The position numbers and the translations under genes are program-made. The notes beneath the pieces are model-generated. The model saw nothing but the letters and a program-made list of their open reading frames with translations. It did no database searches and was not told where the DNA came from. 64,000 bases of DNA from Tubulanus polymorphus (lineage: Eukaryota; Animalia; Nemertea): NCBI RefSeq assembly GCF_964204645.1, contig NC_134034.1, positions 13,777,062 through 13,841,061 of the forward strand. Reading direction: 5' to 3'. The stretch's first letter is position 1; every line of letters begins with the position of its first letter. Below, piece after piece: positions 1-64,000 of the stretch.

Positions 1-628
1 ATCGAACCAACTTTGTTTTTGTGGGTTGCTGATAAAATCATTGTTTATAACGTGAATGCGATTGTTAATGCAATAATGAATTTTGTTTTTATTCTATCCT
101 CAATTTTGTGAGTTACTTACCTTACACTCAACAGAACCATGCACACGTGGACACAGTGATCGCAATCATATTTGTAAGTAGCGATTTTAGGCTGGTACTG
201 TGTTCCTCATTTTATATCGAATTCCTTTGTAAATCAATAATGCAAATAATAATTTTGTCAAATTGCGAAATGCTTCGGTCTCAAAATTTCCCCAATCGTA
301 AACGTGGGTTGGATCAAAGGAAATGTATTAAGGTTGCATTTCTCGAATCGACCCGGCAATCACCCAGACCAGGAAAATCCTTTAGTCAATTTGTAACTTA
401 GATTAACTGAACCGTAGACTGGTGTGTGCAACCCACCAGGTGGGACGACCTACGCTTCAAGACTGCGGAATTGACTGTTTTTTTTTCAGTAAAAATGGAA
501 GAAAATTGGAATTCATTAACAAACGTGCATTCCATAATTATCCGTACATGCATTACATACAAAATGATGATAAGAAATTCAAATTCTGCGTCGATCGTCA
601 ATTTGATACGCGACAGTAGCGACATCTA

Positions 629-3352
629 TTATAAAAACGGAAGTAGCAGGAAAGTCGTCAGCAGTGGTGGATACGCGAGTAACGGTGTCGCCATCTCGAG
701 GCCATTTGCGCCATTACAATTCTGATCTTTACAACAGTAAACATCGGTCAGTGGTGAATTCTTATCGGGTCCTTCTTCGCAGTGCAGTCCGCAAAACCTC
801 CTGATCAACCAGTTGTTCTTGTCCTGATAAGTGACCACTTTCTGTAAAAACGATAAAGATTTTCCACTTTAAAATCACTAATTTGATCATCTATTAACGT
901 ACAGTTATTTTGATGTCTTATTTTGCGTGTTGTTGTTGTATCTGAGGTTTAGGCAATAAATAAGTATAATATGTATCATATATCATATATTATCACTTAT
1001 CATGGGTCCCTAATTGGAGTATGAGTATGTCTGAAGCTTTAAACCACGACCCTTTCAGCCTTTCAAAATTTGTGACTCTGCTAAAAATAATCGTTTTTGA
1101 AAGCGCGCTGATCAAAGCATCTAATATCCGGTGTTTGTAGTTCATTTGTTAGTTATATTTCGATTTTAAACATCAGGTGAAGTTTTTGAAATTTTGGCGA
1201 ACAGTTTTTTGAAATAGTGCGGATAAAGTATTCATTTAGCATTGGATATATCTCGGTTGAAGTCACGTGAAGCGCGGACGATCTTTTGAAAGAGTGCTCT
1301 GAATTGTGAGTCCATATATCGCTATATTATAACAATTTTTGACTCCTCGAAAAAAAATTGCGTGATAAAATGTGTCAAGAACAGAGTTTACCTCATTAAT
1401 CTGAACAGAATATATTACCGTGAGCCTAATAACAGGTACTCGTAATTAACGTTAATCATCTAGAGTAATTAACAATATACAATTAATAGATGTTGTTACT
1501 TGATATTCACCCAGATAAACCTTGTATATATATATCTCATATCATACCTCATTGAACTGTTCATTTCCGTGGCTACATGTATAAATATGTATCTATGTAC
1601 GTAGAGCTGGAATTATCTAACATATCTGTTCCAAACGTTCTGGAGTTTCAATTTATTTACTCCTAAACATATTCACCGTGTAGACTAATGTAGTCTGGTA
1701 AATATATAACCTTCTGAACGTGTACTGATAAAATACATAATGTCTGGTGTTTGTTACGGAAGAGCTTAGCGACCAGATGATTTTTTCCACTTTTTGAAAA
1801 TATTATATGTTGATAGAATGTCTAATGTCTAATGTCTGGGGTTTGTAGTTCATTTTCGATTGAAAGTCTCAATTTTCATCGTAAACGGTGAAGTGCTGAA
1901 GAGTGGAAGATCAGTTCAAGAAAGTGCGCCGCTCAAATGTCTAATGCCTCATGTTTGTAGTTAATTTTCAATTGAAAATATCTCAGGTGAAGTTCTAAAC
2001 TTGGAGATTTGAATAAGAATCTGTGTTATGGAGGGCTGTTTCATATATAAGTTCCCCAAGTTCTTATCTGTATTTTTCGAGTACGTACGACGCAATAAGG
2101 ACTCATCTGACAGTCTCGTGTAAGACCTGTCGTATTGCTGGCTGACTGACAGTGTCGACTCGATTTGAGATTAGACTCGCCCGCTGATCTGATACCGTCC
2201 ATGATGAACTCTTCAGCCGCTTGATTCGTTTGGTGATAATAACAGTTATAACAACTGGACACGACGTCTGTCGTTTCTATATCGGACGAGTGTACGACTG
2301 AAATAAAAGAAAAATGATATATAATTTGAATGTTTGAAAATTGTTATAACTAGAATGTCGCTGAATACGACTGATGCCCCACATCAGGTGAAACGTCTGA
2401 ATGTAAAATACACCCCGCGCGTATGTCGACATATCTCATTTAACAACTTTAGATCAGTCTAAGCTGATTTTGTTTCTAAAGCCAATCCAACAAGCGAAGC
2501 TTGAGAGATTCTATAAAAAGAATGATCAACGCAATTTGAATAAATTTGAAACCTTCCCAAAAGTCGGCGTTACAAATCTCATTAGTTTTCCATATTATTT
2601 CTTCTCCGTACATAACGGTTCACATGCCATCAATTCTCATAACGTTGCAGAAATACGACTGTCTAAACTAACTGTGAGATGATAATATTTGTTATAATTA
2701 CGGACGGTGAGAAAATCAGAGGGAATGAAAATATTTTCATCGAATGTGAAGATAATTTTTCTCGGGCAGAAAAAAACCATTAGATTGTACAAATATACTT
2801 ACAACATATATACTACGGCTATATCAAGTAGTTCGAAATCTGGAATTTTTATTTTCAAAGTTTGATGGCCCACTGGCAAAGTCGTAACCAAAAGCCTGTA
2901 TATGATCATCTCAAATCTTCTTTAAGCGAGGTCCGTTCAAATCATTAAGTTCGGTTTAAGAGCTATATCTGCATCAATGGCTAGTTTGGAAATATATGTG
3001 TCCCTCCAAATCCACCCCCCCCCCCCCAAAAAAATAGGAAATATCTGCTTCTGCTCCTGTGTAAGTGATAACCTTTTCAATTCTTATAATAATCTGAGTT
3101 CACCTCTGGGTGGAGGACGTCTATTCGGGCACACGCGATCCAAGTTTTCGGGATGGACCCACATGTTATCCATGGGGCATAGATGAAATAACATTTACAC
3201 GTTAAGAGATGCAATAATAAATTCACGGGCAATTCACGGAGATTTCTCGGCAAAAATTCATCCAAGGTTTCCACGTTTATTTCGCTAGTTCATGTATACA
3301 GATATAAACCGTTGGTCTTTAGAAATCTTTCCTCTAAAACTCTGAATTACCA

Positions 3353-3393
<41 letters not shown>

Positions 3394-5403
3394 TTTCTAT
3401 TTTTCCTGAGGGTTTTAGATAATGACAGTTTGAGAGTAGAGAACGAATAGATCATATATACGTCGCTTCGTTTCACGTGTTCCCTGTCATTATCAGCTAG
3501 TCAGGCGCCATGTCGTGGTGGGATTATTACTGGGGTAACGATAGCGCTGAAGCCCTTTACGAGAAAGATCCAAGTTCATACTATAGAATATCTTTCGAAC
3601 TGTTCGCCGACTACGTGAGTGTCGGGAACCACTATGCGCTCTATCTACTGGTGTATCCGCTGGGAAGCGTAGTCAACTTTCTGACGATCATTCTGCTGAT
3701 CAAGTGTCGCAGATATCAATCGGTTCGCTACACGTTCCCGTATCTGATCACACTGGCGACCTCGGATCAACTAGTCGTGTTGTTCGGGTTGGAGTATTTC
3801 AACAGTTGGTTTATACAGTTCGTCACCTACTACCTACAATTCTACCGAGACGAATGCCGATTCGAAACAGACGATACGTGTCCGTTCAAGGGATACTCCG
3901 AGTTTTTCGACAGGCTGACGATGGAGTGGATCCCGTTTTGTTTCATAAAGAATCTACTGTTCAACCAATCAATCGCTCTATCAAACTATATCGTAGTAGT
4001 AATATCAGTGGAGAGATTCCTGTCAATTCGATTCCCATTTTTTCACCGAACCCATTTCACTCTGACCAGGCGTAAATTCACCGTATTGTTTGTCGTTTTA
4101 TGGGTTTGTCTGATAAATATCGACTCATCTATAGTCGACAATAAAGTTCGACGTGTCGCCCACGAGGTTTGGGTCGACATGCCGACGAACGACAGCGACG
4201 ATCAGTTCGAGACGATGACCACGACCGGAGGGGTATCGTACGTGTTTTTCTGTTTTAATATTCTCGGTTCTACCGGTGATTACCTTTCCTATCAGAACGT
4301 TTACCAGCACGCGATCATAATCATCAAAGAAATTCTTCAAAACTTTCTACCCACACTGGTCATCGTGATAACATCGGTACTAACCGCCAGGGCGCGCAGC
4401 GGTCGGGCCTCGCTTGCCAATGCTGGTGCGAGTGGTCACCAGCATGTATCGGCCAGTAAGACACTTATAGCTGTTGTTATGGTCTACATAGTGCTGGTGG
4501 TGCCCTACTCCGTAACCACAATCATGGCCAGTGTACCTTTGTTTTTGGCGAAATATTTCGACATCAACTTCGTCACAGGTGGCGAGACGATCGGAGACTT
4601 TTACGTATCCACCCTTTGGGCGAAGCTCCAACTTTTGCTGATTATCCCTCGTGAGCTTTTGTTCTGCGTGAATTTTTTCATATACGTCGGAACTTTGCGA
4701 GTTTTCAGACGACAGTTCGTTCGGGTATTCACCTGTCGGAGAATTCGACGTCACGCCCGAGCCGGGATACCGAAAATCTAATCATCCCAGACCAGTAGCG
4801 ACTTTCTAGAGATTTGATGGACGCCAAATGTCGTCTTAGTTCATATCATCAGTGCCCACTGCTGCATAACTAATCGCACGTGATGTCAGGACCTCCTCAC
4901 TGCCAGTCACCCACATTCTATAAAACCTATGTATCACTAATAAAGTTTCTGTTAACTCGGTTTCGAATCAGTAAAATGTAAGGACAGATAGTAGCCTGCT
5001 TTTGACCTTTCCGTATCGTGTTGGCAAAAAAAACAGACAAAAAATGTCCGAAATAAAAATACAGTTACATCGAAATCAATTCGTGTTTGGCTCCTTAAAC
5101 TGTACAGTGCTTATCCCACATAGATCCTACACTATTTGTATATCTGATGAAGCTTCTATATGCATTAGTTATAGTTAACATATATAACTGTGTTTGTAAT
5201 TCTGTTACCCAAATCTCGGCAAGTTACATAGATACCTTACGAAAACATTCAGATTAACATCAAGCAAGAAAACCTAGAGAGAAACTGTGCGTGGGTAAAA
5301 ATACATCGCAACTATAAAACATACTTTGAAACATACCTTCACTGAAAGAAAATACTGCAAGCATGGTGACCAGAAATGAAATAATCCGTTGAGCCGGTGC
5401 CAT
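629..5403 (-). CDS. Ly6/uPAR (three-finger, Quiver/Sleepless-like) GPI-anchored protein, ~162 aa; exons 5403-5337, 2297-2089, 841-629
   Basis: Phase-consistent GT-AG joins give the signal peptide MAPAQRIISFLVTMLAVFSFSEVVHS, then CYNC...C...C-x5-CVK...RFCGLHC...CCKDQNCN (10 Cys, canonical LU-domain CC-x4-CN end) and a hydrophobic C-terminal GPI-type tail (LLAYPPLLTTFLLLPFL). Confidence 0.85.
3357..3389. repeat. (TA)n microsatellite upstream of the first GPCR
   Basis: Pure TA run read directly. Confidence 0.9.
3510..4781 (+). CDS. Intronless class A (rhodopsin-like) GPCR, divergent peptide-receptor/chemoreceptor-like, 423 aa
   Basis: Seven hydrophobic segments; TM1 GSVVN, TM2 LATSD, TM3 Cys and ERF (DRY equivalent) followed by SIRFP, TM6 Pro, TM7 NFFIY, helix 8 FRRQF. 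Confidence 0.9.
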   Translation: MSWWDYYWGNDSAEALYEKDPSSYYRISFELFADYVSVGNHYALYLLVYPLGSVVNFLTIILLIKCRRYQSVRYTFPYLITLATSDQLVVLFGLEYFNSWFIQFVTYYLQFYRDECRFETDDTCPFKGYSEFFDRLTMEWIPFCFIKNLLFNQSIALSNYIVVVISVERFLSIRFPFFHRTHFTLTRRKFTVLFVVLWVCLINIDSSIVDNKVRRVAHEVWVDMPTNDSDDQFETMTTTGGVSYVFFCFNILGSTGDYLSYQNVYQHAIIIIKEILQNFLPTLVIVITSVLTARARSGRASLANAGASGHQHVSASKTLIAVVMVYIVLVVPYSVTTIMASVPLFLAKYFDINFVTGGETIGDFYVSTLWAKLQLLLIIPRELLFCVNFFIYVGTLRVFRRQFVRVFTCRRIRRHARAGIPKI

Positions 5404-6996
5404 ATTGTACCTACTTTACAGGCAGATAACAGGGAACTAACTAATAACGATAGCAGACGAACTAACGTTTATTAGTATACAGTATATACCATCACTTCAC
5501 AGCGGTGGTTTTTGAAACTCTACTCCGCCTGGTGTCTATATCTATCGACTAATTACTTCCTTCTCTCTCCTTTCTCTCTCTCTCTCTCCCTCATCCGATG
5601 AATACCGATATCGTTAATTGCCAACATTCTCCTCTCGCATTCTATCAGACGTTTTGACAAAGTCGTTAAAAGAAGCGTTTTCGGAATAGTCCATTTCGTG
5701 GTTTAGTATCTACTGCCGCTAATCAGACTTTTACGTAGTACTGCTTCGTGTGCGGTTAACGCACGGCCCTGTCCGAGACAGGTTACAATTTAGAACTACG
5801 GACTAGGTTTTATTAAGCAGTCGCAAGATAGATTTTAGGAGTGAATTAAAATCAATTAAAATCACGTTTGACTAGAATGTAGGTGTTATTCATTGTCTGT
5901 CGCGCACAAAATCTGAAATAACAAAAAAACTAACTAACGTAATGTTTATTGACCCCTTGAAAAAGATAAGGCGCATGAGAATAACGGACGTGGCGTCTGT
6001 GATATCGTCTAGGTCTATATATAGTCGAAGTTACATCAATCCTAGTCGGTCGAAGGCTTTCCGTTGATTTGGACCTGATGTAGTTCCACGGTTTGGCGTT
6101 AGATTTGAAATCATAGTTGTTGAACTCCACACATCCTAAACTACAGGGGGTCCTGGTATAGACACCAGGAAACGGCTGTGTGACAAATCCTCAGATAAAA
6201 CCCGTTGTTTAACAAGAATCGTTTAATGACTGCATTAAATCATAGATAGTTTTATTCTGTAACGACACATACCATTAGAGCAACATTCAAAATTTCAGGT
6301 GATCGAAAACAATAAACAAAAAATTCTAATTTCAAAATATATATAAATCAGTGCTTGTATGAAGTAAAGATAATAATAACAATATGGAATATTTTGACAA
6401 CATCAGATTGATAAAAGAGTGGACTGTTGCGGCGGAGAGTGGATAAATAGAAATAAATCATCCATTAAAAAATGAGACCGCTGTAAGCTTATCATCTCTT
6501 GGTTATGAGATGATATTTATCGGCGACGATATACAATTTTCCTTTCTTCAGGGTGACCACGATTCATCCACTTCTAAATTCCCTGTTTCCGCGGTAAGAG
6601 CAGAATGTTCCCCGTGTTCTAGTGAACAGCCACAAGTAAGACCAGAAAGTAGCCATATTCACAGACCCAAGTAATAAGCTAGCCCAGTAAAATTTCCTAC
6701 TTTCAGTGAATGTTTATTCATAGGAATTTCAAATTTACCAAATGAAACGACGATTGTTAAGTTGTGGTGAAGTTATGATGATAGAAATGGAGGTCACGAA
6801 ACACAATTCGAAACAGATCAAAATAAACACAATTTTCCTGTTTCCCAGAGGTTTGAGAAATTCAATGTGTTTTCCCTGAGACGAATTAATTTAATTCCCT
6901 GCGTTTTTTTTTTAATGAATTAATTCAATTCCCTGTGTGTCTTTTTGCCCCGCTTTCGAAATTATGGTCACCCTGTTCTGTATGATGGTGCGATTT

Positions 6997-9900
6997 TCAC
7001 ATTTTCAGCATGTGAACTATTTCGTCGGCGGAAGGTCTCTTCATCGGGTCGGCGTTCGTACATTTGCGTACTATTTCCCTGAGCTGTAAATATAAACACG
7101 AACCGGTTCACTTCCGGTATACCTAGCAATGTTTTACAATGTTTTAAACAATATATAAGACGATTCATGAGTCTAGCGTGGTTTTGGAAAAAACTTGTCT
7201 CCACCTGGGACCAGTTTTGCAAAAAAAGGTAGAACTTCTTATTGATCCATAAGGTGTCGCTAGTGTACTGTAGGTCATCAGCTACCGTGGTATTGGAGGT
7301 TTCCACTTGTGGCAAATGATAAGACAGAGTAGTTTGATTATCAACGTACCACACTTAATATCTTGTCGTCATTTGCCGAAGATTCGACGATAGAAATTGG
7401 CTGTTCGCCGTTAACGGTGTCGTCTGCGGCGACGTCCGATTTTTCTCGAGAAAATGCGGGATTCTTCATTCTGGAAAAAGCGGAAACCGCGTGAACAAGA
7501 TGTTTTGAATACAACGAACTTGACCATCATTTCTTTGTCGTTCGATTTCACCTTGCAGATTCGAAAGATATAACCAACGAGAAATCCCAACCTCTTATGA
7601 CGTCGTTTTGGGAAAGTCGTTATCTATATTTTTCGAATTTAAAAGTAAGGTCGAAATACCAAAAAAAACGAAATACATTCGATTTTTTTGACGGAATTAT
7701 TAACACGACTCAGCGTAATTTCGACGCTATATTCGCGTGTAGTACGACGAGTAATTTTATGCATATTTTATCGCTTCGATCCCCGGTGACATAAAGCAAT
7801 TATTGTAAACCATTAACTTCTCGCTATATACCGAACCACACCCGTATAATCATTTCAAACGTTCATCCATATATTTTGTTTTTCGTTTAGAAAACTAATC
7901 TCGGCGCGTTCTCTAAAGTAATCAACTGAATGAAGCAGATTTAATTGGTATTCCGATACTGCGTTTGATGCCAGAAGAAATTAACGTATTTCTATCCATA
8001 AACTATGTTTGCAATAATTGCTTTTTCATATTCATATCTTATGTACCTCCACCCACATTATTATATCATATCACATCATAAACGGTATTGTGTGTTAGTG
8101 GTAAACGGGCCGTTTTTTCGTTCTGTACAGTTAGATTTGTAACAGACACGTCATCGTGCATCATTCACGCTGTTTTAAGCTTGATACTCAAACGTGGAAC
8201 TGACAGTGAATATTTGTGGTTTCTGAGGGTCTAGGGCCCCTTAATGCCCCAACCGAAAAAGCAAGAATGCACTTTTCTTTGTTGGCCCACCAAGGGCTAC
8301 AATTATTCACCCTCAAACCTTTTATACTCAAGCAGAATTGAATCATAGCGGGTCTCTCTGACTATTTAAGATGGTTTAATGTAATTTGACAGTGAAAATG
8401 AATAATCGAATCCAACTAGAACGGTGTCAGGTTATTCAGGTCGGCGTCGAGCCATAATAAAGGTATCGGTGAAATCCCACTTAATCCACCGAAAGATTAC
8501 CAAGTTTGATTCTATCGTTAGTTCAGCTCCCTCTGTGCGGAATAATTTGTAGAATTAGAGAGATTTGAAAAAAAAATATCCTAGGATCTTCTATTCGATA
8601 GCCGCCCACAGATAATACGCCCATGACATCTTCAAAGTACCTGGTGAAGAATTATTGATAGACCAGAAAAATATGGCTACGTATTCTCCAAATGAATTAG
8701 GATTTTATAAACATGTGTTTTGTATTTATTATTCAAGATGAAAACGGAAACAGAACATGATTATAGTGAGTGCAATAAAACTAAAAAACATACGAAAAAA
8801 GTACCGAGAAGTTTAAATATTTTTAAAGGGCCTCTATTTCATCTTATCTGAAAATGTATTATTAATTGTACAAATCAAACTTTGATGAAAAGATGATTGT
8901 GTAGATAAAAGTTGCAAATATTCTCTAGTTATCAATCACATACCCGGTTTTCCGGCGTATCTTATCCGAATCGGTCATCAATTTAGAATCGTCACCGTCG
9001 TTCACTGCTGCGGCAGGTATCGGCTGATTCTCTTCGCTATCGTCTGCTATATCGATACCGATATCTTTAAGATCGGCTGGCGCTTCCGGTGAAGTCGCGT
9101 CGTCTGTCGCGACCGTCTGCTCGTTACAGCGCGCGCCCTCTAGCGGCGTAGATGACGGCTCGATATTTAATGATGAGGTCTCTGTATTCTCCTGCAAAAA
9201 AGTCGAGTGGGCGATGAGTGAGAAGTATGAATGAAAAAAGCAGATGCATTTCGAAATAGAGTTACCACTGAAAGCATAGGGCCGTGCGTAATTTGAGTTT
9301 TGGGGGATAGGAGGGGCAGAGAAACACCCTGCCCCACTACGCTATATACGGCCCTGGAAAGAGACCTCCGTGAACTTTTAACATAACAGGGTCCTTGTAT
9401 ATTTATAGCACTATCTATCCTATATCCGAGGCTTTTTTTAGTAGGTTTGTATTTCAGAAATTAAGTTCCACTTGTCTATTTCATTAGACCTTGGTCTTGG
9501 AGTAATCATTTGGCAAATGATTACTCCAAGATTAGACGTAAATGCTTTTCTGGATACTGTCTGTATTGCTTTTACAAAGTGCCTGGATGCTAGGCCGGTT
9601 TTTCAATATAAAGTTCATGGTGTTGATTTATAGTCTACATATGTCACATGAGCCAACTGGGGACAATTAGACCAATTTTTAGCTAAACTTTGATATCTGG
9701 TGCTCACTGTAAATCCTGATATAGACTGATATAGACATCTATATATGTCGATAATACATATCTGCTGTAATTTTCGCCTTGATAACCAAACAGCTTTTTA
9801 CATTCTGGTATGTACGGACCTAATGGTAAGTAAAGCGTGAAGTCGTCTTAGCTCTTAAAATAAACAACCAAATGAAATGAAGGTCGAAAATACATGGCTA

Positions 9901-12174
9901 TTGTGGACCTTAAATTCTTGACTCCAAAAAACTGGGCCTTTTAACAAAAGATTTATTTTGCAAGGCGTGCACTAACGTTAGCGATTTATTCGTGCATGTT
10001 TATATATATTTGTGGATATAGGTCTTTGTGTATTAGCTTACGCTATACTCAGGTCTTCGGGCATAATACTTGCTGCGCATTGTGAATACACGGTGGTAAT
10101 ATTTTTTTTTAGGAAGACTGTATTTAACTGCAGTTGATAGAAGATAAAGCGGATTGGTCCATTCGTTATTGCTTGGAATTCGTGATCAGTGAGGTAGGAT
10201 ATTTTGAACTATTTACTAAGGTCTCGCATGAATTATATAGATTTCATCGATGATTTTCGAAAGTGATGTTTGGTAATACAACTTTTGTCATAGATCATCC
10301 ATGCAAACCTTGGGAATCAGTAGGAACTGAATCAGCCTGATGGGTAAACAATAGTATACTATTTAGCCTATTACTTAATTTGCTTATCATGGTTAACCAT
10401 TCGGTACATTGGGTTCCTAGTTTTGACTGGTCTGATGCATTTGAAAATTTGTGTTATCATCAAGTCCAAAAGCACTCAGGCTAGCCTTGAACCGAGATAA
10501 GAACACCGACTTAACAACGCTGGCCTTGTCTTATGATAAGGCTTACGCTTGGATAAGGTTCCGAGCAAACAAAAATGTTTGTCGAAATATTTAATTCGTT
10601 TGATATATTTCAGTTAAACAGCATGGATGTAACCGGTCAAACAGGCGGTGGTGGTGGTTTCGTTAATACGGTAACCCCGACCATCGCAGCCGACAACCAA
10701 ACCGCCGACGCCCTGTACGACTTCTACGAGATTTGCGTCGCCTACGTTGCGCCGATATTCTATATCCAAGGAATCGTCGGTAACGTTTTCGCGCTGGTCA
10801 TCTTCTTCAAAAGTAAAACCGTCCGGCGCCGAGAGATCGTCGATTTCCTAATACCGCTAGCATTGGCCGATTTGACTTTCTTGATTTTCGGCGCTTTGAT
10901 CAACTGGTTACAACGCGACATGCCTCACGCCGTCGGTGGAATCGAAGGCATCAAAACGAACATACTAGCGACACCTGGCGCCTGCAAGGTGCTCTCCTAT
11001 ATCGGCTGGGTCGGCATCGCTGCTGGTAATTGGATCGTCGTTTTGTTGACATGGGAACGCGCGGTCGTCATGAGCGCTAAACACGCGTTGCTATGGTTAT
11101 CGCGGGCCAAACGGCTCGTAGCCCTAGCCGCTGCTGTAATACTCAGCGCTCTGTTGCTCATCCCGGTCCTGGTCAAGTACGATATAGACGACGACGGGAT
11201 CTTCATCGAATGCGACTACATGGTATACGGTAAACTTACCGACAACTTACTCACCTACCTAGGTCCGACTTTGATCAACGTGTTCGTGTTCATGGTGCCC
11301 CTAGCGGCCGTCTGGATTGCCAATACGATATTGGTCGTTCATTTATGCAAGAAACGACGGCTAGAGGGCGCTGAAGAGGACGATATAGCCGAATTGACGC
11401 GACGAGACGAAGAGAGAAAACTGGTCATTCAACTGATCGCGATTCCGACGATGTTTCTAATTTTCACCACTCCCCCGACGATATTCGGAATCTGGTTCGA
11501 TTGGCTCCAGTACGAAATCGATGTAAACAACAGATCCGACCTTGCCGCACTGGATACCCTCCATATCGAAGGTCTCAACGATTTCTTTTCGCGACTGGTC
11601 TACATAAATAACTGTCTGAATTGGATCGTCTATATCGCCTCGTTGAAATGGTTCCGCGAAGAGGCGAGGAACATCTGTTGCCCGGCTAAACGGTCGCGCA
11701 ACGACAGCGAACTAGCCGCGCCTCTTGTCAGAGACGACGCAGAAATAACAAGCTGAAATATCGAATTTCCTTCCACTCGAAATATCGAATTTTACTTGAG
11801 AAACCGTATGTTATAATCTTTGAAATATCCATTCGCAATGCCGTATTTTCACTTGAAATATCGAATTTTCTGATTCGCAGTCGCTGTATGATTCAATTTA
11901 TGTATATATAAACCACAAATAATTAATCATAATAATACCCAATTGGTGCTATATCTGATTATAATAAGTACAATGTATCCATATAACCATATCCTCCGCG
12001 CAAGGGATTTGAGCCTGATGACATCATGAGACTCGGTCACAGTACAAACCCCTGTCCTAGAGGTAGTCTAAACACGATGTCATCAGGATGTTGGCGACTT
12101 ACCTCGAACGCTGGCTGATCCGGTTGATGTAAGGTGCTTAGATTATCCAAGGGAATTTCTTTATTGATTTCCAT
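6997..12174 (-). CDS. Unidentified ~175-aa acidic/disordered protein with a C-terminal kinase-subdomain-XI-like segment; exons 12174-12103, 9191-8944, 7470-7350, 7083-6997; probable 5'UTR exon ending near 12592
   Basis: Four exons with good acceptors and donors (gtaagt, gtatgt, gtacgt) join in frame (phases 0, 2, 0): MEINKEIPLDNL...ENTETSSLNIEP...KTG-MKNPAFSREK...ILSV-LREIVRKCTNADPMKRPSADEIVHMLKM*. Confidence 0.6.
10623..11756 (+). CDS. Class A GPCR with single coding exon, peptide-receptor/chemoreceptor-like, ~377 aa
   Basis: TM1 GIVGN, TM2 LALAD, TM3 Cys and WERA, TM5 and TM6 Pro, TM7 NNCLNWIVY, helix 8 FREEA. A splice acceptor (tatttcag) just before ATG 10623 favours this start over 10575. 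Confidence 0.9.
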   Translation: MDVTGQTGGGGGFVNTVTPTIAADNQTADALYDFYEICVAYVAPIFYIQGIVGNVFALVIFFKSKTVRRREIVDFLIPLALADLTFLIFGALINWLQRDMPHAVGGIEGIKTNILATPGACKVLSYIGWVGIAAGNWIVVLLTWERAVVMSAKHALLWLSRAKRLVALAAAVILSALLLIPVLVKYDIDDDGIFIECDYMVYGKLTDNLLTYLGPTLINVFVFMVPLAAVWIANTILVVHLCKKRRLEGAEEDDIAELTRRDEERKLVIQLIAIPTMFLIFTTPPTIFGIWFDWLQYEIDVNNRSDLAALDTLHIEGLNDFFSRLVYINNCLNWIVYIASLKWFREEARNICCPAKRSRNDSELAAPLVRDDAEITS

Positions 12175-13771
12175 TTCAGAGATATATGCCTTCAAATAAA
12201 TCAAGACAAAGTTTAAAAGATGTATTTATATCGTCACAATTTCCAATCTATTGACGAATAGATTCTCCTTATATTCATCTATATGAATATCAACAAATTT
12301 GTAAGATTTGAAAGATTTCTAATAACAATATGAACAGAAGGAGGAATAATTTTTGAAAAATGTATCATTTATAATTCATTTGCCTCTACTTGAAAAAAGA
12401 AAAACAAATATGTTCCTGTGTTATCTCCGGGGCTCTTATTCCGAAGACTGGTATCAACCGTGGGCTAACTCAATGGAAATTGATTTGATTTAAACCCTAT
12501 GTTTAAGTAAATACCAGGTCTATCAAAATCTGGATTAATTTTATCTATCTTTTAAGCAAAATAGGCAAATTACAGATGATAATCTGGTTACCTCTTTTTG
12601 CGTTGTTGTTGTCCTGGCTTCGATGCTAAACGCGCTTCCCGAGCGAGTACTAACCGTTCACGACAAATGTATTCCGTACATGCTCCCTCCCATCCGGCAG
12701 CGGTGTGGAAGCTGCGTAGCCTAGTAACGAAAATCTGTCGGGTGCGAAGCTTCAACAGCGCGGAGTGAATTTTACCGGTCACTTTCGTTGACGGCAGTGT
12801 TAATCGCCTGGTGTAGTTTTATTACTGCCGATATGTCATTAAAAGCATTTCACGTAATTAACTAAAACGTATAAAAAAGGCGTCGTCGCTCCGCTTATTT
12901 ATTAGCTCTCGGTACCATGGAGATTAGTTCGCGTTCTCGCACTCTTTTTGCGTTTCATTGCTGGGATATAAATGTCGCCGCTGACCTTGGAGCGTCGCTG
13001 ACCTTGGACCGCGAGGTTTACAGTTAAAATTCATTTCAATTTTATGTATTTTCACTGGGACGGCCTTGACCCGAGTATCGAAGTTAGTTAATCCCCGCGG
13101 GATAAAAATCCTTCGAATCTATAGACGCATAAACAGAAGGCGTAATTGGATTGCTTCTCGCTTATAGCATAGACTTAGAAATTTGTATTTTGCAACTTCT
13201 ACAAACGGAAAAAAAGGTTTAAAGAATTATCAATTACCGGTAGTCAAAAAGATCATGATTATCATAGTTGACACAAAGCCAAACGGGCCTAGCATGTAAT
13301 CGCCTGCACTTGGTATAATCCAAAGTTTACAATCAATCTTCGACTAACAGGTAATTATATCTAGTTTGATAGTTAAGGGTAGGAAGAAATCTCATGATTA
13401 GATAGTTGCAAGTACTGTATATCTAGCTGCACGAGATGAGGATCAATCTATGGATTTGTGGTAATAGTAAATCTGCTCACAACCGAGAATCTGAACAATT
13501 GTCTCACGTCTGTTGTTGAAGCTGATTGGGTAAACTGACTGGAGAACGCATCAGAAACGTCTGGCACAACTAGTTTTTTCAGCGGGTGCTGATTCATTCT
13601 GAAAATTTTTCAAATCATCCTTCTTCCATGGCTCGAATCAGCCGCCTATGGCCGTGGAGATGGTAGCGACACATGGCGGATCCTCTTTCGGAATCCAGCG
13701 AGTTCTTGCGTCGAACCAAAGGTTGTCACGTGATCCGGATGGAGCATCCAGGGCCAACTTCAGTTTTCGTA

Positions 13772-13957
13772 GCTAGTCGACTAGTGGTCGGAACTAATAA
13801 CCGAACACACTATAGTTCGGTCGTAGCGTATTTCACAGTGTCGGCCATCTTGAACCTAGGTCCGAACTGTAGCGACCGTGCTCAATTGCGTGGTCGACCA
13901 TTTCCGGACTATAGTCCCGACATTCGGTTTCGTTTAGTTCGACTATTGTCGACTATC
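13772..13957. mobile_element. Degenerate fold-back / MITE-like element
   Basis: Left arm tagtcgac..gaactaa..accgaa..actatagt is mirrored by the right arm actatagt..ttcggt..ttagttcgac..gtcgacta. Confidence 0.45.
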
Positions 13958-15119
13958 TCCGATAACCGAAGGTGGCCCTCGGAAATCGGACAAAAATAGA
14001 GCCCTAAAAACACAACCGACAGACGAACAGTAACTCGACGAATCCTCACTTGCCACTAGTGGAATCCCCGACTGCCGCAGTAGCGTTATCCTTATCAATT
14101 GTAATTGGTTTGAAAATTGATATGAGTTAATTGTTTCATTGTGTGAATGCGAGTAAAGATTTATCAACTTTTCCAATTCACACGGTTTTTATTCAGACAA
14201 TGAACATGCGTCGGGTCGATATGGCGGCGGTGACATCAGGCTGTTATACGTCAATTTTACAAAAAACCAACATTTTTACATCGATTTCATCCGCTAAGAG
14301 TAAAGCTCACACATCTGTCAGCAGCGCGTATAGATCGCTCGTCAAGGGAAAACAATTTTTCCACCTTTTCGAGCGCTGTAAATGTTAAACGCGTGACTAG
14401 TTAAAAAAGAGTTGTGCGCGATCGAAAAAATGTCGTTGTTGTATTATGAATCGTTAACGGTCGATAATCGAGCACTGAAGTATCGTTCAATTCATCTTTC
14501 GAATCGATCTTTCGATGCTGAACGTGTCGCGAAGCTCGTTATTCGGCGAATTAATGGTCAATTAAACCGTTAATTTGTCGTTTGAAACATGTTCAGGTAC
14601 TTATACACGTGTAACGCCGTGTATTGAGCGCGCGCAGCAGCGTCCAACAGTTTTAACCCTTCCAATGAAAATACGAGAGAAATCCCGCAATCAATCAAGC
14701 CAAAGATGAAAAGTTTTATTTCCAGCAATTTTCCGACTAGTATATTAATTGAATACTATAGATCTTTAGCCGAATCCAGAGTTTAGTTCTTGAGTATATG
14801 CATCTTATACGCGGGGATATTGTGTATTTTCTCGACTTCTCAATGAAAACTGCGGATATGTGGCATATAGTCAAATTTATCATGGGTAGAGCCTACATAC
14901 AATGCGGCGTGGAACTTGTTCCACTCAGAGTGGAATAAAATCTACTCAACTCTTCAAGTGGGTCCAAAATCATGATGAAAAACACTGCAGCTGCGAAAAT
15001 GGATCCAGAGTAGAATCAAAACTACACAACTGTGGTGGAGCCACCCACACAACACTGTGTCGTAATATTGGGTACAGAGTCAAATTATACACAAAAACAA
15101 CTGTTGAACTTGATCCTCA

Positions 15120-15230
15120 GTCAAATTAAACCCACACAACTGTGGAACTGCGTGCAGGGTCAAATTAAACCCACACAACTGTGGAACTGGGTCTACAGTT
15201 AAATTAAACCCACACACGTGGAACTGAATG
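15120..15230. repeat. ~40-bp minisatellite (gtcaaattaaacccacacaactgtggaactgggtccaga) of a dispersed family; another array at ~41840-42010
   Basis: Same unit in tandem at both sites, with fragments near 15780, 21570 and 51250. Confidence 0.75.
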
Positions 15231-15630
15231 AACCCACAAAAAATGTGGTCCCTTTACGAACACATATATCGACATTAATGAAGTAAAGTGCCATTCACTA
15301 ATAAAACTTCTGTTTGTGACAGCAGAAACAATACATTTCAATCAAACATTATTGAGAAAAACTAAACCCAAGTGTCTTCGGGGGCTGTTTATAATGTCTT
15401 GAGTGGGCTGATATTGTTTGTAGATTACTCTCCACGCTTAACAATAAGACAGATATATAATAGACAGATGCTGAAGTGATTTTGTTTCTCGATATTAATG
15501 GCATCTGGCTGCACGCGTTTATTTATTTAATAAATCTTGAAGAAGACTCGTCGTCCATTTGTTGGTTTTTATCTAACTCAGTCGCTATTGTTTCTGTCTA
15601 TTGTGTTCGGATTTTAGATAGAAATACAGA

Positions 15631-17288
15631 ATGAAGGTAAGTAGTTCGTTCCACTTTATTCTGCGTCACGAACGACTCGAATCTGATCTCATACCAATCA
15701 TAGGCTCTCGTAATAAGAACTCGAGTAACCTTAGTACTGTACTGTGTGATATTCAAATATAGACCACTGCACTCTGTGGAAGTGGGTTCAGGGTCAAATT
15801 AAACCCGCTAAACTGGGTGCAAAATCATATTAAACCCAATCAACCTTTTTTACCAACTCGCCCCTATACAAATTAGTACAGGGTACAAACACTGATTGAC
15901 AGCACTGCCAATTGTACAGTGTATCGATAGTTCAATAATCAATCTTCTATAACAACACCGAAAACCTTGGACCACAGGTTGGGTAAACTAGCATCGTTAT
16001 AGATCAACCACACCCATCAGCCCTTCTACACTATGTGCTTCTTCGTAATAAAAAACTGATCAATTTTTACAGTTTTTTGCCGTGTTATGTCAGTTTTTGC
16101 TGTTTGTATTCGTCGCTGTTCGGTTTACGGTGGCTGTTATGAACTACACGGATATCGGAGATAGTTTAGCGATTTGCCAGGAGCAATGCGCTGTGTTCGA
16201 CTTGAAGTATCCGAACAACCCGGAATTTCTGAGAAACCGCGACTGTAGGATGGTATGTTCACGACAGATCGAGGTGTCCCAGTGGGGCTACAAACCGACC
16301 AATGAAACATGTAGACGAAATATTAGAAGATGCGTTAAATCAATAGGTAGGCCTCGTATATTGAGGAACCCTCCTTTTTTAATAGTGGCGCCTTACTGTG
16401 ATGCAAAGTTAAATCATGGACTCTAAAACGAATCGTTTTAGAGTCCATGGTTTAATGATGCTTCCCATTCGCATTATTGCCCCTATAACTCTAACCAGGG
16501 AAACCCCTATAACTCTAACCAGGGAAACCCCTGTAACTCTTACCAGGGAAACCCCTATAACTCTAACCAGGGAAACCCCTATAACTCTAACCAGGGAAAC
16601 CCCTATAACTCTAACCAGGGAAACCCCTGTAACTCTTACCAGGGAAACCCCTATAACTCTAACCAGGGAAACCCCTGTAACTCTAACCAGGGAAGTGTCT
16701 AACCATGTATCACTCATCTCTCCCTGGGGAGAGTAAAACCCGATTAGCTGCTAGGCGCTCAGGATCCATATATCAGACCAGGTACCCGCATTTACTCCAG
16801 GACGCTACGGTAATGTATACGTGGGTTCGGACCCACGACCTGGCTTCCCGCGAGTTGAACCCTCTATAACCACACAGCCCAGGGCTGAGCCACACCGCTG
16901 CACAAATTAAAACAAAACATATTTGGCTCCATCATCATTCTACGATATAACAATCTCGTGGTCATCCATTTACTAACATCAAATTTCCTAAAATCATCGT
17001 TTTTCGTCAGTGCTCTTTAATTGTTTTAAATGCAGCGATTTGCGAAGATCCAAGCATCAACATCGATTGTGCTGTTTCAAGTTGTTACATGAAAAACTCA
17101 ACGACAAACGAAACAGGATGCACCGGTAAGCCTCGTCCCCGTGACGTCATAGTTTGTTCACAATCTACCCGCGCACTCGTTCAAACTGTGGCAGGGATTT
17201 TACATTGAATTTCTATTAGATAGAAAAATTATGTTTGCTAATCTTTTTGTAATTTTCAGAACCAATCATTTCGAAACAGCTCCAATGA
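15631..17288 (+). CDS. Secreted 10-Cys protein, paralogue 1 (~132 aa); exons 15631-15636, 16073-16346, 17036-17125, 17260-17288
   Basis: ATGAAG|gtaagt first coding exon, hydrophobic signal (MKFFAVLCQFLLFVFVAVRFTVA), mature region CQEQC-x18-CRMVC-x17-C-x6-C-x6-C-x8-C-x4-C-x11-C; all joins GT-AG and in phase; supported by the paralogue. Confidence 0.8.
16480..16693. repeat. 24-bp minisatellite (cccctataactctaaccagggaaa), ~9 copies, intronic
   Basis: Direct tandem repeat; explains the repetitive ORFs at 16409-16736. Confidence 0.95.
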
Positions 17289-17643
17289 TCAGAGTGACGG
17301 ATAGGCATTCGCCCTACCAGAAAATGGCTGCCCGCGTAGATACCCCCCAAATCTTTACTTCATTACTTATATTTACCATAACTTAGTCACAAAACGATAT
17401 TCAACGCTGTCATTGAAACAAAAGCTAATTGGAAATCGGTTTATCGTCGCTGTAATTCCATCGGTGACGTCATAGGTGGATTCAAGGAAGATAGCATCAT
17501 CAATTTGGAAAATACGATGAGTCTTAAACATGAAAACTTAAAAAGAAAACATTTCATGAAATCTTTCGTTAGTAAGCGGTATAGTATCAAAAAGGAAAAT
17601 TAAGAACGAAAAACTTTGATTCCATTTTCTATTTTTGATTCCA

Positions 17644-18609
17644 GTGATGACGTGTTTTAAGGAGGCGGTGATGACGTGTTTTAAGGAGGCGGCGATGACG
17701 TGTTTTAAGGAGGCGGCGATGACGTGTTTTAAGGAGGCGGCGATGACGTGTTTTAAGGAGGCGGCGATGACGTGTTTTAAGGAGGCGGCGATGACGTGTT
17801 TTAAGGAGGCGGCGATGACGTGTTTTAAGGAGGCGGCGATGACGTGTTTTAAGGAGGCGGCGATGACGTGTTTTAAGGAGGCGGCGATGACGTGTTTTAA
17901 GGAGGCGGCGATGACGTGTTTTAAGGAGGCGGCGATGACGTGTTTTAAGGAGGCGGCGATGACGTGTTTTAAGGAGGCGGCGATGACGTGTTTTAAGGAG
18001 GCGGCGATGACGTGTTTTAAGGAGGCGGCGATGACGTGTTTTAAGGAGGCGGCGATGACGTGTTTTAAGGAGGCGGCGATGACGTGTTTTAAGGAGGCGG
18101 CGATGACGTGTTTTAAGGAGGCGGCGATGACGTGTTTTAAGGAGGCGGCGATGACGTGTTTTAAGGAGGCGGCGATGACGTGTTTTAAGGAGGCGGCGAT
18201 GACGTGTTTTAAGGAGGCGGCGATGACGTGTTTTAAGGAGGCGGTGATGACGTGTTTTAAGGAGGCGGTGATGACGTGTTTTAAGGAGGCGGCGATGACG
18301 TGTTTTAAGGAGGCGGCGATGACGTGTTTTAAGGAGGCGGCGATGACGTGTTTTAAGGAGGCGGCGATGACGTGTTTTAAGGAGGCGGCGATGACGTGTT
18401 TTAAGGAGGCGGCGATGACGTGTTTTAAGGAGGCGGTGATGACGTGTTTTAAGGAGGCGGTGATGACGTGTTTTAAGGAGGCGGTGATGACGTGTTTTAA
18501 GGAGGCGGTGATGACGTGTTTTAAGGAGGCGGTGATGACGTGTTTTAAGGAGGCGGTGATGACGTGTTTTAAGGAGGCGGTGATGACGTGTTTTAAGGAG
18601 GCGGTGATG
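17644..18609. repeat. 24-bp satellite (atgacgtgttttaaggaggcggyg), ~40 copies
   Basis: Near-perfect tandem array with one C/T variable position occurring in blocks. Confidence 0.97.
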
Positions 18610-19369
18610 CTAGTGCTGAATCATACACAGCTTCTGTGCTGAGGTGTGGTGCCGTCGTTCCCTTGCCAAAAACGGGGATCTGGACAATGATGACCAACTA
18701 TACTGAGTGTTATCGCTCAATGTCAGTAACAGCGACGGTCTGACAATAAAATCTCTTGTCGCGTTGACGCAATCCTGCGGAAATAATAAGATTTTCATGC
18801 CACCCGATCACACTCTCTTTTACAAATCAGTCCTTCATCCTCTATTTTTAATGTATAAGCTGTTTTTTCATTAATTCTGTAGAGATTTCATATCAAAGCA
18901 TATATCATATATCATATATCATATATCATATATCGATGATAATTTATTCATTCGTTTGTCGAAGATAAAAATTTCTTAGCGAGAAATAATATACGCATGA
19001 AATTCAAATAATGTGATCGCTTCGTCTCCAAAGAGTCTCCTTAATCCCACTTCAAAAAGCCCTCCAAATCGATTCGCGAGATAATCAATTCGTAAAAGCG
19101 AGTCGAGTGTGGGCCAATTTGAAACTTATTTTTTTCTATAGAAACAAATTGATATAATTATGTCTACGCGCGAGTGTGCAATAAAGGATATATCCGAATA
19201 TTCTGTCGATTGCGACCATCTGGCGTTCAGCTAATTGAAAGTATATTTATACAAACCACGCGTCGCGTCGCCGTCACAATTATTCAAAAACTATACTCGA
19301 AAAGTTACTCGCCGAGACTAATATATCTATAATACACAAACAGCGCGGTAAAAAAAACCTTGGACCCAG

Positions 19370-22073
19370 ATGAAGGTAAGCCATTTACTTGGATATTATA
19401 AACACAGAGGTAATGGATGGTGATGATATCATTTATTTTCATAAGGTAGAACTACAAAAATAATCGCCGCGATTTAAATCACTTGAGAAAATAAAATTCA
19501 TGTTTTTTTTCTAAACGAACCACAAAAATTCAGTAGACCTAACCCGCGTCGGACCCGATCAACTCTGATAACGGGTCAACTCAGATGTTCGCTCAAATAA
19601 TTTTACGACACTATTTATGAAATACATAAAATCCAACTGTGATATCACTCATCAAGTTGGACACATTTTTACGCATAAAAAAGATCCGACTTCACCGCGG
19701 AGTCCACTGTGATTGAATTAAGCCAATTCTATGAATACAATTTTAAGTTCGGATTTAAAACAACGTCACTTAATGAACGAGGAATGGAATTCAATCGACC
19801 AGGTGCATGAAATATAAAAGTCTCCAGCCACAAACGAGTTTAGGAGTCTGATGTAATCTTGAAGCGCTAATCGAAGAGATCCTGTATAAATGGGTGCGTC
19901 TATATAGTTTTTACCGATCTTCAACTCATGTAAACTTTGAATAATAATAATTTCAACTTTCAACAAGGCGAGAGCGTTTTCTGTTCAATCGAATTCGATA
20001 GACATTTTTTTTAGAAAGATGGTTGTTTTCAAATTTTAAAATAAGGAATTTTCACTCTTAGCTTTTAGGTTTTAATTTGATTTCACTCGGTCCATTGACC
20101 CACCACCAACAGGTAACGAAACAGAGGATTGAGTTTTGAAATCGAAGTTACATGATTTGTATTAGATAATAACATAAAGCACATGATTGGAATTTACGAC
20201 GGTTTCTGGATTAGCCACATGGAACTGCGACCCTTATTATGAAAATATTACTCTCACCATGGTTTTCAGGTAACTCTATATGAAAATCTGACCACGTATG
20301 GCGCACCCTATACATCCCAAGACTTACCAACGAAAAATGTTCATGGGGTCAGATTCTAAGTCTTCTGCTGTGTATTATGTCGATAAGTCTAATCATAATA
20401 CCATCGGAACCATCTGTCAATAAATGTTAAATGTAAATATCGCATATTTGCGAAGGAATCAACTGGATAATATGGCACTGCTTGGATTATAAAAAAAACG
20501 CACATATAGGTGTGCCTACCACCATAGAGCGAGTAAATGCGGGCTAATGATTATCAGTGTCCGCTCAAAATTAACCATCTAATTCCTCTAGAACGGTTTT
20601 GAAAATAATTTCTGGGGCCGAAAGGGGACGATTAAGAGAAGTGACAGTGAAATTACGTCTCACCGGGGTCGAACCCGGGTATTGTACGTGGACAGCAAGA
20701 GTGCTAGCCAGTAGACCAATAGAACTCCACTTGGCCTGTGGTTGTCCTGTATGCGCAACACCATCTTGCTTCTTGTAAAGGCAAGTGATCAAAATTAGAT
20801 TTCCTCTCGACGCACGAGCAAACAGCTGATCTACCGTTTATTTCGCATCGATTCGCTCAGAAACATGTTTGCACATTGTATCATATGATATCTACTAGTT
20901 TACTCAAACTATTTATCACATGCTCACAAAGTGTTTGAGCCGATCGCTGGAGACAATCTCACGCACAAGTTTTTGAAGAGATAAGTTGTGAAGTTTTCTC
21001 TACTTTTCAACCTTAAGTTTTTCTCAGTATATGCGTAATCATAACTGCAGCAGCATCGAAAGAGAAAACCGCGGTGTCGGATTGGACATGCGTCCGTCTG
21101 GTACCGTGATAACCTATCACGCGTTTTCCGTGAAATACATTTAAACTTAAACTTGAACCATTAACTTCAACCGCTGCGCGAACAGGACAAACACTGGACA
21201 GATAAAAAGATTTTATCTTGATTTCAGATGGCAGCCATGTCGTTAACGGTCGCGTTCCTAATGATGACCGTTCTGTACTCGTCCGCTCTCGATACGTATG
21301 AAGGCATCACTGAAGCCAACATGAATACATGCGGCAACACGTGCTCTGATTCGGATATTCAAACGGATTTGCACGAAAATTCACAAAAAAATCGCGACTG
21401 TCGTTCATTGTGTCACCAAATTTTACTATTTTCTGAAAACGAAATCGTCGTTAAGGCTGTTTGCAATTACAGCTTGAATAAATGTTCCGTTTCGCTTGGT
21501 AAGTAAAGAGAAAATCATTAAAGATGGATTCTAATGAAGCACAACAGTAGAATCAATGAACCCGGTGTCAAATAAACCCACACAACTTTAGAAAAACTAA
21601 ACATCTAGCTTTAAATCAAATTCAAAAATGATTTTTAGAAAAGTGCTTATTTTTGTCCAGGTTTTGTTGCCTTTTGGTCATTTTCATTCCATTCATTAGA
21701 ATTCAACTTCTAAACACAAACAAGCTTCGTGAATTCGTCAAACTAACATCGATTTTTTCACATTTTATGCATTTTCTAATTTTTCAGAACTATGTAATAA
21801 TTGTCCTCGTGAGAACTGTAGAGTCACCGACTTCCGGAAAAACACTACGAATTGTAACGACGAGGTGAGTTCAAAAAGTTTCAATCACCAAACTGTGATT
21901 ACTTGGAGAAGTCAAACATTTAACAGTAGTTCCCATATAATTCTCTATTCTATTCCTGAGTTCTGTAGCCGCGCCCTTGATATTCAATATCGAGACAGAT
22001 AAAAATATACCAGAAATGAGACGAAAACAACGTTGGTTTTTTGTTCTCTATTTAGATGCACGATGACGCCTGA
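19370..22073 (+). CDS. Secreted 10-Cys protein, paralogue 2 (~123 aa); exons 19370-19375, 21228-21498, 21788-21864, 22056-22073
   Basis: Same ATGAAG|gtaag first exon, signal peptide MKMAAMSLTVAFLMMTVLYSSA, mature region CGNTC-x18-CRSLC-x16-C-x6-C-x6-C-x2-C-x4-C-x11-C; shares NRDCR and the phase-1 second intron with paralogue 1. Confidence 0.8.
20656..20725 (-). pseudogene. Degenerate tRNA (Asp-like) or tRNA-derived SINE head
   Basis: Minus strand has an A-box-like TGGTCTACTGG and T-arm CCGGGTTCGACCCCGG at tRNA spacing, but acceptor and anticodon stems pair poorly. Confidence 0.5.
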
Positions 22074-22289
22074 ACAACGACTGATGAATTATTCAAACGA
22101 TATAGAAGAAACGGACATCATCCTGAATCTCAAATTTACACGTGATAAAACTCAAAGACATTAAATTCATTCATTCACTGCATCTTTTTCATTCGCTTTG
22201 ATTTTTCTGCCAGAAAAACTTTCTAGAATCGTTTTGTGAATCAAACAAAAAGAAGCAAATATTCAGTACAAGAGTTTGATAAATCTAGG

Positions 22290-23041
22290 CTCTGTCTCTT
22301 ACTGCGGCAAAGTTAAGACTGGTAAAATTCTACCCCGAGTTAGTGTCAAATACTGAGTAAGAGTTTATGAAATACAGTAGACTCTGTCTCTTACTGCGGT
22401 AAAGTTGAAACTGGTAAAATTCTACCCCGAGTTGGGGTCAAATACTGAGTAAGAGTTTGTGAAATACAGTAGACTCTGTCTCTTACTGTGGCAAAGTTAA
22501 GACTGGTAAAATTCTACCCCGAGTTAGTGTCAAATACTGAGTAAGAGTTTATGAAATACAGTAGACTCTGTCTCTTACTGCGGTAAAGTTGAAACTGGTA
22601 AAATTCTACCCCGAGTTGGGGTCAAATACTGAGTAAGAGTTTGTGAAATACAGTAGACTCTGTCTCTTACTGTGGCAAAGTTAAGACTGGTAAAATTCTA
22701 CCCCGAGTTAGTGTCAAATACTGAGTAAGAGTTTATGAAATACAGTAGACTCTGTCTCTTACTGCGGTAAAGTTGAAACTGGTAAAATTCTACCCCGAGT
22801 TGGGGTCAAATACTGAGTAAGAGTTTGTGAAATACAGTAGACTCTGTCTCTTACTGCGGTAAAGTTGAGACTGGTAAAATTCTACCCCGAGTTGGTGTCA
22901 AATACTGAGTAAGAGTTTGTGAAATACAGTAGACTCTGTCTCTTACTGCGGTAAAGTTGAGACTGGTTAAATTCTACCCCGAGTTGGTGTCAAATACTGA
23001 GTAAGAGTTTGTGAAATACAGTAGACTCTGTCTCTTACTGT
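22290..23041. repeat. 92-bp tandem repeat, ~8 copies, with higher-order variant structure
   Basis: ctctgtctcttactg recurs every 92 bp (22290, 22382, 22474 ... 23026). Confidence 0.95.
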
Positions 23042-23609
23042 GAAATACTAAGACAGCGGTATTCTAAACGCTTTTTAGTTAATCATTTTCACCCATATAT
23101 TTTCCGTATTACTACACGAGAACAAGATAAAATATATTTTTTATTCAAATCTTTTTATCATAGAATGAAACTAGATATTAAACTAGGGTACCGGATACTA
23201 GGATGAACAGCGAAACGAACCTGTCGTTCGGATCTGGTTACCGGTAAATCCGTTCATCCGGTCCGCTTTTATTTCTAGTTGTATATGTACATGTACATAC
23301 ACTGTAGAGGAATATTCACGATATATGATCCGGTTTTCTCTTAAATCCGCCGAAATTCATACATTTTCATCTATCATCATAATCGTCACAATGAAATATT
23401 ACTAATGACGACCTCTCATCCTCAGTAAAATTCAGTAAAATTATGATTAGTTACTAATGGCGACCTCTCATTCTCAATGATTCAGTAAAATTATGATTAG
23501 TTACTAATGACGACCTAATTCTCAATGACTCTTGATGGACCGCGCCCCATCACAAACACCTCCTCATTCTAAATCATGCCATTTTAGAAAATTGAATATT
23601 TTTCAGCAC

Positions 23610-27149
<3,540 letters not shown>

Positions 27150-27334
27150 TGATCGTTTTACGATTAGTTTCTGGGCGTGAGACGTCAGCTGTTTTATCAG
27201 GCGATTTAAAAGCCTACAAGGATCAAAGTCCTCCAGCACGAATTGAAATACGTGGATTGATTTTTCGCAAGAGGTTCGAGTCCTGGCTCAGGGAACAGCC
27301 TATAATCTCGGCGTCCCTTCAGGATTTTAGAGAA

Positions 27335-27590
27335 TGGGTCCCAAGTGCCTCAGGATTTTAGAGACCTGGTCCTATGTCCCTCGGGATTTTAGAGACCGGG
27401 TGGTCCTATATGTGCCTCGGGATTTTAGTGACCGGATCCTATGTCCCTCGGGATTCTAGAGACCGGGTGGTCCTATATGTGCCTCGGGATTTTAGTGACC
27501 GGATCCTATGTCCCTCGGGATTCTAGAGACCGGGTGGTCCTATATGTGCCTCGGGATTTTAGTGACCGGATCCTATGTGCCTCGGGATTT
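27335..27590. repeat. ~30-35-bp minisatellite (ggtcctatgtscctcgggattytagwgacc) upstream of pip copy A; short 23-bp (~27737-27805) and 20-bp (~28182-28270) tandem repeats nearby
   Basis: Tandem units read directly, with alternating variants. Confidence 0.85.
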
Positions 27591-28353
27591 TAAAGTAGCG
27601 AAGCTCGGTAAAGTTTGGTCCGTAAATATTTTATCAAGTTGAGAATCATGGAAACTCGGTTTATACGTCGTCACGTCACGTGTCTCCCACTGAGATGGAG
27701 TTGCGAAACATGATCGCTAACCGTGGTGTCCTCAGTCTACAAGGGGGTGACCATTCTACCTACAAGGGGGTGACCATTCTACCTACAAGGGGGTGACCAT
27801 TCTACTCCTTTTCCCTAGAAATTGAACATCCAAAACATATATACGGTAAAACTATATACGGTAAAAAAAAATTTCGCTTTTATTTCTTAATTTTTCACAT
27901 TATATGTATATATATATGTATATATATATGTTTACATGTACTGAGTACACGGGAATAAATAAAATACAGATATTATTTTTTCATTTTTCCATTTATAGAA
28001 TAAATTTAGCTTAGTTTATAGAGTCACAGTGAAACCAGACGCGTTTCACAAACAAAAACAGGATGAATATCTTAAAGATGTTCATAATCAACCATCAAAT
28101 ATGATAGAATTAAGTTAAGTCACTTCAGAGACTGAGCCAATCTTAATGAGTAAAACGATTCGATAAAAAGAGAATTTGATAACTCCAATACACTCTCAAT
28201 GACTCCAATACACTCTCAATGACTCCAATACACTCTCAATGACTCCAATGGACTATCGTTGACTCCAATAGACTCTTGATGGACCGCGCCCCATCACAAA
28301 CACCTCCTCATTCTAAATCATGCCATTTTAGAAAATTGAATATTTTTCAGCAC

Positions 28354-31441
<3,088 letters not shown>

Positions 31442-33227
31442 TCGTTTTACAATCAGTTTCTGGGCGTGAGACGTCAGCTGTTTTAACATGTAGGACATGA
31501 AAAGGGTTACTGGGTCAGTTCTGAAGTCCAGAGCGCGCACCGACCTTCAGCAAGACCTTATCGCGCGATACACAATAAATAATATCTTGGGGTTCGAGTC
31601 CCGGCTCATAATATGTTTTTTACGGAATACCTGTGCCCCTCGGACCTGCGCCAATAACGTCCGCTAATCGCCGTTAATCTAGAATAAAAGCGCTAAAAAT
31701 ACCGATGGCGCAATGCGGTCAGTTCTAACGCTCCCGGATCGGCAAAAAGTCGGAGTTAACCGCATGTCAGCAGCTCAATATTCTTACTGCGGCACACGGT
31801 TTAGTTCACATATTCCACGTTAACGATATATATAGAGGCAGCACTTGACGGTTAAAGCAGGGCACAAAGATTTTCTACGGGCCGGCCGTATAAAATCTGT
31901 AAATTTTGTGTTGTCCCTCTAATACCTGTAATGGGTTCGAGTGTAAAATAAATAAGTAAACCAGGGCGTTTCGCCCGATGCAAGGGCTCCTTGGGGGTCT
32001 AGTTGACCCCCAAACCCCAAAATAACAAAAATATTGTTAAATAAATAAATTCATATTATGAATTTATTTATTTTTTATTTATAATAAAGTACAAAACGGT
32101 CAAAGTCTCTGAAACTTTCAGAGAAGATAGACCTAAACAAGAGCTACAGCCCAGATATAGTTGTTGCCCGGTGCAAGGGCTCCTTGGGGGTTTAATTGAC
32201 GCCCAAAACCCCAAAATATCAATAATAATGTTTAGAAAGTAATAAGTAAAATAAAAAACGGTCAAAGTCACTGAAACTTTCAGAAAAGATAGAACTATTC
32301 GAGAGCTACAGTCCAGTATATAGTTGTTGCCCGGTGCAAGGGCTCCTTGGGGGTTTAATTGACGCCCAAGGAGTTATTTTATTATACAGTTGCAGGGATA
32401 CTGGTACCCCCATCATTGGTCTCATCCATTATCAATCGTGACAAGTCCCTGTGTTGCCGATGGGCTTGGGATACAGTTCGTGGGGTTTTTGATAGTGTAT
32501 CTGTGTTTTGAGTAGTTATTCTGCATTAAATCCGAAAACGTACAGGGATGTGAATGAATTTTTCTTAAAGAGAATTAAAGGGCACTTGTTCAAAAGGGGT
32601 GCGTATACCCCTTAATCCTGCCTTGCACCCCACCAGATTTACCTCACGCACCCAGTTTGACAGGTCTGACAAATATAACATCGAGACAAAATGGAATATT
32701 TAACAGTTATATTTTATTTATTCAATCATTAACAATACTATTTGGCGATACGGTATATAGTGAAATTGTCCTAAACTGGTTTCGTCTTGTCCAAATCTGG
32801 ATCGGTATAAGTATATAATATTAGCTGAGACGAATCATCGCAATAAACAGGTTTTATCTTAAACAGAATTGTATTAACCAGGTTCAACTCGAGGTACAAT
32901 ATACGTTATATCGAATGGGGATTTTACAAGAAATAACTCTCTCCTATTCGACACACGTCTCACTAGACTAGACTTTTTATATTTGTTATGTTTTATACTC
33001 AACTAGTCACACACTAGTAACATTTTCACAAATTTTCATTTCACAAATTTTGATATAAAATTATCATGTTTCTTCGGCCAGTAAAATCGATTTCTCGCTG
33101 TTCGACCGTTCATGTACATAATCTCTCATGTATAGTTTCAATAACAGCTAGACATGAACTGGATGAAAATGAAAAGTAAATTGGTCTGACAAGTATCAAT
33201 AAATGAACTGGGAGCCGAGACGATCCT

Positions 33228-36200
33228 CTATTGACGGAGTTGAGCGAGCATTATTTCATTTTTACGACATTCCTGAAAAATCGAAAGCAACGAGAACGAA
33301 AATAAGTTAATGCAAAAATAATAAATCCTGTAATGAATGAATGAATCGAAAGTTGTGTAGTTTATCATCACCTCTTTGAATTCTTTGATCGATTTGAAGT
33401 AAAGTCGCTGTTTTTCGATCAAATCTAAATATTCGTCGTTAACGCCATCTCTTCTCATCTTCTCTTCTTGTTTCTTTTTCTCGACCTATTGAAGAAAAAA
33501 TGTTTAGCGCTATTGAACTAGTTCATTAATGCTAACAAAAGATTGTTTATCCTCTCAGACTCAAGTAAAAAATCACTGAAGATGAAAAGTGATCATATTT
33601 TGAAGCCCTTTCCGGGTAGGTATAATTCTAGCCAACTCAGGATATATATAGCTCCAGCGTTCACAGTTCATCCATCCAGGGAATCTAGTATTTTGGAAGT
33701 TCGATATGTTTTCATGGATTGTCTTTAAGAAGCTAATGATAAGTTGGATAGTAGTGTACTTACCTTGAGACGATTTTGTTTAATTCCTTCTACGATTTGT
33801 TCGAACTGTTTCAAGAATTGTTCCTTCGAAGCGGCAGACGACATCGCTCTGAAAATATATACAGTAATCATATTCAGCTATATAAAAACCAGGCAGGAGC
33901 AAAGATCCAGAGGCCAATTTCGAAGGACTTGTCAAGTCCAAAAACAGAACTTCGGAGTCCAAATAGGCACCAATTATCTTTGTTGACAAAATGAAAAAGG
34001 GCATTCAAAAAGAATGGACTTGCACAATTCTCATAAGTCCCACTGGATCTGCCCCTGTCAGGTGTGGGTACACAGGAGATTCCAGGATGTCAGGAGAAAT
34101 TCTTGCCCTTTTAGAAGGTGACGAGTCCTTCATATGCAATGATAAACGTAGTGAGCTTTTAAGATGGAAACATCGTTGTGAAACAAACGTACTGTTCAAA
34201 ATTATCATGAATTGAATTCAATAAATTCACTTCTTTGTTCAGATAGAGTTTTGTATCGTCGAGTGTATTATACAGCGTGTAGAACTGTTTCGTTTCTTTA
34301 TGCGTCGACGCCACCTGGTTGTACAACTCAATGAATCGTCGCTGGTACTGACTCAATTCCGCACGCGACGGAACCTCGTCGATCTTTCGTTGCAGTCCGG
34401 ATATTTCGCGATTTTTTCGCGCCTGAAAAAGAGACGACGAAAGAAATGATTTTTGAGGAATATCTCGGGCGGCCACTTTTATTTGACATGCTAATTCCGT
34501 GGCTATTCCCTGAAATGCAGGTCATCGTTTTCGCTGACTTGATCCGCTAACGATCCAATCAATGAACGCAGGCAAATACATAAAACATAGACGGAAACTG
34601 TTTGATTTTATGCGTGATTTCAACAAATTTCCCTGATTTATCTCCTGCATACAAAATTCCTTGACTATTCTCTGACATAATCCCAGATTTCCAGGTTAGA
34701 GGCCTGGAAAACTACATTTGCCCCAAACTGAATCAACTGTTTTCTACTGACCAATAGCAGACGGATTTTGTGTAGTTTCTCTTTATCCGCGTTGTACTGC
34801 TTGTCGATCATCTTCGATCGTTCTTGATCGTCGGTCGTTCCCTCGTCCGAGTCTAACTTCAACTGATCGATCGTGGCTTGCAGTCGAGACATCTCGTCTT
34901 TACAGTGAGCTTTAAACTCGAGTTCCTGACGTTTTAAACTTTCGTTTAACTCGACGAGCGAGCGTAACTGTTGTAGAATCCTAGCAACAAGAACGATCAC
35001 GAGAGATTATTCTATGCGGCCTTGGACCACACTTCAAGCGTTCATTATTTAATGTGTGAAGCCTGGACAAAATGTGCTGATAAAATGTCTGATGTTTGTA
35101 GTTCATTTTCAATAAGAAATGTTTCAGGTGAAGCACTGAACACATGTGAAATGTGAACAATCTGATATTAGAAGATCTTACACTTGATTTTCCCCGGCTT
35201 CCATTTCGATTAGTTTATCCATCTCATCATCGATGCGCTGACTGTATTTTTCTGCCTCCTCTAGTTCGCGCTGAGTTTTATTGTAAATTTCTTGTAGTTT
35301 CTCGTGTTGGCTCGTTATTCCTACAAACAGAACAAATAATAGCTGAAAGATAATACAGTGCTGTCCCCGATTGTTGCCACTACAGGTTTGCCTGCAGGTT
35401 CCACTAGCTATTACAGTCAGTCTTCGCTCAAAATTGACCAATAAGCATTGAGAATGAAACAGAGTTTTTTCACAATCCCAGCTAATCAGGAACTGATTTG
35501 TACCGTGTGCCAAATATCTAACTGTTAATAGGAAGAATCAGTAAAAAAAAGTATATAAAACATAATAAATGATTGATCTGACCTTCAGATCACGTACCGT
35601 GTTGATATACGTACCTTCTGATTTCGAGGTTTGTTGTTGAATTTGTTTGGTTAATGATTGTACGGCTCGTTTGTGCTGTTGGACGCTGCCTAGCGACGCA
35701 TCACGTTCCGTACTTCCCAGTTCGGCGTGCTGAAATTTAACACATATCAGAAAATGTAGCAAATTTTTGAGTTGAAATGTACGATAAAACCATAAGTTTG
35801 TAATGAGCTCAGGCCGAACAATCTTCTCCAGGCTGGGATTCAAACCTGATGACATCACTACACTCAGCCACGACACTAAACACTAGACCAGGTGCGTAGG
35901 TGCATGCTACCGGTGACTGAGTGTAGTGAGTGATGCCATCAGGTTTAAATCAATCCCTGCCGCGGGACGATGAGGCTGAACTGAATTTAAGTATTGTGTA
36001 TAGAAGCAACATGCAAAATAGCCTTCAAACTAAATTTTCGTTCAAACTAAATTGCGTCGCATAACAACATGGACCTAGGATCCACAGTTGTGCTTTTGAT
36101 TTAGGCTTAAGAGTAAAGAATCTAACTCAAAATCGTAGAACTTTGGATCTGAGCGGAAATAACAAGTTCTGACTTAGAAATCTAAACCACAACTGCGTAA

Positions 36201-39200
36201 ATAAATGAGATCCGAACAGTCATTCATAATTATGAACTTTCACCCGCAAAGAAAAGAAAAAAGAGCTGTTAGATGTAGAACTATCTCCCAGAAATATTAA
36301 CCGTTTGCAAAGCTTGAAGATATTGAAACAAAGAGAACAATGCACTCTAGAAACCACTGGTCTGATTGTTAGACATACACCTACGTGATGGAGCAAGAAA
36401 ACCAGTCTCTCGTGTAACCGTGTGATATTAGTGTTTTAGGAAGTCATTTATCATAACACGCATTAACAAAATACAGTAAAACCCCAATAAAACCCGCTTC
36501 ATGCGGTTTATTTCAAAACGATGAAATTATTTAATCCAGTTTTATGAGAAAACCAAATTGAACATAATTGAACATAGATTTACAGGTCTCATCCTCCCAC
36601 AGCAGGAATTCGAACCTGATGGCATCAAGACTCAACCAGAGCATGAAACCCTGCCACACTAGACCGAGTGCGCAGCTTAGATGATGTCATTATTAGCCGA
36701 CGATTATCAGAAATTCCCGTTTTATTTAAGCCCGGGTTTTTCCATTTACAATTTATCCTCAGGGATTATACAACGTGCAATCTGATTGGTGCCGCAAGTT
36801 TTGGTGCACCTAAACCCGCGCACGCGGTCTAGTGTGGCAGGGGTTCGTGCCGTGGTTGAGTGTAGCATTGCCATCAGGTTTGAATCCCTGCCGAGGGAGG
36901 ATGAAGTGGACTGTAAATCCAGATAAAATCCGATCCAGATGAAGCGGTTTGTTATGATATATAAAAAACGGATGCAATTGTTTTGTCTACCTTTTCGTTT
37001 CCGAGCTGCAACAAGTCGTGTTGTTTATGAGTAATTCATAGTTACCGGTAGAGATCACTCTATTGAGCCGTTATTTCAAAAGTTGGAAAAATGTTGTTGC
37101 CGAAGTGAGATTGAAGCGATGAACAATAGGCCTGAATGGCGACTGAGGTATAGTAGTATTTAGATGCACAGGCCTTTGGTCAGTCACTAACAAAATTTTC
37201 AAGAAAATTCAAGGAATCTTTTAGGACTGTTTACATCAATCTCACCTCTGCCGTTAAATAAGCGATTCCTAAAATGAGGCCATTATCGCAGGTTTTTGTC
37301 TGAATAACCGTGACGACATGTATGCATTGTTGTGTAACACGGCTGGGGGAATGAAATCTTTATACAGCGGGGGATATTGTACTTACCTTTTCGGCGTACT
37401 CCGACGCTATCTGCTGAATTTCCTCCGACTGTAAACCGACTAAAGTTCCGACTGCACTCGCTGTCAATTTACCCTAAAAATGCAGACGCTAATTTACATG
37501 TATAATATATTTACACAAATATCAGCATCAGGTTTAGGGTTTTAGGTAAGATAGACTAGGCCAGACGGAGTTTTCAAACTTTTTCAAATTGAATCTCTTG
37601 AAGGATTCTTGGAAACAATGAAATTCTCATGCAATTCTCTTAGTAGTTTCAACCTCAAGATCGTTTAAAATTACCATTCCGACAAATTAATTTCATAAAG
37701 TTTGTACGTTCTGACTGGTACTGATCAGAAAATTTATCAAAAAGCCATCACTATCCAACTTGTTGGATATCATTTTCAAGTGTGCCTAGGCCTTAATATC
37801 TATAGTCCAAAAAGACAGAGTCTACAGTATGTATATAAAATGCATTCGAAATCAATTAAGGGGAATGCATGCAACGACAAACTTTAAGAACTACAAGGAC
37901 AGACGGTTTAAAAAATGCCGAGCAAAATGTTAAGAAAATAAATCAGTTACCTCATGCTTCGCGGCAGACATGTTTTTCATCAGCATGTTTATACGTTTCT
38001 ATAAATAAAGCAAAATGAGAACGGACACTGAACAAAAATCACCAACAATCGTCTGCCGCCATCAAAAATCAATAAAATCATATATTTTACATTTAACTTT
38101 TTACATCATGCGAGGATTTTTTTTTTCAAAAAAAACGTCGAAAACATTCACGAAACAAAGAGAACGACGCAAAAAATCGGTACCTCTTCTTCAGCGCGTA
38201 GTTCCTCGATAGAGGGCTCTGCTTGTTCGCTGTCCGTGGCTGTCTTCTTCTTCGACGCCGCCTCCTACGTGAAATGAAAAATTATCGCGTTTTTTTTTTA
38301 CGCGGAGAGTGAAGATATTTTTAAACCAAAGCTCGTTAATCTCAACTTATCTCGAAGTACCTCATTGGCTTTAAGCGCTTCACTTCCAATACCATAACGT
38401 CTGAGAGTAGAAAAACGTAAGATCTCAGAACTTTTAGAATGCGACAAAATCAGCAAAATTAGCAAAATCAGCCGCTCTGTGCGGGAGTGTGGCTTACATG
38501 TATATTGATTTTTTGGGATGTGACAAATCTTTCAAAATTGGCCTCTGAATCCAAAAGTTAAAGATTTTGACGATCGTGATACACAAAATGGCCCCAAAAA
38601 CTTTACATTGACGTACAATTGGACGTATAACTGACCTGCCGTATTCGAGTAAAGTTGACTGGACGCGAATCGACTCGTTCGATATTTTATCTGCGTCTTG
38701 GCGTTTATATTTACGAGTTGGTTTGTAAACTTCCTAAAAAAATATAAAATTATCATTCTAATCATTGTTGTGGTCTCTACTGGGGTTTAAGATTTTGAGA
38801 AATATGGATAGAAATTTAAATTTGTAGAGTTTATGCGAATTTATTTCTTACCTTAATCACATTCATGGCATCAGTCGCTGCGGCCTTTGTTTCATTGTAA
38901 GCATCATCCTAAAAATATCATTCAACACGTACATGTACATAGTTTTCATACATAATATGCGAACATGAGTCTGTACATATCTATTAGGCCTACATGTCCA
39001 TCTGCATGCATATATACATGTACACAAGACTGGAATGTACATGGATATTGGACATATCGAATCAACGTGCATTTGTGTTACAAAATGAATGTACATAATC
39101 TTGAGTTGAAACGAATGCACATGTACATGTGTTTAAATGAATGTACAAGTTATAGTATTGAATACTGAATAGTACTGTATATTGTAATAGTTATAATACC

Positions 39201-40499
39201 TCAGGCATGGAATGACTCTTGTGGAATTGTGAAATGGAAAACGCTCTGATGTAATCACCGGTCTCTTCCTTCGTAGCAATAGCTTTCTTTACCAACCACT
39301 ATAGAAATATAGATATTCATAATCAACTACTGTGGAGGCAAACATCATTTCAACAATCGGCCATAAATTAAAGAGAAAAAGGCAAATCAATAACGCAGTG
39401 CGATCTATAGATGTGATAAGGGATTTATGGAGGCGAGTGATTTGATGATGTCACAGGGTGAATCAATTCGCACTAGTGTGGCAGGGGTTCGTGCCGTGGC
39501 TGAGTGTAGCGTTGCCATCAGGTTTGAATCCCTGCCGAGGGACGATGTGGTGGCTGAGTGTAACGATGCCATCAGGTTTGAATCCCAGCTGAGGGACGAT
39601 GCACTGGCTGAGTGTAGCGTTGCCATCAGGTTTGAATCCCTGCCGAGGGACGATGCACTGGCTGAGTGTAGCGTTGCCATCAGGTTTGAATCGCAGCCGA
39701 GGGACGGTGCTATAATAGTTTATCTATGTACCTGTATAACTGGGAAGATATGAATGAAATCTAATCCTTGAATTTGATGAGGTTCGATGCGATGAGGACA
39801 TTTCATACGCGGTAAAACAACCACAATCTTCTCGGTCAACGCGCTAAAAACAAACAAACAATCATTTCACACAATTCAGAATCCTGCTGTTTTCCGGCGC
39901 TGGTTGCAAACTTACATTTTTTGTCCGATCGTCAAATTTTCTTGGAACAACAAATCAACGTCGACGTCGAAGTTACAAGTCGTTATACACCAAGTCATTC
40001 CACCTACAACCTACAATCAACAACTTACAATCAACAACTTACAACTCACAAGATCATATATTGTAAGAACACAGTTCATCATTGAATATCTAGTTTTATA
40101 GCGAATCGTGTTATGATCGAAGAGATAAAATGCCAACCTTGTCGAATGGAGACAGCCCTTTAATTCTCGCGCGGAAATATCCAGCAGCCAACAACAATTC
40201 AACGATCGCCGCTAGTTTTTCACCTTGCTCTTCGTCCTCGCGACTTTCAGCCTAAAATTGAAAATGAGAATTTGCTGAACTACGAACAGAATGGTTGATT
40301 AAACCTGATTCATGAGGCTCTAGTGACTCTCTGCTGTAAGTTATGAATCTGTTTAGGCCAATAAACGTGTCTCGAACTAAGTAAACATATTTCTATATAA
40401 ACGTACTTGGATTAAATTTCCATCAGCGTCGTAAACCGTATTCATTGTCATCTTTGACGAGGCGCGTCGACGCGGCGTTAAAACTCCTGCTGCTGACAT
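33228..40499 (-). CDS. CCDC93: Coiled-coil domain-containing protein 93 (CCC/Commander complex subunit), multi-exon
   Basis: Exons translate to [96 protein letters not shown], and C-terminally [54 protein letters not shown]; recognised as CCDC93. Confidence 0.95.
39473..39707 (+). mobile_element. Tandem multimer (~55-bp unit, 4 copies) of a dispersed tRNA-like SINE family; other copies near 11990-12070, 35830-35970, 36590-36675, 36820-36903, 45395-45460, 59110-59175
   Basis: Recurring ctagtgtggcaggggttcgtgccgtggctgagtgtagcgttgccatcaggtttgaatccctgccgaggga with B-box-like GGTTTGAATCC. Confidence 0.7.
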
Positions 40500-40849
40500 T
40501 GTGCTCAATCAATCTGAAATTGAAAAAATTTTAATTCGATTTTGACCTTTTTGATAATTAGAGAGGGTGTCCTTTAATTCAGGGTACATGTTGCATTGTT
40601 TTGACGCTATATGGCTAGATTTCTTGGGCGCGCAGGTTGCCACTCAGTGGCCATCGAGAAATTTTGCCGTGTGGGAGGTGGTTCCTCAGGGTTCCAGGAC
40701 CGACCCGGGACAGGTTTTGCCCCCGGCCCCGGCTCAGCCAGGTTTTTTTGTCAAAATTTTAAAAGCCCCTGACTGAATCCCCTGAAGGCTGAATGATGAA
40801 GATTCGAAGTATGATGAAGGAAGTTATGGTCATGATAATATCTTACCAG

Positions 40850-41270
40850 GCGGTTCACAAATTCAAATGTTGGATCAAAAATGTGGGAGTGTGATCAATT
40901 TTTCAGTCGAAATCGAGAGAACTGTCAAAAATCGGTCAATTCAATTCACTTTATTGACAGTTTATACTAAATTGACAATCTATTTACCGAACCGTCGATT
41001 TTTTTCAAAGCCTGTTTTACATTAAAAACATTCGCAAATATGCAAAATCAATTATTAAACGTTGAAAATAAAGGGAAAGATCTTATTCTAATTCGTAGTT
41101 AAAATCACAAATGTGATTCGTCGTTTCGATCAGACTTGAAGAGTTATAAATTTGACCCCGATGACAGGTCAGTGAATAGAGCTGTACAGTATTAATCAGG
41201 ATTATCTCGTTCCAGTGCTTATATCAGCTGTCATTCAGCGAGGTTCTACTGTCCTGCGATCTCTATAGGT
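40850..41270. promoter_or_regulatory. Probable bidirectional promoter and first non-coding exons of CCDC93 (-) and ACLY (+)
   Basis: Minus-strand donor near 40846 (gtaaga) pairs with the acceptor at ~40514 just before the CCDC93 ATG; plus-strand donor at 41268 (gtaagt) pairs with the acceptor at ~42071 before the ACLY ATG. Confidence 0.6.
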
Positions 41271-42114
41271 AAGTACCACTCGTCTCTACCGATGGTAATT
41301 CTTGATTTAAGGTTTACATCGCAATAAATCGATCTATTTTCATGAAAACTGTCCCAGTCTGGTCAATTCAAATTCAAATTTGTTGGTGTTTATAATTGGA
41401 TTTTGACATGTATTTGAATATATTGATTCATCTGTGCATTTCATGAATTTTGATTGACACTGGCTGAATTTCAACTGGTCAATGAACCAGGTCCACGGGT
41501 GTAGAGAGAAGAGGCGTTTTTTATTGCCAAATATTGGCTAATACATTTTTTGGGAAGTTAGAATAAGTTCAGGCCTACGCCGCCTGGGCCTATAATACTG
41601 ATTGGCCTCCAGTAAACTCCAGAAAATAAAAAGAAAACTGGCCCCATTTGTATTTGTGGTGTTGTTTTCTGTTGTTAAAATACAATTTTTTGAATTTTTT
41701 CCAAATCTAGTACAGCTAAATATAGAGGTCATTGAGAGGTCAGTCTGCATCAATACTTCAAAACATATGTTCAGATTATTTGCTAATAAAGTACGGGCCC
41801 GGGACAAGGTGAAAAATGCATAGTATTTCCAAGTGAAAAATTAAACCAGACACAACTGTGGAACACTGTGGAACTGAATCCGGAGTCAAATTAAACCCAC
41901 CCAACTGTGGAACTGGGTTCAGAGTCAAATTAGACCCACACAACTGTGGAACTGGTTCCAGAATCAAATTAAACCCACACAACTGTGGAACTGGGTCCAG
42001 AGTCAAATGAAACCTGCTGATCGACTGCAATCAACATTTTTTCAGAGAAAGTTTGGTTATTTTTTTTTCAGAGTGAGTTAACGACGGGCGATCATTGAAA
42101 TCTAAAATCAAATC

Positions 42115-45100
42115 ATGTCGGCAAAAGCTATCCTAGAAAAAACAGCAAAAACGCTGCTCAACAATCACCTGACTCACGACAAAACATCGGCTAATAGATT
42201 CGCGAGTGTTGATTTGAGGACTGATATCGATGATTTGGTGAAAGAAAGTCCGTGGCTGGCTACTGAGGTAAGATACAGCGTGTCACTGATAGTGTTCGAA
42301 CTGAATCGGAATGGCTACTGCGGCAATAGAGGATCCACCAGGTGTCGTTAGTGTGCAGTAGGATATCAACTACTGCAGTAATAGAGGCTTCCACTTGTGG
42401 CAAGTGAGGATCCACCGGGTGTCACTAGTTATTTGGTTATTCACTTACATTTCGATGATGAAACCTCTCAAATATTGAATATCATCGAATTTACGGCAAA
42501 AAAATATATTTTTACTAAAAATCTGCTTCGAGAATGAAGAAAAAGAGATTTTTTCTTGTTTTTAGAAACTGGTCGTAAAACCAGATCAGTTGATCAAACG
42601 ACGAGGTAAATTAGGTCTAATTAAAGTCGGGGTTAGTTTCGACGAAGTAAAGAAATGGCTCAGCGAACGTCTCGGCAAAGAAATACAGGTATCGTAAACG
42701 TCATTGTGCTTTAGGAGAAAAACAGAATTAAAAAAGGCGAGAAATAAGTAATTTTTTCCGGTCCTAATATTTCCAAGAGTTACGGGTCCAGAAATGGTTT
42801 AGAAGAAGTTTAATTCTGATAATTCAACTATTTTTGAGTCAAACCTTAAATTCACTATAAAACTGTCTACTTATGGCTGCAGTAGAACCGTATATATATA
42901 TATATATCCTTGTACTAGAATCAATTTGAATGAATTGCCAGTGTTGAGATTATGCTAATGAGAATAATAAGATTAGTGTCCGAGGAATCCTTCAGCACTT
43001 CATCAGTGAATATTGTATACGTTGATGAAAGTTGCTTCATCGCTGGCTTAATCAATACATTATTGACACATAGGTCATTTGTACAGTCGACTAAGGCTGG
43101 GAATTAAGACTAGCCTTAATTTTTCATGCCCTATAACCAGGCCATCCCCCCCTCTATTGGTCGGAGCTAAAAAGGCGAATCATATTTTTGAGAAATCATC
43201 GTTTTGTCATGCGTCCTATTTTTCTAGGTCGGCGTTTCGAAAGGAGTCTTGAAGAATTTCATCATCGAACCGTTTTTGCCTCACCAGCAGACGGAGGAGT
43301 ATTACCTGTGTATTTACTGTCACCGTGACGCCGATACTATCCTGTTTCACCACCAGGGCGGCGTCGATATCGGCGACGTCGACAGCAAAGCGATCAAACT
43401 CGATGTCCCGGTAGGTGGCAGCACGAACGCCGCCGAAATCAAGGCAAAATTGTTGACGCATGTTGCGCCTGGCGAACAAGAGTAAGTCAGGGGAGAAATT
43501 ATTTACTTGCCGCTTAATATGAAAAAGAAATTGAAGAATCATCACATTTTAGTTTGAGTACAGTCATGTCGTCGATTGAAATTGGGTTAAAAATTGCAAC
43601 AAAGCACAAAAATTATTGAATGTTTTTCCTTCTTTCTGAGGCCGATTACCCGGTTGATTTTAGACGCCGTACGACAATGATTTATTAAGTTCTGTTTGTA
43701 TTTCAGTTTGCTCGCCAGTTTTATCGTAACGTTGTACGAATTTTTCCAGACAATGTATTTCACTTATCTCGAGATAAACCCGCTAGGTAAGTGTGTCTCG
43801 ACGAGTTGTTGACGGCCGGTTCAAATTCGGGCTGAATCTCGGGCTATCATTTATCTAGTGGTCTCACACACAAACTCAAAACTGAACTGAACTTCAATGC
43901 ATTTGAATTCATATGTGTTGAAGACAATCAGAACTGATAAGAAATGTCCTACTGATAAGCAGTGATAGTCATCTTTAACTGATAAGACGATGGTGTGTGC
44001 GTAAGGTCCGTTGACCCCGCCGGGTCAGCGCTAGTAGTGGCAGACGCACTTTTTAGAATTCGGACTTGTTTATGAAGAGAATATCGAATATTTCATCAAA
44101 ATCTACGAGACCTGTCTATGTCCGTAACAATTCTAAAACCGATGTAACAACTTAACTCGAGACCAGTCTTATGATGATTTAAAACGACCTTTTGTCTCGG
44201 GTTTTGCTTTGAAATAAGAATCGAGGAAACGTAGATAAAACATCAGCCTTTTATTTCAGAATGAATGAATGTTTTTGAAATGTATTTTTTTCCTCTATTG
44301 TTTCTAGTTGTAACCGGTGGTAAAGTGCACATTCTGGACGTAGCTGCTAAACTCGATCAGTGCGCAGAATATATGTGTAAAACTAAATGGGGCGAGATTG
44401 ACTTTCCGCCACCGTTCGGTCGCGAGGCGCTACCCGAGGAGGCGTACATCGCGGACCTCGACGCGAAAAGTGGCGCGTCATTAAAACTGACCATTCTAAA
44501 TCCGACCGGTCGAATCTGGACGATGGTCGCCGGGGGCGGAGCTTCGGTTATATACGCGTAAGTTACCTACACGGCTGCCTTCATGGATCCCCCTATGACA
44601 TCATTAAAAAAATCTATAGACCCTTTCAAAAAATATGTCTGCCGCAAGGAATACCCCTATGACATCTTAAAAAAATGTAAAGACCCTTCCAAAAAATATG
44701 TCTGTCATTAGGAAATCCCCCAATGACATCATCAAAAAAATCTATAGACCCTTTCAAAAAACATGTCTGCCACAAGAAAATCCCCCTATGACATCATCAA
44801 AAAAATTTATAGACCTTTTCAAAAAATATGTCTGCCACAAGGAAATCCCCCTATGACATCATCGAATTGATTGATTAAAAGTTCTAGGAAAGAAGCTGTA
44901 TACCATAAATATCTTCAAATGACATCAACAAATTTTTTTTTAATGACAATTCAAAGATGAATTCTAGGAATTCTCGCAGACATCGTTAGATTCTTACTGC
45001 TACACGTATTCATTTTAGGGATACTATTTGCGATCTAGGTGGCGCCTCTGAACTGGCGAATTACGGCGAGTATTCCGGAGCCCCGAGCGAGGAACAAACG

Positions 45101-48100
45101 TATCAATACGCGAAAACAGTTCTTACTCTGATGACGAAATTTAAACGCGACGAAGGTAAGAAAGAGTAGGAAGAGGGGAGGAGGACTTGAGTTCCCTCGG
45201 CAGGTATGAGACTTAACAACAGTGTTAACCCCAACAGGTTTAGCCCAGGTCACGAGTCGGCCACACTTACATGCGGTACCAATCGGATTGCCTGTTGTAT
45301 AATCACTGAGGCAAATACACGGATTGTTATAGATAGAAAAACCCGGGGCTAAGATGAAATGTGATTTCTGATTGGAGGCTGATATTCATGTAAAGGGCAG
45401 GGTTTCAGGCAGTGGCGGAGTCTCGACGATATTCAGACTCGAATCCTTGCTGAGGAAGGGTGTGTCGAGTTCATACTTAAAATGGTTCTAAAACTGATTG
45501 TGATGGAATTTGTTTAAAGAAATTATTGTTTGTTATTATTTCCGGAACAGTCTATGCACCCGACTGGAAAGGGGTGAAAGGTAATGATAATCGTGTGTTG
45601 TTCATGTTTAGAATCAGTAGTTTCTGTTTGATTTCCCCCTCGTTTGCGAATGTTCAAAATCATTACGTTATTAATCAATACTCATGTACAGCCTTTCGAG
45701 TTCCACAGTTGTGAGTTTGAGTTAGAATATTTCATTTTGAAATATTTTACTGTCAATCAAGATTCAAGATTTAACCCACAACTGTGCAACTGGTTTTCAA
45801 TTAGCTTAGGAAACTGTGCAACTGGTTTTCAATTAGCTTAGGAAATTGTTTTAGATTGCAGATACTGCACTTATTTCTATGATCAAGATAATTGAGTAAA
45901 CCGGCGCTGAATTTCAGAAATTCCAATCAAATCTGATTTTATTCGGTTAAACAAAAAATTCATTTTAGATTATATTTAATTTAAATGATTTATCTTTTAT
46001 GTTATACATGTATCATCTTCACTCGTCAAGGGATTCGAACCCACTACACTAAAGCTGTTCCCCGAACCCCTTGACCTCACGAGTCGTTGGAGTCGTTACT
46101 AGCCGACCAGAATCCGGTCGGGCCAATCATAGCGCTTGTAACAAACTGAGCTTCTATTGGTTTTCCCGTTAAATGGACCAATAAGCGAACGTTTTACCGA
46201 ACAAGGAAGTATTTCGCAAATCGATATATGACGTCATACACAACAGCGCCAGTAATGAACTCACGTGTCGTGAGGCCAGGGGGCGCTGGTGGAAGTGAGT
46301 TTCGGGAGCGATACCCACACCCCTGGCAAGCGAGGATGTACATGTTTATGTTTAATCAGAAAAGTATTGCATCAAAAAATCATGAGTTGGAACGAGTTGA
46401 GTTTGAGCAGAGTTTAGAATCAATTGAGAAAAAGAGAATCCGAGAATCTGATTCTTCTAATGACTGAAATGATCAGGATTCGTTTTTATTTCGTATTTCA
46501 GGTAAAGTGTTGATAATCGGTGGAGGAATCGCTAATTTCACGAACGTCGCCGCGACGTTTAAAGGAATCGTTCGCGCTCTACGAGAATACCAGCTGCGTC
46601 TGATCGATCACAGCGTGTCGATATTCGTACGTCGAGGTGGACCGAACTTCCAAGAGGGTCTACGCGTCATGCGGGAACTCGGAGAAACATTAGGTAAACA
46701 TTTCAAACCACGTCTTTAGAAAATATGGCTGCCTACATTAATATTCACAAGTGAAAAACGAAATCAATTTTGTGCGATTATTTGAAACCCTGGGAAAATA
46801 GAAACCAAAACAATTGTTTAATTTTTTAGTGAAATCGATCTATCCTGTTAATGCTGATTGCTGAGGTCTTTGATAGAATATAAAAATCAGGAAGAAATAA
46901 TTTCCTCGATGACTCGTTGAATTTCCGATACTTTTTGCAGGTTTATGAATTAGTTTCTCATCTACGATATTTTTAGGGGTTCCCATCCACGTATTCGGAC
47001 CAGAGACTCACATGACGGCGATCGTCGGTATGGCGCTCGGAAAACGTGAGATCGTTCAACCAAAATACGAGAAACAAATGACCACCGCGAATTTCTTACT
47101 CCCCGGGGCGGTAAGTTGAAACCTAACGCTATAGCTAAATATTGAGATAAAAAGATGATTCGGTTGTTAGGATAAAAAAATTTCCAACGCTTAAATGGAG
47201 TTGATGCAATAAACAATAAACTGAATTGCGATAAGTTTTCTCCAGTCAAATCAGTTCGGGTCGTGTTTGAATCTGATTATTACTGATAACAGCTAATTTC
47301 ACAGGAGGGCAGTTTCATGGAAGTATTGAAGCTTACACCAGTGATATTTTAGATATTAGGAAATATGAAGTGAACGAGATCAAATAAACCAGAAATAAAT
47401 TTGAGACTCTTTTCAAAACCAAAAACTTGAGTTAAGAAAAAAACTCTCTGATTTAAAGCAAAGATTTTAATTTAAAACTCTTTCATGGAACTGGTCCTCA
47501 ACTGGGCTTAAGTAATTCTAATGTCATGCTCGCATTGCCTTAATGATAATCCCACTTGAAATTTGAAAGAAGTTCAAAGTTCAAAAAGGAAGCTCATGGA
47601 TCCAGTTGTGCTATAGTGAAACTGGATCCTGTTATTGGAAGCACTTTTATTAATTAAAGCTGTATTCGATTTTCTATATTCTGCATTTTTTAGCCGAATG
47701 TAAGTAACAAAAAAATAAAGTATTTTAAGCGTGTTCGATGTCCTAATTTATGTTGCACGTAGCTGTGTTATATTCTGGTTTGATTGCTGATAGCTTTAGG
47801 CTTTGTATATATGTATTACAATATAGGGCCCAGTTACACAGACATCACTTATGTAGCATAAAACTGAATAAAGTCTTTGACTTTGTGAGATTTGCTACAG
47901 AACCAAAATGGGCTTAGACTAGTCTTAAGTTATTAGACTGGCTTTAGAACGAAATGGGCTAAGACTAAAGTTGTTAGATTGGCTGTATGACCACAGTGAC
48001 ATCAGACTGGTCCTAACTCTATATAAGTCTTGACTTTGTAACTGGTCGCTGAAATTAATGTAACTTTGAGACCTGCTAAGAATTTGCCATTTCAAATATG

Positions 48101-51100
48101 TCATCTAATTCACAAATGCCTAACTAATATATAGATAAGCTTCTCGTGTATATCTTGTATTTGCTGGATTCCACAGTAAAGTGTTAAATGCTACTTCTTT
48201 TTCGTTCATGTTCCATTAATCTTTATTTTACGCCAATTTTATCTCTTATATTAATGTTTTTGGTGTAAAGTTATTTGTATTCAGTAAGTGGCTATTGTTT
48301 TTCCGATTCGAACCTGTATAACTCTTTGAACGGGCAATCGGGATTTGCTTAGCCGCATTTGAATTTAGTATCATCTCTTATTTTACGAAAATTAGAATTT
48401 CAACTACTTACCTAGAATATTGTCAATGAAAAAAGATAAGATTAATTTTGGCAGATTTATATCTCTGGTTACGTAAGCCGACAGCTGCATATCAGAACTT
48501 CTCGGTTAAAAATGAAAATTTTGAATAACCGAAAATCTAAATCGATATGTAATTAACTTTTCATCCATTTTTCAGTCGAGCGGTGGAAGAAGCCGAGCGA
48601 TGTCCGGTGACTTGGAACCGAAATCGCCGAATCGTGCTGCCGCGCAACACGGCAATAATTCAACCAGTTCGACCGGTGGCGCCACCTGCGGGATGCCGTC
48701 GAAGTTATTCACTAATCGTACAAAGTGTATAATTTGGGGAATGCAGCCTCGCGCCGTTCAGGGAATGCTCGATTTCGATCATGTCTGCTCGCGTAAAGAG
48801 CCGTCTGTCGTCGCGATGATTTATCCATTCACGTGAGTACAATTAGTTATCAACCACCAGCTGACCTCACCAGATGGCGTGCTTGGCAGTAGGACATACT
48901 TATTTTAATGCCACCAGATGGCGTGCTTGGCAGTAGGACATACTTATTTTAAGGCCACCAGATGGCGTGCTTGGCAGTAGGACATACTTATTTTAATGCC
49001 ACCAGATGGCGTGCTTGGCAGTAGGATAATCTTATTTTAAGGCCACCAGATGGCGAGCTTGCATTCATTTGTTTCAACTAGAAGTGCGTTGTTTTCTCTT
49101 CAGCGGTGATCATAAGCAGAAGTTTTACTGGGGACATAAAGAGATATTGATTAATATCTATAAGAGTATGGATGATGCGATGAAGAAACATCCGGATGCC
49201 GATACATTGATCAGTTTCGCTTCATTGAGATCAGCGTATGAGAGTACATTAGAAACACTTCAATATAAACAGGTCAGTCTCTCACTGGCTGTTTAATTCG
49301 ATGATGTGTTATATTCCACCTCATACGTCATAAATTGTTTCTCTGCTGTAGATTCGAACTATAGCGATTATTGCTGAAGGAATCCCGGAGAATTTAACCA
49401 GACAATTGAATAAAACAGCCGCCGAAAAGGGGGTCACCATCATCGGCCCAGCGACGGTAAGTCTGAGTCATTTGTCGCGGATATTTATGCGGAGATATAT
49501 TTTTCGCTGGTATTTTATTTCTGTGTATGTGTTATTTCACAGGTCGGTGGTATTAAACCTGGTTGTTTTAAGATCGGTAATACAGGAGGAATGTTGGATA
49601 ATATTCTATCATCAAAGCTCTACAGACCAGGAAGGTAAATATTCACATCTATTGTGTAGGATACTGGATACACGTCTATTAGTTACTTATATTGTACAAT
49701 GTTTGACTGGTGCTGCCATCTTTCAATAGACATTATAACTAATTAACAATTACATGGATACACCGCGTAACGCAGTACTAGCAAAGTCCATTACCAGTTT
49801 ATACACCGCACCAAAAGGGTTAAGAGGGTTTTAGATTCGTAATGCCTAATCGTATCTTTGTTTTAGTGTTGCTTACGTGTCGCGGTCCGGAGGAATGTCG
49901 AATGAACTGAACAATATAATCGGTATGAACACGGACGGTGTGTACGAGGGCGTCGCGATCGGTGGTGACCGTTACCCGGGTACCACGTTCCTCGATCACA
50001 TCATGCGATACAACGCCGACCCAGAAATCAAAATGATCGTCATTCTCGGCGAGGTCGGCGGCACCGAAGAGTACAAGATCGTCGAAAATATTAAAAACGG
50101 CACGATCGCCAAACCGATTGTGGCGTGGTGTATCGGAACGTGCGCCAAAATGTTCACGTCGGAGGTACAGTTCGGACACGCCGGCTCGTGCGCCCAAGCC
50201 GACGCCGAGACAGCGACCGCCAAGAATCAAGCGTTGAAAAGCGCAGGCGCCTCGGTTCCGAATACCTTTGATGAACTCGGTGAAATCATCAAGTAAGTTT
50301 CATCAATTAGTCATTAATTGGATTGATTAATTAGCACTTAATTGATTTAAGATTTAATAAAGAATAATATAATTAATATATTACCGGTAAGTGTCACTTA
50401 TAAATTGTCTGCTAACCCACTAGATCATACTAAGATTACCTTGTAGATGGCGACACTGTCTATCCCATTGTGAAGCGATTCAAATCGTATCATCTGCTAC
50501 CCATGGGATTGATTTTACCCTATAGCTGGCGCCACTGTCTGTATCACTGTGAAGCAGTACGCAGTCGCAGTAGATTTAATTAAGCTCCTTTAATTAAACT
50601 CTACAGATTTCACTGTTATTTTTTCACTTTCACAGGAGTGTTTATGAGAAATTGTTGGCTGACGGTGCCATAGTACCGAGAGAAGAGGTACCCCCTCCTA
50701 CCGTACCCATGGACTACGCTTGGGCCAGAGTAAGTTATCCACTGGGCAGTTTCTGCGTTTAGATTCAGGGCATAGGCGGGCTTTAGTCTTAAGACTAGCT
50801 TGAATATATAATTAGAGCGAGTTAGATTCGCTTTAAGCCTTATAGGATTTATGAGAACTGTGGCCAGAAGTTGTATGTTTGTGAAGGCAAGCGTAGATTG
50901 AGAATTGCACGTTTAGTTGTATTATTTGCAGGAGTTGGGGTTGATTCGTAAACCGGCGTCGTTTATGACGAGTATCTGCGATGAACGAGGACAGGAATTA
51001 CTTTACGCCGGTATGCCGATTACTGAAGTGTTTAGTCAAGATATAGGTCTCGGGGGCGTGCTGTCTTTATTGTGGTTTCAACGCAGGTACGTTTCAGTAA

Positions 51101-54100
51101 ACCACTCTCTCCGCTTGATTTCACAGTACAGTCCCTATTTGATGAATGTTGAACTTGCGACCAATTCCGCAGTTGTGAGTTAGAGTTAACTCTGAGTTTA
51201 AGTTAGCTCATTTTCAATCAGTTAACTCAGAGGTAAATCTTAACTCGGAACTGTGGAACTGGACCCTGTAGTTTCGAAGATATCATTAAAGTTTTCTCTG
51301 TTGATGCGTCAAGGTTACCGAAATACGCGACAAAGTTTATCGAGATGTGTTTGATGGTGACTGCCGATCACGGACCCGCAGTCTCCGGTGCTCACAACAC
51401 GATTGTCTGCGCACGCGCCGGAAAAGACTTGATCTCGTGTTTAACTTCAGGATTACTCACTATCGTAAGTACAGTCCGAGTCCGAGTCCGAACGGCTTAA
51501 CGCTGTGTATAGAAGTTTTAAAAAAGCATTGAGCGCCACCAGTGTTGACATTAGAATTAAATTCGATACATAACAAAATTGAAAAGGCTTCCCTAATGGT
51601 GAAAGGATAGGGAGTTGACGTATTTGACCAGTTGTGTTATACGAGATACAGTTACTCAGACCTCTGCAGGTTCAGAGCTATTCTCATTTCCCACATCACG
51701 TCTAACTGCTTAACATCTACATTAGGAATGTAGGCCTACATTATATCCAGACTTTGTTCTATTCATAGTAAGTCACGGTGCCCATCTTGTGCCTAACCTG
51801 GTGTTTAAGCCCCTGGTAGGCACTACCCCTGCGAACATAAATCATAATATACATCACTAATCAATCAATCAATCACATAAACATTTATATAGCGCCTGTT
51901 CCACTAATGCAGTCTTCACCGGCATCACTAAAACATGGAATTGGAATTACGATGGAATGTTCGTATTTTTTCAGGGAGATCGTTTCGGTGGAGCTCTGGA
52001 CGCAGCCGCGAAACAATTCATGGAAGCTTACGATAACGGTGAACATCCGATGGAGTTTGTTAACGGAATGCGTAAAAAAGGTCAACTGATTATGGGTATC
52101 GGTCATCGCGTTAAATCGGTACGTTTTACCTTTGGAATCCTCGTAGACTTGCATTTTATTTTTCAATTTTCCATGTTCTTTAATGGCATACAGAGTTCCC
52201 TGATTGTCAACTCGGTGAAATATTTACAGCAGTCCCAACACGCTACCGAGTTCCCTGATTCTCAACTCGGTGAAATATTTACAGCAGTCCCAACACGTTA
52301 CCGAGTTCCCTGATTCTCAACTCAGTGAAATATTTACAGCAGTCCCAACACGCTACCGAGTTCCCTGATTCTCAACTCGGTGAAATATTTACAGTTCCAA
52401 TGCTTCTCATTGAATATTTGTAGTTCCCTGATTCTCATGTTCTTTTTTGTTATATTCTAGATTAATAACCCGGACATGAGAGTAGTCATCTTGAAAAACT
52501 ACGCGAAGGAACACTTCCCGTCGACTCCTCTGTTGGACTACGCTTTTGAAGTTGAAAAAATCACCACCTCTAAGGTAAGATAATAGACATCACACTAGTG
52601 ACACCTGGTGGATACTGGAGAGACTGTCGATGTAGCGATGACTTGCACCGAGGTGCAAAGTGCCACAAAATTCAGATTTAGCAGTTTGAAATAATTTTCT
52701 TTTCTCCGTTGTTTCCAGAAACCGAATCTCATCTTTAACGTCGATGGTTTTATCGGTGTCGCGATGGTCGATTTACTGAGAAACTGTCAATGTTTTACAC
52801 GGTGAGTAGATATTAACTGTTAGAAATCCAGAACTCAGTTCCATGATTTCCGAGAACTTGTGACCCCCACTCCTGACCGAGTTATAGTCATATATAAAGT
52901 TTGTCGTAATTTCAGGGAGGAAGCACAAGAGTATATTGAAATAGGAACTTTGAACGGATTGTTTGTACTCGGTCGCAGTATGGGATTCATCGGTAAGTTC
53001 AGCACCGACACCTCCCACCCCTTCCTGTCCTCATCCGCTTACCTTACACCCCTTCAGCAAACAGTTAACACCATCAACAGACTTTTCTAATAAAGATGAC
53101 TACCTCCTTAAAATCTGTCCCTCAATGACATCAGGGAATACCATTTATTTTTGAACTGACCTTTTGAACTTTAAACCAGCAATTTGGGGATGTCATCAGG
53201 GATTTTCAGAGGGGGAAGTAGACATTTTTCCAAGAAAGGTCCTATGAAGACCCTGGCACCAGGTGGCATCCGAAGCGTGGCCAGGATTTTAAAAGTTGTA
53301 GAGGCAAAAATATAAAATACATGTATTTTATCATTATATAAATATTTTGAGAGTTGATACATATAACTAATTTAGACTCTTAGACTCGTCCGGCATGTGA
53401 TGTGAATTGATTTAAATCAAAAGGTGTTTTAAAAATGGTGAACTTTGCCAAAACAGTTACAAAGCTTCAAAATACTGGCTGCGCCCCTGTGCATTACTGT
53501 CATATCCCAATATTAATGTGGTGTACATTAGAATTAGTCGCTGTCTTCGCAGTTTGTTTCTGATTCGAACGATTGAATTATATTTTACCAAATGAAATTC
53601 TGAAGTAGATTTAATTTGATTTTTTTGTGGAAATGATACAGTGTTCGTATATATCACGGTTAATGTTTCCTACATCTATAGCTCCTGATTCTTCAAATGC
53701 CTCGTTATTCTGAAGCTTTCGTTTACAGCTCGGATATAGGTTTCTACAATTGCGGGAGATTTATTTTTCCAATTCCACAGTTGCGTGGAATCAATTCGAA
53801 CCTGGATTCTATGTATTTCGAAGTTGTTTTGGTTTGATATCATGCGGGGGCCGGTTGCTCAAAAGTTGGTTAAAGATAACCGACCGTTGAATACCATAGT
53901 AACAATGAAATTTCAATTGTCACCATATCAACTATCCACTGGTTAACTCTAACCAACTTTTGAGCAACCGGCCCCAGCTGTACTTTAACTCACAACAGTT
54001 GAAGTTAACTTTTTGATCAGACAAAACCATTTGACATTTGGCACCTTCATCCGAGCTGTATATGTACGTGTAGTTCGTCTGCTGTAGTACATGTAAACAC

Positions 54101-55003
54101 ATGCATGTTTGTACATGTTCATGTTTGTACATGTACCGTCTGCTGCATGGTTGTACGGCTGTTTTCTCGTTGTTTCCGTTTACTAGGACATTATTTGGAC
54201 CAGGTTCGTATGAAACAGGGTCTCTATCGACACCCGTGGGACGATATCGATTATATTCTGCCGGAAGGACACGAAATGCCGCAACAATAAACCGATCAAC
54301 GGGCAGACGTGGTTTGTATGTTTGAACATTCGTATTTAACAGTTTTCTAACCGGGCTTTGCAAAGTTTTGGATAATGGGAATTTTTTTCCAGGCCCTTGA
54401 AAGCTATAGGAATTCAGTTTTTTTTCTCTATATTGAGAAAGTGTCGAAAATCGGTTAATGGTCTCAATATGAAATTTTCCTTGTGTTTAGAATTTTTAGA
54501 ACACATTTAATGACAAACTTTATGAAAACTCTTGGTCGATGGTATTGATAATTGGTACTTATTTCCGTTGAATGGACCTAGACATAGCTTGTTCTAGGTT
54601 CGGGATGTGTAACTTAGGGGTATGGAAAAGTTACGGAATATGAAATTGGGAAACCCGTAAGAACCCTGAATTAAATAGTCATCGAGTGTTTTTACAAACC
54701 TGGACCCAGTTCCACGGTTCAGAGTTGGAAATATTACTTAAACGTTGAACTGCGGAACTGGCTTCAGAGTATGGTTGAATTGAGTTTGACGACTAACAGC
54801 TTTTATCACTTTCATTCTGTAACTTGTGAATTTAATTTGTTGAAAGTTTCGCAAGAATTTTATCGTATTTTTTTCATGATTGACTTTCAGGACATTATTT
54901 GGATCAGAAGCGTTTGAAACAAGGTCTTTACAGACATCCGTGGGACGATATCTCTTACATCATGCCTGAATCCGATCAAACCAACGAACAACAGCAGCAA
55001 TAA
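42115..55003 (+). CDS. ACLY: ATP-citrate lyase, full-length single-chain animal type, about 22 coding exons
   Basis: MSAKAI.., [66 protein letters not shown], phospho-His motif [39 protein letters not shown]. Confidence 0.98.
44588..44862. repeat. ~65-bp intronic tandem repeat, ~4 copies
   Basis: cccctatgacatc...agaccctttcaaaaaatatgtctgcc repeated. Confidence 0.85.
47694..47699 (+). CDS. ACLY: Candidate 6-nt ACLY microexon (CCGAAT, Pro-Asn)
   Basis: ttctgcattttttag|CCGAAT|gtaagt inside a phase-0 intron (47111-48575); frame-preserving. Confidence 0.55.
48868..49056. repeat. 44-bp intronic tandem repeat, ~4 copies
   Basis: ccaccagatggcgtgcttggcagtaggacatacttattttaa repeated. Confidence 0.9.
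52194..52436. repeat. 55-bp intronic tandem repeat, ~4 copies
   Basis: gagttccctgattctcaactcggtgaaatatttacagcagtcccaacacgctacc repeated. Confidence 0.9.
53847..53975. mobile_element. MITE, possibly PIF/Harbinger-like
   Basis: ggggccggttgctcaaaagttggtta ... taaccaacttttgagcaaccggcccc, perfect 26-bp TIR. Confidence 0.8.
54187..54290 (+). CDS. ACLY: Alternative (proximal, divergent) ACLY terminal exon: [34 protein letters not shown]
   Basis: Pyrimidine-rich acceptor, same phase as the distal exon 54891-55003, intact frame and many synonymous differences from it. Confidence 0.8.
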
Positions 55004-56875
55004 AAACCGATCCAGCGTTCGGTAAAACATGGCTTTCAACGATCAACCGCTTGTTAGAAAGAAAAAGAAGCGACTAGTATCAAAAATAGGTGTATTGTAC
55101 TTGAAAATCTTATTTTAGCAAATAGATATTCTTCTAAATTCAAAATAGGTACCTTGGATACTAAACGATCTGGTGGCCTCAATTTGCATTTCGAATGATT
55201 TATGATGAAATATTTGGATCAATTCTTTGTATTGTATTTTTAGTCCCCTGTATAAAACACTTCTACGCTTCGTTTTATATCAAACGGGTTTTTGTTATGC
55301 AGGATTTTTTCGTCAAAATTAGAATTAGGATTTGAATCGAATGGGTGAAAAATATTCCAGCTACCCTAGTAGCTATTTCTGTAGAAATCTGTTTCGTAGA
55401 GGAAGGGCGTGTATGTTCAGGGACTATTCGACCTATTGCAACATTTGTCACCCCAGAATTCTATACTTCCTGTCTATTTTGACCAATCGTAATTGAGATG
55501 TAAACAGCAATAACCGACCGAACATTCCAATGTTTGATATATTTTAGAATATTCGCGTTGTTTATTTATACGTTAATTAAATTCTTCGATATATTTGGGA
55601 AAGATTTATTTCTGCTTCTCGGAAATATGTAATCATTCTATCGGGGCTTTGAAATTGTAGCTAGAATCTTGATAATGATTTGTAAGTTTGTGTATAGATC
55701 TATGTTTCGGGCTGGTTGGAGGAAAATGTGCCGTCAGGGCAACATAGGAATGGTGGGGTGTAACAGGGGGAAAATGGGGTATGGAAACTGGAGCTAAATA
55801 TTGGATTTCTGATTCTGCTTGATTCGGTGATCGACTTCTCGATCTGAAAGCATATTACAGTAAAAACCCCGCTTAATCCGGATCATTTTGGAACTGATGA
55901 CATTTTTAAGGTCTATGAAAAATTCCGGATTAATAACACCGGATTAAACGTTAATTTTACATGTCGTGTACATGTATGTACGTACATGGCGACTGTAAAA
56001 TGATAACTGGATCAGATCAAAATCATGTCGAGATTGATCCGGATTTAAAGCGGGTTCCGCTGTAATATACGTAATCAGTGCTAAGTGAAAGACTACTATG
56101 CCAAACTCGAAATCCACTCACAGGGCTACAATGAATCCCCTCACAGTCAGTAGGTTTAACGCCTTTCTCATTAATCAGAGAACTCTCACCATAAAAACAG
56201 TTTTTGAGATATGATTTGTTAGATTAAACAGCAGACTTGCTCTGATTGGCTGAGACGCCTCTCGGTCTTTAGATAATTTTTCAAAAGTTGAATAAAGTTG
56301 ATGCATTGTTCAAGGTTAAACCACTGCTATGATGGGATTCTTCTGCTCCTGGACTCGAATCCACTCAACTCCTCTTAACAGAGGAGATATATCAATATAT
56401 ATCTGAATATTAATATCACATGTTGTCATTCGTGATTGATGTGTAGTAAATAGCTATAGGATTTCATCGATGTTAGAGGGTAGAGATGGATGTTTACTGT
56501 AATATAGTATAGGCTCCAGATCCGAATGTGCGATACAAGGTTTCGTGGGCCGTACGTGGTCTTTATCTTAAGACCATTTAAAATTGCTCCTAGGACTCAG
56601 ATTCACAGTTGTAAGAAGTGTGTCTGCACTAAACTGCGCAACTGGACATTCTAATCATGGCTCCCTGTTATATCTCAATCTGAAATCAATGTTGTACGAA
56701 TCAGCCGCATTTTTTTATTTCGAGAAATTGTTAAGTCTCAAAAACCTATCTAGTATTCGTCGGTGTCGTGGTTCGGCCTTTTTCTATCCCAACTCATCTT
56801 TATTAATCTTCCGAGTGAAAATTACTGCAGTATTTATTGTATTGTTCTCTATCTGATGTGCTATACTGTTTTATG

Positions 56876-57093
56876 CAGGGTCCGATCTCGGGAATGAAGG
56901 CCACTTGCCCGTGAGTACTGTTTTGCATATCTGAAATGTCACTTGCCCCCTCAAAAATCAACTGTTGGCACTAAATCATCCGTTGTTATCAATAGGGAAA
57001 AAGCCTTGAGACATAAAAATGCAGCGGACAATTAATTGATAATGATTACCTACGTGCCCCGGGCAATCGGACAAGCCCTTAGATCGGACCCTG
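56876..57093. mobile_element. MITE with 13-bp TIRs; related partial copy at ~31005-31228
   Basis: cagggtccgatct ... agatcggaccctg; internal sequence is shared with the copy in intron 1 of pip copy B. Confidence 0.75.
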
Positions 57094-58059
57094 AAATCAT
57101 AATAACCTACTAAATGTGCTCTGTTACTAGTTTAAAAGCCAGTCAAACTGATTTTATCATTCTTAATAATTCATGTATAATGTGGCTGTTGTCTGTTTGT
57201 ATCAGACTTATCTATTTATGTTATATGCGTGCGTTTAGTGAAACTTGCTTAATCTGCATAATTTGGGACCAATGAAATTCATCCGATTTATGAGAAATCT
57301 GGATTAAAGACTAAATGAAAATGATTCCTTCGCACTTAGGGTCACGTGTGGCTTATAGTATGGTCTAGTACATGTATAGATCAGTTGATGTATTCTAAGC
57401 TGGTGTTGATCAGTAAGAGTTTATAGTAAGTGTTTGAGAATGGATCTGCAATCACTGGAACCATCCCCTACTGTAATATAGCCTGTAGATCAGGGGTCAC
57501 TTTCCACGTGACTACACCAGAGAGATTTCTAGGCTTAACGCGTTACAATCATTGAATCATGTACTGATAAATATCATTATCCGAGTATTCCAGGATTTTT
57601 GGTAAAATGTGTTAAATTCCCTGTTACTAACTAATGGGCACTACTAATGGGGGTGGGTCCAGAGAGCGGATTGGTACCTATATGCTAGTCTATCTTCAAT
57701 CTTCTCAGTGGTTTAGCAATTATTTCATGACTCAATCATTATTAGCCAGTTGTCAACAGTGTAATTCTGAATGGTTTCACACGATTTGAAACATATCTAA
57801 TAAAAAGATGTAAATGTATTTCTTATAAATGAAATGTATCTCTTGTCGGGTAATAAATTAAAATATATTATTAGTCATTGTTAAAATTAGCAGCAAGAAA
57901 TAAAGCGTAAAAAATGGGAAAAGTACAATCATTACATTGTATTAAACGAGTTAGTTTGTGTTTTTCTCTTGTCGGGCAAAGTCTGAAGGGAAAGTGTCAG
58001 CCGGGATTCAACCATCGCGCTGGACTCAGCCACTAGACTGGTTGCCGGAATACCTCGAT

Positions 58060-58976
58060 ACTAGACTGGTCGCCTGTCCAATTCGGCGCCACCTGCATAA
58101 CCCTAACCTTAGACTGGTCGCCTGTCCAATTCTGCGCCACCTGCATAACCCTAACCCTAGACTGGTCGCCTGTCCAATTCGGCGCCACCTGCATAACCAT
58201 AACCCTAGACTGGTCGCCTGTCCAATTCTGCGCCACCTGCATAACCCTAACCCTAGACTGGTCGCCTGTCCAATTCGGCGCCACCTGCATAACCCTAACC
58301 CTAGACTGGTCGCCTGTCCAATTCGGCGCCACCTGCATAACCCTAACCCTAGACTGGTCGCCTGTCCAATTCGGCGCCACCTGCATAACCCTAACCCTAG
58401 ACTGGTCGCCAGTCCAATTCGGCGCCACCTGCATAACCATAACCCTAGACTGGTCGCCTGTCCAATTCGGCGCCACCTGCATAACCCTAACCTTAGACTG
58501 GTCGCCTGTCCAATTCTGCGCCACCTGCATAACCCTAACCCTAGACTGGTCGCCTGTCCAATTCGGCGCCACCTGCATAACCATAACCCTAGACTGGTCG
58601 CCTGTCCAATTCTGCGCCACCTGCATAACCCTAACCCTAGACTGGTCGCCTGTCCAATTCGGCGCCACCTGCATAACCCTAACCCTAGACTGGTCGCCTG
58701 TCCAATTCGGCGCCACCTGCATAACCCTAACCCTAGACTGGTCGCCAGTCCAATTCGGCGCCACCTGCATAACCCTAACCCTAGACTGGTCGCCTGTCCA
58801 ATTCGGCGCCACCTGCATAACCCTAACCCTAGACTGGTCGCCAGTCCAATTCGGCGCCACCTGCATAACCCTAACCCTAGACTGGTCGCCAGTCCAATTC
58901 GGCGCCACCTGCATAACCCTAACCCTAGACTGGTCGCCTGTCCAATTCGGCGCCACCTGCATAACCCTAACCCTAG
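58060..58976. repeat. 48-bp satellite, ~19 copies, each with two telomere-like TAACCC units
   Basis: ctagactggtcgcctgtccaattcggcgccacctgcataaccctaacc in tandem. Confidence 0.97.
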
Positions 58977-60597
58977 CTGACTGAAGGTAGAGACCGGTAA
59001 CTAGTCTAACCTCGATAATGAATGGGACGGGCAGCCAGCCAGTCTAGCTAACTGAACGGGCACGACACCCGCTAGACCGGATGCGAAGATCTGCGCCACC
59101 TAGCACTCAGGCTAGTGTGGCAGGCCTTCGAACCATGACTGGTGGAGTCTCAATGCCCGAATCTCTACGGGGGATGATTCAGTCGACCTGAGATAAAGGT
59201 TGTATCAGTGAAAACAGTGGTTCACATCTAGACATAGTAATCCTCTCTTTGTGAATGCCCATTCTCTGGTGGATCGATGCTCGTGGGACAGGGGCGGATC
59301 TATTGAACTAATCTCGTTACATGTATCTGTTGGCAATAGAGTGAAGATGACTCAACTCTGGTCTGAGCATGGACGTGATGGTCTGAGACAACACGGCTTC
59401 TGAAGTACAGAGTAATCTTATAGATAACCAACAAATATTTGTTTCACAGTTTATAACATTTTGTTATTATTTACCCTAAAAGCGATAGCTTTAAGACATA
59501 AGACACAAACCTTTACGCACATAGTCAGTTAGATATATCGTGAATTTCAACCTTACCCCTTAATTTACCGTCATGAAATAACCACATTTGTTAATGCAAC
59601 AAAGAAATCAGTCTTTCAACAGATAAATAGTTCGAGAAATATGATTTCTAGGACCCGGGTTTCATAGACGAAACCGGGAAACTTCAAAGTTAATTCAGCA
59701 TTTTGTTATTCTAGATTTATGTAGACATTTGAAAATAAAATCATTGAATCAAATTCATAATCGCTGAACCGGATCGTACCATGGTCTATGAACACGCGAC
59801 GGTTCTATCAGAACCGGGGAATTTTAAACTTATTCTTTCTCTGAAATGAATTCATGAAATCGATTGCTATTCATCGTTTCGTAGAAGATTCCGGTCACGC
59901 GCGCGCCGCACGAGATGTTAAAATGAACATTTTTACAAGACCTCGAAATAAATGCATATTCACAAAATACAACGCACGAAAAACTGAACAAAATTCCTTT
60001 CCAACTTTTCGTCAAAGTACAAAAGAATCTGCTTTTAGTTGGGCATCATCGTTCAACTTAACACTGAATATTTTTATGACCCTTTATATAAATGAAACAT
60101 ACCGTACATTATCCAATTTGGACATTCTCTGGAATTGCGGAAATAAATAAATTCTTAGGCCTTAGATACAGCACACTCCGCTTAAGTCATATACTTCGGG
60201 ACCTTAAAAATCACAGGGGCTCACAGTTGAAGTTTGGGGCCTGAACTGTGGGTTAGAACTCACCTTGAGATCCCAGTTGGGATGATCTAAACTACAGTTC
60301 ACCCCGAACTTCAAACACAACCCCTGTGGTAAAAATGTGTCTGATTTGAGTGATAACCGAGTTGGATGATATGTATTTCATGAATAGTGTGGCAAAAATA
60401 TTTCAATAAACGTCAAATGAGTCGAACAGTTATCAATCATAGTTGAACGGATCCGGGACTCGATCAAGTGGAGTCTTCTGTAGTTATATACATTATACAA
60501 ATTGTAGATTCTGCGCAGAAATAACACGATGTGAAACCGTGATTTTTCGACGCTTTTCAGCTATGTAAAGATTTCGAAGCGGCCGCAACCGTCGTCT

Positions 60598-63067
60598 TTA
60601 TTTCTTCGAGAACTGCGAGCTCAACGCCTCGCCGATACTGCCCGGTTTCGCATCACCGCCTGATGACGACGTTCCAGCCTGTGCCACTTCACCTTGACCC
60701 TGTACGACGAAAAAAAATAAACAAACAAAAATTAATCGAATACGTTCGTGTAAAATGTTCGTACGCACAGGGGTACCGCGTTACTGTTACAGGCCGAGTA
60801 TTTATTTATTAGCCAGTGATCGGGTGGCGTAAAGCCTAGCGCGCACAGCAATATATGAACCCAAAACGTATTTCTCGCTTGTTACGTGTTGCAGTACGCG
60901 ATAACAGCGAATAAATAGTTGAATTTTGGTAGATAGTTGAATGAATGATAAAACCTGTTATCACGAGATTAATTCGCTGTGCGCGTTAAGCTTTAGCTGA
61001 TGCCCCTCTCGGCTGAAGTTTTGACCTCTCGTCATTTTTCGAGTATAAACCAACATAACGAATACCGGTTATTTTTATGTGCCTCCGGTTTCAAGTAGGC
61101 GGTTCGAAATATTTATCTTGGCCTCTTTATAAATGTGCAAGTTGTCAACTGTTTAACTGTAAATTCTCTTGTCACTTTAGTTTCATGAATCTATCAATTT
61201 TACTTGAAATACGTAATCATCGTGTAGTGGCCTAGGCCCGATCAAGAATTCGGCCTTCTGACGAACGAAGGAGATGCATTCTCCCTATACTGACTATTCC
61301 CGACAACCTGGGACACAGGCGAATACGTCCAGGATTACGAATTATGAATTTAACAAAATCGAAATGGCCTTTAACCCTGAAACAATTACAATTGGCCCTT
61401 GACATCGAACTGGCAATTTCGAAGGGGTTTTTGTTAGGAAAAACGGTTGTTTTCACGATGTAATATGAATTGAAAACCATTGCATTTCGAATAGAGATGC
61501 TGCCCTGTACATTTCTATTAGCTGCTCGAATTTCCAGTTAGTGTTAATACATGTACCGTATTATAAACTCTTTGAATATAATCAGCAAAACTTACAATAT
61601 TTCTTTAAAACCAACTCATTCCGATAAATCTGAGAATGAATTTCTAAGGCTTTGGCCGCGTATGACAGCTCCGAACACTGACCAACCGATCCAGTTCCAC
61701 CGTAGTCGGCTTCACCAGTTGTTAAATCGTTAATATTGTTTCAAGACCCGACTTTAAGTCGGGATTGGATTGGTTTGGTTATACAGTGGAAGTTCGTCAT
61801 AACGAAACTCGGGGATGCAATATGAAAAGCCAGGACTCATCCCAAACTAATGACAATATCAGTTACGGGTACAATGAATAGATTTGCTGGTGCCTCGAAG
61901 TTCGTTCGTAATGAGGCTCCACTGTAAACCCATATCGGTGGATATTCGATTATTACAGCACTAAACAGGTTATCACTGCATCTGAGCCATTTCACAGAAT
62001 GACTTAGTACTTAATTCAACAGTTCTAAGAGGAGTATAGGAGATACGCTATGGTTAGCAGACGGTTTTCTGCACCAAGCCCTATGCCGATAGGGCCATTT
62101 GTTGAGTACGTGCACATCTATGGTGGGTGGGTTAAAATTTGGCCATATCTGCCTTTGTACAATACACACATATTATGTATAATACTGTTAGAATCTACTA
62201 TTGTACAAAATTACATTTATGAGAAGGGGGTTGATAATAATCAGATTTCACATACATTTGTATAAACTTCTCAGGTCTCCATCAGACCAGTCTCTACATC
62301 TTATTGAGGAATACACTGTAGAAATGGCTCCAGTATTAGATTCTAGTATTACTGCTGCGTGGATAACGTAGTAAAATAATCCCAGATCGTATCAATCAGG
62401 CCTATCAGAATCCTCCTATACGAGGTCGACCTACACAGAAAACACTCTAGTTACCTCTCATCTCGGTTTGTCATCCTCGTAATGTATCTATCATTGTCCG
62501 TTTATATCGAATTAGGCCAAAAATGGCGGCTTGATTTATTAAATAACGACCATATTGGGTGTCGGTAGGCCTAGCGTTAACCAACAACCCAATATTATAT
62601 TTATTTATTCTATCAATTCACGCGTCAAACTTTAGATTAGTAAGAGTACAATTGTACACCAGATTCCACGAAAATACCATTCTTTATAATGCGTTAACAA
62701 GGTGGCCACTTTCCACCCATTTTCAAATCCCCTCATTTTTCAATGTTTACACATTTAAGGTTCAAAACGTTCATTAATTTTTCAGATTCCCTGAGTATTT
62801 TTTCCAGGTATTGCAGGTTAGTGACCACCTTTGTTAAAATATTCTTCTTGGCCCGACAGACTTTCACTGCGCTAATCAAGCATAATTAGCTAAAGGAATC
62901 TGAGGGGCCGTTCGAGGGCGCCTTGCCCCGCGCTACTCGGGAACTGGTTTAAATGCTTCAGACAATCAGGGATTTGAACCCAATGAAAACAAAACGTCAA
63001 CAACGTAAGAATATAAATACTTTATTGTTCGAAATAACGAATTTAAACTCGACCTATAAACAATAAG

Positions 63068-63099
<32 letters not shown>

Positions 63100-63909
63100 C
63101 TGAAATAGAAACATTCATTCAACAAAATTAAATCATTTAAAAATTAAACCATCCACTTTCGCAGCCGAATTCAACCAGTCCATTCTCTGAACTGTTATCA
63201 ATTTTCTTCAACGTTGATGAAAAACCTTCACACAGCAACGCGAGATCATCCACAAAACTTTGCGAATTCGTTCTTAGCATTTAAAACAATTTCTCTCAAT
63301 TAGACACAGGGTTCATACGTACTTACTCCTAATTAGTCAATCACGAGAATATGAAGAATTTTCAATGAATATTCGAGGAGAGAATGTCTTCAATTCGAGC
63401 AGGTTTACGTCTACGGGTACATTTTAACGATCATCTTTGCATTTCCAAAATCTAATCAGGATTTAGAGCAATTTCTCAAAATTGTAGAAAATTTGAGGTC
63501 CACTTCTCGAAAATTCAATGTTCAATTAAGCAGAGTTCTCAAACGATCGAGAAGCAGTACGAACCCGGTTAAACAAGACGCAGCCCGAATTCCAAATAGA
63601 AATCTTTGAATTGTAAGTGTTTATTTTTCATCGTATCTTATTTTCGCTTACCGAATTTTCTTGCGACTTTTTGTTCTCTCGGAAAAGTTGAATGGCCAAA
63701 CCAACGGCTTCTTCGATACTTTTACTACCGGCTTCGATCTGTAATTTGAATATTTTTGCACCGATGTTAACGCTGTGCACGGCGGTCAAATAGCAGCGAG
63801 GGGAAAATACAAATAAAGATATAAGCCAATACTGACCAGTACATCGACGAGTTGAGTGACCGTTTGGTGGTCGACATCGCGCGGCAATTTAGCCAATAAC
63901 GCCAGTTTT
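60598..63909 (-). CDS. 3' part of an unidentified gene entering from the window end; candidate exons 63909-63837, 63738-63652, 60699-60598
   Basis: Phase-compatible exons read KLALLAKLPRDVDHQTVTQLVDVL-IEAGSKSIEEAVGLAIQLFRENKKSQENS-GQGEVAQAGTSSSGGDAKPGSIGEALSSQFSKK*; the join to the last exon is uncertain. Confidence 0.4.
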
Positions 63910-64000
63910 CTAAACAGAAAAATAATACAAAATTGCTAAAAAGTACAAAAGTTCAGTAATCCCAACTTAATCCAGATCAAGCAACATTTTATAAAATGAA

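Follow-up and report, generated by a model that had tools for sequence, protein, structure and literature searches.

What do two adjacent genes of the palaeonemertean Tubulanus polymorphus (Nemertea) encode, how are they related to each other and do they belong to any known family? The question comes from a first-pass annotation of 64,000 nucleotides of this genome (the window, on contig NC_134034.1), which had read the locus as a tandem pair of secreted proteins with an unrecognised ten-cysteine framework. Translation of the exon sets bears out its two four-exon models on the plus strand, at 15631-17288 (gene 1) and 19370-22073 (gene 2), which are separated by 2.1 kb on the same strand and encode precursors of 132 and 123 amino acids, each followed by a stop codon (Table 1). 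All six introns run from GT to AG, with pyrimidine tracts preceding the acceptors. Exon 2 of gene 1 belongs to an open frame of 124 amino acids, and a tblastn search of the gene 1 model against the window placed residues 90-123 at 17023-17124. The 3' end of gene 1 is unconfirmed, since neither AATAAA nor ATTAAA occurs within 700 nt downstream.

Table 1. Features of the two gene models (positions counted from the first nucleotide of the window).
Feature	Position	Strand	Content
Gene 1 exon 1, coding part	15631..15636	+	ATGAAG (Met-Lys), donor GTAAGT
Gene 1 exon 2	16073..16346	+	Remaining signal peptide, then Cys 1-6 (twin CX3C, NRDCR, C-x6-C); ends in phase 1
Gene 1 exon 3	17036..17125	+	Cys 7-10 and two N-x-T/S sequons
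Gene 1 exon 4, coding part	17260..17288	+	Nine residues and TGA; acceptor ttttgtaattttcag
Gene 2 exon 1, coding part	19370..19375	+	ATGAAG, donor GTAAGC; candidate, solely from the parallel with gene 1
Gene 2 exon 2	21228..21498	+	Signal peptide, Cys 1-6; matches residues 1-90 of P0001 (XP_074659497.1) with 100% identity
Gene 2 exon 3	21788..21864	+	Cys 7-10; joined translation equals P0001; profile match E 4.4e-11
Gene 2 exon 4, coding part	22056..22073	+	Five residues and TGA; C-terminus is that of P0001
ATTAAA, candidate polyadenylation signal of gene 2	22160..22165	+	87 nt past the stop codon; consensus match only

The ATGAAG start with its donor, which had been described as common to both genes, is unusual in this DNA: the 11-mer ATGAAGGTAAG (ATGAAG followed by GTAAG) occurs in the 64-kb window only at 15631 and 19370, against an expected 0.05 occurrences, and none of 100 shuffles reached two matches. 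An upstream start is required for gene 1, because its exon 2 has no in-frame ATG ahead of the hydrophobic segment. Gene 2 is already known to NCBI as "uncharacterized protein LOC141912184" (protein XP_074659497.1, here P0001), which corresponds to exons 2-4 of our model. A word search of a collection of 15 billion protein sequences, which holds this NCBI entry, found no counterpart of gene 1; predictors are known to miss genes that open with a 6-nt coding exon, and this may have happened here. The common gene architecture proposed earlier is only partly sustained: the two genes agree in where introns 1 and 2 fall and in their phases (0 and 1), with exon 2 of gene 2 ending in phase 1 at the alignment column where that of gene 1 also ends, but intron 3 is in phase 1 in gene 1 and in phase 0 in gene 2, and the NCBI protein of gene 2 begins at the ATG at 21228, excluding the mini-exon.

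With respect to the cysteines, the mature parts of the two proteins have spacings of 3, 18, 3, 17, 6, 6, 8, 4 and 11 residues (gene 1) and of 3, 18, 3, 16, 6, 6, 2, 4 and 11 residues (gene 2), and NRDCR is common to both. The ten-cysteine framework is thus accurate for the mature parts, but the gene 1 precursor has an eleventh cysteine, within its signal peptide. In blastp the two proteins are 21% identical (E 1.5e-7), and aligning the mature parts globally gives a score of 63, as against a mean of -18 and a maximum of 40 in 2000 shuffles (z = 6.4). This alignment pairs all ten cysteines (the shuffle maximum was 8), while the residues other than cysteine are identical at 12 of 90 positions (13%), in agreement with the earlier description of a shared spacing within which most inter-cysteine residues differ. 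Gene 1 and gene 2 are a tandemly duplicated pair of paralogues, as had been supposed: their similarity, their first two introns, their strand and their adjacency all fit. At 13% non-cysteine identity the synonymous sites are saturated, so dN/dS is not informative, and the "hypervariable loops" of the first-pass annotation describe just two sequences that have diverged beyond its reach.

Both precursors begin like secreted proteins. After Met-Lys come 18-20 mostly hydrophobic residues, with a mean Kyte-Doolittle value of 2.0-2.6 over residues 4-20, and small residues occupy the -3 and -1 positions of the aligned predicted cleavage sites (between TVA and V in one protein and between SSA and L in the other). 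In a rule-of-thumb test, as distinct from a trained predictor, both proteins showed a basic n-region followed by a hydrophobic core and by small -3/-1 residues, and by these simple rules the signal peptides proposed earlier are supported. Removal of a predicted signal peptide of about 22 residues would leave mature parts of 109 (gene 1) and 101 (gene 2) amino acids, of 11-12 kDa and with an acidic or neutral pI (4.6 and 6.4). Each protein has two to four N-glycosylation sequons, one N-x-S/T lying four residues before C10 in both, and conserved dibasic processing sites are absent from both.

The earlier expectation that the paired CX3C motifs form a helical hairpin is consistent with independent, though low-confidence, AlphaFold (AF2) models of the two paralogues (pLDDT 54 and 63), each of which places a helix over each CX3C; in the model of the gene 1 mature part the predicted helices cover residues 6-24, 29-41 and 56-68. 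Given the low confidence of these models, neither the fold nor the pairing of the disulfides can be taken as proven. Fold searches gave generic helical matches only (Foldseek E of 2.1 or more, VIA-align Z of 5.3 or less), and the ESM Atlas model, with a pLDDT of 0.40, had no usable neighbour.

Relatives were sought with the gene 2 protein (P0001), with a profile from alignment A1 and with the four exon translations. Nothing in Pfam-A rose above its gathering threshold (exon translations at E up to 10, P0001 at E up to 1); a match to TAP42, which scored 15.6-16.6 bits where the cut-off is 26, was taken as chance. PDB chain sequences gave no match at E up to 10, either with P0001 in phmmer or with profile A1 in hmmsearch, and the ESM Atlas held no relatives. 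When the HMMER profile was run against 1.84 billion representatives it recovered gene 2 itself and one other protein, P0002 (813 aa, from the soft coral Xenia), whose E of 8.6e-4 is summed over four repeats. This protein shares N-x-T-C-x6-C-x6-C with the pair, but hhalign gives a probability of 25% over 32 columns, it has no known family, and we have rejected it as a chance-level match. The cysteine spacings of glycoprotein-hormone and bursicon cystine knots, saposin-like proteins, prokineticin, Ly6/uPAR, the Frizzled cysteine-rich domain, the TIL domain, EGF, insect odorant-binding proteins and phospholipase A2 do not fit either, and Pfam agrees. There are likewise no contigs on record that encode P0001.

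Within the 268-Mb genome of T. polymorphus, protein search, profile search and a C-x3-C...NRDCR-x2-C pattern all led to these two loci only. The NRDCR-anchored pattern replaced a DNA pattern built on the framework alone (six TGY codons spaced as in exon 2), which was uninformative because it was swamped by TGC microsatellites (4935 matches in the genome against 657 in the control). The statement that the pair matches no known family accordingly stands, as Pfam, PDB, the Atlas, the word search, the HMMER profile, Foldseek and VIA-align all failed to place it. Of the lineage-specific effector family proposed earlier, the restriction survives, in that no relative was detected outside the genome, but the family is not an expanded one and has two members genome-wide. 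Since there is no detectable relative outside and there are only two members inside, we consider it a lineage-restricted (orphan) family.

An RNA-oriented search over 15580-22120 found three public runs that hold the locus, none of them on record as RNA. One (X1) is full-depth DNA over the gene 1 region (15300-17640). The other two (X2 and X3) give, for this gene, short colinear contigs that are unspliced across the exon-intron borders (16002-16140, 16274-16444 and 17088-17540); because these contigs cross the borders, and one of them breaks at a GATC at 16002, both runs look like Hi-C-type DNA.

The explanation that we prefer, and consider probable, is that the two genes are diverged tandem orphan paralogues encoding small secreted ten-cysteine proteins that bind an extracellular partner. 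Each precursor would lose a signal peptide of about 22 residues to give a mature protein of 101-109 residues, whose ten cysteines would form five disulfides. The predicted build is one of three helices followed by a short cysteine-rich tail: helices 1 and 2 would each bear a CX3C pair and together make a "twin CX3C" hairpin, stapled by two disulfides that are predicted to be C1-C4 and C2-C3, helix 3 would bear C5 and C6, and the tail would bear C7-C10. The sequence anatomy, the paralogy and the lack of known relatives are results of the analysis; from them we infer secretion, disulfides, the helical hairpin and an extracellular binding role alike. As they lack a catalytic motif and have a rigid scaffold of disulfides with surface residues that differ between the copies, the proteins would most likely function extracellularly, through the binding of a partner; glandular secretions, either epidermal mucus or those of the proboscis, would be the likeliest setting. 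One could go further and suppose that the two proteins are the first members of a new structural class among the secreted effectors of nemerteans (twin-CX3C hairpin, third helix and four-cysteine tail), made in gland cells as a mucus or proboscis toxin or a water-borne signal, which arose or diverged unrecognisably within the Tubulanus lineage; we hold this extension to be speculative and rather unlikely.

Could the proteins be peptide toxins, or serve defence as part of the mucus or proboscis secretion, with ion channels or membranes as their targets in prey, predators or microbes? This was the leading idea of the first-pass annotation, which put pheromone, gamete-recognition and antimicrobial roles beside it as further candidates. 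Nemertean secretions do contain disulfide-rich peptide toxins, among them the Cerebratulus B-neurotoxins with their helical hairpin (PMC6410017), orphan cysteine-rich peptides occur in the mucus and proboscis proteomes of palaeonemerteans (PMC12846013), and the signal peptide, fixed cysteine scaffold and divergent loops of the pair point the same way. However, there is no sequence match to B-IV, to any other PDB chain or to a Pfam toxin family, the mature proteins are longer (101-109 aa), have pI values of 4.6 and 6.4 and carry N-glycosylation sequons, and the genome has two copies only. Moreover, no RNA run with the locus was found, and hence nothing points to the high expression that is usual for toxins. 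We regard a toxin role as possible but doubtful. An endogenous signalling function, as a hormone, a growth-factor-like ligand or a water-borne pheromone, with the two proteins acting as a pair or on receptors, would suit small, acidic or neutral, sequon-bearing proteins with predicted disulfide-stapled helices. Two intronless orphan rhodopsin-type GPCR (7tm_1) genes, at 3510-4781 and 10575-11756, do lie on the same strand 4-12 kb upstream and could encode such receptors, but their adjacency is a weak argument because lophotrochozoan genomes hold many orphan GPCRs. Considering also that neither Pfam nor the HMMER profile revealed homology to a known hormone or pheromone family and that conserved dibasic processing sites are absent, signalling seems to us unlikely.

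Finally, gene 1, or both genes, might not work at all, being an unexpressed, decaying duplicate or, alternatively, a model whose mini-exon and last exon are wrong. The protein collection in which gene 2 has its NCBI entry contains none for gene 1, no RNA run with the locus was found, gene 1 has no canonical poly(A) signal, its intron 2 is repeat-laden and a 964-bp minisatellite (17646-18609) lies beside or within it. There is also another ATG 133 nt upstream of the gene 1 start, and the NCBI protein of gene 2 lacks the mini-exon. Against this, all four exons of gene 1 are open, its splice sites are canonical, the unusual 11-mer at the start is conserved and all ten cysteines persist despite differences at 87% of the other residues, features that would not be expected of a decaying copy of such age; and the 6-nt first coding exon could explain why predictors missed gene 1. 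A non-working gene thus appears decidedly improbable. If the genes are expressed, they add two more lineage-restricted disulfide-rich secreted proteins to a phylum in which little is known of protein toxins and signals. Their cysteine framework is outside every curated family; solving a structure might contribute a new small disulfide-rich scaffold, and gene 1 would be an example of an annotation miss through a 6-nt first coding exon.

How does the pair compare with known systems? The characterised nemertean peptide toxins are basic as a rule, and the B-neurotoxins strongly so and not known to be glycosylated. The B-neurotoxins of Cerebratulus lacteus (B-II and B-IV; nemertide beta) have about 55 amino acids and six or eight cysteines, and B-IV is a disulfide-stapled helical hairpin (PMC6410017). 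Our pair resembles them in coming from the same phylum, in its predicted secretion and in having each CX3C predicted in one arm of a helix-loop-helix, but differs in its length of 101-109 aa, ten cysteines, pI of 4.6 and 6.4, sequons, third helix and extra cysteine-rich tail. Similarity to B-IV (PDB 1VIB) was not detected, there being no match to a PDB chain at E up to 10 and none to a Pfam toxin family.

Twin-CX3C alpha-hairpin proteins include the small Tim chaperones, the plant alpha-hairpinins and the scorpion kappa-hefutoxins; they are either much shorter or mitochondrial without a signal peptide, with spacers of 10-16 residues. The pair is like them in its succession of C-x3-C, spacer and C-x3-C, expected to staple two antiparallel helices by two disulfides, and unlike them in its 18-residue spacer, its further six cysteines and, compared with the mitochondrial ones, its signal-like N-termini. 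With such hydrophobic N-termini in both proteins, no Pfam model match and no homology in the HMMER profile search, membership of the small Tim/twin-CX3C group was rejected, and we treat the motif as a convergent structural one rather than as a mark of family membership. The attractin-type water-borne pheromones of Aplysia, also a lophotrochozoan, are small, acidic, N-glycosylated, disulfide-stapled, helical and secreted, with six cysteines in about 58 residues in attractin. The resemblance of the pair to these is one of kind only, as the number and spacing of the cysteines differ and neither Pfam nor the HMMER profile detected homology.

Lineage-restricted cysteine-rich secreted peptides are common in nemerteans. 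[quoted passage not shown] Compared by description, the pair has ten cysteines and is known from its genes alone, whereas those peptides were detected as proteins; it shares with them a signal peptide, several cysteines, the lack of a database match and an origin in a related worm. The two Tubulanus genes are, in short, a modest finding: a small new family of a familiar kind.

The two genes, neighbours on the same strand, are clearly related. Their products align with 21% identity (blastp E 1.5e-7), and the mature parts, aligned globally, reach a score of 63, against a mean of -18 and a maximum of 40 in 2000 shuffles (z = 6.4). All ten cysteines fall into register, where no shuffle gave more than eight, and 12 of the 90 non-cysteine aligned residues are identical. 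Introns 1 and 2 share both alignment position and phase (0 and 1), whereas intron 3 (phase 1 in gene 1, phase 0 in gene 2) is placed differently. Moreover, the 11-mer formed by the 6-nt first coding exon (ATGAAG) and the GTAAG that follows occurs twice in the window, exactly at the two gene starts (0.05 expected). This similarity, the intron positions, the start 11-mer and the same-strand adjacency together establish a tandem duplication, with strong later divergence around a retained cysteine scaffold. The first-pass annotation had proposed just such a pair, and it had also correctly noted an NRDCR motif in both proteins (it lies around Cys 3) and seen that the ORF track, as the ORF list confirms, displays only exon 2 of each gene.

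The models were reconstructed by script from a reading of 15400-22300 together with the ORF list. All introns begin with GT and end with AG preceded by a pyrimidine tract. Gene 1 needs the mini-exon, since no in-frame ATG precedes the hydrophobic segment in its exon 2; an upstream ATG lies 133 nt 5' of the start. Gene 2 has a candidate poly(A) signal (ATTAAA) 87 nt past its stop codon, and no canonical signal was found between gene 1 and the minisatellite. With respect to existing annotation, a word search with gene 2 exon 2 returned a single protein, P0001 (XP_074659497.1, 121 aa), which is the exact joined translation of exons 2-4 starting at the ATG at 21228; three of the four gene 2 exons are therefore confirmed by the NCBI model, which leaves out the mini-exon. 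For gene 1 there seems to be no protein annotation, because its exon 2 shares no words with any protein in the collection. The window occupies 13,777,062-13,841,061 of contig 10 in the 268-Mb assembly.

Features in and around the cysteine-rich pair
Feature	Position	Strand	Details
GPCR gene, rhodopsin-type, intronless	3510-4781	+	423 aa; Pfam 7tm_1 E 1.5e-10
GPCR gene, rhodopsin-type, intronless	10575-11756	+	393 aa; Pfam 7tm_1 E 4.3e-15
Tandem repeat upstream of gene 1	15069-15226		39-bp x 4
Gene 1 exons	15631-15636, 16073-16346, 17036-17125, 17260-17288	+	132 codons + stop
Gene 1 intron 2 repeat stretch	16406-16850		short palindromic element 16415-16450; 24-bp x 9 tandem repeat 16480-16694; flanks
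Minisatellite between the genes	17646-18609		40 copies of a 24-bp unit, 99% identical
Gene 2 exons	19370-19375, 21228-21498, 21788-21864, 22056-22073	+	123 codons + stop
Near-identical exon-sized ORF sets	25300-30400	-	e.g. 25327-25626 and 30027-30311; 23756-24046 and 28502-28789
Long coding-looking tandem repeat	57958-58980		open on both strands, 340 and 309 aa

The surroundings are rich in repeats. The stretch in gene 1 intron 2 is an inserted high-copy repeat or transposon family, since in DNA run X1 the word depth over its elements is 120-2080, as compared with ~25 around them. The 39-bp unit upstream of gene 1 reappears in gene 2 intron 2 (21567-21593; 89% identity, 28 bp) and is probably a dispersed repeat fragment rather than shared regulatory DNA. 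Every minisatellite unit contains TGACGTG, a CRE/bZIP-like core, and full TGACGTCA palindromes are found in intron 3 of gene 1 (~17143) and downstream of that gene (~17467). Farther along, the minus-strand ORF sets point to tandem duplication of an alpha/beta-hydrolase gene that resembles a proline iminopeptidase by eye, and the long coding-looking repeat lies in a GC-rich stretch (0.49) with a GC skew of -0.20.

A search for RNA runs over the whole locus yielded three public runs, none of them on record as RNA. Over the gene 1 region (15300-17640), X1 has an even depth throughout, as genomic DNA would; the short contigs of X2 and X3 run unspliced through exon-intron borders, one of them breaking at a GATC site as expected of Hi-C DNA, and no spliced contig appeared. 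The absence of any RNA run with one twentieth or more of the sampled words hints faintly, at most, at low expression. Gene 1 may be silent, but its frame, cysteines, splice sites and start motif are all conserved, which argues against decay.

Both precursors open with Met-Lys and ~20 mostly hydrophobic residues (Kyte-Doolittle mean 2.0-2.6), followed by aligned candidate cleavage sites with small residues at -3/-1 (TVA|V in gene 1, SSA|L in gene 2); by these rules of thumb, both carry putative signal peptides. The mature parts would have 109 residues (12.5 kDa, pI 6.4) and 101 residues (11.5 kDa, pI 4.6), with cysteine spacings of 3,18,3,17,6,6,8,4,11 and 3,18,3,16,6,6,2,4,11, respectively. 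There are four N-x-S/T sequons in gene 1 and two in gene 2, one lying four residues ahead of Cys 10 in both proteins; no dibasic sites are conserved.

AlphaFold2 was given the gene 2 mature part with gene 1 exon 2 as the sole additional row (pLDDT 54; helices 9-21, 33-44 and 52-74 plus a small hairpin), and the mature part of gene 1 exon 2 alone (pLDDT 63; helices 6-24, 29-41 and 56-68). Both models agree in that helix 1 carries the first CX3C, helix 2 the second and helix 3 C5/C6. This would fit an architecture in which two disulfides staple a twin-CX3C hairpin, with a third helix and then a short four-cysteine tail behind it, at a confidence too low to establish it; the hairpin anticipated at first reading thus agrees with the helix placement, within the limits of these pLDDT values. 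Fold searches, which that reading had proposed as a check for a known family, gave generic helical matches only (Foldseek E at least 2.1; VIA-align Z at most 5.3).

Sequence searches were similarly barren. Gene 1 entered them as separate exons and gene 2 as the protein P0001. With each exon translation (E up to 10) and with P0001 (E up to 1), Pfam gave no family match, the sole row being a sub-threshold TAP42. Neither P0001 nor A1, a two-row profile, matched PDB chains, nemertean toxin B-IV (1VIB) included, at E up to 10, and the ESM Atlas gave no relative by features or structure (pLDDT of the Atlas model, 0.40). Among 1.84 billion representative proteins, a HMMER profile search recovered P0001 itself and one weak match, P0002 (XP_046842921.1), which we treat as chance (E 8.6e-4 summed over four repeats; hhalign 25%, 32 columns). 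This uncharacterised 813-aa protein of the soft coral Xenia sp. has four ~190-aa repeats, each opening with N-x-T-C-x6-C-x6-C, and no Pfam family above cut-off. In the 268-Mb genome itself, exon 2 of either gene, the profile and a C-x3-C...NRDCR-x2-C DNA pattern each recovered these two loci and no third. The family thus looks lineage-specific, as first supposed, with its copies being these two loci.

The best description of the pair is that of a two-member, lineage-restricted family of small, presumably secreted, five-disulfide proteins, with glycosylation probable, that most likely would act by binding something extracellular. The proteins may plausibly belong to the mucus or proboscis secretion, given that orphan cysteine-rich peptides occur in the secretions of palaeonemerteans (PMC12846013) and that helical-hairpin toxins are produced by nemerteans (PMC6410017). 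That these are classical peptide toxins is a different matter, and the mature size of 101-109 residues, acidic or neutral charge, glycosylation sequons, copy number of two and lack of a matching RNA run all count against it. A signalling role is equally open, considering the two GPCR genes 4-12 kb upstream on the same strand, but such adjacency is by itself weak evidence. The GPCR gene at 10575-11756 has a second match, barely over cut-off, to the nematode Srw chemoreceptor model.

Since neither the cysteine framework nor the sequences match any known family, the pair is a new small family. The type of object is nevertheless a familiar one: orphan, tandem-duplicated, cysteine-rich secreted proteins of an invertebrate.
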